Below are positions 1-64,000 of a DNA stretch of 64,000 bases, piece after piece. Under the pieces are notes generated by a model. It ran no database searches. It was not told the origin of the DNA and saw only the letters and a program-made list of their open reading frames with translations. The position numbers and the translations under genes were made by a program. The first letter of the stretch is position 1; each line of letters opens with the position of its first letter. Source of the stretch: Desulfomonilia bacterium (lineage in GTDB: Bacteria > Desulfobacterota > Desulfomonilia > UBA1062). The stretch spans positions 96,001 through 160,000 of the forward strand of contig JBEKDT010000010.1 of the NCBI GenBank assembly GCA_050014195.1, in the 5' to 3' direction.

Positions 1-808
1 CCGGAACAATAGTTGAATCGATGCCCAGTGCCCGGTCTTTGAATAAAAAATCAATCTTTGTCATAATGGCATTAAACGCACCCAGCCCTATGAAAAAACT
101 CCCCAGGAGCAAAAGAAAATCCTTGTTCGTGAAAATTGATTTCAGCCCGACGGTCATGGATACCTTTTTTTCTGCTGCTATGGGATTAGGAGGCAGCTTC
201 GGCTTGTCCCTGATAAAGATGAGAAATAGGATCAACCCGGCAAGGGCGATCAATCCGTATATATTGAGGATGACATCTATCCCCTGTTTTATGGTGCCGA
301 CCTGCCGGAAATGCGAGAGAATGATATCGGGGGCGAACATGGCTATGACCAGTCCGACGAATAAGGCCATTGTCAACAATCCCGATGCCAGCACCCCTTC
401 CTTTTCCGGAAACCAATTCGACGCCACCTTGGTGAATGAATTCAGTACGAAGGGCTGGCCGATGGAACATCCCACAGTGAAAACAAAGAGCCAGGTGTAA
501 TTGGGTGAGAATATTCTTAAGAACCCGCACAGATCAAGAAAAATGACACCAATACCCGTGCCCCATTTCAGTCCGTACTTATCGATGCACCAGGCGGACG
601 GAATAGTCAGGGGGATCATCACCACCATGAACAGTACGGATAAAAAATCTATATAGTCTACATTTCCCCGCGTATACACTGCAGCCACGTCCCTTGATAT
701 CGGGGCGAAGGTCAGCCACAGGATCTGTGTTATCGCCACATTGAACATGAAAACCACGAGCACTACCCAGCGGTAGGAAGATATCGGTGCAGCTGTGTTT
801 TGTTCCAT
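1..808 (-). CDS. MFS transporter, truncated by the window edge; paralog of 14323..15546
   Basis: Manual translation from ATG at 808: MEQNTAAPISSYRWVVLVVFMFNVAITQILWLTFAPISRDVAAVYTRGNVDYIDFLSVLFM... This closely parallels the MFS at 14323..15546. The frame is open to the left edge. Confidence 0.85.
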   Translation of the reverse strand, partial: MEQNTAAPISSYRWVVLVVFMFNVAITQILWLTFAPISRDVAAVYTRGNVDYIDFLSVLFMVVMIPLTIPSAWCIDKYGLKWGTGIGVIFLDLCGFLRIFSPNYTWLFVFTVGCSIGQPFVLNSFTKVASNWFPEKEGVLASGLLTMALFVGLVIAMFAPDIILSHFRQVGTIKQGIDVILNIYGLIALAGLILFLIFIRDKPKLPPNPIAAEKKVSMTVGLKSIFTNKDFLLLLGSFFIGLGAFNAIMTKIDFLFKDRALGIDSTIVP

Positions 809-1109
809 GGTAACCCTCCGGAATATTCAATACACCTGTCATTAAACCCACTCATCCGGCCAATCAAGAAACTCGATATGAACCATGAATACTTTCTATT
901 ACAAAGGATTATGAACAGTATCTGTCAGGATCATGGTAAATGAATACCGAGATGAGCCATGGTTATGCATGGCCCATCCCTCTTTGTGGATTTCGGTTTT
1001 AAGGAACATGGAAATTTTTCCAAAATTCCCTTTCAGCCAAGAGGGATCTCCCCATGCATGGATCTTTATACGGGTACTGTACACCCCTACCCTTCAATGA
1101 CTATCTCCG

Positions 1110-2201
1110 TTAAAATTTTACAACGGCCGAGAGCCAGACCCACTCACCCTCGAGGCGGTCCTTCATAGAATATTCGTGTAATAATTTGGCAATGAGATTC
1201 ACGTCCTTGCCCCCGATGTTCGGTGTCCACATGATGGCGGGGCCCACTGCCGCGCCTTGGCTCCTGTATCCACCGGGTGTGGCGAGTCCCATTGCTTTAT
1301 TGATTGTATTGATCTCATCAAGGACCGGGCTTTTATCATCGTTCATTTGCTTATAGTAATAGCCCACAATTCCGAGTCCGAAATGCTCGGAAAGATACTG
1401 CGCAAGGGTGTAATCGACATGAAACTCATTGCCTGTCGTGTAGTCTGAAGCCTGATTCTTGGTGTTGATCATATATCCTGCCATGAACGATACTTCATGC
1501 CCCCCTTTCTGATCGAGCCAGGTAAACCCGACAACCTCATCATAGGAAAAGTAGTTTCTGCCCATATTGTTCGACTTGTTGACATCATATCGGCCCGTAG
1601 TGAGGACGAGGTTCTGGGCTGCAAGAAAATGTAAGTCTTTGACATCCCATACAATCCCTACCGGCACGAACTGGACATCCCCAAGGCCTGTGGTAGTGAC
1701 GTTATCCTTTCCAACAATGCCAAGAGCCGGAGCAGCTGGAATGTAGGCCTCTGTATTTAGTTTTGCATCGATACCTATAGGAATGTTGATATTCGAGAAG
1801 TAGCGTCCGCCGAGGATATTGAGATTTGAGGAATATAATATTTGGACAAGATCGAACCATACCTTCGCGTCCAGTTTAGCATATAAAGCCACAGGACCAT
1901 TTTCGGTAGATTGGACAGCTGCAGGATAATTCTTAAGTGTTCCATCCGTGTAGACGATGTTTTCCCTGAAATACAATCCCGGAGGATAATAATTCATCGC
2001 AAAGTCCCCCTGGGCTCCGGGGGTATAACTGCTTGTGCCGCCTTCGCTGCCATATGCGGGTTTATTCAGCGGTATGAAAAGCATGAACGTGATGAGGAGA
2101 CCCGTGCATGCAAACAAAATGAATCTTGCCTTTTGATTGTGATTCATTACTTGAGCATGATCCGATGTACCCTTTTTCTCTCTCCGTTCTTGCCTATCCA
2201 T
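1110..2201 (-). CDS. SphA / MetA-pathway (phenol-degradation) family outer-membrane channel
   Basis: Signal-like hydrophobic segment, then 'SEGGTSSYTPG', 'GLGDVQFVP', 'TGRYD...NMGRNY', 'YTTGNEFHVDY' and a C-terminal Phe. Start moved to the ATG after a G-rich SD. Confidence 0.75.
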   Translation of the reverse strand: MDRQERREKKGTSDHAQVMNHNQKARFILFACTGLLITFMLFIPLNKPAYGSEGGTSSYTPGAQGDFAMNYYPPGLYFRENIVYTDGTLKNYPAAVQSTENGPVALYAKLDAKVWFDLVQILYSSNLNILGGRYFSNINIPIGIDAKLNTEAYIPAAPALGIVGKDNVTTTGLGDVQFVPVGIVWDVKDLHFLAAQNLVLTTGRYDVNKSNNMGRNYFSYDEVVGFTWLDQKGGHEVSFMAGYMINTKNQASDYTTGNEFHVDYTLAQYLSEHFGLGIVGYYYKQMNDDKSPVLDEINTINKAMGLATPGGYRSQGAAVGPAIMWTPNIGGKDVNLIAKLLHEYSMKDRLEGEWVWLSAVVKF

Positions 2202-2344
2202 GAAATTTCCCCCCTTCATACTAAGATAAGTGCTTTTCTTGTTCTTAATAGTATGTCCGCAGTATTTCTTTACAGGGATGTGCATTACAGTTTAAACCCC
2301 ATAACCTCATGAAATATAAGCCCCTCCTATTAAATGATACACTA

Positions 2345-2401
2345 TCGGTTAAGAATGAATAGAGCCATTCAGGCCAAAATATATGAGAAATCAGGCCAAA
2401 T
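2345..2401 (-). promoter_or_regulatory. Putative AraC-type operator/promoter (tandem TCAGGCCAAA)
   Basis: TCAGGCCAAA at 2369 and 2391, with a flanking GAATAGAGCC. A near-identical arrangement occurs at 8129-8182. Confidence 0.55.
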
Positions 2402-2503
2402 TGATTACACCCGTTTCCTGATAATCTCACCATATACATGATGAAAAATTACAATCGTAGAAAGGAATGTCAAGATGACGCCCTTTAGAATTAAAAAAAA
2501 GTT

Positions 2504-3589
2504 CTATTGTTTTTCACCCAAGGAAAATCCGGATAACAGCATCGCAAGCATCCTCCCCACTTCAGAGAGAATCCGGGCGGTAATCTTGTCCAGAAAGGCC
2601 AGAGCAGGAAGATGAGACTCATTGAAGATTACCCGGCCTGCATCTGCCGAGCACATCTTTGTCTGGGTAGCTGCATCCACATGGCTGTTCTTATCCATGT
2701 GCCTGAAGACATCAATAAGCTCCTGGCCGAATTGGTTGAGAAAAAAATTAAATATCGGGTTCAACAGGCTTTGAGCGCCACGAATATAATCATCCAGCTC
2801 GGAGGTTACATCACAACCGGATCCAAGCCCATCACGGGCACCGTGTAATAGTGCTTGCTTGAAGGCTGGAAAACCCTCGCGAAACCGGTGTTCGACATAA
2901 ACCTCATAACCCTGATGAGCAGAAGAGACGATTTGAGCCAGATTTTGAAATGAGAACAGGTTCTTTATCAGCAGCCATGCGGGCGCCGCCTTGACATGGA
3001 GGGGGTTGCCCAGGTCGGCCAGATAGTGCGTGCAGCGCGAAAGATATCTCCAGCCCCAGTAGTCGTTGCCGGTCTCGAATGCCCTCTTGGCCAGATTCAT
3101 ATGAAACAGGAATGACTCGGGCGCCATGCCGAATCTCTTGCCCAGCATTTGAAACTGCATGTGTCTCCAGCCATGTGAGCCGCCGGTGAGTTTCTGGTGT
3201 TTATGGAGATTAAGATCGCAGTCCGGGTGCAGGTCCGGTTCGGTGCTGTAGATGACCAGTATCTTCCAAGGCTCGATGCTTATGTGAGTCGGAGGTTCAG
3301 TGCTGTATTCACCATTTCGCTGGTCATAATCAAAAGTCGTGAACGGGTCTAATTTCCTGACATCCCTAAAAAGTTCTTTATAGAGATCGATGTGCCTCGG
3401 GCCCATGGGCCAGATCCCCTCATGAAGACCGGGGTTCGGTCTTACGGGAACGGGCGGCAGCTCCATGAGCCTTTCCAGCGCATGTACGGTGAAATACGTG
3501 ATGTATTCATGGGAAAACCATGGCGCCCAGGCAGAAGGCAACCGCGGGTCGTCATGTAAATAGTATTTCAGAGATTCTGCTAAAACCAC
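2504..3589 (-). CDS. Zinc-dependent phospholipase C / S1-P1 nuclease-like protein
   Basis: Metal-ligand pattern AW..H, 'EPDLHPD', 'HGWRH', 'HYLADLGNPLH', 'HQGYE'. Start codon uncertain. Confidence 0.6.
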   Translation of the reverse strand: MVLAESLKYYLHDDPRLPSAWAPWFSHEYITYFTVHALERLMELPPVPVRPNPGLHEGIWPMGPRHIDLYKELFRDVRKLDPFTTFDYDQRNGEYSTEPPTHISIEPWKILVIYSTEPDLHPDCDLNLHKHQKLTGGSHGWRHMQFQMLGKRFGMAPESFLFHMNLAKRAFETGNDYWGWRYLSRCTHYLADLGNPLHVKAAPAWLLIKNLFSFQNLAQIVSSAHQGYEVYVEHRFREGFPAFKQALLHGARDGLGSGCDVTSELDDYIRGAQSLLNPIFNFFLNQFGQELIDVFRHMDKNSHVDAATQTKMCSADAGRVIFNESHLPALAFLDKITARILSEVGRMLAMLLSGFSLGEKQ

Positions 3590-3716
3590 CCGGCTCAGTG
3601 CCCCCTTGCCCTGCCCCTCCCTCCCTGATTCGGGGGCGGAGGGGAATTAACACGAAGCCAGGATTCATTCATCATGAATCCTGACTCCTCGTATTCTTGA
3701 TCCCGATTTTCTTGTC

Positions 3717-5024
3717 TCAGATCTTGAACTCGGTCTTTTTCTTCCAGGTACCGAGTGCAACCCCCAGCTCCTCGTGCTCCTGGGAATATTGATCCAGCGG
3801 AATGCCTTTGAGCACGGCATCGATGGCCTGGCGGAAGGCTTTCGTGCCTGCGGTCGGCCCCTGAGGATGGGCATGAATGCCGCCGCCTGAGCCGATCATG
3901 ATATCCCGGCCCAGCGCATTAATGATATCAGGCACGTTTGCAGGTGTTATTCCGCCGGACGGCATGGGCAGGGTCTGCTTTAATTTGCCGAACGGATAGG
4001 TCAGGTTGCGGCAGGTAGCCATAAAGCGATCGTGCATGTAGATGCCCTTGCCTCCTTGGGAGAAGGGCAGCACGATCGCGTCCGCGCCGCACAGACGCGG
4101 GATTTTGCCGAAGATGATGGGCGAAGAGATGCCCTGGTAGGGCGACATGAAGTACGCACCTGCCAGGTCCATGTGGGCCAGTATGGGAACGTTGATGGCC
4201 GGGTCTTCGGCCAGGCCGCGCATGGCTTCCGGCCCCACGGCAAGATAGTTCACCATCATGGCGTTCGCCCCTGCATCGATGCAGCGTTTTGCCAGGTCGA
4301 ACATGCGCGGCAGGCGGTCCGTGACGTTTACCGTATAGAGGGTATGCTCGCCTGTGGCTTCATACACCTGTTTTTCAACCGCCATGTAGTGCTTCACCCG
4401 TTCGACCGCATCGTTGTAGCGCATATTAGCGATCAGCTCATCGTCTTTGATCACGTCGCATCCACCCATGGCAACGTCCTTAAACAGCCTTACCCCGACC
4501 TCCAGGGGGTAGCCGCTGCACGGCTTGATCATGTTGTTCAAGAGCGGCCGCTCCTTTTTGATACCCAGGGCCTTGTACCATCCGTCGATGCCGAAGGCCG
4601 GCCCCTGGTATTGATCCAACGTTGTTCTGGGCATTCTGAGGTCCAAGAGCTTGAAATTGGGTACCATGGAAATGTTGCCGATGGTGGCGGTCAGGAGCAT
4701 GGGCAGCTGATCTTCCACATTGGCCGAAGGGAAAGCGATCTGGAGGATATACTCCCGGTATTTGATATCATCCGGCAGGCCGTATTCATAGAAAGGCGAT
4801 TCAAAAACACCGATGACCTTGGCCACATGTTTGGCGCGGACTTCCGGCGTTTCGCCGGGAACCGGCACCCAGGTACCCGTGGTCTGCTCGATGGCAAGAA
4901 TCTGGCCCATGAGCGCCATGTCCATGTTCTTATCGGCCCGAATCCAATACGTGGCGACCACGTGGTTTTCCATATCAATGCCCTCTGGCAGTGCTATGGG
5001 CTTGTCTGCAAAGGCATCTATCAT
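3717..5024 (-). CDS. RuBisCO-like protein (form IV RLP)
   Basis: EQTTGTW, 'IKP', 'DVIKDDE', 'PMPSGG' and 'GGGIHAHPQG' motifs. The K177-equivalent is Cys (KPCSG), and there is no small subunit or prk. Confidence 0.92.
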   Translation of the reverse strand: MIDAFADKPIALPEGIDMENHVVATYWIRADKNMDMALMGQILAIEQTTGTWVPVPGETPEVRAKHVAKVIGVFESPFYEYGLPDDIKYREYILQIAFPSANVEDQLPMLLTATIGNISMVPNFKLLDLRMPRTTLDQYQGPAFGIDGWYKALGIKKERPLLNNMIKPCSGYPLEVGVRLFKDVAMGGCDVIKDDELIANMRYNDAVERVKHYMAVEKQVYEATGEHTLYTVNVTDRLPRMFDLAKRCIDAGANAMMVNYLAVGPEAMRGLAEDPAINVPILAHMDLAGAYFMSPYQGISSPIIFGKIPRLCGADAIVLPFSQGGKGIYMHDRFMATCRNLTYPFGKLKQTLPMPSGGITPANVPDIINALGRDIMIGSGGGIHAHPQGPTAGTKAFRQAIDAVLKGIPLDQYSQEHEELGVALGTWKKKTEFKI

Positions 5025-5057
5025 GGCTCTATCCTCCTTAAAGATGTATTTATCTTA

Positions 5058-6467
5058 TTAACCCTTGGGAATCAGGGAGAGCACATAATCCCAGATTTCC
5101 AGGGTCCTGTTCAACGACTCATCATCGTGCTGCATGCATGTGTACATGCGTGTTCCTGCAAGGGTGCACAATCCGTGTGCCATAGTGACGACCTGGTAGT
5201 CATCCGCGACCTGCTTGCGTGTAAGGATCTGCATGAACGCATCCGGAGCGGAGAGGTCCATAGAGAAAAACGCGGTGGTTACATAATGCATGATCGGTCC
5301 GAAATTGTAGACGAAGAACCCCAGGTCGGCCCGTGTGGCAAACAGATCATTCAATGCCTTGGTGAGCCTGTTCGCATAGTCGGTTGCCTTTTTCACGGCA
5401 TCATATTCGACCATGAGCTTCAGGGCATGGTAGCATGCGGCCGTGGAGATGGGGTTGGCTGCCAATGTGCCTCCGATGTAGATCTTTTCGCCCAGACCGC
5501 CGTGACACACGGCCATAACGTCCTTGCGGCCGGCCACAGCGCCTGCCGAAGGGTAACCGTGGGCAATGATCTTACCCAAAACAGTCAGGTCCGGCATGAT
5601 GCCGAATAACTTCTGGGCGCCTCCCATATCTACCCTGAACCCGGTCACTACTTCGTCAAAAATAAGAAGCGACCCATACTGGTCGCACAGCTCGCGGATG
5701 CGGCGGTTCCAGTCCGGATGGACCGGGTGCGCGCCGGATTCTCCGCCGATGGGCTCCACCATGATTCCGGCAACCCCGCCCTTGTCCTTATTGTCTTCAA
5801 AGGCCTTTTCCAATGCCTCAAAGTTATTGGGTGGTACATCGACAAGGTGAGCATAGCTTTCATTCGTGATGCCACGGGAGTTTAAAGACCCGGTTCCGGG
5901 GATGTGCAGGGAGTACACCATCTGATCGGACCAGCCGTGGTAGCTCCCTGAGATCTTGATGATCTTGAGTTTCCCGGTGAAGGCCCGGGCTATGCGGATG
6001 GCAGCCATGTCCGCCTCTGTGCCTGACTGGAGAAAACGGACCATCTCAACAGCGGGCATGTGTTTGATGATCTCCTCGGCGGCCAGGAGCTCATATTCCG
6101 AGGTCAGTCCCGTAGACGGCCCCTTTTCCCGGATGATCTGAATGATCTTTTCATCCAGCGGGTCGAAGCTGTGTCCCAGGATAATGGGCGCCCCGGACAT
6201 GAGATAGTCTATGTAGGCGTTGCCGTCCACATCCCACACATAGTAGCCTTTGGCCCTGTCCATGGCCAGAGGAAAGGGTTTGTTCTGGCTCAGGTTATGC
6301 TCGACCCCGCCGGGGATGATCCCCTGGGCCTTTTCAAAGATCTTAAGCGACTTCTTGTTCCGCTCGGTGTAGAGCTTGCGTTCCGCAGCCAGTTTGTCGT
6401 CCGGGATCGGGTGCGCCGGTTTTGATAGGATCTCGTTTCTCCGAGATATGATCTCTTGATATTCCAT
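5058..6467 (-). CDS. Class III PLP aminotransferase (glutamate-1-semialdehyde aminomutase-like)
   Basis: 'WDVDGNAYIDY', 'SGTEA', 'SYHG', 'LIFDEVVTGFR', 'LGKIIAHG' (PLP Lys). Confidence 0.88.
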   Translation of the reverse strand: MEYQEIISRRNEILSKPAHPIPDDKLAAERKLYTERNKKSLKIFEKAQGIIPGGVEHNLSQNKPFPLAMDRAKGYYVWDVDGNAYIDYLMSGAPIILGHSFDPLDEKIIQIIREKGPSTGLTSEYELLAAEEIIKHMPAVEMVRFLQSGTEADMAAIRIARAFTGKLKIIKISGSYHGWSDQMVYSLHIPGTGSLNSRGITNESYAHLVDVPPNNFEALEKAFEDNKDKGGVAGIMVEPIGGESGAHPVHPDWNRRIRELCDQYGSLLIFDEVVTGFRVDMGGAQKLFGIMPDLTVLGKIIAHGYPSAGAVAGRKDVMAVCHGGLGEKIYIGGTLAANPISTAACYHALKLMVEYDAVKKATDYANRLTKALNDLFATRADLGFFVYNFGPIMHYVTTAFFSMDLSAPDAFMQILTRKQVADDYQVVTMAHGLCTLAGTRMYTCMQHDDESLNRTLEIWDYVLSLIPKG

Positions 6468-6489
6468 GGGAACACTGTCCTCCTATTTT

Positions 6490-8103
6490 TCATTGTCCCT
6501 GCGGCGGCAGGGAACATATGGTGGGTGCATTTTTATTCATTCGCGAACAGATCTTTTTGTGGAGCTTATACAGGTTCAGGAACTCGTCGAATATCTCGCT
6601 GTAGATTTTCGTGTTATCCGGATTGGGCTGGTATTCGGCCTTGATCCCGATGCGATCCGGGATTTCTTCCACCGTGATATACTTCAATGCAATTGCGGCA
6701 AGAAAGGCTGCACCGCGTGCATTTGCATAGATGGGGCCCTTGACCTGCCGGATGGGCCTGTTAAGGACATCGGCCATAATCTGCGACCAGACATCCGAAT
6801 TGGCGCCGCCGCCGATGAAATTGAGGTGCGTAAAAGGCCTTCCCATAAACTTTTCTACCGGGTCAAGCAGCCACCTCTGGTTGAATGCCACGCCTTCGAA
6901 TACGGCCCGGGCAATGTCTTCCCTGGTGTTTTCCAGGGACAGGTTGAAGAAGGAAGACCTGATGTGGCAGTCTTCAACAGGCGTGCGTTCTCCGTACAGC
7001 CAGGGGGTGAAGATGACATTGTTGGAGCCCGGCGGGACCCGCGAAACAATCTTGTCAAGAAACTTGAAGATGTCGGGGGTGTTTTCCTCAACCATGAGCT
7101 CGTCTTTGTGATACAGGATATTGTCCCTCAGCCAGGTAAGACACTTGCCTGCACACTCCTGCTCGGTGAGAATAAGGTATCGTCCGGGGATGGGGCTTGG
7201 GAATGAGCCGAAGGAGTGGAACAGATCGGTCTTTTTAAAAGGCACATGGGCCGAGATCCAGGAAGAGGTGCCGATGTAGATATGGCCCTCGAAATCTCTC
7301 ACCGCGCCCGAGCCCACGCACGCCGACGGCACGTCCGGGGTGCCGCCTATGACGGGTGTATCGGGCTTCAAGCCCAGCTCCGAAGCCACTTCTTTCTTTA
7401 CCGGCCCGAGTATGTCCACGGCCCGTATCAGGTCAGGAAGCTTTGCCCGATCGATCCGGGCCATCTTCAAAAGCCTGTCATGATAAACCACATGGGAGGG
7501 GTCGCGATTGTCCGTTACCCAGTGGAGCAGGATCGAATCGTAGGTGGCTGCAAACCTGCCCGTCAGACGCAGATTGATGTAATCCTTGGGTTCAAGAAAT
7601 TTATATGTCCTGGCATAGACATCAGGGTAGTCCCTCTTCAGCCAGAGTATGTGTGCAAGAGGGTCCTTGCCTGACGCGGCAGGTGCACCCCCTGTCAGCC
7701 GGAGCCAGTGCATGAGTTTCAGCAAGGGATAGCCCTCGAACTTGATGGGGCCTTTTAGTATATCCTTCAATGCATCAGAGCCCCTGCAGTCCATCCAGAT
7801 GATGGCGTTCATCAGGTTCCTGCCGTCCCGGTCCACCGGAACGGTGCCCGACCACTGGGTGGTGACGCTCACTGCGACAATGTCTTCAGCCGGCACCAGA
7901 CCCTTCACAAGCACTTTTTTCGAGGTGGACATAATGGCGTTCCACCAGCCTTCCGGGTCCTGCTCCGCACCTCCGCCGGGAAGCAGGATGACCTTGGTAT
8001 CCTGGAACTCGCTGTCCAGCACCTCACCATATACCGAGATCAGGGCGGTCTTGGGGCCGGATGTGCCCAGGTCGATGGCCAGTATGTATTTGTCTTTGCC
8101 CAT
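6490..8103 (-). CDS. FGGY-family carbohydrate kinase (xylulokinase-like)
   Basis: 'AIDLGTSGPK', 'EQDPEGWW', 'IIWMDCR', 'IGTSSW', 'PWLYGERTP', 'GGGANSDVWSQIMAD'. Confidence 0.92.
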   Translation of the reverse strand: MGKDKYILAIDLGTSGPKTALISVYGEVLDSEFQDTKVILLPGGGAEQDPEGWWNAIMSTSKKVLVKGLVPAEDIVAVSVTTQWSGTVPVDRDGRNLMNAIIWMDCRGSDALKDILKGPIKFEGYPLLKLMHWLRLTGGAPAASGKDPLAHILWLKRDYPDVYARTYKFLEPKDYINLRLTGRFAATYDSILLHWVTDNRDPSHVVYHDRLLKMARIDRAKLPDLIRAVDILGPVKKEVASELGLKPDTPVIGGTPDVPSACVGSGAVRDFEGHIYIGTSSWISAHVPFKKTDLFHSFGSFPSPIPGRYLILTEQECAGKCLTWLRDNILYHKDELMVEENTPDIFKFLDKIVSRVPPGSNNVIFTPWLYGERTPVEDCHIRSSFFNLSLENTREDIARAVFEGVAFNQRWLLDPVEKFMGRPFTHLNFIGGGANSDVWSQIMADVLNRPIRQVKGPIYANARGAAFLAAIALKYITVEEIPDRIGIKAEYQPNPDNTKIYSEIFDEFLNLYKLHKKICSRMNKNAPTICSLPPQGQ

Positions 8104-8128
8104 TTTAATTTATATCTTTGCCATGACC

Positions 8129-8182
8129 GTTAAACAAAGAATAGTGCCGGTCAGGTCAAAAAAGTGATAAATCTGGCCAAAA
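8129..8182 (-). promoter_or_regulatory. Putative AraC-type operator/promoter (TCAGGTCAAA / TCTGGCCAAA)
   Basis: Direct repeats at 8151 and 8172 (21-bp period) lie between the kinase operon and the divergent AraC gene. Confidence 0.55.
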
Positions 8183-8273
8183 GGATAGTGTTATGATATA
8201 GGGGATACAATTGATTTTGTGAGATAGAATACATTCCGGGTAAATGACTTCACATCGGGGGGGCGATCTGGCC

Positions 8274-9281
8274 ATGGATAGGATACCTTCCTACAGTGCG
8301 AAATGGCTGGTGCATCAGCTTGTCATACGGGGTGTCCCCTTAGACCGGATCCTGAGAGGCACGGACCTGTCCGAGGCCTGGATGAAAGATGAGAATGCGC
8401 TCATCGCACAGGCCGACTATCTGAAGATCGTGGGCAATGCCTTTGATGAAACAAAAGATCCCGCCCTGGCGCTTCATCTGGGCCAGAAGCCGAACCTGGG
8501 AGAGCTCGGCATATGGGGATATGCCATCATCAGCAGCCCGACCCTGGGGGAGGCCAATGAGGTAACCCTGCAGTTCTGGGAGCTGAACGGTTCCCTGGTT
8601 ACGCTGTCCTACAGGAAGGAAAACGATTGTTCCACGTGGGAGATCCGCCCGGCCTTTCCCATGGATAGCCCCCGCGCATGGATTTTTGCCGTGGAAGAGC
8701 TTCTTGCAACCTTTTTTTCCGGTTCCGATTTCATATCGGATCAGGAATTTCCGATCACCGAGATCTGCCTGTCCTACCCAGACCCCGGCCATGGCGACCT
8801 TTACCGGGAGATGTTCAAGTGCCCCATACATTTCAACAAGGACGTGGACCTCTTCCGCATCTGCTTTCCCTTCGAGGATGTCCCCACATCCATGGGCAAC
8901 CCCCATCTGGCCGCCATATGCAAGCAGCAGTGCCAGGAGCTCATGGCAAAGCTCAAGGGGTCTGACGAGCTGATAGGCGCCATCCGGGATGCAATCATCG
9001 CTTCCCTGGGCCAGTTCCCGCGCCTGCCGGAGATCGCTGCACACCTGGCCATGAGCCCGCGGACCCTCCGCAGACGCCTTCTGGAAAGAAATACCACCTA
9101 CCAGCATATCCTCGATGAGATTCGTTCGGAATTGGCAAAAGAATATATCGTGACCACCAGTCTCAGCGTTGACCAGATCGCCAGCCGCATCGGGTTTTCC
9201 GAGGCCACTACGCTGCGGCGCGCCTTTAAGAAATGGACCGGCCTGAATATCAAAGAGTTCAGGCGGATGGAAGTACAATAA
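8274..9281 (+). CDS. AraC-family transcriptional regulator (OruR/ArgR-like N-terminal domain)
   Basis: 'LGIWGYAIISSPTLGEA', and C-terminal HTHs 'AMSPRTLRRRL' and 'IGFSEATTLRRAFKKWTG'. Confidence 0.92.
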   Translation: MDRIPSYSAKWLVHQLVIRGVPLDRILRGTDLSEAWMKDENALIAQADYLKIVGNAFDETKDPALALHLGQKPNLGELGIWGYAIISSPTLGEANEVTLQFWELNGSLVTLSYRKENDCSTWEIRPAFPMDSPRAWIFAVEELLATFFSGSDFISDQEFPITEICLSYPDPGHGDLYREMFKCPIHFNKDVDLFRICFPFEDVPTSMGNPHLAAICKQQCQELMAKLKGSDELIGAIRDAIIASLGQFPRLPEIAAHLAMSPRTLRRRLLERNTTYQHILDEIRSELAKEYIVTTSLSVDQIASRIGFSEATTLRRAFKKWTGLNIKEFRRMEVQ

Positions 9282-9294
9282 AGAATAGAGGTGA

Positions 9295-9316
9295 ATGGTG
9301 AGCTGCATAGGATATG
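9295..9316 (-). mobile_element. Degenerate att-like copy of the tRNA-Val 3' end
   Basis: atggtgagctgcataggatatg vs tRNA atggtgggccgcataggatttg (19/22). It sits at the GC-rich to AT-rich transition, with a TGTTGGCAA tandem repeat at 9376/9387. Confidence 0.6.
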
Positions 9317-9606
9317 GGCCTTCTATTTTGAAGAGTGTGTCAATGTGAATTCAATAAGTTATGTCTCAAAAAACCTGTTGGCAAGTTGTTGGCAAATCAC
9401 TGGAAAACAACTGGAGATCTCAATATGAAACATATGAAGGATATGATGAAAATTGGACTAATAGTTAATCGAAGTAATTAACGGTTTGGCAGCTATATTA
9501 AATCTGACAAATATTACCAGAAGTGTAGAAAAGTTAAAGTGAAGCAAGATCCAATGAAATCAGATATTCTACAATATTCCTTAATATATTGTAATTATTG
9601 ATACTT

Positions 9607-11058
9607 CTACGTTTTGGATATCTTCTCCGCACCATAAAAATAACTATATCCTGACTTTATAGAAGCCAATGTTGGCCTCACTATTCTATATTCTAATAAC
9701 TCTTCTTTATTTTCAACTGTAGCCATTATACTAATAGTTTCATTAAGAGCTAATAGATCATCACTAAGAAATCCAATATCATTTTTTCCCTGATCAACTA
9801 TAAATATTCCATGATCTCCAATATTCAATCGTTTATTTACCTTTTCTCTTTTACTTCTTCTCTTATCAGACATAATATAAGAGAATTCTCTTTGATCTTC
9901 TACTCCAACAATATTAGTCAAATAAATATAGTTCTTAAGATTCTCTGGAGAGATTATATGATTATTTTCTAGTGATGAAATAACTTGATTTAATCTATCA
10001 CCTTCTTCGGTTAGAAATTGATCACGTATTGATTTTACTTGAGGGTTCTCAATATTGTTATGTATCAAGTCTATTAGCAAATTTGGCTGCATTTCAATTC
10101 TGCGGTAAAGTATACTGTTTAAATATTGTATCAATAACAATGCAGTAAGTATTTTTGCATCAAAATAGGGGATAGATATAGTTGATGCTAATTCATTGTT
10201 AAAAGTAAGAATATTAATAAATCTCTTAATGTCCCTAGGGTTATCTCCAAGTCCTTTTACTAATAAATCTCTGCAGTGTTTTAATTCTTCAGAAAGCATA
10301 GGATCTATGAAGATTTCCATAGATTGAGGTGCTATAGGTGGTATATTAAAAGGAAGTTGAACAATTTTATCAAGATATTGAGATTCACTTAGATCAATAT
10401 CTTTGTAATGATATTTGATGCTTTTTTCAAGTTCTGGGCGATCAACACCCAAAAAATATACACAGTTAGGTAAATTTAAATATAATTTCAACGATTCTAA
10501 TAGACTTAATATTTGTGGAGGCAAACAACGATCTAAGTCGTCAATAAAAAAAACTAACCTCTTTTTTGGTTCACCCTGAGCTTTATTTATGAGTTTTTCG
10601 AAATGTTTCCTCAACCGAACACGTGCTTCACGTACTTGGAAGCGTTCTTCTTCAAAACGTTTACCTAGATCATCTATATCTTGTGCACTCATAAGGGTGG
10701 TTGCCTTTAATAGAATAGAACTGAAAGCACTAGCAATTACTATAAGTAACTTTTTTTCCTCTTCATCCATGTTAAAAGTGTCAACTACAGTATGGAGTAA
10801 AGCAAGAACAGGATTTTCATCAAATTGATGTTGCCATGGATCAAACCAAACAGACTTAGTACTAGGTGAATTTAATTGCTGTTCGATGAGTTTCATAAGT
10901 GAAGTTTTACCAATTCCCCAACTCCCGTAAAGACCTATTACTATTGGAGTTTCACATTTTTCAGCCATACGTGCAAACGCCTTAGCATACTGGTTTCTAT
11001 TTAGATTATCAGTATTTGTTGCCTCATCATTTCGAATTATTGCTTCAAAAGATTTCAT
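9607..11058 (-). CDS. KAP-family P-loop NTPase with PilZ-like C-terminal domain
   Basis: 'DNLNRNQYA', Walker A 'GSWGIGKTS', 'WFDPWQH', Walker B 'LVFFIDDLDRC', 'YLDKIVQLPF', 'NPRDIKRFIN'. C-terminus 'DKRRSKR...VDQGKNDIGF...YGAE'. Confidence 0.88.
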   Translation of the reverse strand: MKSFEAIIRNDEATNTDNLNRNQYAKAFARMAEKCETPIVIGLYGSWGIGKTSLMKLIEQQLNSPSTKSVWFDPWQHQFDENPVLALLHTVVDTFNMDEEEKKLLIVIASAFSSILLKATTLMSAQDIDDLGKRFEEERFQVREARVRLRKHFEKLINKAQGEPKKRLVFFIDDLDRCLPPQILSLLESLKLYLNLPNCVYFLGVDRPELEKSIKYHYKDIDLSESQYLDKIVQLPFNIPPIAPQSMEIFIDPMLSEELKHCRDLLVKGLGDNPRDIKRFINILTFNNELASTISIPYFDAKILTALLLIQYLNSILYRRIEMQPNLLIDLIHNNIENPQVKSIRDQFLTEEGDRLNQVISSLENNHIISPENLKNYIYLTNIVGVEDQREFSYIMSDKRRSKREKVNKRLNIGDHGIFIVDQGKNDIGFLSDDLLALNETISIMATVENKEELLEYRIVRPTLASIKSGYSYFYGAEKISKT

Positions 11059-11323
11059 TTATTGAATCCCCTTTTCTCATTACATGGTAATTTATCAATT
11101 ATAACTAACCATTTATAATTCTCCTCGTAACATAAGAACCATCTCGATTTAATGTTTTCTCAGTCATCTTGATTGCATAGATTCAACAGTGGATCACCCG
11201 TCAGTTAGACCATCTTTTACGATCTTCTATCCTACACTATTTACAGAAGAACAATTGCATTATATCTAGATATCAGGTGCAAGGCAATATGCTATTATAA
11301 AACTTAGACAATAACTTTTGTGC

Positions 11324-11431
11324 GAGACTGTTGAAAAACCTCAAAAATCGGTTTTTATATTTTTTAACTGATTGATTTTTCATCACATAAAAATGTCGAA
11401 AACTTATGGTGGGGGCTTTTTCAACAGACTC
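11324..11431. mobile_element. MITE-like element with 15-bp terminal inverted repeats
   Basis: GAGACTGTTGAAAAA ... TTTTTCAACAGACTC (14/15 match), 108 bp, no transposase. Confidence 0.6.
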
Positions 11432-11598
11432 TGCCATTAGATACGTTTGGGATAAAAGTCGACTCATACAGAGGTTTATACCTAAGATCTCTAGTTAATT
11501 AAAAAAATATAGACGGAGGAATCGAACTCCCGTACTACATGACCTAGCCTAGTTTTACAGGCGCATTACACATCTTTTACACAATTAATTTAATATCA

Positions 11599-12909
11599 TT
11601 AATCTTTTATAATCTTATTTATAATAGGTTTTAATTTAATATCAGATAAAAGATGAACCCCTAATAGTCTTCTCTTGTTTACATTGTCAGTTGAATATTT
11701 ACTGTTTATAAGTTTGTTATAATCTATAATATATTCTCTTAAGAGCTTATCAATTTTATTATCAATATGTTCCAGTAATTGAGTATCATTACAAAAATAA
11801 TATTGGTTACCCCATCCGAATACAATATTATCTACCATACTTAGTGTCTCTGCGAATGACCTTTTATCCTTTAATTTACATTTTATGGGAGTTTTCATGG
11901 ATTCTAAGCTATTATTAAAATTATTTTTAACTTTCTCTATAAGTCTAAAGCATGACTTTCTATCAGGCCTAATTAATCCTTTTAAAACTTCACAGCCAAG
12001 AAATTTTAGACCATTAGCAGTATAACCAAAATCTGATTTAGCTTTATCACTTAAAGGATCATATGCTCTTAAATTTAGTTGTTTTAAAATCTCTTGTGCA
12101 CTCTTAAAAGCGGTAAATACCTTACTTCTTGATTTACCTAAAATTAAAAAATCATCTATGTACCTTAAACATCTTATTCCACGATCATTCATTCTTATGT
12201 CGAACTCGTTAAGAAGAATATTCCCTAAGAGGGGAGATAAACAACAACCTTGGGCTACTCCTATATCAAATATTGGGAATAGGTGCTTATATTTTCCAAG
12301 TATATTTAAATTTGACAATTCCACATCGGTAGCTTTTATAAGTAAGTCATTGAATATTGGATCATCAATTTCATCCTTAATTTTTGATAAAACTATTTCT
12401 CTTGGAATATTTCTGAAAAATTCTTGTATGTCAGAACGGATATAATATTGTGCTCCATTAAGAATTGTTTCATATGTGACTCTTATTGCTTCAGGAACTC
12501 CTTGATCTTCTATACCTCCGAAACTTGAATCATTAATAAAATATTTTTGTATGTTAGAGTCTTCTTGGAGGACATCTAGAATACTTCTTTGTACAATCCT
12601 ATTTTTTACTGAAGCCTTGACTATTGGTCTAAAATTTTGATTTGGTTTTGGTAATAATATTCCATCTGATTTATCGAACTTAAATATCTGATCACGGAGT
12701 TGGCGGGATATCCTAGAAATATGCCGTTCGGAATCATTACTGAAATTTTTTATAATATTTCTGGTTTTTTCTGATTTTGATTTTAAACCGCTCTCCAATA
12801 CTATCTTCCAGGCCTGTCGCAATCTAAGAATACTTCTAACTTTCTTGTTTGAGTTATTAATAATATCTCCTCTTTGCTGAGCCACGTTGGCAAACCCAAT
12901 CTCAGCCAT
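11599..12909 (-). CDS. Group II intron-like reverse transcriptase, G2L4-like (YIDD); real start possibly ATT at 12861
   Basis: RT motifs 'RPIV..SVKNRIVQRSILDVLQ', 'SSFGG', 'YIRSDIQEFF', 'GVAQGCCLSPLLGNI', 'LRYIDDFLILG', 'AYDP', 'FLGC'. Thumb 'FGWGNQYYFCN' and C-terminal 'RRLLGVHLL'. No endonuclease domain and no intron boundaries seen. Confidence 0.9.
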   Translation of the reverse strand: MAEIGFANVAQQRGDIINNSNKKVRSILRLRQAWKIVLESGLKSKSEKTRNIIKNFSNDSERHISRISRQLRDQIFKFDKSDGILLPKPNQNFRPIVKASVKNRIVQRSILDVLQEDSNIQKYFINDSSFGGIEDQGVPEAIRVTYETILNGAQYYIRSDIQEFFRNIPREIVLSKIKDEIDDPIFNDLLIKATDVELSNLNILGKYKHLFPIFDIGVAQGCCLSPLLGNILLNEFDIRMNDRGIRCLRYIDDFLILGKSRSKVFTAFKSAQEILKQLNLRAYDPLSDKAKSDFGYTANGLKFLGCEVLKGLIRPDRKSCFRLIEKVKNNFNNSLESMKTPIKCKLKDKRSFAETLSMVDNIVFGWGNQYYFCNDTQLLEHIDNKIDKLLREYIIDYNKLINSKYSTDNVNKRRLLGVHLLSDIKLKPIINKIIKD

Positions 12910-13040
12910 TTGAAGAGCATGTCATTCTGTGGGGGTTTCAGTGTCTGACCCGACCCAGCCGACAGTATTGTTGTCGGTGCATCTTTGAGCTTGAGCAGCG
13001 CCATAGGATGGCCCATTCAGTAAAGATGCCAGAATGAACG
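12876..13040 (-). ncRNA. Structured RT-associated leader RNA (multibranch core plus 3' hairpin)
   Basis: GC-richer than the flanks. Stems 13030-37/12922-29 (8 bp), 13022-29/12979-86 (8 bp), 13000-12 hairpin, 12959-77 hairpin, 12930-57 hairpin, and 12876-81/12901-06. Confidence 0.7.
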
Positions 13041-13042
13041 AT

Positions 13043-13096
13043 GGTACACATATAGTGCCCATAAGAACACTATATACTACATATAGTAAAAATCAA
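13043..13096 (-). promoter_or_regulatory. Sigma70-like promoter with tandem NrdR-like boxes
   Basis: Minus strand TTGATT-N16-TATAGT. Boxes ttACTATATGTAGTat (13074-13089) and gcACTATATGTgtacc (13043-13058) are 31 bp apart. Confidence 0.6.
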
Positions 13097-13223
13097 GTTA
13101 AATTATATCGAATAAATTTCATATAATAGAAGCCTAATTTAAATATGGGAAAAATAGACTAAGATTTCAGTGGAATATTAAAATACTAGCGAAGACAGGC
13201 AGGCACCGAAGTCAGAGTCAAGG

Positions 13224-13342
13224 CGGTCACTGGTAGGTTCCCTGGATCTCGATCAGGGCTAAGGCTTTCAGTCCCGGAACGGAGTTTCACGTAGTGCAGG
13301 GCCGAAGCCTCCCTAAGCGAGATAGCGGGGCCAGTGACAGCA
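13224..13342. other. Unassigned GC-rich structured element (multi-hairpin junction)
   Basis: GTCACTGG(13226-33)/CCAGTGAC(13331-38) encloses CCCTG/CAGGG and AGGCTT/AAGCCT hairpins. Confidence 0.45.
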
Positions 13343-13345
13343 TAG

Positions 13346-13628
13346 AAATCGGGGGACACCATACTAGTTTTGTTGTTTCCTGGGTCTGCCGCCCTTGAGA
13401 GAAGCCAACCTTTCAATTACTTATCTTCCAATAAAAACTAGTAATGAACCTGGGATTCAAACCAAATCTGGGGACACCATACTAGTTTTGTTATTTTCTA
13501 GGTCTACAGCACTTGAGGAGGGCTAACCTTTTCAATAACTTATTTCCCAATCTGACAATAATGCATCATTTTCCTATGGTCGTCCAGTAGGTTCATATCT
13601 AAAATAATAGTTTGGTATCTCCGGATTT
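13346..13628. repeat. Two ~87-bp direct repeats plus one short inverted partial copy (GGGGACACCATACTA core, REP/REPIN-like)
   Basis: 13346-13432 and 13464-13551 align throughout. 13601-13628 is a reverse-complement partial copy. Confidence 0.75.
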
Positions 13629-13777
13629 CCACGATCATTATTTTCTCCTGTTAACTGTAGAGTGGGACGAGAGCAACGAAATCCACCAAGGCATTATAAT
13701 ACATAGGGAAAAAATGAAGGCAGATCTCATCAAATGAAATGACAATGTGTGTAGAGTTCTTTGAAATCAGCAGAGTT

Positions 13778-14089
13778 CTAAATAACCTTCTTGTTGCGAC
13801 TCCCATCACGTTTACGGAAATGATGTTCCGCCCTGTCCAAGGGCGTCCAGATCAGTCACCTGGTATGGATTTGGTTCTCTTTTGAACGGAACAGGTTAGG
13901 AATCGCAGTGAGTTCGCATCCTGGATTTCCCATGAGTCCTCCGATGAGAAACGAAGCACCCAAAATTGCCAGAGCCCCCGTGCCTATAACTGTAAGGGTG
14001 TCCACACCGACAGCCCAGATCAGCACAAAGGTCCCAACCCCAAAAAGCACGCGTGATACTCGTCCGAACAACAACGGTTCAAGCTTCAT
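13778..14089 (-). CDS. Small membrane protein, candidate selenoprotein (UGA readthrough at 13856-13858)
   Basis: ...GNPGCELTAIPNL...HTR-UGA-LIWTPLDRAEHHFRK...VI*. Hairpin CGCCCT-TGGAC-AGGGCG starts 10 nt after the UGA. GGAG SD upstream. Confidence 0.65.
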
Positions 14090-14322
14090 CCTGTTCTCCT
14101 ACCCTTATATAAATGACCAGACTGTGACTTGTCCACCTAATGTGTCTAAAAACTTCATGAACCCGGGATTCATGTCATGAGGATAAGAAATATCAACACT
14201 GCCGCTACAAAGATAACAACCGGACTAAATATCTTTATCAGTATCCTGAGATCATCCATTTACAAAAGCCCCGCCCTTTCAGTTGTTCCGCTGGAGGTAT
14301 CCTGACAGATCCTTTTTTTATC

Positions 14323-15546
14323 TCATGCCTGCTGAAGATGCACAGGGACTTTGATATCATGGAGCAACAGCGCCAGGATGAAGGCGACCCCAAAGAGTAT
14401 GGTAATCGCGGTCATGTTGAAGAGGAACACGATGGGCAGACCGCTTATCTGGCCGCTCAGCATCAAAATCCCGTTTGAGGTAGCCTCCGGTACCGGATGG
14501 GTCTTTTCCACCGCATAGGTCAGCCCGACCGGCATGGCCGAGATGAGGAAGAAACCGAAGACAAAACCGCACAGGCCTAAAAGAACAATCGAGGAGAGAT
14601 ACTGCAGGAAAAGGGAAAGCGGCACCGCCATACCGGCCGCCATGATCAGGAAGATCCTCCTTTTGTGGTACTTGTCGGACAGTGCAGACAGGATTACCGC
14701 CCCGCACATGCCCCCGATCACGATCAGCCCGCCGACTATGCCCGGGGCGAGGGCCGAGTCGATGTCAAGCGGCCGGTTTTTGAATATGTAATCGATCTTG
14801 GTCAGGATGGCATTAAACGCGCCTACGCCAATGAAAAAGAGTCCCAAGAGGAAGAGAAAGTCGCGGTTTCTGAAAAGCGCTTTCAATCCGATGGTCATGG
14901 TGACCTTTTTCTCGGCTGCGATTGCGTTGGGCGGCAGCTTTGGTTTGTCCTTCACCAATACGAGATACAGGATCATGCCGATCAGGGCGGGGATGCCGTA
15001 CAGATACAGGACGGCATCGATCCCCTGCCTGATCGCGCCGATATTCCGGTAATGCGCGAGGATAAAATCGGTGGCGAACATGACGATCGTGAAGCCGATG
15101 AACAGGGACATGGTCAACAATCCCGATGCCAGGGCCTCTTCATTTTCCGGGAACCAGTTCGATGCCAGTTTGGTAAAGGCATTGAGCACGAACGGTTGAG
15201 CGATGGCACATCCGATCATGCAGGCGAGGAGCCAGCCGTAACTTGGTGCGAAGATACGGAGAAAGCCGCACAGGCCCACCAGGACAACGCCGATCCCTGC
15301 CCCCTTCTTCAGCCCGATGTTGTCGATGCACCAGGCGGCGGGGAGGCAGAAGGGGATCCAAGCGAGCATGGCCAGTATGGCAAGCAAATCAATGGCGTCG
15401 ATATTTCCGTGGGTATAGACGGCAGCAGCATCCCTGGCAATAGGAGCGAAGGTCATCCACATGATCTGGGACATGGCTATGTTCAGCATGAAAACTCCCA
15501 ATACGACCCAGCGGTAAGGGGATACGGATGAATGGATATTTTGCAT
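14323..15546 (-). CDS. MFS transporter
   Basis: Many TM segments, 'YRWVVLG', 'LASNWFPENE', 'LSDKYHKRR'. Confidence 0.9.
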   Translation of the reverse strand: MQNIHSSVSPYRWVVLGVFMLNIAMSQIMWMTFAPIARDAAAVYTHGNIDAIDLLAILAMLAWIPFCLPAAWCIDNIGLKKGAGIGVVLVGLCGFLRIFAPSYGWLLACMIGCAIAQPFVLNAFTKLASNWFPENEEALASGLLTMSLFIGFTIVMFATDFILAHYRNIGAIRQGIDAVLYLYGIPALIGMILYLVLVKDKPKLPPNAIAAEKKVTMTIGLKALFRNRDFLFLLGLFFIGVGAFNAILTKIDYIFKNRPLDIDSALAPGIVGGLIVIGGMCGAVILSALSDKYHKRRIFLIMAAGMAVPLSLFLQYLSSIVLLGLCGFVFGFFLISAMPVGLTYAVEKTHPVPEATSNGILMLSGQISGLPIVFLFNMTAITILFGVAFILALLLHDIKVPVHLQQA

Positions 15547-15659
15547 AAAACCTCCTCTTGAAAATAACGGGCGTAAAGCTGCTCCGAATAAGGACGACAG
15601 ATGCTGAGGTCAAAAGCTGCACCAGTGCAAGTAAAACCGAGGCGGCAATAATCAGGCCT

Positions 15660-16070
15660 TTACGCCACGGGTTTTAAGCCTATCAGCACGGCAATAGCAA
15701 CGCCAAAGCCGACACACCAGATGTTGATAAAAGCATTTAATACCAGGTCAAGCTTGGAGGTCATATATATGCCGTTTTGAATATTGAAGCTGAAGTCCAA
15801 CAACCCCAAGAATACCAGTGCGCCGGCCGCTACCAGCGACAGCCTGCTGCCCAATGGATTATGTAACAGAAGCAGTATGCCGGCTATTAGCAGTAGTATG
15901 GCCAGCAATCCATCCGGCAGCGGGAAGGAGTGCTCATAGGCATAATAGCATTGCGGAGGATTTTCCGGCGCAAGGCCTATGGTAAAAAAGCCTATCCAGA
16001 ACAGTATGATCCCGATGCCTGTCAGCAGCTCAAGTACGGCAATTGTTTTCAGTCCTTCTATTTCAATCAT
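15660..16070 (-). CDS. Hypothetical four-TM membrane protein
   Basis: Hydrophobic ORF with 'YEHSFPLPDG', GAGG SD, co-oriented within the cluster. Confidence 0.7.
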   Translation of the reverse strand: MIEIEGLKTIAVLELLTGIGIILFWIGFFTIGLAPENPPQCYYAYEHSFPLPDGLLAILLLIAGILLLLHNPLGSRLSLVAAGALVFLGLLDFSFNIQNGIYMTSKLDLVLNAFINIWCVGFGVAIAVLIGLKPVA

Positions 16071-16121
16071 TTCAGCACCTCTTCAGCATGATTGTTTTGT
16101 TTAAAAAGTCATACATCGCCC

Positions 16122-16937
16122 CTACCTTTTCTGCGTTTTATTTATGGACGAGTCCATGACCATATCAATTATAAAAGGCATATGCCTCTTCAAGAAATAG
16201 GTGAGCTTACCGTCAAATCCCGGAATTATCATGAAGGTTTTTTTCCTGATGCCGTCAATAAGCTCTTTTGCAACCGCATCGCTGCTCATGACCTTGGCGC
16301 TTGCAGAGATGGCCTTGGTTTCTGCAGGCTTTGTGAGGTTTTCAGTGGCAAAGCCCGGTGTATCGGTATCGGGCGGGCAAAGCACCTGAACGAAGATGTT
16401 GTATTTTTTCAGCTCGCTCTTGAGGCTTTCCGAAAATCCCACGATGGCGAATTTCGAAGCCGCATAATCGCAGTAACCGAAAACACCCAGAAAGCCCACC
16501 ATAGAAGAAACATTGACGATCACGCCGCCTTTAACCTTCATGTGCGGTACAAGAACCGAACAGGTATTCCATATGCCGTAGAGGTTTGTCTTCATGGTGT
16601 CATCGAACTGCTGGTAGGTGATATCCATAAAATATCGCGGATAGGCCCTGCCCGCACAGTTAATCAACACATCAGGTACCCCGAATTCGGCCAGTGCCGA
16701 TGAAAGCACGGTTTCGACGCTGTCCCTTTTAGAGACATCCATGGATCTGCCGGCAAACTTCTGTTCCGCGTTTGCGCCGCAGGACTGTATTTGCTTTAAG
16801 GCTTCATCCAGAACCTGCTGCCGCCTGCTGAAGATAATTACACCGGCTCCCCTGGTCGCCATTAATTTCGCGGTCGCCAAGCCGATACCGGATGAACCAC
16901 CGGTTATGTAAACTAATTTGTCCTTGAAATCTTTCAT
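16122..16937 (-). CDS. SDR oxidoreductase, 3-dehydrosphinganine reductase (KDSR)-like
   Basis: 'ITGGSSGIG', 'YAASKFA', and the KDSR-type 'PPDTDTPGFATENLTKP'. Confidence 0.8.
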   Translation of the reverse strand: MKDFKDKLVYITGGSSGIGLATAKLMATRGAGVIIFSRRQQVLDEALKQIQSCGANAEQKFAGRSMDVSKRDSVETVLSSALAEFGVPDVLINCAGRAYPRYFMDITYQQFDDTMKTNLYGIWNTCSVLVPHMKVKGGVIVNVSSMVGFLGVFGYCDYAASKFAIVGFSESLKSELKKYNIFVQVLCPPDTDTPGFATENLTKPAETKAISASAKVMSSDAVAKELIDGIRKKTFMIIPGFDGKLTYFLKRHMPFIIDMVMDSSINKTQKR

Positions 16938-16950
16938 TTCCTTCTCCCCC

Positions 16951-17958
16951 TTACTTCTGCTTGAGCGAAGCGACATCAAGCGTCTTCAGCCATTCCATGG
17001 TTTGCCGGAACCCTTCCCGGTAGGTGATGCGGGGCTTCCAGCCCAACTCCCGTTCAGCCTTGTCAATGGAGAACCTGAATCTCGAACCCAGGTTAGTAAC
17101 AGTATAGGTAGTGAGCAAAGGACGCTTCAGGATGCGGAACAGCTTCCATATGAATTCCATCACCCTGGCCGCGGCCATGGCCGACCAATAGGGGATGTAG
17201 GTCTTGATGGGCGGCACACCCAGCGCTTCGGCTATTCCCGTGCAGAATTCCTCCAGGGTTGTCGACTCGCCGTCGTGCACGAGGTAGCCATTGCCGACAG
17301 CCCTTTCATCCTCAGAGATCAGCATCAGCAGGTCGACCAGGTTATCGATATAGGTGGGCCACACGATGGCGCCCTTACGCCAGAAGATCAGTTCCTTCTT
17401 GATAATTGCATCGGCAAGCAGCGGCACAAAGGTCTGGTCGCCCTCGCCGAATACCCACAGCGGGTAGACCATGGCCAGCGGCAATCCCTGCTCCTCGTGG
17501 TACCTGCGCATGACCTTCTCGGCATCTATCTTGGAATCAGCATAGGGTTCGCCCCAGTATTGCAGCGGCAAACTTTCATCCATCACCTTCGACTCGTCCG
17601 TGCCGAACACGTCGCAGGTGCTGATATCCACCAGGCGGGACACCTTCGCGTCAACGGCCGCCCGGCAAATATTCTCAGCGCCGCCCACCGTGACCTCCCA
17701 GAACAGCTTCTTGGGCGCCCAGTCGGTAACTACCGCCGCAGTATGGAAGATGATATCCATGTCCCCTACCGCGCGCCTGACCGCTTCGTAATCGCGGATG
17801 TCGCCGTTGACGACCTCCACACCCTGCCCTTTCAACCAGGCCTCACCGGCATCGCCCGGCAGCACCAGCGCGCGAACCCTGTTGCCCTTTGCCAGGTTCG
17901 CTTTTACTACATGCCGTCCGATGAATCCTGTAGCTCCGGTTATTAAAACCCTTTTCAT
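16951..17958 (-). CDS. NAD-dependent epimerase/dehydratase (3-beta-HSD-like extended SDR)
   Basis: 'LITGATGFIG', 'FHTAA', 'YADSK'. Confidence 0.85.
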   Translation of the reverse strand: MKRVLITGATGFIGRHVVKANLAKGNRVRALVLPGDAGEAWLKGQGVEVVNGDIRDYEAVRRAVGDMDIIFHTAAVVTDWAPKKLFWEVTVGGAENICRAAVDAKVSRLVDISTCDVFGTDESKVMDESLPLQYWGEPYADSKIDAEKVMRRYHEEQGLPLAMVYPLWVFGEGDQTFVPLLADAIIKKELIFWRKGAIVWPTYIDNLVDLLMLISEDERAVGNGYLVHDGESTTLEEFCTGIAEALGVPPIKTYIPYWSAMAAARVMEFIWKLFRILKRPLLTTYTVTNLGSRFRFSIDKAERELGWKPRITYREGFRQTMEWLKTLDVASLKQK

Positions 17959-18110
17959 GTCTCAACCTCTCACTGTTATGATTGCGCCCATATTATATTT
18001 ATATCAATGTACTGCTAAAAAACAAATTATGCTCATTCATGCGCATATATATTACTGTAAATCTCTGAATGGTTTTACTGAAAGGAAGAGTTGAATATTA
18101 CAGGAGAAAC

Positions 18111-18134
18111 ATGGTCGGCCGCATAGGATTTGAA
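18111..18134 (-). mobile_element. att-like duplicate of the tRNA-Val 3' end
   Basis: atggtcggccgcataggatttgaa vs 19787-19810 (23/24). GTGAATGA tandem repeat at 18176/18187. Confidence 0.85.
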
Positions 18135-18285
18135 GTATCGCTTACCCGCACCAGGCCTGAATCTTAGGGCTGCTCGTGAATGACCTGTGAATGAGTGATA
18201 GGATTCAGTAAAAGACATAACTCCGCCTCTGAAGTTTGATGCGGAACACCAAACTTCAGAGGCGGGCTTTGGGTATGTTGTTACA

Positions 18286-19449
18286 TTAAAAGTTGCGACC
18301 GTATTGTTCGTGGGCTGAAACCCAATGTTTTCCAATTATTGCGCTCATAAGAGAGAGTTCACCGCATAAAGCTGTTGCAGCGATAATTTCCGCCAGTTTT
18401 TTAGCTTTATCTTTCCCGACACAGCCGATAATTTTACGACATTCAGTCTGGGTCGGAAGACCAGTACCCCCTCCAAATGTTCCTGCAATAAGTGACGGAA
18501 TTGTAAGAGAGTAATAGTAGCTACCATCAGGGAGCAGGTCTGCATAAAGTAAAGCGGCTGATGATTCAGCAACATTGGCGACATCCATCCCGCACGCTAT
18601 AAACATTGCAGTAATGCCATTCGCGGAGTGTTGACCGTTATTATTTGAACCTGCGAGGATCGCTCCGGTATTGGCTATATTTCTCATTCGCATTAAATAA
18701 TTAGGGGGCATGGTACTCATGTTGGTGATTGCTTCGGCCGGGATTGTAACCTCGGCGATAACCCTTTTACCCCTTGTGTGGAGAGAGTTCATGAATGAGT
18801 GTTTTTTATCAGTATCAATATTCCCGGAGAGCATATAATCTTTTATGTCGGGATAAATACTCTTCATCCATTCACAGACGGCAAAGGTGGCTTTCCCTAC
18901 CATATTCTGCCCGGCAGCGTCCCCTGTTAAATAGTTAAAGCGGGTATAGATCAATTTTCCTACAGCATACTGCTCGATATTTCTCATCGTGCAAAAGGGG
19001 TCGGTACCCTCCGCCTTTGCCTTAATCTCCGCAAAGTTAGTTTTCAGCCACTGTCCGAACTTTTGCGCCTCTCTAGCGCTCGCAAAAACGAAAACCGGGG
19101 CTCGATTCATACACTCATCAACAATTGTTGTGGTTACCCCTCCGCTAAGGTGACAGAGCCTCATCCCGCGATTATAACTTGCAACAAGCGTCCCTTCCGT
19201 TGTCGCCAGAGGTACATAAAATTCTCCATACGCATATTGACCATTTATTTTTAGAGGGCCGGCCAATCCCACGGGGATCTGGGCGACACCGATAAAATTT
19301 TCAAGGTTATTTTTTAGAATCTGCGGATCAAAGGAATAATGAGAAAGATGTTCAATTTCAACGCCGGTCTCCTGTTTAATAAATGCTCGTCTTTCTGCTG
19401 CCATTTCATTTGTGTAATTATTCTCTTTTGATCTTGGTATGTTAGCCAT
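18286..19449 (-). CDS. Hydroxymethylglutaryl-CoA reductase (class I-like)
   Basis: 'ENFIG', 'PLATTEGTLVAS', 'TGDAAGQNM', 'DTDKK', 'GTFGGGT', C-terminal catalytic His. Confidence 0.9.
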   Translation of the reverse strand: MANIPRSKENNYTNEMAAERRAFIKQETGVEIEHLSHYSFDPQILKNNLENFIGVAQIPVGLAGPLKINGQYAYGEFYVPLATTEGTLVASYNRGMRLCHLSGGVTTTIVDECMNRAPVFVFASAREAQKFGQWLKTNFAEIKAKAEGTDPFCTMRNIEQYAVGKLIYTRFNYLTGDAAGQNMVGKATFAVCEWMKSIYPDIKDYMLSGNIDTDKKHSFMNSLHTRGKRVIAEVTIPAEAITNMSTMPPNYLMRMRNIANTGAILAGSNNNGQHSANGITAMFIACGMDVANVAESSAALLYADLLPDGSYYYSLTIPSLIAGTFGGGTGLPTQTECRKIIGCVGKDKAKKLAEIIAATALCGELSLMSAIIGKHWVSAHEQYGRNF

Positions 19450-19787
19450 CGTACACTCCTTTCATGGTGAATTTAATTTATTTTCACATATTATAAAATG
19501 TGAATATTCATTATTAACTTATAAACATATAATATATTAACTATTTTATCAAGAAAAATTGCGGCGTATTTGCCGATATTTGCAGTAGAACTCCTCTAAT
19601 TAAATTAAGATATTTTAATTTAGACTTAGCAAGTTACATACCAAAGAGCTTTATTGAAAAGAATAATAAACATATAAGGTTACATGAGGCCTGAAATCAC
19701 ATAATGTGAATAAAAGGTAATAAATTTCCATAATATGTGAAATATTATTCAGTTAACCATCATATGAATGTTATATCATTGAAAAGA

Positions 19788-19862
19788 TGGTGGGCCGCAT
19801 AGGATTTGAACCTATGACTTCTACCGTGTGAAGGTAGCGCTCTCCCCCTGAGCTAGCGGCCC
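19788..19862 (-). tRNA. tRNA-Val (CAC)
   Basis: GGGCCGC...CTACC-TT-CAC-AC-GGTAG...ATAGG-TTCAAAT-CCTAT-GCGGCCC-A-CCA cloverleaf. Confidence 0.97.
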
Positions 19863-19989
19863 GAGCCAATGCGAAAATCTATACCGTCCACCCCAAAAGG
19901 TGTCAAGCAGAATATCCTGCTGATTAAGAATGATTTATTGTTGGGATCAATCAAAATAATATGTAATTACATTAATCTAACCGTATGAG

Positions 19990-21594
19990 TCAGGGGCCCG
20001 GGACACGCAGAAGGCAAAGGTCATTCGTTTGTTTTACAATTGCGAGCAAGGGCATCATTTTACGCAAGTTAGGGATGTTATCCTTGTCGGTAAGGCAGTA
20101 AATATTCTTATCCGTTTTCATGGAGGCGGCCAGCTCATCGGCCGTGATGACAACACCTTTTCCTAAGTTGTGTTTGATGCCGAATTCAAGTTCACCCACG
20201 CTCTCGACGAGTCCGACCTGCCTTTGTGAGTAGAAACTTGAGCTCTGGCAGTACCCCCTGTACGCATAAAGTTTTGCAGATGAAGGCAAATCCTGAACAA
20301 GAGATTTTGTGGAACGCAGTGAATCCCACCTAGGGGCAAAGGTGATAGCCAGGATCATAATGGCCATTCCCATCATGGCAAGACCAAGGGCATTATCATA
20401 TTTTCTGCCAAGCCAGATCCCTATGACCGTAGCAAAGATAAGGATTGCACCGGCCATTGTCCCGATAGGGATAAGCGGTATGGCGCCTTCTGATGAAATG
20501 TGCACTATCCCATGCGATTGCAAGACAGGGAAGAGGACCAGAATTACACCCATGCATAACCAGAGAATGCCTGTGAGGTTGAGCGGCAAGCCTCCTTTTT
20601 TTGGAGATCCTTTGCATGCATATCCCAGCATAAGGGACAGCGGCGGAAAACAGGGAAGCACATAGGTGGCGAGCTTTGAATGCGATGGTGTGAAGAAGAG
20701 AAAGATGAGGGAAAACCATACGACAATATAGAGTACCTCTTTCGGCATTTTATTCTTCCATATCTCCTTGACGGCAGAAGGCAGCAGGAATGTCCACGGG
20801 AGCGCGCCACCCAGGATCACCGGCACAAAGTAGAAGAATGGCTGGTAACGTTCAGAGGAGGAGGTGTATCTCTCCAGGTTTTGATTTATGAAAAAGAATG
20901 AGAAGAAGTCGGGGTTTTTGATGCTTACGAGGATAAACCAGGGAGATGCAATGGCAAGCAGCAGCAAGATGCCTGAGACCGGCCTCGATTCCCTGATGAG
21001 GGAGAATTGCCTTGAAAGGAGTATGTATATGCAAATGGACCCGAGGGGCAGGATGACCCCGATGGGACCTTTGGTCAGGGTTGCAAGGGCCATGGAAGCC
21101 CAGGAGAGAAGGATGTAGAGAGTATTCTTTTCTTTATGGCCGAGCCAGAAAAACACGAGGGCAGAGGTGATGAATAAGGCAAGCGGCATATTGATATCCA
21201 CCGCACTTGCAAGGAAGAAGTATTCAAGAGATGTAATGAGGCTTAGGGCTGCAACCAGACCGGCCCTTCTTCCCCACAATTTCCAGGCCATGAGCCCGAC
21301 AAGGGCAACCCCTCCGAGGGCCGAAACAAGGGGGATTACGTGAGCCGAGCCTTCAGAAACACCGAATATCTTGAAGCTGAGGGCTTCGAGCCACATGAAA
21401 AGCATGGGTTTCTCAAAATACAGGAGGAAATTGAGATGGGGGGTGACCCAGTCGTGGAGCGCCAATATCTCACGGGCCATCTCGGCATACCTGCCTTCAT
21501 CAGGGTCCCACAGGGCCCGGCCGCTTAAGCTTAAGGAAAGGATGGCTGCAGAGGCTATCAGCATCCACGTAAGGTATCTCTCATGATGGTTCAT
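19990..21594 (-). CDS. ArnT/PMT-like glycosyltransferase (GT83/GT39-type)
   Basis: 'LWDPDEGRYAEMAREI', 'YFEKP', 'LTKGP', 'SKLATYVLP', multi-TM. Confidence 0.85.
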   Translation of the reverse strand: MNHHERYLTWMLIASAAILSLSLSGRALWDPDEGRYAEMAREILALHDWVTPHLNFLLYFEKPMLFMWLEALSFKIFGVSEGSAHVIPLVSALGGVALVGLMAWKLWGRRAGLVAALSLITSLEYFFLASAVDINMPLALFITSALVFFWLGHKEKNTLYILLSWASMALATLTKGPIGVILPLGSICIYILLSRQFSLIRESRPVSGILLLLAIASPWFILVSIKNPDFFSFFFINQNLERYTSSSERYQPFFYFVPVILGGALPWTFLLPSAVKEIWKNKMPKEVLYIVVWFSLIFLFFTPSHSKLATYVLPCFPPLSLMLGYACKGSPKKGGLPLNLTGILWLCMGVILVLFPVLQSHGIVHISSEGAIPLIPIGTMAGAILIFATVIGIWLGRKYDNALGLAMMGMAIMILAITFAPRWDSLRSTKSLVQDLPSSAKLYAYRGYCQSSSFYSQRQVGLVESVGELEFGIKHNLGKGVVITADELAASMKTDKNIYCLTDKDNIPNLRKMMPLLAIVKQTNDLCLLRVPGP

Positions 21595-21670
21595 ATGCAG
21601 TTAATGATATAGTTTGGTGGGATTATAAAAGTCAAACCGGATCTTCACGTGCGGTTTGTCGGCAAGCCGA

Positions 21671-23602
21671 TTATTCCAAGGGAATGGAAAAATAGAAAAC
21701 CGACCCTTGCCCGAGTTTGGATTTCAGCCAGATGTCCCCACCCATCACGGCCAGCGCTTTTTTCACTATGGCAAGGCCGATGCCCGTTCCTTCCACATGG
21801 TCGTTCGATGCCCGGTAAAAGATTTCAAAAATATTACTCGTATGTTCATCTGATATCCCGGAGCCGTTGTCCTTTACGGAAAAGACATGCATCTTGGCCT
21901 GTGGCTGATATCCGATGAAGATTTGAAGCTTCCTGCCTGACTGGGCATATTTGATGGCATTCGAGATGAGGTTGCTGAATACCTGAATCACCCTGATCTT
22001 GTCCGCCTTGATCTTGGGCATTTCATTCTCGATGACGATTGTGCCTTTCTTCTCATCAAGCTGATCGGCTACTTCCATTATGATGTCGTCGATGATCTCC
22101 TGAATGAAAAACTCCTCTTTCTTGAGCTTCAGATTCTCGACGGCAGAGAGTGTGAGGAGATTCGTGACAAAAGACTCCATGTGCCTGCCGCTTTCATGTA
22201 TTGCCTCGATGTACTGGTTCTCTTTGTCGGATAGTTTTTTGGCTGCCGATTTGATGAACCGCTCACAGAAACCGTTTATGGCGATAATCGGATTTTTAAG
22301 GTCGTGAGATACGGTGGAAACGAGCGTCCTGAGTTCCTCATTGCGCTGCCGTATGAGGTTAAGGGCATCCTGGAGCTCATTGGTGGTCTTTGATATCTCC
22401 TGAAACAAGAGGATGTTCTCAATGACCGTGCCCATGTGGACCCCAATGGTGATGAGCAGTCTCTCATCCTCGGGTGATATGATACGCTGGCCGAAGGAGC
22501 CGATGTTCATGGCGCCGATGAGGCGTGTCCTTGACTGGAGGGGGATTGATGCAAATGATCGTATACCTTGTTTCCTGAATGCAGTTGAGCTGATGCGCGG
22601 ATCTAAAGATGCATTCTCAATAATTATGGGGGTACCGCTTTGGGCAACCCTGCCCGCAATACCTTCACCAATCTTGAGCTCTTTAACGGTCTGTATGACC
22701 TCATCTGCGATGCCGTGGGCATATGCACACCTTAAAACCTTTTTCTTCTCATCAAGAAGATAGATAAGCCCCGCCTCGATGTTCATGATCTGCAGGACCT
22801 GGTCAAGAGTGTTCTGAAGAACCTCATCGAGATCAATGGACGAGGAGAGCGTCGTGGATATGGTGTTGATGGCAGACAGATCCTGGTTCTGCCGGAGCAG
22901 CCTCTTCTGCAGGAGCATCTTTTCCGTTACATCCCGGAGCATGGCAATAGAGGTGCCCGGTCTGTCCTCGATGAAGTGAAAGTTGCCCTCCAGTATCTTC
23001 TGACCCTTCGTGGTGTTTATTACTATTTGAGTAAAAAATTGCTTGGCATATTTTTTTCGTAAATTTGCCAGATCATTTCTGCCTTTATCATCCACAAGGT
23101 CGAAGATCGATTTGCCGAGGATATCATCCTGTCCCGTCTCAATTATGTTTGTGAATGCAGGGTTGGCAAAGGTTATGAACCCATGGTTCATAATAATGAT
23201 AGCGTCGGGTGCATCTTCGATGAGTTTGCCGTATCTCCCATCGCGTGCGAGGCTTCCGCTTACGAAATCACCCAGGAGCACAAAGAGTGAATTCAGCCTA
23301 TACCCTGTTATGTTGATAAATCCCGATACCTTGACCCGAGGAGAACTAAGCGTTTCTACGATCAATGAGAAGGGTTTATTCGTCTCGATGAGCCCTTTAA
23401 GCCTATTTTCAAGCCTATCGTCTACAAGAAATTTATGGATGAGCTCATAGAGCGATTTACCTACAAAGGGAAGTTCGGACTGTTCAATATTAGTTTCAAG
23501 GAGCTTGTTGATGTATATGACCGTTCCGCTCGAGTCGAATGCGCACACGGTAAAAGGTGCAGCATCGAAAACGGCCTTAACCTGCTCGAAATGCTTATTC
23601 AT
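21671..23602 (-). CDS. PAS/GAF sensor histidine kinase
   Basis: PAS and GAF segments, H-box 'VSHDLKNP', 'NLISNAIKY', 'DNGSG', 'GTGIGL'. Confidence 0.92.
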   Translation of the reverse strand: MNKHFEQVKAVFDAAPFTVCAFDSSGTVIYINKLLETNIEQSELPFVGKSLYELIHKFLVDDRLENRLKGLIETNKPFSLIVETLSSPRVKVSGFINITGYRLNSLFVLLGDFVSGSLARDGRYGKLIEDAPDAIIIMNHGFITFANPAFTNIIETGQDDILGKSIFDLVDDKGRNDLANLRKKYAKQFFTQIVINTTKGQKILEGNFHFIEDRPGTSIAMLRDVTEKMLLQKRLLRQNQDLSAINTISTTLSSSIDLDEVLQNTLDQVLQIMNIEAGLIYLLDEKKKVLRCAYAHGIADEVIQTVKELKIGEGIAGRVAQSGTPIIIENASLDPRISSTAFRKQGIRSFASIPLQSRTRLIGAMNIGSFGQRIISPEDERLLITIGVHMGTVIENILLFQEISKTTNELQDALNLIRQRNEELRTLVSTVSHDLKNPIIAINGFCERFIKSAAKKLSDKENQYIEAIHESGRHMESFVTNLLTLSAVENLKLKKEEFFIQEIIDDIIMEVADQLDEKKGTIVIENEMPKIKADKIRVIQVFSNLISNAIKYAQSGRKLQIFIGYQPQAKMHVFSVKDNGSGISDEHTSNIFEIFYRASNDHVEGTGIGLAIVKKALAVMGGDIWLKSKLGQGSVFYFSIPLE

Positions 23603-23608
23603 GCCTTT

Positions 23609-24229
23609 TTAGTCGATCTCGATATATTCTCTGGGGTTTAAGACCCGGACGTCACACGAGCATAACTTCGCAAACTTCTCGGCATCTTTCCTTGTACCCG
23701 CCACCTCTCCATAATGAATCGGGATGGCATAGGTGGTTTTCATGTCTTTCAAGGCTTCACTCGCCTCACGTGCGTCCATGGTAAAGGTTCCTCCCACTGA
23801 AATAAGAACGACATCCACGGCTATACCCTTCATCTCGGGTATCCTGTCCGTATCACCTGAATGGTAAATTGTTTTGCCGTCGATGGTTACTATATAACCT
23901 ACCCACCCTTTTGCCTTAGGGTGAAAGGCCTTTTCCAGATTATAGGCAGGTATGGCCCGTATGGATACACCCTTGATGGAAAGTGATGTGCCGGGTGTAA
24001 TTAAGTCCGTCACAACAGGTGCGGACATTGGGGCTACAACATGTGTGTCGGCATCCGATATGATCTTCACATCTTCTTCAGAGTAATGGTCGTAATGATC
24101 ATGCGTGAGCAGCACGATATCCGCGCGCCCAGGAGACTTCCCGATCTTCCAGGGATCAATGTAGACGGTGGCGGAAGCTCCTGTTATCTTGATACCGGCA
24201 TGGCCTAGCCATGTAATGCGTACCGTCAT
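23609..24229 (-). CDS. MBL-fold metallo-hydrolase
   Basis: 'WLGHA', 'THDHYDH', 'YHSGDT', 'PIHYG'. Confidence 0.9.
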   Translation of the reverse strand: MTVRITWLGHAGIKITGASATVYIDPWKIGKSPGRADIVLLTHDHYDHYSEEDVKIISDADTHVVAPMSAPVVTDLITPGTSLSIKGVSIRAIPAYNLEKAFHPKAKGWVGYIVTIDGKTIYHSGDTDRIPEMKGIAVDVVLISVGGTFTMDAREASEALKDMKTTYAIPIHYGEVAGTRKDAEKFAKLCSCDVRVLNPREYIEID

Positions 24230-24358
24230 GGAGCACCTCCTGAGAAGCATGGAACAATTAAAAATCGTTATGCACTATCCTTATTGTAATAATACAAAAG
24301 CCCGGTATCCGTTTCAATGGGTATTTCCGGGAAATATGCGGCAATTCATGCGTCACTC

Positions 24359-24754
24359 TCAAAACGCCCCTAGCTGGCATGGTGTGATCTTTATGTTCAG
24401 TGCATCGGCTGCATTGCCTGCCTCCGCACGGATAATTCCGGTTGTATCTGCAATTTCCCAGAGCCTTGCACAGGAGATCCTGCCCTCACCGGAATCTTTT
24501 TTGATAAGATCAAGCACGTCCTGGCTTACTTCCACTTTCCTGCCGGTTATCTTGTAGGCAGACTTCCCCTTCCTGCCGTAACCGAATAGGCCGAGCTGGC
24601 ATTGGTACAACCGTACTCCCGTTTCAGTTGCAAACCTACCGACTTCAAGGGGGTCAAGTTTGAGATAGGCAGCTATATAGTGCGCCACAGCGCAGGGAAG
24701 CTTGTCCCTTTCGGGATATATCTCCATCATTTCTTTGATTGTCCGGGACGTCAT
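24359..24754 (-). CDS. Conserved hypothetical protein (duplicated Cys-containing module)
   Basis: 'LPCAVA...CQLGLFG' repeated as 'ISCARL...CQLGAF'. AAGGAGG SD. Confidence 0.75.
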   Translation of the reverse strand: MTSRTIKEMMEIYPERDKLPCAVAHYIAAYLKLDPLEVGRFATETGVRLYQCQLGLFGYGRKGKSAYKITGRKVEVSQDVLDLIKKDSGEGRISCARLWEIADTTGIIRAEAGNAADALNIKITPCQLGAF

Positions 24755-24771
24755 AGTTATCCTCCTTAGAT

Positions 24772-26898
24772 CTAAATTACCATAAGCGCATCCGCTACGA
24801 AAGGCTTGCCGTCTACTATGATAATAGGGTTCAGGTCGATCTCCTTGATCTGAGGAAATTGAGCGGCTACATGCCCCAAGGCAATAAGTATGTCTGCAAC
24901 GGCTTCTTTATCAACAGGTTTCATGCCGCGATACGCACCTAAGGCCTTGTTGGCGGAGATACCATCAAGCATCTCAAATGCATCGCTCCTGGTCAAAGGC
25001 GCAAGGCGGAGAGATATGTCGTCAATGGCCTCTGCAAATACACCGCCCAGGCCGAACAATACGCATGGTGGAAAACCCGCGTGACGGCTTATGCCTGCTA
25101 TAAACTCGCGGTCGCCCTTGAGCATTTCTGCCACGAGGAGCATCGAGTCATGGTCTTTTGCCCTGAGGGTATGATATGCCTCTATGAGTTCATGCTCATT
25201 TTTCAGATTGAGCCTAACCATTCCGAACTCGGTCTTGTGGGTGATCTTTGAAGAGCAGACCTTGAGCACTACCGGATAGCCGTTTTTTTCAGCATTTGCC
25301 TTCACCTCATCAAGGTTATAGGCAAGGGCCTCTTTGGCAGTGGGTACCCCATATGCACGAAGTATCCCCTTTGCCAAAAACTCATCGATTCCGGTCTCAA
25401 CGGATTGTTGCATCAATCGTAAGGCCTCATCAGGGGCCGTGTCGTTTACGGGGGGCCTTTCAATGGGCCTGTTCCTGAATAGCAGATATGTATAAAAAGC
25501 GCTCATGGCCCTGGCAGCCTTTTCGGGTGCATCAAAGGTAGGGATGCCTTTTGTGTGGAAGGTTTGGATACAGTTGTCCTCCCTGCCGAAGAAGGAGGAG
25601 ATAAGGAGAGGCTTGCCATAACGCTCGGGCATGGCTACAAGCTCATCCATGCTTAGTTTTCTCATGCCTATCACTTTTTCTTTTGACACGTTCACAAACC
25701 TGCTGACAGCAGGGTAAAGAAGCTCCATGAATGCCGTGTCCACAATTCCGTGGATAATTATTCCATCCACCTCGTCAGACTCAAAGAGCAACCTTGGGAT
25801 CTCTTCGGTAAGGGCCTTCATGTCCACATGAAATGTGAGATCGACCGGATTGTGGGCGCTTGCTTGCGAGGGCAGGAATTGTGAGACTTTTTCCTGTAGT
25901 ATGGGGGAAAATTCTCTCACCTCAAGCCCCAGTCGATCGCAGGTGTTGGCAATCCCTGTTCCGGGGCCGCCGGAATTTGTCAGCACGGCAATGCGCCTGC
26001 CTTTAATCCTCGGCTGGGAGGCAAGAGCCCAGCCCACCTTGTACACCTCCTCAATGCTCTCCACGCCGATTACGCCGGCCTGTTCAAACAATGCCGTATA
26101 GAGGTGATCGGGACCGGAGAGGGCACCGGTGTGACTCGATCCCGACCGTGCGCCCGCCTCTGTCCCTCCGACATACTGGGCCACTATCGGTTTAATCCGG
26201 CTCACACGGGTTGCGACCTCAAGGAAACGGGAGGCGTCTTTGATCCCCTCGATGTACAATCCAATGGCCCTGGTGGTTTCATCCTGCCCCAGATATTCGA
26301 TACAGTCGATGATGTCGATGTCCGCCTCGTTCCCCACGCTGATGGCCTTGCTCATCACAATGCCGTTCTTATGCAGATAAGAGACCACTTGTGCGATATA
26401 CGTACCGCTCTGGGATGCAAGGCCGAGCTTCCCATTATAGTCCTGGATGGGGCCTACCGTGATGTTCAAAGGCAGATGGGTGTTTACTATCCCGAGGCAG
26501 TTGGGGCCAAGAAAACGGATGCCGTAGTGTTTTGCTTTTTCTATCAGGACCTTCTCAAGGGCCCCGCCCTCTTCTCCTGTCTCCTTGAAGCCTGCACTGA
26601 CAATGATCATATGTCTCGTACCAAGCTTGCCGAAATCTTCAACCATATCAGGGACGAGCCGGGTTGGGACTACGAGCACTGCAACATCAGGGGCATAAGG
26701 GAGATCCGCTATTGTCTGATAAGCCTTCTTGCCCAGCACGACTTTTTCTTTTGGATGGATCGGCAGGACCTCACCTGGAAAACCATTCGTGATGAGATTC
26801 AGGCATTGAATCGTGCCCATGGTTGTAAAGTTGTTGCTTGCGCCGGCAATGGCTATGGATGCGGGGTTCATGAGGTTTTCAATGGGGTTGCCTGCCAT
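24772..26898 (-). CDS. ADP-forming acetate/acyl-CoA ligase (fused alpha/beta)
   Basis: 'GPNCLG', 'SQSG', 'SHTGAL', 'NPVDL', ATP-grasp 'EIDLNP'. Start taken at the ATG after GGAGG. Confidence 0.9.
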   Translation of the reverse strand: MAGNPIENLMNPASIAIAGASNNFTTMGTIQCLNLITNGFPGEVLPIHPKEKVVLGKKAYQTIADLPYAPDVAVLVVPTRLVPDMVEDFGKLGTRHMIIVSAGFKETGEEGGALEKVLIEKAKHYGIRFLGPNCLGIVNTHLPLNITVGPIQDYNGKLGLASQSGTYIAQVVSYLHKNGIVMSKAISVGNEADIDIIDCIEYLGQDETTRAIGLYIEGIKDASRFLEVATRVSRIKPIVAQYVGGTEAGARSGSSHTGALSGPDHLYTALFEQAGVIGVESIEEVYKVGWALASQPRIKGRRIAVLTNSGGPGTGIANTCDRLGLEVREFSPILQEKVSQFLPSQASAHNPVDLTFHVDMKALTEEIPRLLFESDEVDGIIIHGIVDTAFMELLYPAVSRFVNVSKEKVIGMRKLSMDELVAMPERYGKPLLISSFFGREDNCIQTFHTKGIPTFDAPEKAARAMSAFYTYLLFRNRPIERPPVNDTAPDEALRLMQQSVETGIDEFLAKGILRAYGVPTAKEALAYNLDEVKANAEKNGYPVVLKVCSSKITHKTEFGMVRLNLKNEHELIEAYHTLRAKDHDSMLLVAEMLKGDREFIAGISRHAGFPPCVLFGLGGVFAEAIDDISLRLAPLTRSDAFEMLDGISANKALGAYRGMKPVDKEAVADILIALGHVAAQFPQIKEIDLNPIIIVDGKPFVADALMVI

Positions 26899-27149
26899 GT
26901 ATCCTCCTATTTTATTATGAGAGAATTCAGTAGGTGTCTCAGCGGTATTGTATATGTCATTCACTGAAATACCATAAAATTGCGGATAAAATCCAGCTAA
27001 CATCTGCGCAATGTGCATGTTCACTTTTAAGAAAATATTCAACAATATTCCCAAACGCCCCTTTAGCAATGGCCATTCATGCCGATGAGAGATTTGTCGG
27101 CAACAATGCTTGACGAATAAGAAGGGCACACATGGGCTTTGAATCGAGC

Positions 27150-27851
27150 ATGACAATAAATTCTCCCCAGATGCGTAAGTTTGTAAGCGTGTTTATCCTC
27201 TCTCTCATTGGATTTTTCTCCATCATGGGGATCTTCAGTTATATCGATCCCTACCCTCTTAAGGACTGGATTCATCTGAGAATTATGATCAAGAATATTG
27301 GGGTATCCGGAGCCCTGCTCTTCGTTTTCTGTGTGGCCATAATGCCTCTGGCCGCCCCTTTAAGCCTGCTTATCATGGCAGGGTCATCGGCATATGGGGC
27401 ACCTTTGGGCATGGCTCTTTCATATGTCGGATGCCTGATAAATGCAAATCTTGCATTCTTTATCGTGAAGACACTCGGCGTGGAAGAAGGCTGGGGGCAC
27501 GGCAAGAAGACACACCGGGTCAAGAGCGCTATCCAAAAAAACGGTTATGTCCTTGTCCTCATGCTCCAAATGATGACTATTATCCCTTTTACCGCAATAA
27601 ACTCGGCCGCTGCAGCCTCCGGTGTGTGCTGGCGTGATTTCATGAAGGCCACCATCTTCGGTATTGTGCCGAGCATAACCCTATTTTCATTGATCGGGCA
27701 CATGGTCCTTGCACACTTCTTTACTCCGCGGTTCTATTTTTCATTCATCTGTGCGGTGGTATTCGTTATCATCTTTATCACGCTCATAAAGAAGAATGCC
27801 CAGATGAGAAACAAAACTCTCAATGAGGCTTTGGAAGAAGAGGCCCTCTGA
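27150..27851 (+). CDS. TVP38/TMEM64 (DedA/VTT) membrane protein
   Basis: Hydrophobic. 'IIPFTAINSAAAASGV..RDFMKATIFGIVP'. Confidence 0.8.
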   Translation: MTINSPQMRKFVSVFILSLIGFFSIMGIFSYIDPYPLKDWIHLRIMIKNIGVSGALLFVFCVAIMPLAAPLSLLIMAGSSAYGAPLGMALSYVGCLINANLAFFIVKTLGVEEGWGHGKKTHRVKSAIQKNGYVLVLMLQMMTIIPFTAINSAAAASGVCWRDFMKATIFGIVPSITLFSLIGHMVLAHFFTPRFYFSFICAVVFVIIFITLIKKNAQMRNKTLNEALEEEAL

Positions 27852-28448
27852 AAAATCAGGAAAGTAGTCTAACACCCCTTTGGCGGAATTCTTAAAGGTG
27901 TCCCCAAAGACCCGCTCCGACAACTCCTGATCCACCCGCAATGGGATTACGCCCTGCATGAGAAGAAAACCTTCTTTTTTGGCAAGTGCCAGGCCCATGA
28001 TCTTGTTTTCTCCTATCACGAGCTCTGCGGGTGATGGCCTGGAAAAACATATCGGTGAGAATGCATGGCGGCCGCCTTTTACCTCTGTCTCGATACCGCA
28101 GCCTCGGAATGTGCTTTTCATTACATGCGAGATGTTTCTGGAACACTCCAATATGCCCCCGGAAAGGGCCCCGATTTGAGGTGTGCTGATGCTGAAAGTA
28201 ATGTCGTCAAAATGGAGCACGGCCCCCCCGCCGGTGGGCCGCCGAATGATAGGGATACCAAGGGATGGGTCGTTAACGGCAAAGGATTTCTGGTGAAAGC
28301 CGGTCGTCAGGGCAGGTTCAGTCCAGTTGTAAAAACGTAAACTACCTGAAATAGATCCGAGTCTGACTGCATCGAAGAGATCGAGGTCTTTTTTCATGGT
28401 AAGACCGGGAGGGCACCTCCCATCGGAGCGGAGTTGCCATGTGATCAT
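27741..28448 (-). CDS. Lipoate-protein ligase / octanoyltransferase family
   Basis: 'LRFYNW', 'RRPTGGGAVLH', 'KIMG'. Confidence 0.85.
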   Translation of the reverse strand: MITWQLRSDGRCPPGLTMKKDLDLFDAVRLGSISGSLRFYNWTEPALTTGFHQKSFAVNDPSLGIPIIRRPTGGGAVLHFDDITFSISTPQIGALSGGILECSRNISHVMKSTFRGCGIETEVKGGRHAFSPICFSRPSPAELVIGENKIMGLALAKKEGFLLMQGVIPLRVDQELSERVFGDTFKNSAKGVLDYFPDFSEGLFFQSLIESFVSHLGILLYERDKDDNEYHRTDE

Positions 28449-28858
28449 AGCTCCTCAATGATGAAGAGCTGGTCTCCGTATCCCACCCGATCGCCGTCCT
28501 GCTTGAGGATAGCAGCCACGGTCCCGTCTACATGCGATTCGATTTCGTTCATGAGCTTCATGGCCTCGATCACGCACAGGACCTGGTTCTTGGCCACCCG
28601 GTCACCTACCTGTACATACGAGGATGTTTCCGGGGACGGGGATCTGTAGAACGTTCCCACCAGAGGCGAAGTCACAGTAACGGTGTGCTTTTCCTTCATG
28701 CTTATGCTGGTGCGGTCGTTATCATGAGGTCTTGAAGGGGCCGATTCATACTGGCTGGATCTCCGGATGATGTGAATACGCTCCGGTGTCCAGTCGAGTT
28801 CCACCACATCGGTGTCCTTGATGAGCTCAATAAGATCCTTGACGGTTTTTAAATTCAT
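28445..28858 (-). CDS. accB: Biotin carboxyl carrier protein
   Basis: 'SPLVGTFYRSPSP', 'IEAMKLMNEI'. Confidence 0.93.
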   Translation of the reverse strand: MNLKTVKDLIELIKDTDVVELDWTPERIHIIRRSSQYESAPSRPHDNDRTSISMKEKHTVTVTSPLVGTFYRSPSPETSSYVQVGDRVAKNQVLCVIEAMKLMNEIESHVDGTVAAILKQDGDRVGYGDQLFIIEEL

Positions 28859-29422
28859 TCAGCTCACTCTTTCGATATAGTACCCTGTCCTGGTGTCAAC
28901 CTTGACCACCTCGCCCGTACTGACAAACAGGGGGACCTGAATGGTGATGCCGGTTTCAAGCTTGGCAGGCTTTGAGCCGCCGGATGCAGTGTTGCCTTTC
29001 AGGCCGGGGTCGGTCTCGATAATCTTGAGATTGAGGAACATAGGCAGCTCAACACCTATTGCCTTACCATTGTGCAGGAGAACATCCACCTCCACGTTCT
29101 CTTTGATGTAGCCCAGTGCATCCCCTATCTGGTCTTTGGTGAGCGTCATCTGATCATAGGTCTGCGTGTCCATGAAACAATATCCTGTTTCGTCCTGGTA
29201 CAGGAACGACATCTTCTTTTCTTCCAGATCCGGGACATCCACCTTATCGCCCGACCGGAATGTTTTATCAAGGACATTACCGGTTATCAGGCTCTTCATC
29301 TTCGTCCGCACGAAGGCCCCGCCCTTGCCGGGCTTCACGTGCTGGAAATCGACGATGGTAAAGGGCTCTCCTTCTAACTCGATCTTCAAGTTCTTCCTGA
29401 ACTGTGCTGTTGAATACTGCAT
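28859..29422 (-). CDS. efp: Elongation factor P
   Basis: 'HVKPGKGGAFVRTK', 'KPAKLETG'. Confidence 0.97.
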   Translation of the reverse strand: MQYSTAQFRKNLKIELEGEPFTIVDFQHVKPGKGGAFVRTKMKSLITGNVLDKTFRSGDKVDVPDLEEKKMSFLYQDETGYCFMDTQTYDQMTLTKDQIGDALGYIKENVEVDVLLHNGKAIGVELPMFLNLKIIETDPGLKGNTASGGSKPAKLETGITIQVPLFVSTGEVVKVDTRTGYYIERVS

Positions 29423-29434
29423 GCAACCTCACCT

Positions 29435-30496
29435 CTAGCTGAAAGTTCTGATGGTTTCCTTATCAAGATTTGTAAGGCGCTTGCAAGAATTATCTGTTAC
29501 AAACACCATGTCTTCAAGCCTTATACCGAATTGATCGGGGATATATACTCCGGGTTCTATGGTAATGACCATGCCTTCCACCAGTATATCCTCAGACAGG
29601 GGCGAAACAGCGGGTGACTCATGAACCTCCATGCCCACCCCATGTCCCAGCCCATGGCCGAAAAAGGCTCCAAGCCCGTGAGTTCCAAGATAGTCACGGG
29701 CTATCTTGTCGATATCCGAGGCCTTCACGCCGGAGGCTAAAGCCTTTATGGAGCGATCCTGTGCTTCTTTCACCCGTAAATACATATCTTGAAAGGAACC
29801 GCCCGGATTACCCGTTGTCACGGTGACGGTCTGGTCCGAGCAATACCCCTTGTAGATGCATCCGAAATCGACAACCACTGCTTCATTCTTGCTTATTACC
29901 TTATCCGACGCGGCTCCATGAGGCATGGCAGAGCGTGGGCCTGATGCAACAATGAGCTCGAATGAGGCTGCACTTGCACCGCGGCTCCTCATTTCCCATT
30001 CAAGATCAAGTGCCACATCCTGCTCGCGCCGTCCTATAAGTCCCCTGGAAAGTACTGCCTTAAGCGACTCTTCAGATATATGTGCCGCCTCTTTTATCAT
30101 ATCGACTTCATCGATGTCTTTAATAGCGCGCAGTGTTTTGAGCTGACCTCCCAGGGGGGTCATTTCAATGCCCTTGAAGATGTCTTTCATTTTCATGAAG
30201 CTGTCGAGGTCCAGTATGTTCGATTCGATCCCTAAAGACTTGACACCTTCATCCTGAAGCACGGCATATATGCCTTCATCGCGTTTGGTAATCTCATGGA
30301 CCTCGGCATGAGTCTCCTGCCGGGCCTGGAGGGTGTTGCGGGAGTCTACAAAGAGAAAGTCCTTGTCTTCCGTAAAGACATATACGGCATCCGAGCCGGA
30401 ATATCGGCTTAAATACGTAATGCTGGGCCGGGACAGCAACAAGATGGCTTCCAGGCCCTTGAGAAAGTGACGTGCTCTACTGAGCCTTCTTTCCAT
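29435..30496 (-). CDS. Xaa-Pro aminopeptidase (M24)
   Basis: 'HGLGHGVG.EVHE', 'TIEPGVY', 'GIRLED'. Confidence 0.92.
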   Translation of the reverse strand: MERRLSRARHFLKGLEAILLLSRPSITYLSRYSGSDAVYVFTEDKDFLFVDSRNTLQARQETHAEVHEITKRDEGIYAVLQDEGVKSLGIESNILDLDSFMKMKDIFKGIEMTPLGGQLKTLRAIKDIDEVDMIKEAAHISEESLKAVLSRGLIGRREQDVALDLEWEMRSRGASAASFELIVASGPRSAMPHGAASDKVISKNEAVVVDFGCIYKGYCSDQTVTVTTGNPGGSFQDMYLRVKEAQDRSIKALASGVKASDIDKIARDYLGTHGLGAFFGHGLGHGVGMEVHESPAVSPLSEDILVEGMVITIEPGVYIPDQFGIRLEDMVFVTDNSCKRLTNLDKETIRTFS

Positions 30497-30923
30497 ACAG
30501 CTCCCATACGGCCTCAACAGCAAGCTCATAGCCCAGAGGACCGAACCCTGAAATGGTTCCAGCCGCAACGTCTGAGAAATAATTGACCTGACGGAAGGGC
30601 TCACGGGCAGACACCTTGCTCAGGTGCACCTCGATGAAAGGGAGGCCGACAGCAAGCAGGGCATCCCTTAAAGCTATTGATGTGTGGGTGTATCCGCCCG
30701 GGTTGATGATAAATGCAGTGATACCCAGGGATGGGGCTTTATGGATTGTGTCGATGAGATCGCCTTCATGGTTCGTTTGGTAGAAATCCACTTCGGCACC
30801 AATGGTGAAGGCCTTACGTCTCACGATACCTTCGATATCATCAAGGCTCGTAGTGCCGTAGATGGATGTCTCTCTGGAACCAAGCAGGTTCAGATTGGGG
30901 CCGTTGATTACCATGATCTTCAT
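30477..30923 (-). CDS. aroQ: Type II 3-dehydroquinate dehydratase
   Basis: 'NGPNLNLLG.RE', 'INPGGYTHTS', 'EVHLS'. Confidence 0.96.
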   Translation of the reverse strand: MKIMVINGPNLNLLGSRETSIYGTTSLDDIEGIVRRKAFTIGAEVDFYQTNHEGDLIDTIHKAPSLGITAFIINPGGYTHTSIALRDALLAVGLPFIEVHLSKVSAREPFRQVNYFSDVAAGTISGFGPLGYELAVEAVWELYGKKAQ

Positions 30924-31450
30924 TTTTTTAACCTCTCAAGCCAGCCTTGCAGGGTCTTCATAATAAAGAGGTCCTGGGTATCGCTGGCTTCCTGTCGAAC
31001 CAGATCATCAAGTCCGTTCATTTCTTTAACCTGGCCGTAGATATCGAGGGCCTGCTCGTAATGACCTTGCTGTGCATATACCTTAGCGAGCTCAAGAGAT
31101 GGCTCATTTACAAGCACTTCATGAGCCTCAGGTTTTTCCAGCAAATCGCGTGCCTCATCATCTTCGGGATAGAATGTAAGGTATTTCTGGAGGCAGGCCT
31201 TTGCCTGGGCATCATCATCACGCTGATGGTAGATGAGTCCCAGATAATAAAAAGACTTCATCAAGCCCTGGGCTAGACCTGCAATCTTTTCCAAGACATC
31301 AAGGGCCTCGCCATACCTGCCGATCTTGTACAGGGATATTCCGAGCAGAAGACGGTCTTCAGGGTTTTTGCGAGATTTGGTTGCCCGGACAACGTCCAGG
31401 AACCTTCCCTCATCAAAGGCCTTCTTCACATTCTCTGACGAAACGGCCAT
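30920..31450 (-). CDS. Tetratricopeptide-repeat protein
   Basis: TPR-like helices; 'LAKVYAQQGHYEQALDIY'. Confidence 0.8.
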   Translation of the reverse strand: MAVSSENVKKAFDEGRFLDVVRATKSRKNPEDRLLLGISLYKIGRYGEALDVLEKIAGLAQGLMKSFYYLGLIYHQRDDDAQAKACLQKYLTFYPEDDEARDLLEKPEAHEVLVNEPSLELAKVYAQQGHYEQALDIYGQVKEMNGLDDLVRQEASDTQDLFIMKTLQGWLERLKK

Positions 31451-32972
31451 AAGCACCTAATATTTGAGAACTAGTAAGCTTTTTAACGGTAGCATCACCA
31501 ATGGCAGGAGTCAACACAAAGTAGAGGCCATCCTTGACACCCTTTTTATCCGTGACGAGTGCACTGCTGATCTCATCTAGTTGAGGATACGGAAAATCAT
31601 GAAGGGTATATGCCCATTTATTTATGAGCCGGAAGATTCGTTCCATATCCTTAGCGTTGATGAGTCCAAGCTCGCGTGACAGCCAGGATGCAAAAAACAT
31701 CCCGGCGGCCACTGCCCTGCCATGGCTTACTTCAAAGTTGCGGGCAAGCTCGATTGCATGGCCCAGGGTATGGCCGAAGTTCAGAATCCTCCGCAGACCA
31801 CCCTCCCGTTCATCCTTGCTCACAACAAAGGCCTTATCACGTGCACACAAATTCACAATTTTCTCATAATCAAGCTCATTCGCATTTTCTAGCTCGTCGA
31901 AGAGGTCCTTATCCATGATAATGCCGTACTTAATGACCTCGGCCATGGCTTCTTTTATGTGGAGCGGTTCAAGTGTACTAAGGAAGTCAATGTCGCTGAG
32001 CACAAACACAGGCTGATGAAAAGTGCCGACGAGATTTTTACCATGCTTGATATCAATGCCTGTCTTTCCGCCTATGCTTGAATCCACCTGGGCGAGCAGC
32101 GTAGTGGGTATCTGCACCACGGGGATGCCCCGCATGAAGATGCTGGAAGCAAAGGCGGCAAGGTCCCCGATAACACCTCCGCCAATGGCAAGACAGATCC
32201 ATTGCCTGTTCGCCTGTGCAAAGAACATCTCGTCGAGGACTTTCATCAGAAAAGGGAATGACTTTGAAGACTCACCGGAAGGTATGGTTATCGTGTGGTG
32301 CTTTAATCCGGTAAGCGAAGAGCGAATAAGCCTGTTATAGAGTTTGAGCACTTGTTCATCAACAAGAACCAGGGCACCTTCCGGCATGATATGCCGGGAG
32401 ATGTATTCCCGTATTTCTTTGAAAATACCCTTTCCGATATAGACGGGATACGGTGTATTGGTAACCAGGACGGCAATAGGCTTCAGGATATCCTTTGTGA
32501 GGTCGAAGATCTCCTGGGCCACTTCCTGGGGGGCTTTGTCATCAGTGTCTATGATAAAATCGGCATCTTCATAGGCCGGCGTTCTTTTGAGGAGGAGGCT
32601 GTGCGCCTTTTCGTTCCACAGGGGCCTGCCGGAGTCTTCCGGGACCCGCGTTGCAAGGCTTTCAAAAGAGGCGCGCAAATAGATGATGTGGCCGCAGGCC
32701 TTCATTATTGCCCTGTTGGCCGGATTTACGGGAAGACCCCCGCCGGTTGCCACAACGGTATGCTTTTCCTTTCCGGCAATCTCAATCAAGGCTTCTCTCT
32801 CCAGGTTCCTGAATGCAGCCTCTCCCACACAGGCAAAGATCTCATTTATGGAGCTGCATAACTTTGTGCTGATATATTCATCAAGATCGATGAATGGATG
32901 GTTAAGGAGTTCCGCAAGTCTCCTGCCTGCAGTAGTCTTCCCTGACCCCATAAAGCCCGTGAGAAAGATCAT
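31413..32972 (-). CDS. aroB: Fused shikimate kinase / 3-dehydroquinate synthase
   Basis: N-terminal 'GFMGSGKTT' and 'ATGGG'. C-terminal 'GGGVIGD', 'PTTLLAQVDSSIGGKTG', 'LNFGHTLGHA'. Confidence 0.93.
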   Translation of the reverse strand: MIFLTGFMGSGKTTAGRRLAELLNHPFIDLDEYISTKLCSSINEIFACVGEAAFRNLEREALIEIAGKEKHTVVATGGGLPVNPANRAIMKACGHIIYLRASFESLATRVPEDSGRPLWNEKAHSLLLKRTPAYEDADFIIDTDDKAPQEVAQEIFDLTKDILKPIAVLVTNTPYPVYIGKGIFKEIREYISRHIMPEGALVLVDEQVLKLYNRLIRSSLTGLKHHTITIPSGESSKSFPFLMKVLDEMFFAQANRQWICLAIGGGVIGDLAAFASSIFMRGIPVVQIPTTLLAQVDSSIGGKTGIDIKHGKNLVGTFHQPVFVLSDIDFLSTLEPLHIKEAMAEVIKYGIIMDKDLFDELENANELDYEKIVNLCARDKAFVVSKDEREGGLRRILNFGHTLGHAIELARNFEVSHGRAVAAGMFFASWLSRELGLINAKDMERIFRLINKWAYTLHDFPYPQLDEISSALVTDKKGVKDGLYFVLTPAIGDATVKKLTSSQILGAYGRFVRECEEGL

Positions 32973-34102
32973 AGGCTCTCCCAGTACTTCCTGTGCTCAT
33001 CAAATGTCTTTTTAAGGGCATCCATGCTCGGTTGGGTAAAGCCGGCCATGATGGCGGAAGATACAGCGATAATCGCCATGGCCTCCCCTACTACTGATGC
33101 CGCAGGGACAGCGCACACATCCGAGCGTTCATAGCTTGCCCGTACTGCAGCACCCGTGCGCATGTCAAAGGAGGGCAGCCCTTTCTTGAGGGTGGGAATC
33201 GGTTTCATTGTGCATCTGAGCACTACGGGTTCGCCGTTGGTCACACCTCCCTCCAGGCCGCCGGCATTGTTGGAAGACCTGGTCTTAGGGTGAGTCGGCA
33301 TTATCGGGTCATGGACCATAGATCCGGGAAGCGCACCGCACGCAACTCCGGCGCCGATCTGAATTGCCTTGATGGCCGGGATGGACATCAGATGCATGGA
33401 TAAGAGCGCATCGAGGCGTTGTTCCCACTGAGTGTACGAGCCGATGCCTGCAGGAAGGCCTTCAATCACTATGGTGAATTCACCGCCGATGGAGTCGCCG
33501 GTACCGTCAATATCACGGATAATTTTTTCCATGTCGTGCGTTGAGGCTTTATCAGGACAAAAAACGCCGGATGCATCCCGTTTGTTCTGGTCAAACGGTC
33601 CTTCATAGGTTGAGGTGCCGATCCTGGTCACCCAGGAATAGGCCTTTATACTTAAGGTTGAAAGAAAAGACCGCAAGAGCCCACCCACAGCTACCCTTCC
33701 GGCGGTCTCCCGGGCGCTCGAACGCTCGAGCACATTTCTTAAGTCTGTGTGCCTGAATCTTGCCGCACCTGCAAGGTCGGCATGGCCGGGTCGTGGTGTA
33801 TTGATTTCTCTTCCCGGGATGATCTCCCAGGGATCCATGTATTCCTTCCAGTTCTCAAAATCCTTGTTCCATATCGCAAGGAGCACCGGGCTCCCCATGG
33901 TGATGCCTCCCCTGATCCCTGAGAGAACATCCACGGTGTCCTGCTCGATGGACATTCGGCCGCCCCTGCCATAGCCTTTCTGGCGCCTCTTAAGATCGGC
34001 ATTGATGGAGTCCCTGTCTACCTTGAGACCTGCGGGCAGACCGTCAAGAAAGGCAAAGATACCCCTGCCGTGGGACTCACCTGCTGTATAAAAAAGGAGC
34101 AT
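32969..34102 (-). CDS. aroC: Chorismate synthase
   Basis: 'TAGESHG', 'PRPGHAD', 'RSSARETA', 'MKPIPT'. Confidence 0.97.
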   Translation of the reverse strand: MLLFYTAGESHGRGIFAFLDGLPAGLKVDRDSINADLKRRQKGYGRGGRMSIEQDTVDVLSGIRGGITMGSPVLLAIWNKDFENWKEYMDPWEIIPGREINTPRPGHADLAGAARFRHTDLRNVLERSSARETAGRVAVGGLLRSFLSTLSIKAYSWVTRIGTSTYEGPFDQNKRDASGVFCPDKASTHDMEKIIRDIDGTGDSIGGEFTIVIEGLPAGIGSYTQWEQRLDALLSMHLMSIPAIKAIQIGAGVACGALPGSMVHDPIMPTHPKTRSSNNAGGLEGGVTNGEPVVLRCTMKPIPTLKKGLPSFDMRTGAAVRASYERSDVCAVPAASVVGEAMAIIAVSSAIMAGFTQPSMDALKKTFDEHRKYWESL

Positions 34103-34248
34103 GAAACCTCCGCACCAAGATCAATTGGGCGTGATTATGGTGGATGAAGGCCGGGTTTGTCAACAGAGCTTAAAAGACAAGCTATCAGCCCTTAAGCTAT
34201 CATACATCAGAGAAAAGCTTGAAAAGCTAACGGCTGATAGCTTAAAGG

Positions 34249-36159
34249 CTAGAAGCTTATTTTTGTCGCAAACCGGTACGTTCTTCCAGGTACAGGGTAC
34301 CAGGTGGTCCCAAATGACGACTTGTACACATATTCCGGTGACCGGTCATTAAGGAGGTCGTCCACTTTAAAGGAGATCGTGGCATCTTTGCTCACATCAA
34401 GCAGGGCACCGGCATTCAGGATGTAACGGTTGTTGGTTTTTTCTGTGTTGGCATCATCCTCGTAAGCACCTTGCCTGATCTGATATGAGAGAGAAAGCGT
34501 TGCATTCCTGCCAACGATTTCCGGCAGATAGTCTGCCTGAAGATTGAGCACTTGAGGGGGGGTCTGACCGAGCTTGTTTCCCTTATCAGGGCCGCTTTCA
34601 AAGGTAGTGTTGCTGAAGATGTAATTTGCCGAGAGTTTTATTACGCTTATGGGTGCAACCCAAGAATTTGCCTCGATGCCTGATGACTTGGCCCTATTAA
34701 CATTTATATAGGTAAACGTGTTGGCGCTCGGATAATCCGCCTTGATGAGGTCATGGTATGTACTGAGAAAATAGTCGATACTGAATCCATAGGTATTCAT
34801 GGAGACAATCGGTCCGATGTCCCAGCTGAATGACTGCTCGGGCTTGAGGTTCGGATTCGGAATGAAGGTGCTGTATTGAGATGAGGGCGAATAGAGCTTG
34901 CCTATATCCGGTATAAGATATCCGGTACCGGCATTGGCCTTGATCTGAATATGCTCGATCACCTTCCATGCTGCGCCGGCATGATAGGACCACTGATTTT
35001 GAAAATCCGAGTAGCTGTCATACCTGCCGTTAAGATCCAGCAAGACCGGCTGTAGATTGATACCTGCAGATAAGGAACCGGTCCCTGTACTGCGGGAGTG
35101 AATGCCGTAGTCATCGCTGCTCACATGTTCATCGAGATATTCCAATCCCGGGGTCAAGGTAACCAAGCCCATTTTTTTCGTATAGGATATCGAGAAGTCT
35201 TTGTTGTTCAGGTTTGTTATGTTATCTGCGCCCCACGACGGCCTCTGGTTGTGGGTTCTATTGGTCAAGATCCATGCACGGACATCGATTGCCTGATCCT
35301 GTGTAAGGTCCTTTCTGGTTTCGATGAGGAACGTATTTTGTGCAGTATTCGTCATGTCGTTTGGCGTGATGTAGCTTGGTGTTCCTTCGGCACCCGGTGA
35401 GCCCTCTGACTGGTCAATGAAATTTTCCATCAGGGAGGTCTGCCAACCTTGTGCATCAACGACGGCCTTGATGAGCCCGGTGGTATTTTCTACGGTATTG
35501 TTTTCCCGACGGGTCCATGTGCCGTCATCTCGTTTATATCTGAAGTCGTTGTCTGAAAATGCATGCGTGAGGTTTGCCAGGATTCCCACCTGTCCGACAT
35601 GCGTGCTCAGATGTCCATGGTAAAGGCCGTAGCCATAGGTACCTTGCGACGCAGATAGATCATATTCATCAATGGGCGATGGGTTGTCGGTAACGAGGTT
35701 GATGACACCCCCCATGGCTGAATTGCCGAAGGCTGCGCTGTTGCTGCCTTTAATGATCTCGATCTGATCGATGTCGGGCAGCATGTACTGCGAGAGGTCT
35801 ACCATGTCGCCAGTCACCGGGTTGAGCGGGATGCCGTCAAGGGTGATGAGGGTCTGCCTGTAGCTGGAACCGCGAAGCGATACGGGAGAGGTTGTTGCTC
35901 CACCGTAGTCGGAGAGATCAACTGATGATGCCTTGCGTAATGCCTCCTGCGTATCTATGAGGCCTGAAATATCAGGCCCCGGACTAATAATATCGGAAAA
36001 GGAAGTAGGGGCCTGTTGCACGACCGAGCCCTGGGCATTCTTTTCCACTGTAGGGGTGACGACGATAAGGATGTCTGAAGCTGCCTGGATGGTGCTATTC
36101 ATGAACAACAGCACGGCTATGAGTGAAACGGGTAACAGGTATCTGGTTCGATGGTCCAT
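34249..36159 (-). CDS. TonB-dependent receptor, BtuB-like
   Basis: Plug 'SLRGS...LITLDGIP', 'IEIIKG..SAAFG.SAMGGVINL', 'NPNLKPE', 'PGRTY', C-terminal F. Lies downstream of a B12 riboswitch. Confidence 0.9.
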   Translation of the reverse strand: MDHRTRYLLPVSLIAVLLFMNSTIQAASDILIVVTPTVEKNAQGSVVQQAPTSFSDIISPGPDISGLIDTQEALRKASSVDLSDYGGATTSPVSLRGSSYRQTLITLDGIPLNPVTGDMVDLSQYMLPDIDQIEIIKGSNSAAFGNSAMGGVINLVTDNPSPIDEYDLSASQGTYGYGLYHGHLSTHVGQVGILANLTHAFSDNDFRYKRDDGTWTRRENNTVENTTGLIKAVVDAQGWQTSLMENFIDQSEGSPGAEGTPSYITPNDMTNTAQNTFLIETRKDLTQDQAIDVRAWILTNRTHNQRPSWGADNITNLNNKDFSISYTKKMGLVTLTPGLEYLDEHVSSDDYGIHSRSTGTGSLSAGINLQPVLLDLNGRYDSYSDFQNQWSYHAGAAWKVIEHIQIKANAGTGYLIPDIGKLYSPSSQYSTFIPNPNLKPEQSFSWDIGPIVSMNTYGFSIDYFLSTYHDLIKADYPSANTFTYINVNRAKSSGIEANSWVAPISVIKLSANYIFSNTTFESGPDKGNKLGQTPPQVLNLQADYLPEIVGRNATLSLSYQIRQGAYEDDANTEKTNNRYILNAGALLDVSKDATISFKVDDLLNDRSPEYVYKSSFGTTWYPVPGRTYRFATKISF

Positions 36160-36221
36160 ATGGACACCTCCATGGAATATTCCCTTGGAGTCTCCACCCG
36201 GGCACGCGGATGTAGTCCGAA

Positions 36222-36365
36222 CTGCGGATAGGTCTTCTGGCTCACGGATCAGTTGGGCGGCCTTGCCTTCCCGCATATGCAGTGGCATGTAGCGGCCTGC
36301 CCTCCCCGTTCACAGCGGCGGCCCCACCCCGGAATTTCACCGGGTTCCCTTGAATCCGCAGCAGG
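36222..36365 (-). promoter_or_regulatory. Cobalamin riboswitch
   Basis: Minus strand AAGGGAACCCGGTGAAATTCCGG...GCCGCTGTGA...GCCACTG...GGGAAGG...GAGCCAGAAGACC. Confidence 0.93.
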
Positions 36366-36447
36366 GTAATGATTTGATATCAGATGGGGGATTGGCTGTC
36401 AATGCACCTATGATATACTCTAAGAGAGCCTTTAGGCGCGATATATC

Positions 36448-36470
36448 TCGCGGCTGAAGCCGCTCCTACA
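36448..36470. repeat. REP-like palindrome (GTAG family)
   Basis: TCGCGGCTGAAGCCGCTCCTACA, same family as the 39193-39265 copies. Confidence 0.75.
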
Positions 36471-36513
36471 ATTTTCCCTTGCTCCGGCTAAAAGAATCTG
36501 GCATATGGTATGT

Positions 36514-36585
36514 ATGATTACAGCATCAGCACACATATTTTTTGGCTATTATTTCTGGTTTAGGAAGTGGCCGCCTGTGGGCTGA
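36514..36585 (+). CDS. Attenuator leader peptide rich in Phe/Tyr/Trp
   Basis: MITASAHIFFGYYFWFRKWPPVG*, directly upstream of a terminator and the DAHP synthase gene. Confidence 0.85.
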   Translation: MITASAHIFFGYYFWFRKWPPVG

Positions 36586-36604
36586 GCTGTTCGTAAACGA
36601 ACAC

Positions 36605-36644
36605 AAAGGCCGTGGGTGGTCACATTCCCACGGCCTTTTCATTT
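36605..36644 (+). terminator. Attenuator terminator hairpin
   Basis: AAAGGCCGTGGG-N10-CCCACGGCCTTT followed by TCATTT. Confidence 0.85.
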
Positions 36645-36695
36645 GTGGCCTGGGGAAATGACACACACGGCACTCTATAGGTAAAGGAGGCTGGT

Positions 36696-37715
36696 GTGAT
36701 AATTTCTATGAAAAAGAGTGCCACGCAAGAACAGATCGATCATGTCAAAATGCTTATCGAGTCATTCGGGTACCGGGTTCACGAGAGTGTAGGATCTGAG
36801 AGGGTCGTGTTCGGAGCCATCGGCGACGAAAGGGGCAAAGAGAGGCTTACCTGTCTTGAGGCCCAGCCCGGTGTTGAAAAGGTGATCCGCATCTTGAGCC
36901 CGTATAAGCTCGCGTCACGGGAGACAAAAGCCGAACCTACCGTGGTAAATATCGGGATGGGCGTGAAAGTAGGCAACCGGAAGCTTGCTGTCTTTGCAGG
37001 TCCGTGTGCGGTCGAATCCAAGGAGCAGATCATGGAGGTGGCCAAGACCATCAAGGAAAGCGGCGGCCATGTGCTGAGGGGTGGCGCATTCAAACCCAGG
37101 ACCTCGCCGTATGCCTTCCAGGGTTTGAAGAATGACGGCCTTTTGCTCCTCTCCATGGCAAGGGAAGAGTATGGGATCCCGGTGGTGACCGAGGTCATGG
37201 ACATTGCAAGCATCGAAGTAATCCTGGAGAATGCCGACTGCCTGCAGATCGGTGCCAGAAACATACAGAACTTCCAGCTCCTCAAAGAGGTGGGGAAGAC
37301 TAACAAGCCGGTCCTGCTGAAACGCGGTATGTCCACAACCATTGAAGAGTTTCTCATGTCGGCTGAATACGTTCTTGCAGGCGGCAACAACCAGGTGATC
37401 CTCTGTGAGCGTGGAATCAGAACATTTGAGACGGCAACCCGTAATACGCTGGATCTCTCGGCCGTGCCGGTACTAAAGGAGAAAACCCACTTGCCGGTCA
37501 TTGTGGATCCCTCGCACGGCACCGGACATGCCCGTTATGTAGAGGCCATGTCATATGCCGCCATAGCGGCAGGTGCAGACGGTCTTATGATAGAGGTGCA
37601 TCCAAAGCCTGAAGAGGCTCTCTCGGATGGTCCCCAGTCGTTGAGACCCGAAGAGTTCAAGAAGGTCATGGAGGGCATCAGGCGCATTGCGCAGGCTGTG
37701 GGCAGGGACGTATGA
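36696..37715 (+). CDS. aroF: DAHP synthase (type I-beta with N-terminal regulatory domain)
   Basis: 'AGPCAVE', '[16 protein letters not shown]', 'LKRG', 'DPSHGTG'. Confidence 0.95.
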
Positions 37716-37758
37716 CATACTTGCAATCTGCCATGTGAATCACTACAATAGTAGGGTA

Positions 37759-38286
37759 ATGGCTTACTTCATGCCCGAACACAGGAATGTCCTCAGGTGG
37801 GGATCAAACCTCGCCGAGGGTATCGTGTGCAAGGAAATGAGTTGGAGCGTCAAGGGGGTGTATGACATTAAGACCCTGTCTGAATTTAATACAGAAGACC
37901 CGAGAGACGGAATCTTTGCCCAACTCCTGATGGTTGAGCCGGGGGAAGCCCCCCTTCCCCACCATTTCCGCGTATGCCTGCAGGACACGGAGATCTTGAA
38001 TTTCGTAAGGAAAAACCCTCCTGTGGACCTGCTCTCATTATTCACCTTCATTATGACACACGAACTCTTGCATATACACCGTTTTACCACAGGCAAGGCC
38101 GACTTTTACGGAGACCCCCGTGATGAAGAGGTGGTGGTGGATATCTTGACCCGCCTCTTTCTTGCAAAGAATCCTGTGACAGGACTGAAACAGGTGCTCA
38201 CCATCCTTGACAAGGTTCAGGCGGCGCCACTATATAACGAACACATTGTAGACAACCAAGGGAGGTTTGTACGTGCCTATCTATGA
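37759..38286 (+). CDS. Hypothetical protein with HExxH motif
   Basis: '[10 protein letters not shown]'. Start uncertain. Confidence 0.7.
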
Positions 38287-38548
38287 ATATAAGTGTTTGA
38301 AGTGCCGGAATGAGTTTGAAGCCATGCAGAAGTTCAGCGATTCTCCGCTCAAAAAGTGCCCATCCTGCGGCGGGGGCGTCAAGAGGCTCATCTCCCGGTC
38401 GTCTTTCCAGCTCAAGGGATCGGGCTGGTACCTCACGGACTATGCCAAAAAGGGTTCGCCCAGTGATACCCAGGAGAGCAAGGGCTCCACAGAATCATCC
38501 CCTGAACCAACCCCGTCTAAACCCCCATCAACTTCCGATGATGACTAG
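38273..38548 (+). CDS. FmdB-family zinc-ribbon protein
   Basis: 'PIYEYKC..C...FE...CPSCG...LIS...F.LKGSGWY.TDY'. Confidence 0.9.
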
Positions 38549-38557
38549 GTTTTGCCC

Positions 38558-39031
38558 ATGGCCCTGACCCACTTCGATAAAAAAGGCAGGGTGAAGATGG
38601 TGGATGTGGGTGAAAAAATCGTCACCCGTCGCGTCGCCAGGGCCAAAGGGTTAATACTCATGAGCGCTGAGGCCTTTACCGCCGTTATGACCGACTCGGT
38701 AAAGAAAGGAAATGTCCTGGCTACTGCAAAGGTTGCCGGTATCATGGCGGCGAAAAATACTTGTACTATTATTCCGCTCTGTCATCCTCTGCCTATCGAC
38801 TACATCGACATTGCCTTCCTCTTGGATGAAAATGCATCTTCCATCGAGGCCGAGGCTACGGTCAAGGTATCAGGCAGAACAGGCGTTGAGATGGAAGCAC
38901 TCCATGCAGTAAGCGTTGCACTGCTCACCATTTACGACATGGTGAAGGCCATAGATAAGACCATGGTCATTGGTGAAATAAGGCTTGAGGAGAAGTCAGG
39001 GGGCAGAAGAGGAAAGTATAAGAGAAAGTGA
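38558..39031 (+). CDS. moaC: Cyclic pyranopterin monophosphate synthase
   Basis: 'LTHFD', 'MVDV', 'IPLCHP', 'TGVEMEAL', 'YDMVKA'. Confidence 0.96.
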   Translation: MALTHFDKKGRVKMVDVGEKIVTRRVARAKGLILMSAEAFTAVMTDSVKKGNVLATAKVAGIMAAKNTCTIIPLCHPLPIDYIDIAFLLDENASSIEAEATVKVSGRTGVEMEALHAVSVALLTIYDMVKAIDKTMVIGEIRLEEKSGGRRGKYKRK

Positions 39032-39385
39032 TCAGTGACTAGTGAATAGTGACTAGATTGATCAGATAAAAATTCTCATTATCACCATCAAGATCTCAAT
39101 AAGGAATGTCTAGATCCGTGTATGAAAATCTAACGCGCTGCTAAACTCGGACTGTATCGGCGAAAAATCATCAAATGAGAAAAATCAAAACCTGTAGGAG
39201 CGGCTTTAGCCGCGACGGGAATAAGGGGTGCACGCAATTTTTTCGCGCCTGAAGGCGCTCCTACATAAAACAGAGCCGGTGCGGATGCCGCTGCAATGGG
39301 ATACAAATGCAAAATCCGGGTTAAACGAAGAGGGGCGGGGTTGAAACCCGCCCCCACGAATCTGATCACTCATCACTCATCACTA
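39029..39385. repeat. Intergenic repeat cluster: inverted REP pair, a palindrome, and flanking heptamer runs
   Basis: TGTAGGAGCGGCTTTAGCCGCGA (39193-215) and TCGCGCCTGAAGGCGCTCCTACA (39243-265). GGGGCGGG-TTGAAA-CCCGCCCC-type hairpin. AGTGA(C/A)T and ATCACTC heptamer runs. Confidence 0.75.
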
Positions 39386-39390
39386 AGTAA

Positions 39391-40050
39391 TTACTGCGTA
39401 AGCGGTGAAAGCTGGAGTTCTACACGACGGTTTTGAGAACGGCCCTCGGGCGTGTCATTACTCGCGACAGGGCGGCTCTTGCCGAACCCCTGAGTTGCTA
39501 CCCTCCGTGCGTCGATCCCCTGGGAGATCAGATACTGTCCGACATTCGCCGCCCTGCGCTCGGAGAGAGGCTGGTTTATGGCATCGCTGCCGGTGCTGTC
39601 GGTGTGGCCCATGACATCGATGAGGGTCTTGTTGTATTCTTTCAGCACGAGGACCACTGAGTTGAGGACATTGTAAAAGTTTGCATTGATGTCCGAACTA
39701 CTGGTCTGGAAGGTTATGTTGCCGGGCATGTTGAGCATGATGTTCTCTCCCTGCCTGGTAACACTCACGCCTGATCCCTGAAGCTTCTGGCGAAGTTGTG
39801 CCTCCTGCTTATCCATGTAGTACCCGACGGCGCCTCCTGACAGGGCTCCGACTCCGGCGCCGATGAGCGCACCTTTGCGGTGATCCTTGGTGACAGCGGC
39901 TCCTACAGCCGCGCCTCCTGCAGCACCGATGATGCTGCCCCATCCGGTCTTGCTCATCTTCTGTTCACCCGTAAACGGGTCGGTAGTGCAGCCTTCCATA
40001 AAAAAGGCTGCGGCCAGGATGATAACGATACAATAGGAAAGATTACGCAT
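39391..40050 (-). CDS. OmpA-family lipoprotein (YiaD-like, glycine zipper)
   Basis: Lipobox-like 'MEGC', glycine zipper, 'GHTDSTG', 'LSERRA', 'NRRVE'. Confidence 0.92.
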   Translation of the reverse strand: MRNLSYCIVIILAAAFFMEGCTTDPFTGEQKMSKTGWGSIIGAAGGAAVGAAVTKDHRKGALIGAGVGALSGGAVGYYMDKQEAQLRQKLQGSGVSVTRQGENIMLNMPGNITFQTSSSDINANFYNVLNSVVLVLKEYNKTLIDVMGHTDSTGSDAINQPLSERRAANVGQYLISQGIDARRVATQGFGKSRPVASNDTPEGRSQNRRVELQLSPLTQ

Positions 40051-40187
40051 TGTCTTACCTCCTCTTGTCCCGAAGATACTTCGGTGATCATACTATTGAG
40101 TTTTATTATATTCTATCCGTTTCCTCTTCGGATATATCATAACCGAGGTGTAGTGGTGGTTTCAAGATGTTTTGTGAGTCATGAGTA

Positions 40188-40787
40188 TCAAATACATACT
40201 TCGGCAAGAAGTGTGTCTACCTCCCGGATGATTTTATCTTGCACGACTTCCCGCTTTAAACTCGTATCAATAATGCGGTGCCGCCCATCTGTTGCAATCT
40301 GAAGAAAGGCATCCCTGAGATTCTGATGGTAGCAAAGGCCTCGAAGCTCGAACCTGTCTCCCGGATTGATCCTGGAAAGGGCTAGGTCAGGACTCACATC
40401 CATTACAAAGGTCAGGTCGGGCTCAATCCATGTCCTTGTGTTCTCCATGATCTTCTTTACCAGATCATAACCAAGACCGCCGACGATGCCCTGATAGACC
40501 AGTGTGGAGTCCACGAACCGGTCGATGATGATGACCTTGCCGCTTGCAATACCAGGCTTGATGATCTCTATGATGTTCTGCCTGCGCGAAGAGAGCACAA
40601 GAAGGAGTTCGGCCATGACGTCGAGATCCTGGCTGAGAAAAAGGCCCCTCACCTCTTCGGAAAAAGAAGAGCCGCCGGGCTCTCTGAAAGAGAACCACGG
40701 CAGCCCTTTGCTGGTCAGATAGGAGCAGAGATGGGCGGCGTTCGTAGTCTTGCCTGTCCCCTCTCCGCCCTCGAAGGTGATGATCAC
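40188..40787 (-). CDS. tmk: Thymidylate kinase
   Basis: 'FEGGEGTGKTT', 'REPGG', 'DRF.DST.VYQG'. Confidence 0.95.
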   Translation of the reverse strand: MIITFEGGEGTGKTTNAAHLCSYLTSKGLPWFSFREPGGSSFSEEVRGLFLSQDLDVMAELLLVLSSRRQNIIEIIKPGIASGKVIIIDRFVDSTLVYQGIVGGLGYDLVKKIMENTRTWIEPDLTFVMDVSPDLALSRINPGDRFELRGLCYHQNLRDAFLQIATDGRHRIIDTSLKREVVQDKIIREVDTLLAEVCI

Positions 40788-43456
40788 TTCTTTTTCTTCT
40801 CGTCCTTCATTGCGGCATGTGCTGCTGCAATCCGGGCAATAGGCACCCGGTAGGGTGAGCAGCTCACATAGTTCATGCCGACCTTATGGCAGAACTCGAT
40901 GGATGAAGGCTCTCCACCATGTTCGCCGCAGATTCCGACCTTGAGTTTCTTGCGGGTCTTCCTTCCCTTTTCGATGCCTATACGTATCAGCTCACCAACA
41001 CCGTCCTGGTCAAGGGCCTGGAATGGATCTTTGGGCAGGATCTTCTTTTCGACATATGTCGGCAGGAATTTGCCGGCATCATCACGGGACAGGCCGAAGG
41101 TCGTCTGGGTCAGGTCATTCGTGCCGAATGAGAAAAACTCCGCCTGTTCGGCGATCTTATCGGCAGTTATCGCTGCCCTGGGCAGCTCGATCATGGTACC
41201 GACCATGTAGGCAAGCTTAACGCCATACGATTTTATGATCTCATCAGCCACTTCAACAGTCATATTCCTTAAGTTTTCCAGCTCATTCACGTGGCCGACA
41301 AGCGGAATCATGATCTCGGGTTCCACATCGATCTTTTCCTTCTTCACCTCACAGGCGGCTTCAACAATAGCCCGCACCTGCATCTCGTAGATCTCGGGAA
41401 AGGTTATGCCGAGCCTGCAGCCCCGGTGGCCCAGCATGGGGTTGGCCTCATGCAGTGTTTCCCTCTTTGTCTTCACCTCATTAACCGGTGTCTTGAGGGC
41501 CTTGGCCACTTCGGCGATCTCGGCTTCGGTATTGGGCAGGAACTCATGCAGTGGCGGATCCAACAGTCTGATTGTGACCGGCAGGCCGTCCATAACCCGG
41601 AATATCTCCTTGAAGTCGCCTTTCTGCATGGGCTTGATCTTGTCCAGGGCCTTCCGGCGGCCTTTTTCGTCATTCGCCAGGATCATCTCGCGTACCGCCA
41701 GGATCCTGTCCGCCTCAAAGAACATATGCTCGGTACGGCACAGACCGATGCCCTCGGCACCGAATTCCCTTGCGACTTTGGCATCTTTCGGGGTGTCGGC
41801 ATTGGTGCGCACGCCGAGCTTGCGGTACTCATCCGACCATTTCATGAGAGTGCCGAAGGCCCCCGAGAGGGAGGGCGGAGTTGTCTTGCACTCACCGAGG
41901 ATAACCTCGCCCTTGGTCCCGTCAAGCGATATGAAGTCACCCTTTTTGACGGTCTCCCCGCCAAGGGAAAATTTCTGTTTGGCATAGTCGACGATGAGGT
42001 CAGGGACACCGGAGACGCAGCACTTGCCCATACCTCGAGCAACGACTGCCGCGTGTGAGGTCATGCCGCCCCTTGCGGTCAGGATGCCTTGTGCCACGTT
42101 CATGCCGTGGATGTCTTCCGGTGAGGTCTCTACACGAACCAGAATCACCTTCTTGCCCTTTTTCACTTCCACTTCGGCATCTTCGGCAGAGAAGACTACC
42201 CGGCCCACCGCAGCGCCGGGAGAAGCGGGCAGTCCTTTTCCGATGATCTTCTTCTTTGCCTTGGGATCGATCTGCGGGTGAAGGAGCTGGTCGATCTGCT
42301 CAGGGGTGACCCTTAGTACCGCTTCTTTTTTAGCAATGAGACCCTCGTTCACCATATCAACTGCAATCTGTACGGCTGCGGCTGCAGTCCGTTTTCCCGT
42401 GCGGGTCTGGAGCATCCAGAGGTTTCCTTCCTGAACGGTGAATTCGATGTCCTGCATGTCCCGGTAATGCTTTTCCAGATTCTCATAGATATCCACGAGC
42501 TGGTCGTATTGCTCAGACAGGGCCTCTTCCATGGACACGTCCGACTTGCTCCTTTTTCCCTTGATGTTAATGGGTTGGGGCGTACGGATACCTGCTACCA
42601 CGTCCTCGCCCTGGGCGTTCTTTAAATACTCCCCGTAGAAGACATGCTCACCGGTGGCTGGGTCACGCGTGAATGCCACACCCGTTGCAGACCCCTCACC
42701 CATGTTGCCGAAAACCATGGCCTGTACATTTACTGCGGTGCCCCATTCATCCGGAATGCTGTTGAGCTTCCGGTAGGTAATGGCGCGCGGCGTGTTCCAC
42801 GACTTGAATACCGCTTCGATCCCGCCCCAAATCTGCTCCATGGGGTCGGATGGCAGGTCTATACCGGTAAGCTTCTTCACCTTTTCCTTCAGCGTTGCAA
42901 CAAGCCTCTTCAGGTCTTTGTCATCGAGGTCGGTATCGAGTTTGACCCCCTTTTTCTTCTTCATCTTCTCAAGCTCTTCCTCGAGCTCGTCGGAATCAGC
43001 ACCCATAACCACGTCTGCATACATCTGGATGAAGCGCCGGTAGCAATCCCATGCAAAGCGTTCATTGCCGCTCATCTTAATAAGGCCGTGCACGGTTTCC
43101 TCGTTGATCCCGAGGTTAAGCACCGTGTCCATCATGCCGGGCATGGATGCCCGTGCGCCTGAGCGAACGGAAAAGAGCAGCGGTGCCTCAGGATCACCAA
43201 AGCCCAGCCCCATCGCCCTTTCCACTTTTTTGATAGCCTCTTTCACCTGAACTTTTAAGTCTTTCGGCAACCCGTGTGTGTCATAATACACGGTGCACAT
43301 CTCGGTAGAGATGGTGAATCCCGGCGGCACCGGTATCCCCAGATTGGTCATTTCAGCGAGATTGGCCCCTTTTCCTCCCAGGATGGCCTTCATGTCTGCA
43401 TTGCCCTCAGCCTTGGTTCCCCTGCCTCCAAAGAGATACACATACTTTTTTGCCAT
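40784..43456 (-). CDS. ppdK: Pyruvate, phosphate dikinase
   Basis: 'LGGKGANLAEM', 'GGMTSHAAVVARG', 'GLCRTEHMF', 'GICGEHGG'. Confidence 0.97.
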   Translation of the reverse strand: MAKKYVYLFGGRGTKAEGNADMKAILGGKGANLAEMTNLGIPVPPGFTISTEMCTVYYDTHGLPKDLKVQVKEAIKKVERAMGLGFGDPEAPLLFSVRSGARASMPGMMDTVLNLGINEETVHGLIKMSGNERFAWDCYRRFIQMYADVVMGADSDELEEELEKMKKKKGVKLDTDLDDKDLKRLVATLKEKVKKLTGIDLPSDPMEQIWGGIEAVFKSWNTPRAITYRKLNSIPDEWGTAVNVQAMVFGNMGEGSATGVAFTRDPATGEHVFYGEYLKNAQGEDVVAGIRTPQPINIKGKRSKSDVSMEEALSEQYDQLVDIYENLEKHYRDMQDIEFTVQEGNLWMLQTRTGKRTAAAAVQIAVDMVNEGLIAKKEAVLRVTPEQIDQLLHPQIDPKAKKKIIGKGLPASPGAAVGRVVFSAEDAEVEVKKGKKVILVRVETSPEDIHGMNVAQGILTARGGMTSHAAVVARGMGKCCVSGVPDLIVDYAKQKFSLGGETVKKGDFISLDGTKGEVILGECKTTPPSLSGAFGTLMKWSDEYRKLGVRTNADTPKDAKVAREFGAEGIGLCRTEHMFFEADRILAVREMILANDEKGRRKALDKIKPMQKGDFKEIFRVMDGLPVTIRLLDPPLHEFLPNTEAEIAEVAKALKTPVNEVKTKRETLHEANPMLGHRGCRLGITFPEIYEMQVRAIVEAACEVKKEKIDVEPEIMIPLVGHVNELENLRNMTVEVADEIIKSYGVKLAYMVGTMIELPRAAITADKIAEQAEFFSFGTNDLTQTTFGLSRDDAGKFLPTYVEKKILPKDPFQALDQDGVGELIRIGIEKGRKTRKKLKVGICGEHGGEPSSIEFCHKVGMNYVSCSPYRVPIARIAAAHAAMKDEKKKK

Positions 43457-43644
43457 GAGAAGTCTCCCTCTTGTCAGATACTGATACTCGGTTGGAACGT
43501 GCAAACGATAGTATAAATGCGGAGTTCTGTTCAAGAGAAAAATGGCATACAAGGCTTCTTTACAAGGCCTGGATTCATGTATGAAGAGGGAGGAGCAATG
43601 CTGGTGTTATTGGCGTACTAAGGCAGCAGATCCAATGGGAAATT

Positions 43645-44985
43645 TCACTGATTTCTGCCCAGTATTGACCTCGCCGCAATGATGCCCGAACAGCTCGCCT
43701 GGATGAGGCCCCTGGTTATACCGGCACCGTCTCCTATAATATAAAGTCCATTGATCCGGGACATGAGGCTTCTGTCAAGCCGGATCCTGTTGGAATAGAA
43801 CTTGACCTCAATGCCGTAGAGCAAGGTATGGGCGGAGTTGACACCCGGAGCCATACGGTCCAGACTCGAGAGCATCTCAACGAGATCGGTTAATATCCGA
43901 TAGGGAAGACAATAGCTCAGGTCGCCGGGGGTTGCCTGTTTCAGGGTCGGCCGTGTGGAGCATTTCTGAAGTCTGTCATGGGTGGTTCGCCTTCCGCTGA
44001 GGAGGTCCCCGAGCCTCTGTACAATAACGCCCTTGCCGAGCATATTGGCGAGTTTGGCCACCGACTCACCATAGCCTATCGGGTCATCAAACGGTTCGGT
44101 AAAATCGGCGCTTACCAGCAAGGCAAAGTTGGTGTTTTCCGTGCGCTTTTTCGCCCAGGAGTGGCCGTTTACCGTTACAATGTCGCCCAGGGTTTCGATG
44201 ACGACTTCACCATAGGGGTTCATGCAGAATGTCCTAACTTTATCGTCAAAGGTGCGTGAGTAGTAGATGAATTTGGTTTCATAGGCCTTGCAGGTAAGAT
44301 GCTCCATGATCACCGAAGGCAGTTCCACACGCACTCCCAGGTCAACAGGATTCGGATGTGTCTCGATGCCCATGGATTTTGCCTGATGCGACATCCAGGA
44401 AGATCCCACCCTGCCGGGGGCAGCAATAACATTGGGAGCATGAATGATCGTTCCATCAAAAAGCCGTACTCCCCTCACCTGGTCTCCCTCATAAAGTATC
44501 TCTTGGACATGCGTGTTGAATCTCATATCCATCTTGCCTTCAAAATCTTGCCTGAGTTTTTCGAGCGTGATCAGGAGGTTTTCAGTGCCGATGTGCCTGA
44601 TTCTGGTAGGCACATATACCAGGCCTGCGAGCCTGGCCTTGGAAGATATGGTTTCGGCATCATCACTATCTACGATAAAAAGATCGCCTGAAGGTGCATA
44701 TTTCGTATATAATGTATCCACATACTCAAGCAGCCTGAGTAGCTCATCATCGGTAATCAGGCTCGATAGCTGGCCCCCGACATCGGTAGAGATCGTGAGT
44801 TTCCCGTCGCTGTAGGCACCTGCCCCACCCCAGCCGATAAGCATTTCTTTGCCGGTTCTCGACCGTATGTTGATATCGTTGCCCTGCTCAATAATGACAA
44901 TCTTTAAACCGGGATCTTTACTGATGAGTTCGAGTGCTGCAAATATTCCTGCAGGTCCGGCACCGACAATGACTACATCAACCAT
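43645..44985 (-). CDS. FAD-dependent oxidoreductase
   Basis: 'GAGPAG', 'GAGAYSDGKL', 'RTFCMNP', 'GDGAGITRG'. Confidence 0.88.
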   Translation of the reverse strand: MVDVVIVGAGPAGIFAALELISKDPGLKIVIIEQGNDINIRSRTGKEMLIGWGGAGAYSDGKLTISTDVGGQLSSLITDDELLRLLEYVDTLYTKYAPSGDLFIVDSDDAETISSKARLAGLVYVPTRIRHIGTENLLITLEKLRQDFEGKMDMRFNTHVQEILYEGDQVRGVRLFDGTIIHAPNVIAAPGRVGSSWMSHQAKSMGIETHPNPVDLGVRVELPSVIMEHLTCKAYETKFIYYSRTFDDKVRTFCMNPYGEVVIETLGDIVTVNGHSWAKKRTENTNFALLVSADFTEPFDDPIGYGESVAKLANMLGKGVIVQRLGDLLSGRRTTHDRLQKCSTRPTLKQATPGDLSYCLPYRILTDLVEMLSSLDRMAPGVNSAHTLLYGIEVKFYSNRIRLDRSLMSRINGLYIIGDGAGITRGLIQASCSGIIAARSILGRNQ

Positions 44986-46063
44986 AGGTCTTTCTCCTCA
45001 TTCCCATGAAAATAATACCCGCACACATCATGACTATATCGGTCGACCAGGCAGCTAATGCAGGGTTTATGTACCCGGCCATGCCGGCACCGGTCATGGC
45101 AGAGTGCATTGCCCAGTAAAAGAGCCCGAGGATGATACCGATGGAAATACCGCGAGCGATTCCGCCCGCCCTCGGAAACCTCAATCCGAACGGCATCACG
45201 AGCATGGTCATGATGAACGGCGCCAGAGTGAAGCTGATACGGCTGTGGAACTGAGTTTCCAGGCTCACTGATTTGATTCCGTCTTTCCTCAAGTGCTTTC
45301 GATAATCGATCAATTCTCTGAGCGTCAGGACATCCGGCTTCGGCTCTGCCATTATGAGTGAGGTTGGTTCATGGGTGAGAGGCAAAGGCGATGCGGACTG
45401 TGCAAAGACAATCCCGGCGGTTGACATGCTTATGGTCTCCAACCGGGAAGTCTTCCATTGCTTTCCATTCCAGATGGCCGCTTCTGATCTGAGGATGGCA
45501 AAGAGCTTGCCTGATTTGATTCGATAGCAGGTGACGTTATGCATAATACCTTTTAATATATCCATGTGCTCCACATAATAAATATCATTCCCTACTTTAA
45601 ACCTCCCGCCGCTTACGGAAAATGATCCGGTTATGTCATGCTTTTTAATGTAGATGTCCTCTATTTTGTCTGCATGTTGCTGGGATTCTGGATACAGGGT
45701 GAAGGAAAGGAAAGACATGACGAACATTGCCAACAGCCCTACCGTGAGATATGGCAAAGATAGTCTTACGAATGAGACTGAGCACGCCTGCATGGCAATG
45801 GTCTCCACATGGCGGGAAAACTGCGCCTGGGCGGCGATGATGCCGACGCATACGGAAAATGGCAGGACCCAGTACACCATCTGGGGCAAAGAGAAGAAAA
45901 GAAATTGCGCGATTATGGATCCATTCGTACTGTGTTCGGTAAATGAATTGAGATTCCCGAAAAGAATAGAGATAAAGACAAGCAGCGTCAGGCTCAAACA
46001 TGCAGCAGCACACATGAATAACGCCTTTTTTAAGATATATTTATAAAGTGTTTCCGTAATCAG
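44978..46063 (-). CDS. lptG: LPS export permease LptG-like (start probably CTG/ATT upstream of the annotated ATG)
   Basis: 'E.IAMQACSVS', 'LAAW', multi-TM. In-frame upstream extension LITETLYKYILKK. Confidence 0.8.
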   Translation of the reverse strand: MITETLYKYILKKALFMCAAACLSLTLLVFISILFGNLNSFTEHSTNGSIIAQFLFFSLPQMVYWVLPFSVCVGIIAAQAQFSRHVETIAMQACSVSFVRLSLPYLTVGLLAMFVMSFLSFTLYPESQQHADKIEDIYIKKHDITGSFSVSGGRFKVGNDIYYVEHMDILKGIMHNVTCYRIKSGKLFAILRSEAAIWNGKQWKTSRLETISMSTAGIVFAQSASPLPLTHEPTSLIMAEPKPDVLTLRELIDYRKHLRKDGIKSVSLETQFHSRISFTLAPFIMTMLVMPFGLRFPRAGGIARGISIGIILGLFYWAMHSAMTGAGMAGYINPALAAWSTDIVMMCAGIIFMGMRRKTYG

Positions 46064-47115
46064 GTGCCTCCCTCGCTGAATCGCAGTTTTTTTACAACAA
46101 ATACTGCGCAGAGCATTATACTGAAAATCATATCAGGAAACCACGCCCCGAGCATAGGGTCCATGATTCCGCCCTTGACCATCCGATCTGCCAGTGTAAA
46201 CAGGAAATAATAACCGACAATCGTGCCCAGTCCGATTATGAAACCTGTGAATCTGGGTGATCGAGGCCTGACAATCCCAAAACTGATTCCCACTAATCCC
46301 AAGATCAGGTTCAGTATGGGAAATGCAAAACGATTATAGTACTCCTTTATATTCTTCGGTGATGGGTCTTCTTTGATGAGTTTCCTGAATTCATCCTGTG
46401 TGGTTGTTTCGAATGATTTAATTCGAAGTTCACCTGAAAAATCGACTTCCAAAAAAAACCTGTATTCGTCAAAGGTGAGATAACGGTCAGAGAGCTTGGT
46501 GTTCGTGAAAAGACTCCCTTTTTTCAATTTCATGACGATTAAGTTCTTATTTACTTCGATGGTCCCATTCTCTGCGGCAATAACCGACCTCTCTTCACCG
46601 GATGTTTCTATAAAAATATTCTTGAGCTCTTTTTTTTGCGGGTTTACGGATTCCACATATACAATGAGGCCTTTGAAGGAATCGTCAAACTCGCGTTCTT
46701 TGAGAAAGGAAAATATTTTCTGGGAAGCACTTTGTATGAGACGTGTCTGGACTGTCTTCATTGCAACCGGTCCGAGGTTGGTTGATATGATCAGGTGGGC
46801 CATCATCGCACAGATCGATAAAAGGATGACCGGTGCATATATGGTGTATGAACGGACACCGCATGCCTTCATTGCTATGATCTCAGATTCTACGGATAAC
46901 CTCTCAAAAACCAGCAAGATACTGAAAAGAAGCCCCATGGGAATAACAAATGAAGACAGGGGGACCATTGCCAGCAGGAGTATGTCGATATCTCCTATCG
47001 TAAGGGCCATGCCGAAGCTGACCCACTGGACGATAAGCATTACGCCGTACAAGACAGCCAGCGTGCCACCAAAGACCTCGATCAGGTATAGAAAGATGTA
47101 GCGCTCAATCCTCAT
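46060..47115 (-). CDS. lptF: LPS export permease LptF-like
   Basis: 'RIERYI', 'RLSVESEIIAMKACG', 'GAWFP'. Confidence 0.82.
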   Translation of the reverse strand: MRIERYIFLYLIEVFGGTLAVLYGVMLIVQWVSFGMALTIGDIDILLLAMVPLSSFVIPMGLLFSILLVFERLSVESEIIAMKACGVRSYTIYAPVILLSICAMMAHLIISTNLGPVAMKTVQTRLIQSASQKIFSFLKEREFDDSFKGLIVYVESVNPQKKELKNIFIETSGEERSVIAAENGTIEVNKNLIVMKLKKGSLFTNTKLSDRYLTFDEYRFFLEVDFSGELRIKSFETTTQDEFRKLIKEDPSPKNIKEYYNRFAFPILNLILGLVGISFGIVRPRSPRFTGFIIGLGTIVGYYFLFTLADRMVKGGIMDPMLGAWFPDMIFSIMLCAVFVVKKLRFSEGGT

Positions 47116-47236
47116 ATCGTATTGGAATTATAAGCATGGATGGTCTTGCTTGTCCACATAAGCGGCACAATAACACGCGCATAAGGGGCCCAGATGATTG
47201 ACACTGTGAAGATAAACTTGTATGCTATCTGCACAA

Positions 47237-48034
47237 ATGAAGAGAATATTTAGCTTTTTTCTTCTTATCCCCCTGATTTATCTTATAGGCGGATGCGCAC
47301 ACCCCTCTATCCAGGAGGAAAATAAGGCCCTTCAATCCGAACTGAATGCCTGCAAGACTCAGTATGAAACGTGCCAGACGGAGAAGACACGTCTGGGCAA
47401 CGACCTTGACGAAACCCGTAAAAAACTTGAAAAGACATCATCTGATATCACTTCAGGCTATTCGGATAAACAGGATCTTCTCGATAAAAACATCGACTGC
47501 CTGGAGGAGAACAAAAACCTCCTCAAACAGATCTCGCGGTTTAAGGTCTTAATCCAGGAACGAAAGGATACCCAATGGAGGCTGAACAATGCAAATGATT
47601 ATCTTATGAACTTTCTGGCAACCGAGCGCATGAACGACCAGCTCTATATAGTTAAGGGTGAGGATACCGTAAAGATTATCATACCACAGCGGGTACTCTT
47701 TCCTGCACCGTTCAGTGCCTGGTTGATACCCAAGGGAACGACCCTTATTAAAAAGATTGCAAAAGGCTTGGATAAACTGAAACCCTTGTATGTAGAGGTC
47801 GCTGGGCATACCGATGATAGTTCCATACCAAAGCAGGTACAGAAGGTTTACCCCACACAATGGGATCTCTCCCATGCCCGGGCAGTATCAGTCCTGTTGA
47901 TGTTTGAAGGCCTGGGAATTAAAAAAGACAAGCTTTCGGTTATATCATACGGTGACACCAGGCCCATCGCCGATTCCACTTCAGAAGAAGGCAGGGCCAT
48001 GAACAGGAGGGTGGAGATTGTTATAACACCGTGA
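47237..48034 (+). CDS. OmpA/MotB-domain lipoprotein with coiled coil
   Basis: Lipobox 'GGC', 'GHTD', 'WDLSHARA', 'NRRVEI'. Confidence 0.85.
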   Translation: MKRIFSFFLLIPLIYLIGGCAHPSIQEENKALQSELNACKTQYETCQTEKTRLGNDLDETRKKLEKTSSDITSGYSDKQDLLDKNIDCLEENKNLLKQISRFKVLIQERKDTQWRLNNANDYLMNFLATERMNDQLYIVKGEDTVKIIIPQRVLFPAPFSAWLIPKGTTLIKKIAKGLDKLKPLYVEVAGHTDDSSIPKQVQKVYPTQWDLSHARAVSVLLMFEGLGIKKDKLSVISYGDTRPIADSTSEEGRAMNRRVEIVITP

Positions 48035-48084
48035 TCAATGACCTATTCAGCCGCTTTTTCTCATCACTGGTCACTGATCACTGA

Positions 48085-49911
48085 TCATCTCCGTGGCAAG
48101 CCCTTTATCCTCTCGATTATCTCTTTCGTATGGGTCTGAATATCGATCCTGTCTTCACGGAATCTCCAGGCAAGGTAGTGTTCCAGGTAGTCTCTGAATT
48201 CTCCCTCGAGTGAGGGCCATTTCTCTTTCACAAAGGTAACATGGCATTCATGTGAGCTGTTTTCCGGTAGGTTCAATCCTTTGCGGCTCATTGCCTTGCG
48301 GACTTTGTCATATGGAGGAAGTGATCTGTCTTTATACAAGAGATAAAAGAGCCAGAGGAGCAACCCTGATATGAACAGGTAGAGGGCATAAGATGAAATA
48401 TTTTCTATCTGTTTGTTGATCCGTGGTGCGGCTACAAAGATCTTTAATACAAACCGGATCTGGTCGTTGAGGGAATATTGGATAACCCATCTGAGCCATC
48501 GAAACCGGAGCTCATCTAAAATATGCAACGGTAAGCCGGAGATCTGACGTCCGTATGGAGTTGCATCGATTGAATGCCAGACACCGTCCCAGTACTCTAC
48601 CCATGCATGGGCGTCTGATGCCCGGACGATAAAATAATTACCGCTGTCATTATATTCCGTCACTAAAAACCCTGTAACGACACGGGCGGGTATCCCACAA
48701 CCTCGAATCATTGCAGCAAGGGCAGAGGCAAAATGTTCACAACTTCCCTTCCTGCCGGTGAACACAAACCAAGCTATAGCTGATTTTCCTGGGGGTATGT
48801 GCTGACTTTCCAGAGAATATGAATAAGCTGACCGGAGGTAACCAACAATGCGCTTCGTCTTTGTCGCGATATCACCTTGCTTTGCCACCTGTTTTCCAAG
48901 GTTACCTACCATCAGAAGTTCTTTGGGGAGATCGATCTTGCACGGGATACCAGGGTCAGCTCGGCGGTTCACCCTCACATCGTAAACATAGGGCACTTCA
49001 CCGGTCCAATAGATGTTTGAGCCCCGCACATCTCTGTTATTTGGAAAGACATCCTTGAACCAATAGGGGAAAAAGACATCTTTCGAATACAATGAGGCCG
49101 GATAGATCTTCAGGCTGTCGGTAAACCCATCCGAGGTGATCGGGGCTGAACCTTGGAATTCATCTTTAGAGAATCCGTCGGGAGATATCCCTTCAAGTCT
49201 GGATCCGGATAAATAAAAATGAGATGGGGGTTTGCCTGAAGTCCATATGATTCTCATCATGATATCATTGTCTGTTTTATCGTAAAGTATCTTTTTCAGA
49301 TCTACATCTTCGCTATAATTGACTGTGTTGCGTTGGATGAAACTATGTTGAATGATCGATGAAGTGGGCCTTGGCAGCACATAAAAGAGGAGGCAGGATG
49401 TGAGGATGATACCAACCGTGATCCGGATCCAGTGGAAGAGTCCATGATTATGGGATATCTCTGAAGAAGAGTATTCATTTGCATCGAGGGCATTGAGCGT
49501 CATAGGTACGAGGATAACCATAAATAAAAGTCCGACAAGAAACAGGGGACTTATGGTGAAGATGGTGGCAAGCAAGCATTGTGCAAATGATATTCCTATG
49601 ATCTGATAGATCTCGCGCGGCGTTTTTTTCATGACCAATCTGACGAATGCGAGTGTAAGGATCATGTCCCTGACCAGAATGACGACTGCAGCACTCCCAC
49701 GGTAAGATACACCGAGCACTTCAAAGAACATTATAGTAAGAAAAATGGCGATGGCCGTTTTCTGAGAGATGAGCTCTGAATCATAAAACCACTTCCCTAT
49801 AACAGCGTGAACCGCAGCAAACAGAAGAAACGCACTCCAGGGCAGGAGATCTGAAAGGCTCATGCAGAGGATCCCTGCCAAAGAGGTGCCGAGCGTGAGA
49901 AGCTTGAGCAT
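48085..49911 (-). CDS. Membrane transglutaminase-like protein (DUF3488/TgpA-type)
   Basis: 'GSCEHFASA', 'GIPARVVTGF', 'DAHAWVE', 'DATP'. Confidence 0.9.
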   Translation of the reverse strand: MLKLLTLGTSLAGILCMSLSDLLPWSAFLLFAAVHAVIGKWFYDSELISQKTAIAIFLTIMFFEVLGVSYRGSAAVVILVRDMILTLAFVRLVMKKTPREIYQIIGISFAQCLLATIFTISPLFLVGLLFMVILVPMTLNALDANEYSSSEISHNHGLFHWIRITVGIILTSCLLFYVLPRPTSSIIQHSFIQRNTVNYSEDVDLKKILYDKTDNDIMMRIIWTSGKPPSHFYLSGSRLEGISPDGFSKDEFQGSAPITSDGFTDSLKIYPASLYSKDVFFPYWFKDVFPNNRDVRGSNIYWTGEVPYVYDVRVNRRADPGIPCKIDLPKELLMVGNLGKQVAKQGDIATKTKRIVGYLRSAYSYSLESQHIPPGKSAIAWFVFTGRKGSCEHFASALAAMIRGCGIPARVVTGFLVTEYNDSGNYFIVRASDAHAWVEYWDGVWHSIDATPYGRQISGLPLHILDELRFRWLRWVIQYSLNDQIRFVLKIFVAAPRINKQIENISSYALYLFISGLLLWLFYLLYKDRSLPPYDKVRKAMSRKGLNLPENSSHECHVTFVKEKWPSLEGEFRDYLEHYLAWRFREDRIDIQTHTKEIIERIKGLPRR

Positions 49912-49912
49912 G

Positions 49913-50836
49913 TCAGATGTAGATAATCTGCGCATCGATCTCGGTGTCCTCAAGAATGGGCTTTAAGATGTTTTCAGCCAAAGCCAGCTGCTCTAGAATA
50001 CTTATCTTATGTAACCGGGAAAAGGAGATTCCACTGTAATACCCGTTCAATGCCAACCCGAAGGGCCGACCCATTCTGTGGAGTTCGGATATAATATAGG
50101 CAGCCCATGAGAATTTCTGTTCGACATCTAATCCCGGCATCAGAACTACTACGCCGCTCATACCGGAGCCTCCCTCGAAGACTCTGGATATGAGCCCTTG
50201 GTTCTGCTTCTTCCATACGACCGCGGATAGAGGATCTCCAGGCACGTATGGCCTGACGTGAGAGACGGAATCCCTCATCTTTCCTCCACCTGTATCATGA
50301 GTACCAAATGTGAGCGAAGGGTTAAAAGCCAGGGGTTCGGGAAAGACAAGAATATCATGAACCAGGGAAAAGGAGATGGATTTTTCGAAAAGGCCATAGG
50401 GGTATGTAGTCGCGATCACTATAGTCCCAAGATGGACTCTGCCCCTTTTCGGAAAGGTTTGGTCCGCGTGCAACAGCTCTGTTTGCTGACGCTGGAGCCG
50501 TGGAATCTTTATCTGTGATATGTCCTTGAGAATAAGACGCTCTGAACTGTTTCTCGTGTTTCTGAGGAGGTAACCTATTCTGGCGGACCTGCCGGCATAA
50601 ATCTCGGCAGGAAGAACCCTGTCGAGTTCAAGATAGCGCAGGTTCAGTTCCGATTCTATGCCTGAAACAATCATAAATGCCAAGATGCCGGCGAGCATAA
50701 GGTAGAGGAGATTGTTCCCTGTTGCCATGGAAATGACGATGATGCAGAAAAGAAAAACAAAGAAGATCTTCCCGGCCTTTGTCAGCTTGAAACCCCGAGG
50801 GGGCTTTAGATATTTATAGAGGGAGCTTAACCTCAT
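49913..50836 (-). CDS. DUF58 domain protein
   Basis: 'TGNNLLY', 'YPYGLF', 'VRPYVPGDP...VWK'. Lies between moxR and the transglutaminase gene. Confidence 0.85.
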   Translation of the reverse strand: MRLSSLYKYLKPPRGFKLTKAGKIFFVFLFCIIVISMATGNNLLYLMLAGILAFMIVSGIESELNLRYLELDRVLPAEIYAGRSARIGYLLRNTRNSSERLILKDISQIKIPRLQRQQTELLHADQTFPKRGRVHLGTIVIATTYPYGLFEKSISFSLVHDILVFPEPLAFNPSLTFGTHDTGGGKMRDSVSHVRPYVPGDPLSAVVWKKQNQGLISRVFEGGSGMSGVVVLMPGLDVEQKFSWAAYIISELHRMGRPFGLALNGYYSGISFSRLHKISILEQLALAENILKPILEDTEIDAQIIYI

Positions 50837-51728
50837 CAAGAACCGCCTCTACAATGCTGCCGGGAGCACCGTTTTTCGCTATGATCCGGTGCTCGAGAAC
50901 ATACGGTGCAATGCTCCTGACATCCCCGGGCGTAACAAAATCCCTGTTGCTTATGAAGGCCCATGCCTGCGAAGCCCTTTTCAAGGCCAGACCTCCCCTG
51001 GGCGAGACACCGAGTTCAACATGAGGATGTATCCTCGTGGCCCGCACGATATTCGTTATATAAGAGAGAATGTCATTATGGACCGTCACCTTTGAAGTGG
51101 CTTCAATCAATCCGAGTATGTCCTGACGGTCCATGATGGGGCTCAGTTTTAAGGCATCTGCGTGGTCGATGTCTTTCCTAAGGATTTCAGTCTCCTCTTC
51201 CAGTGGCGGATATCCGACATTTGCCTTGATTAGAAACCTGTCAAGCTGACTTTCCGGCAAAGGGAATGTTCCCGCTATTTCGGCTGGATTCTGGGTGGCT
51301 ATCACCATAAACGGCTCAGGTAATTTATAGGTGATCCCGTCAATAGTGACCTGGGACTCTTCCATTGCCTCCAACAATGCTGACTGTGTCTTGGGTGATG
51401 TCCTATTGATTTCATCCGCGAGTACAATACTCGCAAATATCGGGCCCTTTACCATATCGAAAGTAGCGGAACCGGTTCTGAAGGTATGGAAACCCGTAAC
51501 ATCGGACGGAAGCATGTCATTGGTGAACTGGATACGTTTGAAGTTCAGGTGGAGGAGCTGGGCAAGAGAGATCGCGATGAGAGTCTTCCCCACCCCCGGC
51601 ACCCCCTCCAGGAGTACATGCCCTCCGGATAAGAGACCGCAAAGGACGCATTTAAGAACATTGTCCTGGCCCAGATAGACTTCATGCATTTTCAGGATGA
51701 TCTCTCGGATATGTGAATGATTGTCCAT
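50814..51728 (-). CDS. MoxR-family AAA+ ATPase
   Basis: 'GHVLLEGVPGVGKT', 'RIQFT.D.LPSD', 'LADEINR', 'ATQNP', 'LPESQLDRF'. Confidence 0.93.
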   Translation of the reverse strand: MDNHSHIREIILKMHEVYLGQDNVLKCVLCGLLSGGHVLLEGVPGVGKTLIAISLAQLLHLNFKRIQFTNDMLPSDVTGFHTFRTGSATFDMVKGPIFASIVLADEINRTSPKTQSALLEAMEESQVTIDGITYKLPEPFMVIATQNPAEIAGTFPLPESQLDRFLIKANVGYPPLEEETEILRKDIDHADALKLSPIMDRQDILGLIEATSKVTVHNDILSYITNIVRATRIHPHVELGVSPRGGLALKRASQAWAFISNRDFVTPGDVRSIAPYVLEHRIIAKNGAPGSIVEAVLDEVKLPL

Positions 51729-51800
51729 ATGATGCCCAAAGACCCCATGGGTCTTTATGGGCTTGTAACACAACTCATGATGAATCTAACAGGACATTAT

Positions 51801-51995
51801 CTAGTGTTCGTCTGGAAGGTGCTGCTTTATTCTTTCAAGAAGTTCTCCGATCTCTTTCTCTCGGGCTTTCAAGTAATCTCGATACTCGAATGACATCCGA
51901 GCGTGGTGGATCTCAATACGAGTAGATACTTCTTCCCGGTTCAGCAGCATCTTTAACAATGATAATTCTTCCTTTGTGACTTCCAGGGCTATCAT
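51801..51995 (-). CDS. Small hypothetical protein
   Basis: AAGGAGG SD before MIALEVT...; short helical ORF. Confidence 0.65.
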   Translation of the reverse strand: MIALEVTKEELSLLKMLLNREEVSTRIEIHHARMSFEYRDYLKAREKEIGELLERIKQHLPDEH

Positions 51996-52194
51996 GGCAA
52001 CCTCCTTCATTTATTTAAGGTAATGACCGTTCATGGAGGAGTCAAGTCCCTGAGTCGGGTAAATAAGCATTCCTGATGGAATTAAAGCTCATCATGACAC
52101 TATTCATAAAGAGACAAATATAGTATAGCGTCAGCTTATCTGGCATATTAAGTTTAAGCCAGTAAATTCCGATATTCTGCACGAAGGTTGCACC

Positions 52195-54450
52195 ATGGCT
52201 GACATGCGCTACAGGCAAATTCTTGAGGACATGGAGGAGGGCTATTACGAGATCGACTTAGCCGGTACCTTCACGTTCGTTAATAAGATTGTCTGCAAAA
52301 TCTCAGAACTATCTGAAGAAGAAATCATTGGGTTGAATTATGCGGAGTACACCACCAAGGCTACTGCAAAGCGTGTCTTTAAGACATTCAGCAAGGTTTA
52401 CCAGACAGGGATACCTCAGAGAATAGAATATGAGATCATCCTGAAGGACAACACACGGAAGGTCATTGAAAATTCCATCAACCTTAACAGAGACAGCAAT
52501 CATACTATCATCGGCTTCTGCGGACTGGTGACTGACATAACGAAACGAAAACGCTTGGAAGAACAGCTCAGAGAAAACAGAGAGAGGTTCGAGGCCCTCT
52601 TTGAGAACGCAAATGAACTCATTATTACCACTGACGCTCTCGGATACATCAAACGTCTGAATAAGAAGGTCGAAGATATCTCCGGTTATTCGAGAAACGA
52701 GCTCATAGGCAAGAGTATTCTGGTCATTGCACATCCCGATGACAGGCAAATCTATATTAATTTCTGGCAACAACTCCTGGAAGGCCAAACCCCAAGGCTT
52801 GAACTCAGGTCGGTTTCCAAAGAAGGCAAATCGGCATACCTCTTCGCAAGTGGTAGCGTGCTGCGTAAAGGTGGAAAAATCGTCGAAGTGCAGTATAATG
52901 CCCAGGAGATCTCGTCACTGAAAAATGCACAACAGACCATCGAAGATCTGAAGAACCTCTTGAGCAGCATTTTTGAGTCGAGCCCGAACATGATCATCTG
53001 CCTGGACTGCTCAGGAAAGGTCCAGATGGCCAACCCGATAACCGAGCGGATCTTCCATAAACCCGTATCTGCCATCATCGGCAAGGGAATTTCTTCCCTC
53101 AGTCCTCAAATGGCATCCTTTGAAAAGATCATTCAGGCGGTACAGAAGGAACGCTCCCCACAATTTCTGCATGAGGAAATCCTTGCCCAGAATTCCAACA
53201 CGGTATTCGATGTAAACATCTACCCGCTCATGAATCCGTCCCTAGGCGGGGTTGTGTTCACTGCTGTGGATATTTCGGATAAGAAGCATATGGAACTCCA
53301 GCTCATCCATGCACAAAAGATGGAGACTATCGGTGAGCTCGCAGGTGGTGTTGCTCATGACTTCAATAATATCCTTACCGGGATTACCGGCAATATATCC
53401 ATGCTGAAATACACCAAGGATGAAAAGAAGAGGCTTCATTACATCGATACGTTGGAGAATATTGCCGATAGGGCACGGGACCTCATTCAGCAGATGCTCG
53501 CCTTCACGAAAAGGCATGACGGTAAACCCGAGCACATATCTTTGGGGCAGGTGATCCGTGAGGTCATTAATATGTCCATAAAGTCGATTCCAAAGAATAT
53601 CAGGATCGACTATAGTGCAAAAGAAAAGGATTATGCTGTATTTATTGACCACACGCACCTTACACAGGTATTGCTCAATCTGATCGTAAATGCCAAAGAT
53701 GCCATTGGAGATAATCAGGAAGGCCGTATCATGATCTCCATGAGTCCGATACATGTGGATAAAGATACAAAAAGGCAGTTCCTCCTCGGCTCGATCGGCA
53801 AGTATATACGGATAGACGTTGTCGACAACGGGTTCGGCATGACTCATGAGATCCTTCCCAAGATATTCGACCCCTTTTTCAGCACCAAGCAGAAAGGACC
53901 GGACAAGGGCACAGGGCTCGGGTTGTCGATAGCATATAATATTGTCAAGAATGCCGGTGGAAGCATTCAGGTCAGTTCCACTGAGGGAAAAGGATCGACT
54001 TTCAGCGTCTTGCTGCCTATATCCAAGCAGAAAGAAAAGGCATTGCCTCTCGAGTACAAAGCGGCACAGGGCGTGTCCAAACACAAAGCAAGGATTCTCA
54101 TTGTTGATGATGAAGACATGCTCAGGGATATCGGAAAAGAGATGCTCAATCTGCTTGGCCATACGGTGGAGACGGCATCCAACGGGTATGAGTGTATGGA
54201 GATCCTCAAGAATGACGATCAAGGATTTGATCTTATCATCCTTGATATGATCATGCCCGGACTGGACGGTTATCATACACTCATAGAGATGGAGAAGCAC
54301 AAAATAGATACAAGGGTCGTCATCTCATCAGGGTTCTCCTTTGAGCATGAAAAGCAAGACTTCCTCTCAAATCCGCTTATCGTAGCGAAGTTGAACAAGC
54401 CCTTCAATTTAGACGAACTATCACACATACTTGAGGAAGCGCTTGCATAG
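52195..54450 (+). CDS. Multi-PAS hybrid sensor histidine kinase
   Basis: Three PAS domains, 'AHDFNNIL', 'GTGLGL', C-terminal receiver 'IVDDE...DMIMP...KPF'. Confidence 0.93.
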   Translation: MADMRYRQILEDMEEGYYEIDLAGTFTFVNKIVCKISELSEEEIIGLNYAEYTTKATAKRVFKTFSKVYQTGIPQRIEYEIILKDNTRKVIENSINLNRDSNHTIIGFCGLVTDITKRKRLEEQLRENRERFEALFENANELIITTDALGYIKRLNKKVEDISGYSRNELIGKSILVIAHPDDRQIYINFWQQLLEGQTPRLELRSVSKEGKSAYLFASGSVLRKGGKIVEVQYNAQEISSLKNAQQTIEDLKNLLSSIFESSPNMIICLDCSGKVQMANPITERIFHKPVSAIIGKGISSLSPQMASFEKIIQAVQKERSPQFLHEEILAQNSNTVFDVNIYPLMNPSLGGVVFTAVDISDKKHMELQLIHAQKMETIGELAGGVAHDFNNILTGITGNISMLKYTKDEKKRLHYIDTLENIADRARDLIQQMLAFTKRHDGKPEHISLGQVIREVINMSIKSIPKNIRIDYSAKEKDYAVFIDHTHLTQVLLNLIVNAKDAIGDNQEGRIMISMSPIHVDKDTKRQFLLGSIGKYIRIDVVDNGFGMTHEILPKIFDPFFSTKQKGPDKGTGLGLSIAYNIVKNAGGSIQVSSTEGKGSTFSVLLPISKQKEKALPLEYKAAQGVSKHKARILIVDDEDMLRDIGKEMLNLLGHTVETASNGYECMEILKNDDQGFDLIILDMIMPGLDGYHTLIEMEKHKIDTRVVISSGFSFEHEKQDFLSNPLIVAKLNKPFNLDELSHILEEALA

Positions 54451-54677
54451 AGTGGACAGTGACCTGTGATCAGTGAACAGAATCATTCACTAATTACTGA
54501 AAATAACCCATGTATTGACCTAGTCAGAATCAGATGTTCTTTACGATCACTGGTCACTTTTCACTGATCACTTTTTTGACCGGCTCATCTTCCCTTCCGC
54601 CTATGCCGATATTATCATTAGGCTTAAGAAATATGAATCTGCCCGATTCTGCTTTTACAGGTTCGGGGGCACAAGTC

Positions 54678-56207
54678 ATGGCATATAATAAAGACTTCGA
54701 CAATTTATTCTTTGAAGACCTGTTTGAAAACTCTACGGCCATGTCTGTCGTAACAGACAAAAACGGCATGCTCATGAAGGTGAACAAGAGAGCACTGGAT
54801 ATCCTTATCGATCAGGATCACGACATTGGTAAGGTGATTGGAAGAAACATCCTTGAATTCATCCACAAGGACGACAGACCAAAGGTCATAGAGCTTTGGA
54901 AAAAGAGTGTAGCGGAACAGAAGGAAATCAATTACGAACTCCGCATGACCTCGATCGAAGGTCATGTCATGTATTTTCTCATCAGCGGAAGACCCATTAT
55001 AAGGGATGGGAAGGTTGTCCTGTTTCATTACCAGGCCCTTGACATAATCGACCGGAAGGTTCAGGAGCAGAACCTCCTGCAGTCCGCAAGTGCTGAAATC
55101 CTGGCCCAGATCGCAGGCGGATTTGCTCATGACTTTAACAACCTGCTGACGGTGATCAATGGGTATTCCGAGATTATGAAGATGTCTATCGATGAAAGCA
55201 ACCCTTTGCATCATAAGATCAGTCAGATCTGCCAGGCTGGGAAACAGGCTTCAGTTCTTACCAAAAGGATGCTGGATTTCAGCAGAAGAAACAAAACCGA
55301 TGCGAAGCCGCTCGATGTCAACACCGAGATAAGCAATCAGGAAAACATCATCAAACATATCATCGGTGAAAATATCAATCTGATTTTCGCAGAGACCCCA
55401 GGACTCGCACCAGTTACCATTGAGCCTTCCCAATTTGCTACTCTGCTGATCAACCTCACGGTAAATGCAAAGGAGGCAATGCCCGGAGGTGGAGAAATAA
55501 CTATTGGAACCGACAAATTAATTGTAAATGCTGCGAATGAAGAAATGTACCTCCAGGCACCCCATGGGGATTACCTGCTCTTCACGGTAAAAGACACGGG
55601 AGAAGGCATGACTCAAGGGGTCAAGCGGCAAATTTTCGATTCTTTCTTCTCTACCCGCGAAGGTGGTAAAGGCATCGGTTTGTGGACAGTTAAGAACATC
55701 GTAAGCGCGGCTCGGGGATTTATCTTCGTAGACTCCGAGCCGGGATTGGGAACAACATTCTCGATATTGCTTCCCTCCTCGTCTCCGGAAACAAAAACCG
55801 AGCAAGTTCAAACAAGACACGCTGAGCCTGTTGAGTTTCCTCCCACGTCTAAGACCATCCTTATTGTTGAAGATGATGACACCGTACGGGATCTTGTGAG
55901 TGAAGTGCTGAAGCAGCAAGGCCACATAATCTTGACCGCCCGCAACGGAGGTGACGCGCTCCAGCTTGCTAGGCAGTTCGAAGGCCATATCGATCTCCTC
56001 ATAACAGACATGGTCATGCGCAGGATTGACGGGAAGATGCTGTCCAGAAAGATAAAGTCCATCTGGCCTCACATTAAGGTCATGTTCATGTCCGGTTACG
56101 GTGGGGATGTGATTAATAATGATGATCTTAAAGAGAATGTGTTTCTCCCGAAACCGTTCCTGCCACAGGACCTTATTGATAAGGTCAGGTCCGTATTTCA
56201 GGGATGA
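54678..56207 (+). CDS. PAS hybrid sensor histidine kinase
   Basis: 'AHDFNNLL', 'DTGEG', receiver 'IVEDD...TDMVM...KPF'. Confidence 0.92.
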   Translation: MAYNKDFDNLFFEDLFENSTAMSVVTDKNGMLMKVNKRALDILIDQDHDIGKVIGRNILEFIHKDDRPKVIELWKKSVAEQKEINYELRMTSIEGHVMYFLISGRPIIRDGKVVLFHYQALDIIDRKVQEQNLLQSASAEILAQIAGGFAHDFNNLLTVINGYSEIMKMSIDESNPLHHKISQICQAGKQASVLTKRMLDFSRRNKTDAKPLDVNTEISNQENIIKHIIGENINLIFAETPGLAPVTIEPSQFATLLINLTVNAKEAMPGGGEITIGTDKLIVNAANEEMYLQAPHGDYLLFTVKDTGEGMTQGVKRQIFDSFFSTREGGKGIGLWTVKNIVSAARGFIFVDSEPGLGTTFSILLPSSSPETKTEQVQTRHAEPVEFPPTSKTILIVEDDDTVRDLVSEVLKQQGHIILTARNGGDALQLARQFEGHIDLLITDMVMRRIDGKMLSRKIKSIWPHIKVMFMSGYGGDVINNDDLKENVFLPKPFLPQDLIDKVRSVFQG

Positions 56208-56279
56208 GTTTTCGTGACGAGTAACTATTCATGCATACTGGCTTCTGCATTCTAAGCCGAAAGCTGATCAGGCAGGGTA

Positions 56280-56969
56280 TTATCTCGTAATGCACTTTCC
56301 TACGAATGAACCGACTTCGGTGGCAAGAGCTGCCATCTCATCATTTGAAAATGAGGATTTCCTTGCGTATGCCCTGTCAAGATGTTTCGAAGAGACAAAT
56401 TTCTGGAGCACATACCGCTTAGAGCCTTTAATCATCTTTGCAATTTTTAAAACATCCCCCGAACCCAGCAATGAATTTACCAGGGTGGTACGGAACTCAT
56501 AGGCAATGTCTGATTCTATGATCATTGCTATGCTTTTCTTTATATGCGTTATGTTTACGAGTGATCCCGCAACGTGAGAATATTTATCCCAAGGCGCCTT
56601 GATGTCCATTGCTAAATAATCCAGGAGGTTTTTATCAAGTGCCTCCTGAATAACCTTGGGCCTGGAGCCGTTGGTGTCAAGCTTTACCAGGTATCCCATG
56701 GATTTTACCCTATGCATGAACCCTATGAGGCCTGATTGTAATGTTGGTTCACCGCCGGTTATGACAACGGCATCGAGCTTTCCTCTTCGCTTTTCCAGAT
56801 AAGAGTACACATCTTCCATGAGGATAATATTGCAATATCGATCCGGATCAACGAGCTCAGGGTTGTGGCAGTAAGGACATCGGAAATTACACCCTTGCAT
56901 GAAAACTACCGCACTGATCTTCCCTGGATAATCTATAAACGATGTCTTCTGGACGTAACCGATCTTCAT
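56280..56969 (-). CDS. nrdG: Anaerobic ribonucleotide reductase activating radical-SAM protein
   Basis: 'SFIDYPG', 'GCNFRCPYCHNP', 'GGEPT', 'KLDTNG'. Confidence 0.9.
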   Translation of the reverse strand: MKIGYVQKTSFIDYPGKISAVVFMQGCNFRCPYCHNPELVDPDRYCNIILMEDVYSYLEKRRGKLDAVVITGGEPTLQSGLIGFMHRVKSMGYLVKLDTNGSRPKVIQEALDKNLLDYLAMDIKAPWDKYSHVAGSLVNITHIKKSIAMIIESDIAYEFRTTLVNSLLGSGDVLKIAKMIKGSKRYVLQKFVSSKHLDRAYARKSSFSNDEMAALATEVGSFVGKCITR

Positions 56970-57213
56970 GGATATATCACCATCATGAAAAGGTGCCTCA
57001 GGATCGTGCCTATGTCAAATGGTTCCTTAAGTTATTCGGATAATATTTGACTGAGGCCAAGAACCTCTTTTTGGGGGGCTTATAGTCTTAAAAAAAACAT
57101 CTTCCTTGATTTATCCGTGCATCCGGTTAATTATATTATAGTAATATGAGTTGCATGTTCAAGATATCTATACGAAATGACGATTCTATTGTCATGGAGG
57201 AATAAGACCCATC

Positions 57214-57597
57214 ATGGCAAAGGCACGAATTCTCATCATGGATGATGAGGAACTTATTCTTGATGTCGTGAGCAGTATGCTTGAATACCTGGGATATGAG
57301 GTCGAGGTTTCCAAAAACGGGCAAGAGGCGCTTGGAAAGTATCATGCCGCCATGCAGACAGGAAATCCCTTTGGTGCGGTAATCATGGATCTCACCATAC
57401 CCGGAAGCCAAGGGGGCAAAGAGGTGATTCAGGATCTGTTGAAACTTGACCCTTCAGTAAGTGCGATTGTTTCCAGCGGGTACTCCAATGATCCTATCAT
57501 GTCAAACTGCACGGAGTATGGTTTCAAGGGTGTTGTTAAGAAGCCGTTCAAGATGGAAGAGCTCAAAGAGGTTATCGAACAAACCTTGAAAGCCTGA
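57214..57597 (+). CDS. Stand-alone response regulator (receiver domain)
   Basis: 'IMDDE', 'MDLTIPG', 'SSGY', 'KPF'. Confidence 0.9.
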   Translation: MAKARILIMDDEELILDVVSSMLEYLGYEVEVSKNGQEALGKYHAAMQTGNPFGAVIMDLTIPGSQGGKEVIQDLLKLDPSVSAIVSSGYSNDPIMSNCTEYGFKGVVKKPFKMEELKEVIEQTLKA

Positions 57598-57704
57598 TAG
57601 ACAAGAGTTACGATAAAAGGCACCAAGCTTGAGGGTTATAGCACCAAATCAAGGGAATTTCTTCCCTAACCCGGCACTAGAACCCAATGCCCAGTGTCCA
57701 TCTT

Positions 57705-59918
57705 TTATACCTGACGTAAGCTCTCCCCCTTGCTTCCTGTCGAAGGCGGTATAATGTCGGCAGTGCCCGGTGATTGAGCCGCCTTTACTTTATTGACCCG
57801 GCTCAAAACGAGCTCTTCGGGGTGAACAGCCTTCTCGACACGGAAGGACTTTCTCTGGATGAATTCCTCCTTCTTGCCGTTATTCCACTGGGCTACAGGT
57901 CTCAGGTAGCCCACAACGCGCGAATAAACCTCTGTGGTCTCACCACAGTCAGGACATTGCGGATGGTTGCCTGTGAGGTATCCATGGCCGGGGCATACAC
58001 TGAATGTGGGGCTGAATGTGAAGTAGGGGATTTTGTATCCGAGGCAGATCTTTTTGACGAGATGCTTGATCACCTCATGGTCATCCACACGCTCACCGGC
58101 ATAGAGGTGCAAGACGGTTCCGCCGGTATACTTGGTCTGGATCTCATCCTGGAGATCCAGTGCTTCGAATATGTCATCCGTATAGTTCACCGGGAGCTGG
58201 GAAGAGTTCGTATAGTAAGGCTCATGGCCTGCCCTGTATGCATCTTCATTGGCACAGATGATGTCAGAGTAAGCCTTCTTGTCGATCCGCGCCATCCGGT
58301 ATGACGTCCCTTCGGCAGGTGTGGCCTCGAAATTGTAATTATTGCCGGTCTTTTCCTGGAGAAGAAGCAGTTTGTGCCTTATGAAATCCGAAACCCTCAA
58401 CGCAAAGGTGCGCCCCTGATCGGTGCCGATGTCCTTACCGAAAAGGTTTATACAGGCCTCATTCATACCCAAAATGCCTATTGTTGAAAAATGATTCTTC
58501 CAGTACTCACCGAACTTTTTTTTCATCCCCGTTAAATAATACTTTGTATATGGGTAGAGGTTGCTCTCCGTAAAGCTCTCCAGGACCTTGCGCTTGATCT
58601 CCAGGCTCGTGCTGCCAATGTCTATGAGCGCCTCAAGCCTGCTCATGAACTCAGTCTCGCTCGTGCTCAAGTAGCCGAGCCTGGGCAGGTTGATGGTCAC
58701 CACGCCGATGGAGCCGGTGAGCGGGTTGGATCCGAATAAGCCGCCTCCCCTTTTCACCAGCTCCCTGTTGTCGATCCTAAGCCTGCAGCACATGCTCCTG
58801 GCATCGCCAGGGTCCATGTCCGAGTTGATAAAATTGGAGAAATAGGGAACCCCGTATTTCGCAGTCATCTCCCACAGACCGGTCAGGTTTGTGTTGTCCC
58901 AGTCGAAATTGGATGTGATGTTATAGGTGGGTATGGGGAACGTGAACACCCTTCCCTTTGCATCACCTGCGGCCATAACCTCTACGAAGGCCCTGTTGAA
59001 CATGTCCATCTCTTGTTGAAACTCACTGTAGGTAGCCTCCTGGGTCTTTCCTCCGATGACCACACCCTGGTCTTTATAGTGTGCCGGCACATCGAGATCC
59101 AGAGTAACATTGGTGAACGGTGTCTGGAAACCTACCCTGGTGGGCACATTGATATTGAATATGAATTCCTGCAGGGCCTGTTTCACCTGGAGATAATCGA
59201 GGCTGTCATAGCGTATGAAGGGAGCCAGCAGGGTGTCAAAGTTGGAGAAGGCCTGCGCGCCGGCTGCTTCACCCTGGAGGGTGTAGAAGAAATTCACGAT
59301 CTGCCCGAGAGCGGTGCGAAAATGCTTGGCCGGCTTGCTCTCAACCTTGCCGGCTGCGCCTTTGAACCCCTGGAGAAGAAGATCGTAGAGGTCCCAGCCC
59401 ACGCAATAGACCGAGATTATATTAAGGTCGTGTATGTGAAAGTCGCCGCCTGAATGTGCATTCCTCACCTCCGGCGGATAGATCTTATTGAGCCAGTAGA
59501 GCTTGCTGATCTCGGATGAGAGGTAGTTGTTGAGGCCCTGGAGAGAGAAGGCCATGTTGCTGTTTTCATTTACCTGCCAGTCGAGCTTATCCAGGTACTG
59601 GTCTATGAGATCGACCCCCATGCCCGCCTTTATCTCGCGTATTTTGGCATGCTGATCCCGGTAGATGATATATGCCTTGGCCGTTTTCCTGTGCATAGAC
59701 TGGAGGAGCACCTCCTCCACGATGTCCTGGATTGCCTCCACTGTGGGTATGTCTTTCACGGTCTGTTCAGAAATGGAGAGGACCTTGATCATCAGTTTAT
59801 GGGCCATGCCCTCATCGAATTCTTCGGTGGCCCTGCCTGCCTTGGCAATGGCCGATGTTATCTTGGAAGCATCAAAAGAAACTATCCTGCCGTCTCTTTT
59901 CCTGATGGTGGTGAACAT
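57705..59918 (-). CDS. nrdD: Class III anaerobic ribonucleoside-triphosphate reductase with ATP cone
   Basis: ATP cone 'IRKRDGR', 'SMCCRL', 'EATPAEG', CxxH/CxxC, glycyl-radical loop 'YSRVVGYLRP'. Confidence 0.96.
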   Translation of the reverse strand: MFTTIRKRDGRIVSFDASKITSAIAKAGRATEEFDEGMAHKLMIKVLSISEQTVKDIPTVEAIQDIVEEVLLQSMHRKTAKAYIIYRDQHAKIREIKAGMGVDLIDQYLDKLDWQVNENSNMAFSLQGLNNYLSSEISKLYWLNKIYPPEVRNAHSGGDFHIHDLNIISVYCVGWDLYDLLLQGFKGAAGKVESKPAKHFRTALGQIVNFFYTLQGEAAGAQAFSNFDTLLAPFIRYDSLDYLQVKQALQEFIFNINVPTRVGFQTPFTNVTLDLDVPAHYKDQGVVIGGKTQEATYSEFQQEMDMFNRAFVEVMAAGDAKGRVFTFPIPTYNITSNFDWDNTNLTGLWEMTAKYGVPYFSNFINSDMDPGDARSMCCRLRIDNRELVKRGGGLFGSNPLTGSIGVVTINLPRLGYLSTSETEFMSRLEALIDIGSTSLEIKRKVLESFTESNLYPYTKYYLTGMKKKFGEYWKNHFSTIGILGMNEACINLFGKDIGTDQGRTFALRVSDFIRHKLLLLQEKTGNNYNFEATPAEGTSYRMARIDKKAYSDIICANEDAYRAGHEPYYTNSSQLPVNYTDDIFEALDLQDEIQTKYTGGTVLHLYAGERVDDHEVIKHLVKKICLGYKIPYFTFSPTFSVCPGHGYLTGNHPQCPDCGETTEVYSRVVGYLRPVAQWNNGKKEEFIQRKSFRVEKAVHPEELVLSRVNKVKAAQSPGTADIIPPSTGSKGESLRQV

Positions 59919-60064
59919 TCGACTCCTCCTCTTAGACGTAAGAACTCATAAAAGTGTTTTAGGTCAGTGACACCTGCCGTTTTAAACGATCATAAACCTG
60001 TAATACGGCCCCACCTGTACTGCTGTTGTCGATATGACTTTCATTCATGGAACGCAAATAGTAA

Positions 60065-60111
60065 ATACTATATGTAGTGTACGATGATTATCGTCATACT
60101 ATATATAGATA
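60065..60111 (-). promoter_or_regulatory. Tandem NrdR boxes
   Basis: ATACTATATGTAGTGT (60065-80) and ATACTATATATAGATA (60096-111) are 31 bp apart, upstream of nrdD. Confidence 0.88.
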
Positions 60112-60144
60112 TTAAATGGTGATTGCAAGGAGAAAAATACAAAT

Positions 60145-61953
60145 TTATTCTTTGTCTTCTTTGTACATCCCTTCGATCTCTGCAGCAAAATTTTTGCTGA
60201 CGACCTTGCGCTTAATCTTGAGGGTTGGTGTGAGTTCACCCGTTTCAATACTGAATTCCTTGGGCAGGAGCGTAAACCTGCGGATCTGTTCAACCCGGGC
60301 ATAATCCTTCATGAGGACTTTCAGCTTGTCTTCATAGAATGCCATAATCTCAGGCTTCTTTACGAGATCTTCATGAGAATTGAAGGAAATGCCCTGTTTA
60401 TTGGCATAATTACTCAGTTCCTTAAAGTTCGGAACAATCAGGGCGCTTAGATATTTCTTGCCCTCGCCGATTAGAACTGATTGTTCGATGAACAGGTCGG
60501 ATACAAGGGTGTTCTCGATATTCTGAGGTGCGATGTTCTTGGCGCCTGCGGTTATGATGATGTCTTTCTTGCGGTCCGTGATATACAGGCACCCGCGGGC
60601 ATCTATTCTTCCTATGTCGCCGGTCAGGAACCAGCCGTCTTCTGTAAAGACCGCCTTTGTGTCGTCAGGTTTGTTGTAATAGCCTTTCATGACCTGGGGT
60701 CCTTTGATGAGAATCTCGCCGTCCTGGGCGATCTTAACCTGGGTATCCGGCAGTGCGGGGCCTACAGAACCGAACTCAAACACATCAAATCGGTTAACAT
60801 TGGTAACCGGGCTCGTCTCGGTAAGCCCGTAGCCGTTGTGCACTGCTATTCCTATGCCGTTGAAGAACCGGTCGATCTCAGTTGCAAGCGGCCCTCCTCC
60901 GCTGATGAATATCCTGATGCGGTCGAGGCCCAGGACTGACCTCATTTTTTTGAATACCAACGCCTCGGCGGCATCGTACTGGATTTTTATGATAGGGGGC
61001 ATGGGCTTGTGTTGCACAATGTAGTCCACAGCCCTATCGGAGACGGATACTGCCCATTCGAAGAGCTTTTTTTTCAGAGGCGGAGCCTTGGCGGTCTGAG
61101 TCTTTATGCCTGAATGGAGCTTTTCAAATAGCCGCGGCACGCTCACCACCAGGGTGGGTCTGATCTCCTGCATGTTCTCGAGTACGTTTGCAAAACTCTC
61201 TGCCAGGTTTATCACCGACCCGATGTGGATCATGAGGTAGAGGGATATAGTCCTGCCAAGAGAATGACTCCAGGGAAGCAGCGCCAATGATTCATCTTGG
61301 TGACTTATTATGGGATGCGAGGCATAAGCCTGCAGGACATTGGCCACAAAATTGCTGTGGGTGAGCATGACCCCTTTGGGTTGACCGGTCGTTCCGGATG
61401 TGTAGATGAGGGTGGCAAGATCATCCGGCTTGATGGCGCTCATGCGCTCTTCGAACACGGATTTATCCTTAGTGGCATCACCGCGGCGCATAAGTTCATC
61501 GAAGCTGATGATAGAATCGTCATCCATATCAATCGGATCGAAGGTCACAATGTATTCAAGCGGCATGATCCTATTTTTCATGGACAGGATCCTGTTCAGG
61601 TGATCTTTGTCTGAAACAAAGACTACCTTGGTGTTTGAATCATTGATGATATAGGCGGTCTCGGCACCGGAGTTGGTGGCATAGATGGGGGCATCCGAGG
61701 CCCCGATGGACAGTACGGCAAGGTCCGAAACCATCCACTGCCAGCAGTTCTCGGAAAAGATGCCGACCATGTCATTGGAGTTCACCCCCAGAGAGATAAG
61801 GCCCAGGCCCACCTTGGTAACCATGTTCTGCATCTCTCTCCAGCTGATGGGTGCATATCTACCCTCTTTCTTGAATCTCACACACGGCTCATACTGGTAC
61901 TGCTCAGCCCTGTTGTGGAAAATACCGGCGATGTTTTTTTCAGAAAACCTCAT
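60145..61953 (-). CDS. Long-chain fatty acid--CoA ligase
   Basis: 'YTSGTTGQPKG', 'GYGLTE', 'TGDIG', 'TDRKKD', 'ELTPTLK'. Confidence 0.93.
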   Translation of the reverse strand: MRFSEKNIAGIFHNRAEQYQYEPCVRFKKEGRYAPISWREMQNMVTKVGLGLISLGVNSNDMVGIFSENCWQWMVSDLAVLSIGASDAPIYATNSGAETAYIINDSNTKVVFVSDKDHLNRILSMKNRIMPLEYIVTFDPIDMDDDSIISFDELMRRGDATKDKSVFEERMSAIKPDDLATLIYTSGTTGQPKGVMLTHSNFVANVLQAYASHPIISHQDESLALLPWSHSLGRTISLYLMIHIGSVINLAESFANVLENMQEIRPTLVVSVPRLFEKLHSGIKTQTAKAPPLKKKLFEWAVSVSDRAVDYIVQHKPMPPIIKIQYDAAEALVFKKMRSVLGLDRIRIFISGGGPLATEIDRFFNGIGIAVHNGYGLTETSPVTNVNRFDVFEFGSVGPALPDTQVKIAQDGEILIKGPQVMKGYYNKPDDTKAVFTEDGWFLTGDIGRIDARGCLYITDRKKDIIITAGAKNIAPQNIENTLVSDLFIEQSVLIGEGKKYLSALIVPNFKELSNYANKQGISFNSHEDLVKKPEIMAFYEDKLKVLMKDYARVEQIRRFTLLPKEFSIETGELTPTLKIKRKVVSKNFAAEIEGMYKEDKE

Positions 61954-62325
61954 AGTAATCCTCCTTGCGTTTTCTTATGATGCACATGATTTCTCTTGAT
62001 GCCTGATCCGATGGCTTGTCTTGAAGAAAGCCCTGTTCCTCTTACTCATAAATACGAAGAATGCTTATGCAAAGGCTGTGTGTTTGTGAGGGTATGTTCG
62101 CTGAAGCACACATATCCCGCTGTTCGTAATTACCCTTTAGATTGTTATCCATGCCCCTCGTGCATCCCATGATCAAAATACGGACTTTCTATATATCATT
62201 TTCCAGGGATCAACAATCACTTTCACCTTGTATAAAGACCTAATCAAGCATATGCAAAACACCCGCACATCCAATGAGGGAGAATAGTTGCGATAGATTG
62301 AGAAATTCACTATACTGAAAAAGTG

Positions 62326-63192
62326 ATGTTTAATGCACTGAGCATAGATCTTGAGGAGTATTTTCAAATTCATGTACTTACCGGTTTAATACACCCGGAT
62401 ACCTGGACCGACCAGCCTTCTTCCATAGAAGAGAACACGATAAGACTCCTTAATCTTCTTGACGAGCACAACATCAAGGCAACCTTTTTTTGCCTAGGAT
62501 GGATTGCCGAGCACCATCAAGGGCTCATCAGGTGTATTCATGACAAAGGCCATGAAATAGCCTGCCACGGGTATGCCCACCAGGTCATCTACCAGCAGGA
62601 CCAAACCTGCTTCTCTCATGACGTATCAAAGGCCAAGGATATACTGGAGAATGCGATTGGGGAGAGAGTTATCGGGTACCGCGCTCCCACCTACTCTATC
62701 ATTAACCAGACCATGTGGGCGCTTAATACCCTCGAAGAAATGGGTTTCCTTTATGATTCGAGCATCTTTCCCATATACCATGATAACTATGGAATCCCTG
62801 ATGCCCCTCGTTTCCCTTATAAAATACCAGACAGCTCCCTTGTAGAGTTCCCCATCTCAACCTTAAAGATCGGCCCCTTCAATCTCCCTATCTCAGGGGG
62901 AGGGTATTTCAGGCTTTTGCCCTATCAACTTGTCAAGATAGGGCTCAAGTCCTTCATGTCGAGCAAGAGGCCTTTTGTATTTTATATCCATCCATGGGAA
63001 TTGAACCCAAGTACTCCAAGGGTGCCGGGTATGAACGCACTGTCCCGCTTTCGGACATATACCGGTATTGGTAGCGCCTTTCATAAATTCTCAACTCTTC
63101 TTAGAGATTTTCCTTTCAAGCCGGTCCGCAGTGTCTTGATGGATATGGGCCTGCTTCCAAAAAGACCGTCTTCAGTGACCAACGATCAGTGA
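62326..63192 (+). CDS. Polysaccharide deacetylase (XrtA/PEP-CTERM-associated type)
   Basis: 'SIDLEEYF', 'ATFFCLGW', 'HEIACHG', 'GYRAP', 'GGGYFRL', 'YIHPWE'. Confidence 0.9.
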   Translation: MFNALSIDLEEYFQIHVLTGLIHPDTWTDQPSSIEENTIRLLNLLDEHNIKATFFCLGWIAEHHQGLIRCIHDKGHEIACHGYAHQVIYQQDQTCFSHDVSKAKDILENAIGERVIGYRAPTYSIINQTMWALNTLEEMGFLYDSSIFPIYHDNYGIPDAPRFPYKIPDSSLVEFPISTLKIGPFNLPISGGGYFRLLPYQLVKIGLKSFMSSKRPFVFYIHPWELNPSTPRVPGMNALSRFRTYTGIGSAFHKFSTLLRDFPFKPVRSVLMDMGLLPKRPSSVTNDQ

Positions 63193-63233
63193 TCAGTCCA
63201 CCCTTCAATCGCTTTCTGATCATTGTTCACTGA

Positions 63234-64000
63234 TCACTCGTCACTCTCAAGTGCCTTTCTGGCTTCCTCTTTTGTCTCGTAGATATGAGGGGCCAGCTTG
63301 CGCTTTTTGAGGGCATCCCCTAGTTTCATCCGTAAGAAGGTGTTAGTGGTGTAACGTGTTACTCCCGAATAAAATTTCTTCACCACTTTGTTTACCATGG
63401 CGGTGTATTCGTCAACAAGGTCGGGAAGAATGTCGAAGTTGTCATAATTTACGATGGTGTATACCTTCTTATCAAGCGGTGAACATATTCTGGTGACCAT
63501 ATCTTCAATGGCCTTGATGTCCTTGCTGCTCTTGATCTTGTGTCCCTCAAAATTGACAAAGAAGAGGTTCTCCTCGGGGTCGTAGGTGAGTCTTTCCTCC
63601 AGGCTGAGCTCGGTAATATAATCCCTCAAGCCCATGGGTCCGGTTCGGAAGATCTTTTCATCCATCACTCGGGGCTTTTTCGATATGACAGGGACAAAAC
63701 CCATGTGTTTGACGATGTCTTGTTCAATATCGATACCTGGTGCCACTTCAGTGAGCTCCATGCCTTTTTTAGTCAGTGTAAAAACACAACGCTCCGTAAT
63801 ATAGTAGACAGGTGTGCCTTTCATGATGGCGTAACGGCCGCTGAAGGTCACCTGCTCGACAGCATCCAGAAACTTTATCTCGGCTCCTTCCTGGTCGATG
63901 AAGAGTTTGCCGTCTTTGACGGATACCTTGAGGCCTCCTGCCGTAAAAGTTCCAACAAAGACAACTTTTCTTGCATTCTGGCTGATGTTGATGAACCCAC
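63234..64000 (-). CDS. Acyl-CoA:acetate/propionate CoA-transferase (YdiF-like), 3' part only
   Basis: 'GFINISQNA', 'VEQVTFSG', 'YITERCVF', 'EVAPGID', plus a C-terminal extension. Open to the right edge. Confidence 0.88.
   Translation of the reverse strand, partial: GFINISQNARKVVFVGTFTAGGLKVSVKDGKLFIDQEGAEIKFLDAVEQVTFSGRYAIMKGTPVYYITERCVFTLTKKGMELTEVAPGIDIEQDIVKHMGFVPVISKKPRVMDEKIFRTGPMGLRDYITELSLEERLTYDPEENLFFVNFEGHKIKSSKDIKAIEDMVTRICSPLDKKVYTIVNYDNFDILPDLVDEYTAMVNKVVKKFYSGVTRYTTNTFLRMKLGDALKKRKLAPHIYETKEEARKALESDE

Follow-up and report, generated by a model that had tools for sequence, protein, structure and literature searches.

Why is a solitary reverse transcriptase (RT) gene of an uncultured peat and wetland bacterium preceded by a compact multibranch element, and does this element belong to the enzyme? 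The window, as we call the whole stretch of DNA analysed here, comprises 64,000 nt from a Desulfomonilia bacterium, and coordinates throughout are positions within it. Repeats have been described upstream of genes of the RT family to which we assign the window gene, and in the published text at hand their role had been left open. Among the group II-like RTs of bacteria, the G2L4 class is to our knowledge the only one for which a function in the host, double-strand-break repair, has been demonstrated.

The reverse transcriptase and its island

At its maximal extent the RT reading frame occupies 11599-12909 on the minus strand and encodes 436 aa. The original prediction had described a stand-alone RT with YIDD, a group II-like thumb and no endonuclease, and this description holds in full. 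RVT_1 is the only Pfam domain found in the protein (6.4e-21), which makes it free-standing and devoid of an endonuclease domain; the active-site motif YIDD (residues 250-253; 12151-12162, minus strand) is read in the translation as LRYIDDF (residues 248-254); and the alignment with the solved G2L4 enzyme spans residues 22-425, thumb included. Across 30 aligned homologs R249, Y250, D252 and D253 never vary, and I251 hardly does (conserved to at least 90%). PMC4244168 gives YIDD in place of YADD in RT block 5 as the distinctive feature of G2L4 RTs, and the window RT has it.

The likeness to G2L4 that had been suggested for this protein is borne out by comparison with solved structures, where PDB 9d5x/9d4s ('Group II intron-like 4 reverse transcriptase') matches with 242.6 bits (E 7.5e-71) and the next-best match, a group II intron RT, with only 61.5 bits. 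Placement in an RT phylogeny or a set of profile models had been proposed as a check. A FastTree phylogeny unites the window RT and 78 relatives (79 G2L4-like rows) in one clade with support 100; the loci of the Pseudomonas L031 type fall inside it, and the outgroup of five YADD/YVDD RTs from the window's relatives falls outside. Judged by its sequence, the window protein is thus a member of the known G2L4 family. A mobile group II intron is rejected: the model of group II RT/maturases, TIGR04416, covers residues 50-394 with 144 bits, below its cut-off of 300, and Rfam gave no match at E<=1 on either strand of 9000-14500, Intron_gpII, group-II-D1D4 and retron RNAs included, in agreement with the earlier statement that intron boundaries are missing.

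The Pseudomonas enzyme is described (PMC11761039) as possessing an RT3a plug with D182, R190 and R191 and a Ser-rich RT0 loop, residues which we take as characteristic of G2L4 and not as defining it. In the sequence alignment E197, invariant in the 30 homologs, would occupy the place of D182, R190/R191 would correspond to G-K, and the RT0 loop would read S-K-S versus S-S-S in Pseudomonas. Because the salt-bridge arginines seem not to be both kept, the window enzyme may be regulated differently.

The AT-rich island proposed for this locus is apparent as a dip in GC to 0.27-0.37 across 9501-13000, between flanks of about 0.47-0.56. The reading frames that flank the RT are a KAP NTPase, situated downstream and resembling QatA, PifA and PDC-S20, and small ORFs. 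As a conserved partner of the RT the KAP NTPase is rejected, since tblastn against the 80 homolog loci gave one weak match, far from the RT; no conserved effector gene accompanies the RT among these loci either, and none of our observations supports the suggested defence role of the unit or the making of a defined cDNA from the leader. The RT gene is absent from all 40 relatives searched, which fits horizontal acquisition; the closest relatives of the RT are found in deltaproteobacterial bins. Similarity of the left flank to relatives G003 and G013 stops at about 9273-9283 and that of the right flank begins at about 13760; among the relatives no contig joins the two flanks as an empty site. 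A tRNA scan of 8000-16000 found none.

The leader element in the window and its relatives

Directly 5' of the gene stands a single copy of an element (12917-13039, minus strand) in which the original prediction saw a multibranch leader, with an 8-bp closing stem and three arms, that could not be matched to a named family. Minimum free energy (MFE) folding of 12895-13060 on the minus strand returns the same structure: the 5' strand of the closing stem, UCAUUCUG (13030-13037), pairs with CAGAAUGA (12922-12929) and encloses arm 1, a long hairpin with a GGGCC...GGCGC tip (12979-13029), arm 2, the hairpin CCGACA/UGUCGG (12959-12977), and arm 3, of the form GGG...CCC (12931-12957), all on the minus strand. 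As for its name, the element is indeed in no Rfam 15 family, but it belongs to the 'long direct repeats' (LDRs) which Park et al. 2022 (10.1101/2022.03.14.484287) describe upstream of G2L4 genes, in about 70% of cases as a pair of ~140 bp copies with a ~240-bp spacer. An Rfam search with the LDRs or spacers of 10 of the 80 homolog loci gave no match at gathering score, the sole match being a tRNA elsewhere in locus L063. The literature searched yielded no description of the structure of a G2L4 leader RNA, although the supplement or the journal version of Park et al. may contain an LDR fold or a spacer ORF.

The fold of the window leader has an energy of -53.3 kcal/mol (z = -2.39), matched by 2 of 200 shuffles; taken alone this gives modest support, and it is conservation across further genomes that really supports the fold. 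In about 75 of the 80 homolog loci the element is found immediately 5' of the RT, which upholds the idea of an RT-ncRNA unit in the sense of a conserved RT with a structured element. Among the 70 loci whose upstream sequence reaches 500 nt or more, 52 have two direct copies before the RT; these pairs are 108-194 nt long and 93.5-100% identical (28 of the 52 pairs are fully identical), and a 506-nt match in locus L016 consists of three 130-nt copies and two spacers. From one locus to another, by contrast, LDRs have diverged widely. Between the end of the proximal copy and RT residue 30 there are 82-126 nt. Our covariance model R1, which scores the window copy at 108 bits (E 4.9e-25), gave 49 matches at E<=10 in 715,381 bases, every one of them on the RT strand and at the place of a proximal or distal LDR.

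Covariation in the upstream regions of homologs had been proposed as a check of the fold, and it is found. Given a plain MAFFT alignment with all 53 copies, RNAalifold returned only four pairs, at the base of arm 3 (GC 29, AU 18, CG 3); this alignment being too divergent, the 11 closest copies and the covariance model were used instead. Compensatory changes occur at 23 of 33 pairs in the plain MAFFT alignment of the 11 copies, and at 30 of 33 in the model-fitted alignment of 49, counts which rest partly on a structure-fitted alignment and on related, non-independent sequences. In the latter alignment 87.3% of cells are paired as against 67.9% after shuffling, a value reached by none of 500 shuffles, and only 39.6-47.6% when the partner strand is slid. 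The pairing is spread over the entire structure: the closing stem (helix 1) is paired in 87.9% of cells, with compensatory changes at 4 of 4 pairs, arm 1 (helices 2 and 3) in 90.2% and 84.8%, arm 2 (helix 4) in 87.5%, with compensatory changes at 6 of 6 pairs, and arm 3 (helices 5 and 6) in 97.4% and 76.6%.

Several observations bear on the strand that folds. G-U and U-G cells number 160, versus 26 for A-C and C-A, and in 47 of 53 copies it is the sense strand that gives the more stable fold, the mean gap to the antisense being 11.3 kcal/mol; in five Pseudomonas-type copies the antisense folds better, and in the window LDR the sense strand (-43.4 kcal/mol) is no better than the antisense (-44.6 kcal/mol). 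According to the text of Park et al. 2022, RNA read depth on the bottom strand in Pseudomonas is 20-fold higher over the LDRs than over the ORF, and we take the bottom strand as sense because these authors call the top strand antisense. On comparative sequence evidence, then, the LDR is a covarying three-arm folded RNA element that favours the RT strand. About 30 nt 5' of the window LDR there is a sigma-70-like promoter match (TTGATT, 16 nt, TATAGT; 13069-13096, minus strand), which is weak evidence, as a scan of the region gave 27 such sites against 21.1 expected.

The start-proximal hairpin and the single-copy state

The leader does not end with the LDR. A hairpin, GCUGAG/CUCAGC with a conserved loop (12876-12906, minus strand), which we call P5, was thought to abut the Shine-Dalgarno sequence; the hairpin is present and conserved, but it lies inside the reading frame as drawn from ATG 12909. 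P5 was found in all 19 homolog linkers folded, out of 80 loci. It was named by eye and counted in two registers, which in the MAFFT alignment of 74 loci give 70.2% and 77.0% paired, the latter against 69.6% in shuffles (reached by none of 500) and 32-57% with the partner slid; RNAalifold on the same 74-locus linker alignment returned no pairs. In the homologs P5 lies 5' of the start codon, and therefore the window start is more likely at GTG 12885-12883 or at ATT 12864/12861, one of which is probably the real start of the RT. The candidate GTG is situated within the 3' side of the P5 loop and matches the N-terminus of the closest homolog, MAQQRGG; the in-frame ATT codons are preceded by a candidate Shine-Dalgarno-like AGAGGAG (12867-12873, minus strand).

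Model R1 detected no second LDR in the window or in the whole genome, and the spacer typical of two-LDR loci is absent from both. Contigs from the sequencing runs are unbroken through the window LDR and both flanks in three of four runs. The single LDR is no artefact of assembly; it represents a derived state. Thirteen further solo-LDR loci are present among the 80; on the tree the solo state requires 12 changes for 14 rows, arising repeatedly beside two-LDR relatives, and the solo LDR of locus L075 is 100% identical to the LDR of the Pseudomonas locus L031. Since solo forms recur, a single copy suffices. Cultured hosts in the set include Rhizobium sp. CCGE 510 (L063) and Parahaliea mediterranea DSM 21924 (L014) with two LDRs, and Chelatococcus sambhunathii DSM 18167 (L034) and Beijerinckia mobilis (L050) with a solo LDR. 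In the two-LDR relatives the spacer carries a promoter-like site, a strong Shine-Dalgarno sequence and a conserved micro-ORF, the distal copy lies upstream of this promoter-like site, and the 5' strand of P5 has a complement in the segment that follows the distal copy: duplexes formed within the own locus have a mean of -29.6 kcal/mol versus -26.0 kcal/mol across loci and are lower in 38 of 52 cases.

The best characterised relative, P. aeruginosa G2L4 (9d4s/9d5x; PMC11761039), resembles the window unit in being a free-standing RT of ~410-440 aa with YIDD, a group II-type thumb and no endonuclease domain, situated in a low-GC island; its ORF, too, directly follows the LDR element, with equal strand and spacing. 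The proteins are nevertheless distantly related (the PDB chain that gives 242.6 bits with the window RT gives 497 with locus L031, which has an LDR pair), and the window unit differs in having one LDR, no spacer with promoter and micro-ORF, an R190/R191 pair that seems not to be kept, a KAP NTPase downstream and an uncultured peat and wetland host, the nearest RT relatives being in deltaproteobacterial bins.

What the leader may do

For the window itself the outcome is mostly a matter of classification, in that it places a horizontally acquired RT of a known family in a small island next to a KAP NTPase. Together with the 80 relatives, the window lets the upstream repeat be described as a strand-specific, covarying three-arm fold that keeps a set distance to the RT start and has a conserved start-codon hairpin behind it. 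This provides a testable RNA-protein hypothesis, along with a covariance model and naturally occurring variants with one or two copies. We propose, with a probability of roughly 0.55, that 11599-13039 on the minus strand is a horizontally acquired G2L4-type unit whose leader serves as the RNA partner of its own RT. The two-part leader, an LDR of ~125 nt followed ~10 nt downstream by P5, which would carry or abut the start codon, would be transcribed with or ahead of the RT reading frame from AT-rich DNA just upstream, would fold on the sense strand and become the RNA partner of the enzyme, acting in binding and regulation so as to tune the activity of the RT, its translation or both. The window carries a reduced form with a single LDR; the distal copy, together with the spacer that bears a promoter and a micro-ORF in the majority of relatives, would have been lost. 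In Ll.LtrB the group II intron RT, LtrA, binds domain IVa of its intron at the site of the RT start codon, and by analogy the leader may play a similar role: the lineage is the same and a hairpin is found at the RT's own start codon, a possible site of autoregulation. Unlike that case, there is no intron around the window RT (no Rfam group II domain at E<=1), and the three-arm LDR has no detected likeness to intron domains.

In favour of a partner RNA we count the conservation of the LDR, its covarying fold, the strand bias, P5 and the effect of LDRs on survival in Pseudomonas, where, in the text of Park et al. 2022, co-expression of the LDRs altered survival of DNA damage and left the RT protein level unaltered; the published account calls them palindromic DNA repeats, highly represented in RNA-seq, that "modulate" survival. 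Against it we count that the sense fold of the window LDR is no better than the antisense and that the five Pseudomonas-type copies are reversed, that the R190/R191 pair seems not to be kept intact in the window RT, that the covariation counts carry the caveats given above, that in two-LDR relatives the distal copy stands ahead of the promoter-like site of the spacer, a placement which a simple 5'-UTR role leaves unexplained, and that the in-vitro repair activities of the G2L4 RT, as described, require no RNA partner. On balance, the LDR is most likely an RT-partner or regulatory leader RNA; its expression in this organism, its binding by the RT and its regulatory role are what we infer.

In our estimation it is unlikely that we are dealing with a cis-regulatory 5' UTR of the ordinary sort, such as an attenuator, a thermosensor or a ligand or stress sensor, which would control RT expression and make no contact with the RT. 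Such a function would be logical for the order of promoter-like site, LDR, P5 at the start codon and ORF, for the 20-fold excess of leader over ORF reads reported in Pseudomonas, which is typical of attenuation, for the content of the two-LDR spacer, and for the P5-complementary segment, which resembles an alternative-pairing switch. It agrees poorly with the survival effect quoted above, which came without a change in RT protein, and no Rfam riboswitch or leader family was matched. A 5'-UTR sensor, moreover, has no need of another identical copy placed ahead of the promoter.

We regard as distinctly improbable that the leader is a template or primer RNA, or both, from which the RT makes a defined cDNA for defence or repair in the manner of retrons, DRT2 or DRT10. 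A structured, covarying RNA adjoins the RT gene in nearly all loci, LDR RNA is described as abundant in Pseudomonas, the island adjoins a KAP NTPase of the kind mentioned, and cDNA-mediated conversion could explain why copies stay so alike within loci that have diverged from each other. Retrons are comparable in that their msr-msd RNA, too, is compact and structured, has a closing stem and is encoded immediately ahead of the RT on its strand; yet the LDR occurs as direct repeats, the window unit is without an effector gene or a known msDNA, and a retron is rejected, as the St85 NCBIfam model reaches only 44.5 bits where 235 would be its cut-off, no Rfam retron RNA was found and no effector is conserved. 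UG17/DRT10 (formerly G2L3), described as an RT with a SLATT effector and a structured ncRNA that yields tandem-repeat cDNA, shares with the window unit a structured ncRNA, and RT_UG17 is the second-best PADLOC model for the window RT (2.7e-36), but the match to G2L4 is far stronger. The UG17/DRT10 system needs its SLATT partner, and none was among the Pfam and PADLOC matches of the two proteins scanned, the small ORFs lying outside that scan; membership is rejected because there is no SLATT gene. In diversity-generating retroelements (DGRs), too, an RT is accompanied by two direct repeats of ~100-150 nt, the template and variable repeats (TR/VR), of which one immediately precedes the RT gene; in contrast to these, LDR copies match each other completely or almost so and show no evident differences specific to adenines, there is no target gene or Avd, and the RT belongs to another lineage. 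Cargo of the expected kind is likewise wanting, since no effector is conserved and the KAP NTPase recurs as one weak match in 80 loci. Finally, the characterised Pseudomonas relative is described as a DNA-repair polymerase that performs microhomology-mediated end joining (MMEJ), an activity known from the Pseudomonas enzyme alone, and snap-back synthesis on DNA ends, it is said by Park et al. 2022 to be unable to use long primers efficiently, and the accounts of G2L4 RT available to us report no msDNA-like product.

Very improbable, to our mind, is that the LDRs act as DNA, being att-like or hairpin sites for recombination or mobility of a small cassette of which the window is a scar. The identity of the direct repeats, the repeated origin of solo LDRs and the identity of the L075 and L031 copies, both expected from recombination between repeats, the absence of the RT gene from the 40 relatives, and the tyrosine recombinases nearby and insertion at different genomic sites described by Park et al. 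2022 would all fit. However, the excess of G-U over A-C and the stability bias point to single-stranded, strand-specific folding, orientation and distance to the RT start are constant in all loci, and sense-strand RNA is reported to accumulate over the Pseudomonas LDRs; inter-repeat recombination, besides, accounts for the solo state without being the function of the LDR.

As a long shot we mention that LDR RNA could, besides being a regulator, be a substrate of its own RT, copied into cDNA that recombines back into the locus. If so, RT-made cDNA would explain the 93.5-100% identity within loci across phyla amid divergence between them, or might alternatively act as a bridging template at breaks; G2L4 would then be a non-mutagenic, self-homogenising remnant of a retroelement with an RNA cofactor, and the micro-ORF and the alternative P5 pairing would form a translation-coupled switch, lost in the solo form of the window.

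The idea that a GC-rich stretch farther 5' of the leader (13186-13560) might be the distal LDR or the spacer in diverged form was rejected, the stretch having neither a model match nor a BLAST match to spacers or LDRs. A 27-nt core of this stretch recurs elsewhere within the genus.

Family and setting of the reverse transcriptase

The open reading frame at 11599-12909 on the minus strand (436 aa at its maximal extent in the ORF listing) encodes a free-standing reverse transcriptase (RT) with RVT_1 as its only Pfam domain and YIDD as its active-site block, and its surroundings have a GC content of 27-37%, compared with about 47-56% in the flanks. Residues 50-394 align with the group II RT/maturase model of NCBIfam, although the score of 144 bits stays below the cut-off of 300, and an Rfam search of 9000-14500 returned no intron domain and no other family at E<=1, all of which agrees with the original prediction of a stand-alone RT in an AT-rich island. 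The likeness to G2L4 enzymes put forward there is borne out by comparison with all solved structures: 9d5x and 9d4s, "Group II intron-like 4 reverse transcriptase", align their residues 6-410 with residues 22-425 of the RT (242.6 bits, E 7.5e-71), while the runner-up, a group II intron RT, reaches 61.5 bits. In the PADLOC placement, which had also been proposed, RT_UG17 is the second-best model; UG17 is part of DRT10, a system linked to SLATT, and by one review is the former G2L3.

With a threshold of E<=0.001, a protein search gave 850 relatives of the RT; the best ones share about 50% identity with it and have a length of about 420 aa. Scanning one genome per species yielded 162 loci encoding RT relatives, and 80 of these were kept for comparison. 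One Pseudomonas locus (L031), which carries the paired upstream repeat described below, scores 497 bits against the solved G2L4 chain, and the loci compared therefore represent the published G2L4 family. Judged by its sequence, the unit in the window is a G2L4 RT with its own long direct repeat (LDR), a known family met here in a one-copy form; the window itself stands as a classification result.

Conservation, covariation and strand of the repeat

Folding of 12895-13060 (-) reproduces the leader structure drawn in the original prediction, an 8-bp closing stem enclosing three arms, at -53.3 kcal/mol (z = -2.39; 2 of 200 shuffles equally stable); such statistics for a single leader are weak, and its relatives were therefore examined. 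Upstream DNA of 500 nt or more was available for 70 loci, and in 52 of them the RT is preceded by an element of 108-194 nt in two direct copies. The copies are 93.5-100% identical within a locus (without any difference in 28 of the 52 pairs) and spaced by 334-383 nt from start to start in 45 of 52 loci, which is the arrangement described upstream of G2L4 genes by Park et al. (2022, 10.1101/2022.03.14.484287). The leader of the window aligns with the copies nearer to the RT (proximal LDR), whose ends lie 82-126 nt upstream of the codon of RT residue 30, and this proximal copy together with the RT is the part always kept (about 75 of 80 loci).

RNAalifold, applied to a plain MAFFT alignment of the window copy and its 10 nearest relatives, returned the predicted architecture with 33 pairs, 23 of them showing compensatory changes. 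A covariance model built from these 11 copies (R1) scores the window LDR, 12917-13039 (-), at 108 bits, and across the window and the 80 loci (715,381 bases, both strands) it gives 49 matches at E<=10, all on the RT strand and at proximal or distal LDR places. In the R1-derived alignment 87.3% of cells form standard pairs, against 67.9% after column shuffles (the observed value reached in 0 of 500) and 39.6-47.6% with the 3' partner slid, and 30 of 33 pairs carry compensatory changes, figures which overstate independence, since the sequences share ancestry and the alignment was fitted to the model. The unfitted 11-copy result agrees in direction, and a 37-row version of the fitted alignment leaves the picture unchanged.

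The pairing also indicates the strand. G-U or U-G combinations fill 160 paired cells, compared with 26 for A-C or C-A, and the sense fold is more stable than the antisense one in 47 of 53 copies, by a mean gap of 11.3 kcal/mol; the exceptions are the window copy (-43.4 sense, -44.6 kcal/mol antisense) and five Pseudomonas-type copies. Park et al. describe the top strand as antisense with respect to the RT and place LDR reads on the bottom strand, from which wording we infer that these reads are sense-strand RNA.

Two variations of the arrangement were seen. A Bdellovibrionales locus (L016:3039-3920) carries three identical LDR copies and two identical spacers with a period of 376 nt, therefore the LDR-spacer unit can expand in tandem. 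In Nitrospira-type loci (L005, L008, L011; proteins P0065, P0082, P0090) the RT frame extends without a stop codon into the LDR, reaching its 3' part, and the start chosen by gene callers is an ATG in the closing stem, giving a conserved predicted N-terminal extension 'STEPRLASGGSV'.

Initiation region, spacer and proposed role

The second hairpin of the original prediction, GCUGAG/CUCAGC at 12876-12906 (-), recurs with a conserved loop in each of the 19 homolog linkers folded, always 3' of the proximal LDR. Its 8-pair core is 77.0% paired in a MAFFT alignment of 74 loci, compared with 69.6% after shuffling (the observed value attained in 0 of 500) and 32-57% when slid, which moderately supports conservation of the pairing. 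In homologs the start codon lies a few nt 3' of this hairpin, whereas the ATG of the window (12909) lies 5' of it. The N-terminus of the closest homolog (MAQQRGG; 66% identity) aligns with V9 of the window RT, whose codon, GTG 12885-12883 on the 3' side of the hairpin loop, is a candidate start; the other candidate is ATT at 12864 or 12861, preceded by AGAGGAG. Either way, initiation would take place within or against the conserved hairpin.

The spacer of two-copy relatives is conserved too, measuring 205-254 nt in 46 of 52 loci (for instance L006:3605-3828, L021:403-630 and L063:3536-3779), and contains a promoter-like TTGACA/TAnnnT site, a strong Shine-Dalgarno sequence (GGAGG) and a micro-ORF (12-58 aa) whose core, [C/S]KNVP, is present in 43 of 52 spacers. 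The nucleotides of this core are almost invariant across phyla, which suggests constraint at the nucleotide level. A small covarying hairpin was observed 3' of the micro-ORF, and a second CAAAAA(C/G)GT copy adjoins the -10 site.

The first ~35 nt after the distal LDR are complementary to the linker of the same locus and the 5' strand of the start-codon hairpin. When these ~35 nt were paired with the ~70 nt past the proximal LDR (G-U pairs being involved in some loci), own-locus duplexes averaged -29.6 kcal/mol, compared with -26.0 kcal/mol across loci, and were lower in 38 of 52 (p ~7e-5). Two-copy relatives may thus possess an alternative-pairing switch, which is not described in the papers covered by our literature search and is lacking in the one-copy form of the window.

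It would be logical to suggest, at a probability of roughly 0.55, that the RT has its own RNA partner in the leader, which would be transcribed together with the RT ORF or ahead of it and fold as sense-strand RNA, and that the LDR and start-codon hairpin would modulate RT activity and/or translation, binding and regulation being what we infer here. For a relative, Park et al. (2022, 10.1101/2022.03.14.484287) report RNA read depth 20-fold higher over LDRs than over the ORF, and an effect of LDR co-expression on DNA-damage survival at unchanged protein level. A cis-regulatory leader working independently of the RT would suit the place of the hairpin and sits less easily with this survival effect; we consider it rather improbable. 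Still more doubtful is the original proposal of a cDNA template, which would fit the presence of the LDR beside the RT in nearly all loci. Comparative evidence now makes the open question of the job of G2L4 repeats directly testable.

One-copy state, origin and neighbours

The distal LDR and spacer were looked for in the window and genome and are absent; R1 finds no second match in the 64-kb window at E<=10 and none further in the 4.2-Mb genome. A collapsed repeat in the assembly is an unlikely cause, because contigs of three of four metagenome runs span the LDR with both flanks unbroken, and in the fourth, where the contig breaks inside the LDR, no alternative joint is seen. Thirteen more loci have a solo LDR. 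The solo form has arisen repeatedly, since the state needs 12 changes for 14 rows of the RT tree, the rows nearest to the window (L001, L002, L006, L007) are all two-copy, and the solo LDR of L075 is 100% identical to that of two-copy L031; recombination between the two copies would be the simplest route. That the LDR is itself a DNA-level recombination site would accord with such losses and poorly with the sense-strand bias of the fold, and is the least probable of these rival readings.

Horizontal acquisition of the unit fits the sequence data, because no close RT homolog occurs in 40 relatives' genomes searched (best 29% identical), the match of the flanks to a near relative stops at ~9273-9283 and resumes at ~13760, and RT relatives occur across many phyla in a pattern that does not follow taxonomy. 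Units of G2L4 and LDR also appear in bins labelled Klebsiella pneumoniae, Candidatus Saccharibacteria, Thermotogae and Dehalococcoidia (L080, L021), a range which, bin contamination being possible, is wider than the Proteobacteria-only one given in the older surveys consulted (PMC4244168).

The AT-rich island also encodes, about 540 nt downstream from the RT, a KAP-family P-loop NTPase of 483 aa (9607-11058, minus strand), assigned by Pfam, NCBIfam and PADLOC likeness. It is similar to QatA (163.5 bits in NCBIfam, where the cut-off is 600), to PifA and to PDC-S20, a PADLOC candidate. As a conserved neighbour of G2L4 RTs it was rejected, with one weak match in 80 loci. The original observation holds; of its interpretation, the conserved unit of G2L4 RT and leader is supported, and the defence role finds little support. 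The DNA separating the RT stop from the KAP gene contains, at ~11520-11560 (-), a stretch resembling a tRNA T-arm and 3' end (core GTTCGATTCC), where ARAGORN calls no tRNA; it may be a remnant of an integration site.

Upstream, a GC-richer stretch at 13186-13560 has a strongly predicted fold, and the entire 526-nt 12895-13420 folds at z = -3.25. Kinship of this stretch with the LDR or spacer was rejected, there being no R1 match and no spacer or LDR BLAST match. It holds a 68-nt direct repeat (13346-13413 and 13464-13531, 82% identity), the 27-nt core of which turns up at further sites of this genome and also in congeneric genomes.

Follow-up and report, generated by a model that had tools for sequence, protein, structure and literature searches.

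A G2L4-type reverse transcriptase gene with a probable tandem NrdR operator at its promoter

The gene of a G2L4-type reverse transcriptase (RT) in the 64,000-nucleotide stretch of Desulfomonilia DNA analysed here (the window) has a predicted promoter that carries a pair of NrdR-like boxes, and judging from the sequence this pair is probably a real NrdR operator, which would give a known regulator a new target. NrdR, a repressor with a zinc ribbon and an ATP-cone, changes its oligomeric state and its binding to DNA according to ATP and dATP. It binds paired boxes placed an integer number of helical turns apart in ribonucleotide reductase (RNR) promoters, and is regarded as a dedicated RNR regulator; tandem NrdR boxes at RNR operons were reportedly described by Rodionov and Gelfand in 2005. 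We think it likely that the RT promoter is a genuine tandem operator of this kind, at which dATP-loaded host NrdR would repress, and that the RT would be co-induced with nrdDG. The first-pass annotation had read the promoter in the same way, and the reading is supported by the PWM rank of the stronger box, by boxes in homologous promoters, by a peak of box spacing at 31 bp and by the presence of nrdR in the genome.

The RT is encoded by a 436-aa ORF on the minus strand (11599..12909; RVT_1, E 6.4e-21). Its start is uncertain: the first ATG of the ORF is at 12909, and the alignment with P0002, the closest database homolog (66% identity), suggests a GTG at 12885; the database copy of the RT protein is 399 aa long, 37 residues shorter. 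The best PDB matches are 9d5x and 9d4s, 'Group II intron-like 4 reverse transcriptase' (E 7.5e-71, residues 22-425), and ordinary group II intron RTs match at E 7e-16 or worse. The translation contains RYIDDF, that is, a YIDD active site in place of YADD, and in the homolog alignment Y250, D252 and D253 are invariant and I251 is found in at least 90% of the rows. YIDD is the defining G2L4 motif according to a published abstract, and together with the structural matches it upholds the G2L4 label that the gene had been given. An Rfam search of 11000-14400 returned no family at E ≤ 5, there is no intron RNA around the RT, and the RT is free-standing. It was absent from the 14 other genomes of the same genus and the 22 others of the same family that were searched, and within the window's class it occurs in one of 122 genomes, namely the window's own. 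Since no relative was found in these other genus, family or class genomes, we take the RT to be horizontally acquired.

The RT ORF starts about 135-180 nt downstream of the boxes. On the minus strand, a promoter scan predicts TTGATT-16-TATAGT, with 9/12 matches to consensus, where the -35-like hexamer TTGATT lies at 13091..13096 and the -10-like hexamer TATAGT at 13069..13074. Box A (ttACTATATGTAGTat, 13074..13089, minus strand) scores 20.9 bits with a PWM built from the nrdD operators of relatives, fills the 16-nt spacer between the two hexamers, where it had been placed from the letters alone, and abuts the -10. Box B (gcACTATATGTgtacc, 13043..13058, minus strand) follows 10 nt after TATAGT and scores 2.9 bits; its left half-site is intact and its right half degenerate. 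The weaker second box noted earlier is thus where it was said to be, with a start-to-start distance from box A of 31 bp, equal to the spacing of the nrdD pair. Among all offsets of 14-48 bp on both sides, box B is the best-scoring partner of box A. In the AT-rich fraction of the genome (≤36% GC), 0.0013 of all positions score at least 2.9 bits, and the chance of finding a site of the quality of box B at ±31-32 bp from box A is about 0.005. The promoter call alone is not significant, because 12700-14400 contains five promoter-like sites against 2.9 ± 1.7 in shuffles, which is no enrichment. From the usual 6-8 nt distance to the -10, transcription would start near 13060-13063, and box B would occupy about +4 to +20. 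The geometry is that of a repressor, since box A lies between -35 and -10 and box B just downstream.

The window also holds nrdD, a class III ribonucleotide reductase gene (57705..59918, minus strand; NF006126, 1082 bits), with nrdG behind it (56280-56969; TIGR02495, 223.6 bits). The operator of nrdD consists of a promoter-proximal box (60065..60080, minus strand; 22.7 bits, rank 1 in the genome) and, 31 bp away, a second box (60096..60111, minus strand; 15.3 bits) that overlaps the -10 region behind a conserved TTGCAA (60123-60128). The nrdD promoters of the same family have the TTGCAA -35 and two boxes in common, and the proximal box is conserved in relatives. A spacing of 31 or 32 bp is kept in 19 of the 21 nrdD loci of relatives that were examined (16 pairs at 31 bp, three at 32 bp). 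The PWM was symmetrised and built from 32 distinct 18-mers, representing 38 sites at 19 nrdD loci of other genomes of the family, and the window's own genome was left out of the training set. When 4,215,087 genome positions were scanned with it, only two reached 18 bits, the nrdD proximal box (22.7 bits) and RT box A (20.9 bits). Ranks three to five are held by a site inside a small ORF (16.6 bits), a site at C6:95179 (15.4 bits) and the second nrdD box (15.3 bits). The first-pass annotation had named a PWM score no better than AT-rich background as grounds for giving up its reading; box A is instead the second-best site in the genome, below nrdD only. A genome-wide scan for pairs, with one site of at least 10 bits and a partner of at least 3 bits 29-34 bp away, yields only nrdD and C6:95179, and the RT pair with its 2.9-bit partner falls just below the cut-off. 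The regulator is encoded in the same genome (nrdR, G000:C19:49102-49542; TIGR00244, 187.8 bits against a cut-off of 124.65). The second RNR of the host, class II-like (Ribonuc_red_lgC, 645-aa frame, G000:C13:139597-141009), has no obvious NrdR box upstream.

The 12-mer ACTATATGTAGT, which is the core of both box A and the first nrdD box, is present in exactly two copies in the 4,215,580-bp genome (50% GC), so the identity pointed out earlier is exact at both places. We discount it as evidence, because a 171-nt query of the RT promoter has about 50 other exact 12-14-nt matches elsewhere in the genome. Such short matches bear on a first rival explanation, namely that the resemblance is due to chance and that an AT-rich promoter with TATA-like words mimics a NrdR box that has no regulatory meaning. 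The region is 31% GC, exact 12-13-mers in common with the rest of the genome are frequent, box B reaches only 2.9 bits, and in E. coli, according to the part of the source available, random sequences gave as many single-box matches as real ones (10.1101/2025.03.28.645925). Against this, box A outranks all of 4.2 Mb except the nrdD operator, it has a partner at exactly 31 bp, and boxes are present in seven other G2L4 promoters with the same spacing peak and far above dinucleotide shuffles. We therefore regard chance as an improbable explanation.

The homologous promoters come from family-wide searches that gave 60 RT loci from species-representative genomes and 80 from metagenomes. Of the 124 that were left once 16 partial, distant or self-identical loci had been dropped, 102 had 300 nt or more upstream, and 88 of them were non-redundant. 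These were scanned with a generic NrdR consensus (core ≥10/12 and full ≥12/16), which gave 12 matches in 43,603 upstream bases, 11 of the 12 between -250 and -150. Within -270..-130 of the inferred start, 11 matches fall in eight of the 88 loci (the window, L011, L017, L038, L120, L128, L177 and L182). In the remainder of the scanned loci there were 23 matches in 400,045 nt, or 0.057/kb, which is 15-fold lower than the 0.89/kb of the zone, and 300 dinucleotide shuffles of the zone gave a mean of 0.51 matches (SD 0.71, maximum 3) against the 11 observed; because both the thresholds and the limits of the zone were set with the first matches already in view, these enrichment figures are somewhat optimistic. 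The proposal that homologous promoters should carry boxes is thus borne out for eight of 88, seven of them besides the window, and 80 of the 88 have no box at the threshold used, among them the nearest available homologs, L112 and L113 (59% identity). Among the isolates of the species-representative set no box-bearing G2L4 locus was found.

The spacing of 31 bp, on the other hand, was specified beforehand by the original observation. When a strong box was combined with any partner, the spacings peaked at exactly 31 bp, in six loci (L011, the window, L120, L177, L178 and L182), and every other spacing from 16 to 55 bp was found in 0-2 loci each; the spacing expected from the window thus recurs in the homologs. 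The best partner is found at ±31 bp in L110, L011, L120, L114, L177 and L182. Two further loci have two good boxes at about four helical turns, 42 bp apart in L017 and 41 bp in L038. In the window, L017, L114, L120 and L128 a TTGAC-like -35 immediately precedes the box, and in the other loci the box lies a little upstream of such a -35; the -35 positions were read by eye, with a check of the hexamers by rule in the window and L017 only.

The boxes of the window overlap an inverted repeat (ATATAGTG / CACTATAT, 13050..13075, minus strand), and a second rival explanation is that this repeat is the functional element, either as an RNA hairpin in a transcript that starts further upstream or as the operator of another dimeric regulator. 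The fold of 13036-13080 on the minus strand is rather stable (-14.9 kcal/mol, z -3.65, with none of 200 shuffles as good), and upstream of the box A promoter there is a second promoter-like site, TTCCCA-17-TATTAT (13151-13123). The 5' arm, however, overlaps the predicted -10, so the hairpin would not be transcribed from the predicted promoter, and the arms are themselves NrdR half-site-like words. No comparable hairpin was seen by eye in the other box-bearing loci, whose common feature is the box pair, and the RT cassette contains no regulator gene. A hairpin or another regulator in place of NrdR is for these reasons unlikely.

The third rival accepts that the boxes bind NrdR, and holds that they are a copied fragment of an RNR promoter, or a site that acts elsewhere, with little effect on the RT. 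It draws on the multi-copy repeats that flank the RT cassette, and on L017, a locus in a Nitrospinota MAG, where the RT promoter sequence TTGACATACACAAGATATTGTGGT equals the host RNR promoter at 23 of 24 bases (-35 and box) and could be a copied piece; in that host the RT operator and the RNR operator both have boxes 42 bp apart. In the window only the box matches nrdD. A local alignment of the RT and nrdD promoters has only the 13-16-nt box in common, with dissimilar flanks, and the RT promoter segment is single-copy in the genome, for which reasons promoter capture from nrdD was rejected here. An RNR promoter fragment that was copied and stays idle is conceivable for L017, but not for the window. 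Furthermore, at least five loci (the window, L017, L114, L120 and L128) have their boxes on the core promoter, judging from hexamers that were read by eye except in the window and L017, and no plausible plus-strand gene adjoins those of the window. We give this explanation little probability.

The reading as a tandem NrdR operator can be set beside what the hosts use at their own RNR genes. NrdR was found in all three box-bearing hosts that were checked (L011, 219.9 bits; L017, 202.6 bits; L038, 217.5 bits), and all three have NrdR-like boxes near RNR genes. Box A of the window is of the flavour of its own host family, TACTATAT..TAGTA (TAC-TATAT..TAG-TA), and the gammaproteobacterial and Nitrospinota loci have boxes of the CACAA..TTGTG flavour. 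As box A matches the local operator type and the RT has no relative in 121 other genomes of the class, we argue that the box was selected in the present host or a similar one. In a quick ML tree of 79 RTs, seven of the eight boxed loci are placed in one clade of 32 rows (SH-aLRT 97), and L177 in a clade far from it. Boxed rows are never sisters of each other, and eight changes are required by parsimony. By eye, L011 and L182 have a common promoter sequence, and L114 and L120, perhaps also L128, a common box type. As these look like cases of shared ancestry, the independent origins of the boxes would be fewer than eight, perhaps four to seven.

Between the boxes and the RT lies a conserved leader (12915..13042, minus strand), which by alignment is a single copy, in the LDR2 position, of the G2L4 'long direct repeat'. 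It follows directly on box B, aligns with the repeat that is present twice in class A loci, and has a fold z of -2.1. The ncRNA of the RT-ncRNA unit is, judged from this alignment, one copy of the already described G2L4 long direct repeat, and it is not a catalogued RNA, since the Rfam search of this region gave no match. A repeat search found no second copy in the window locus. Most loci have the repeat twice, with a conserved spacer between the copies, an arrangement described for Pseudomonas G2L4, where two upstream LDRs and a spacer are present in about 70% of cases according to the part of the preprint available (bioRxiv 10.1101/2022.03.14.484287). The spacer motif CATGCAAAAACGTGCC (≤3 mismatches) is found in 50 of the 88 loci and missing in 38, so the two-repeat module is frequent and not obligatory. 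All eight boxed loci are among the 38 without the motif and none among the 50 with it (one-sided Fisher p ~8e-4, hand calculation). The nearest homolog locus, L112, is of the two-repeat design and has no box (59% identity of the proteins); its similarity to the window starts at ~13044, directly after box B, and from this we infer that the promoter with NrdR boxes replaces the LDR1-spacer module; the boxes probably also replace the regulatory input of that module. The G2L4 loci would then be of two exclusive designs, one with a repeat-spacer module and a leader ORF, and one with its own promoter, often with NrdR boxes.

The spacer of the class A loci L008-L171, at about -300 to -150 relative to the RT start, contains a conserved TTGACA-type promoter, a GGAGG and a short ORF, all of which are absent from the window. 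The motif GCAAAAACGTGCC (≤1 mismatch) is found in 51 loci, 39 of which have an in-frame ATG; most of the 12 without one have an in-frame GTG or TTG that can be read by eye in the flanks. In all 51 the spacer ORF encodes M-x(n)-[C/S]-K-N-[V/M]-P, after which the tail is not conserved, and the wobble bases of K-N-V-P are invariant as well. On these grounds the ORF is a candidate leader peptide or regulatory uORF, and no mention of it was found in those parts of the G2L4 literature that were examined.

If the box pair is a NrdR operator, it could work as follows. The dATP-loaded host NrdR, with its zinc ribbon and ATP-cone, would bind both boxes as an oligomer, and by covering the spacer and -10 at box A and about +4 to +20 at box B it would block initiation by RNA polymerase. 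When dATP falls relative to ATP, NrdR would leave the RT promoter, and a shortage of dNTPs or replication stress would then induce the RT along with nrdDG. The meaning that we favour is that a microhomology end-joining polymerase would be brought into use alongside dNTP synthesis. In P. aeruginosa, the G2L4 RT mends double-strand breaks through microhomology-mediated end joining, according to the portions available of two sources (10.1101/2022.03.14.484287; PMC12337344); such repair is known for the P. aeruginosa enzyme only. The RT of the window resembles it in being a free-standing, group II intron-like enzyme with YIDD, a full-length match to the G2L4 structures and a conserved upstream repeat, and differs in having one copy of the repeat instead of two, no spacer module, and the NrdR-box promoter instead. 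The coupling of a repair polymerase to a signal for dNTP synthesis would be biologically coherent. By analogy, a parallel is the SOS (LexA) control of repair polymerases, in which a stress-sensing host repressor likewise acts on the promoter of an error-prone repair polymerase, although the NrdR sensor at the RT would read dATP/ATP and not RecA filaments.

LexA-box-like words are present in two of the 88 G2L4 promoter zones, L181 (-175) and L045 (-218), in the forms CTGT-N8-ACAG and, in an alphaproteobacterial MAG, GTTC-N7-GTTC. As each LexA motif matches one locus in -400..0, SOS control as a general input of G2L4 genes was rejected; from these words, some G2L4 genes may be under SOS control instead.

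Compared with the NrdR operators of RNR operons, the RT site has much in common: box A is a 16-bp AT-centred palindrome, the two boxes are an integer number of helical turns apart (31 bp), they would overlap the core promoter as predicted from consensus hexamers, nrdR is in the genome, and the flavour is identical to that of the host nrdD operator. It differs in that the gene under its control would be a reverse transcriptase and not an RNR, and in that the second box is much weaker than that of nrdD, 2.9 against 15.3 bits. In E. coli and P. aeruginosa only the RNR operons are said both to carry paired boxes and to respond when nrdR is inactivated, and most other predicted NrdR boxes are suspected to be false positives, as far as the available text of 10.1101/2025.03.28.645925 goes. 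The same text judges the single predicted boxes at topA in Pseudomonas and dnaA in Shewanella to be probably false or mechanistically different. Like those genes, the RT is a non-RNR gene of DNA metabolism with a NrdR-like site, but where they have single boxes the RT has a pair at the canonical spacing, and G2L4 promoters of several lineages show this design again. The first-pass annotation knew of no NrdR-regulated RT, and in agreement with this our literature search found no published link between NrdR and an RT in the titles and abstracts listed, even if the supplementary site lists of Rodionov and Gelfand 2005 might still name one; no mention of NrdR or ribonucleotide reductase was found in the G2L4 research papers that were searched.

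A more general proposal is that with the G2L4 RTs bona fide tandem NrdR operators are met for the first time outside RNR genes, and that the operator has been recruited repeatedly, at least in Gammaproteobacteria, Nitrospinota and the lineage of the window, on loss of the native LDR1-spacer module with its promoter and conserved C-K-N-V-P leader ORF. We put this forward tentatively, as a possibility that we are somewhat inclined to doubt. NrdR and its box are near-universal in bacteria, and if the proposal is true the box pair would therefore serve a mobile repair gene as a portable switch that senses dNTPs. The end-joining synthesis of G2L4 RTs would then be deployed specifically when dATP is low, for instance under replication stress, in non-growing cells or when phages attack the nucleotide pools. 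A second class of targets with canonical paired boxes across phyla would extend the NrdR regulon to a DNA-repair polymerase. The operator would also give a first clue to when G2L4 RTs are expressed, and it suggests how mobile genes plug into conserved host sensors.

A 68-nt direct repeat with copies that are 82% identical is found at 13346-13413 and 13464-13531, and further short repeat stretches lie near the cassette at 11230-11440 and 13760-14099. The 68-nt repeat and the short stretches flank the cassette and have many copies in the genome of the host and in genomes of the same genus, for which reason they look like REP/MITE-type elements that bracket the insertion. Synteny with relatives gave no date for the insertion, since the contig of the closest relative stops next to the AraC gene. 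A GC-rich imperfect palindrome of about 165 nt (13186-13350) lies between the RT promoter and the 68-nt repeats. Its fold z is -1.9 for the plus and -2.65 for the minus strand, and it has no Rfam match and no sequence similarity to the repeat element of the RT.

A KAP-family P-loop NTPase gene (9607-11058, minus strand; PF07693, E 3e-41; QatA/PifA-like in PADLOC) lies 540 nt downstream of the RT. It was considered as a conserved partner of the RT and rejected, since tblastn found none beside other RT loci, only the three copies of the window locus. As it stands beside no other RT locus, it is probably an independent insertion, and possibly a defence gene.

Two observations concern other sites. 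The pair at C6:95179, outside the window (G000:C6:95148-95196, locus L098 2149-2197), consists of the 15.4-bit site and a 5.5-bit partner at 31 bp, and lies in AT-rich intergenic DNA, with a TsaB-like gene upstream of it and, about 300 bp downstream, a 181-aa ORF without a Pfam family. Within the window, a cobalamin riboswitch is present at 36210-36374.
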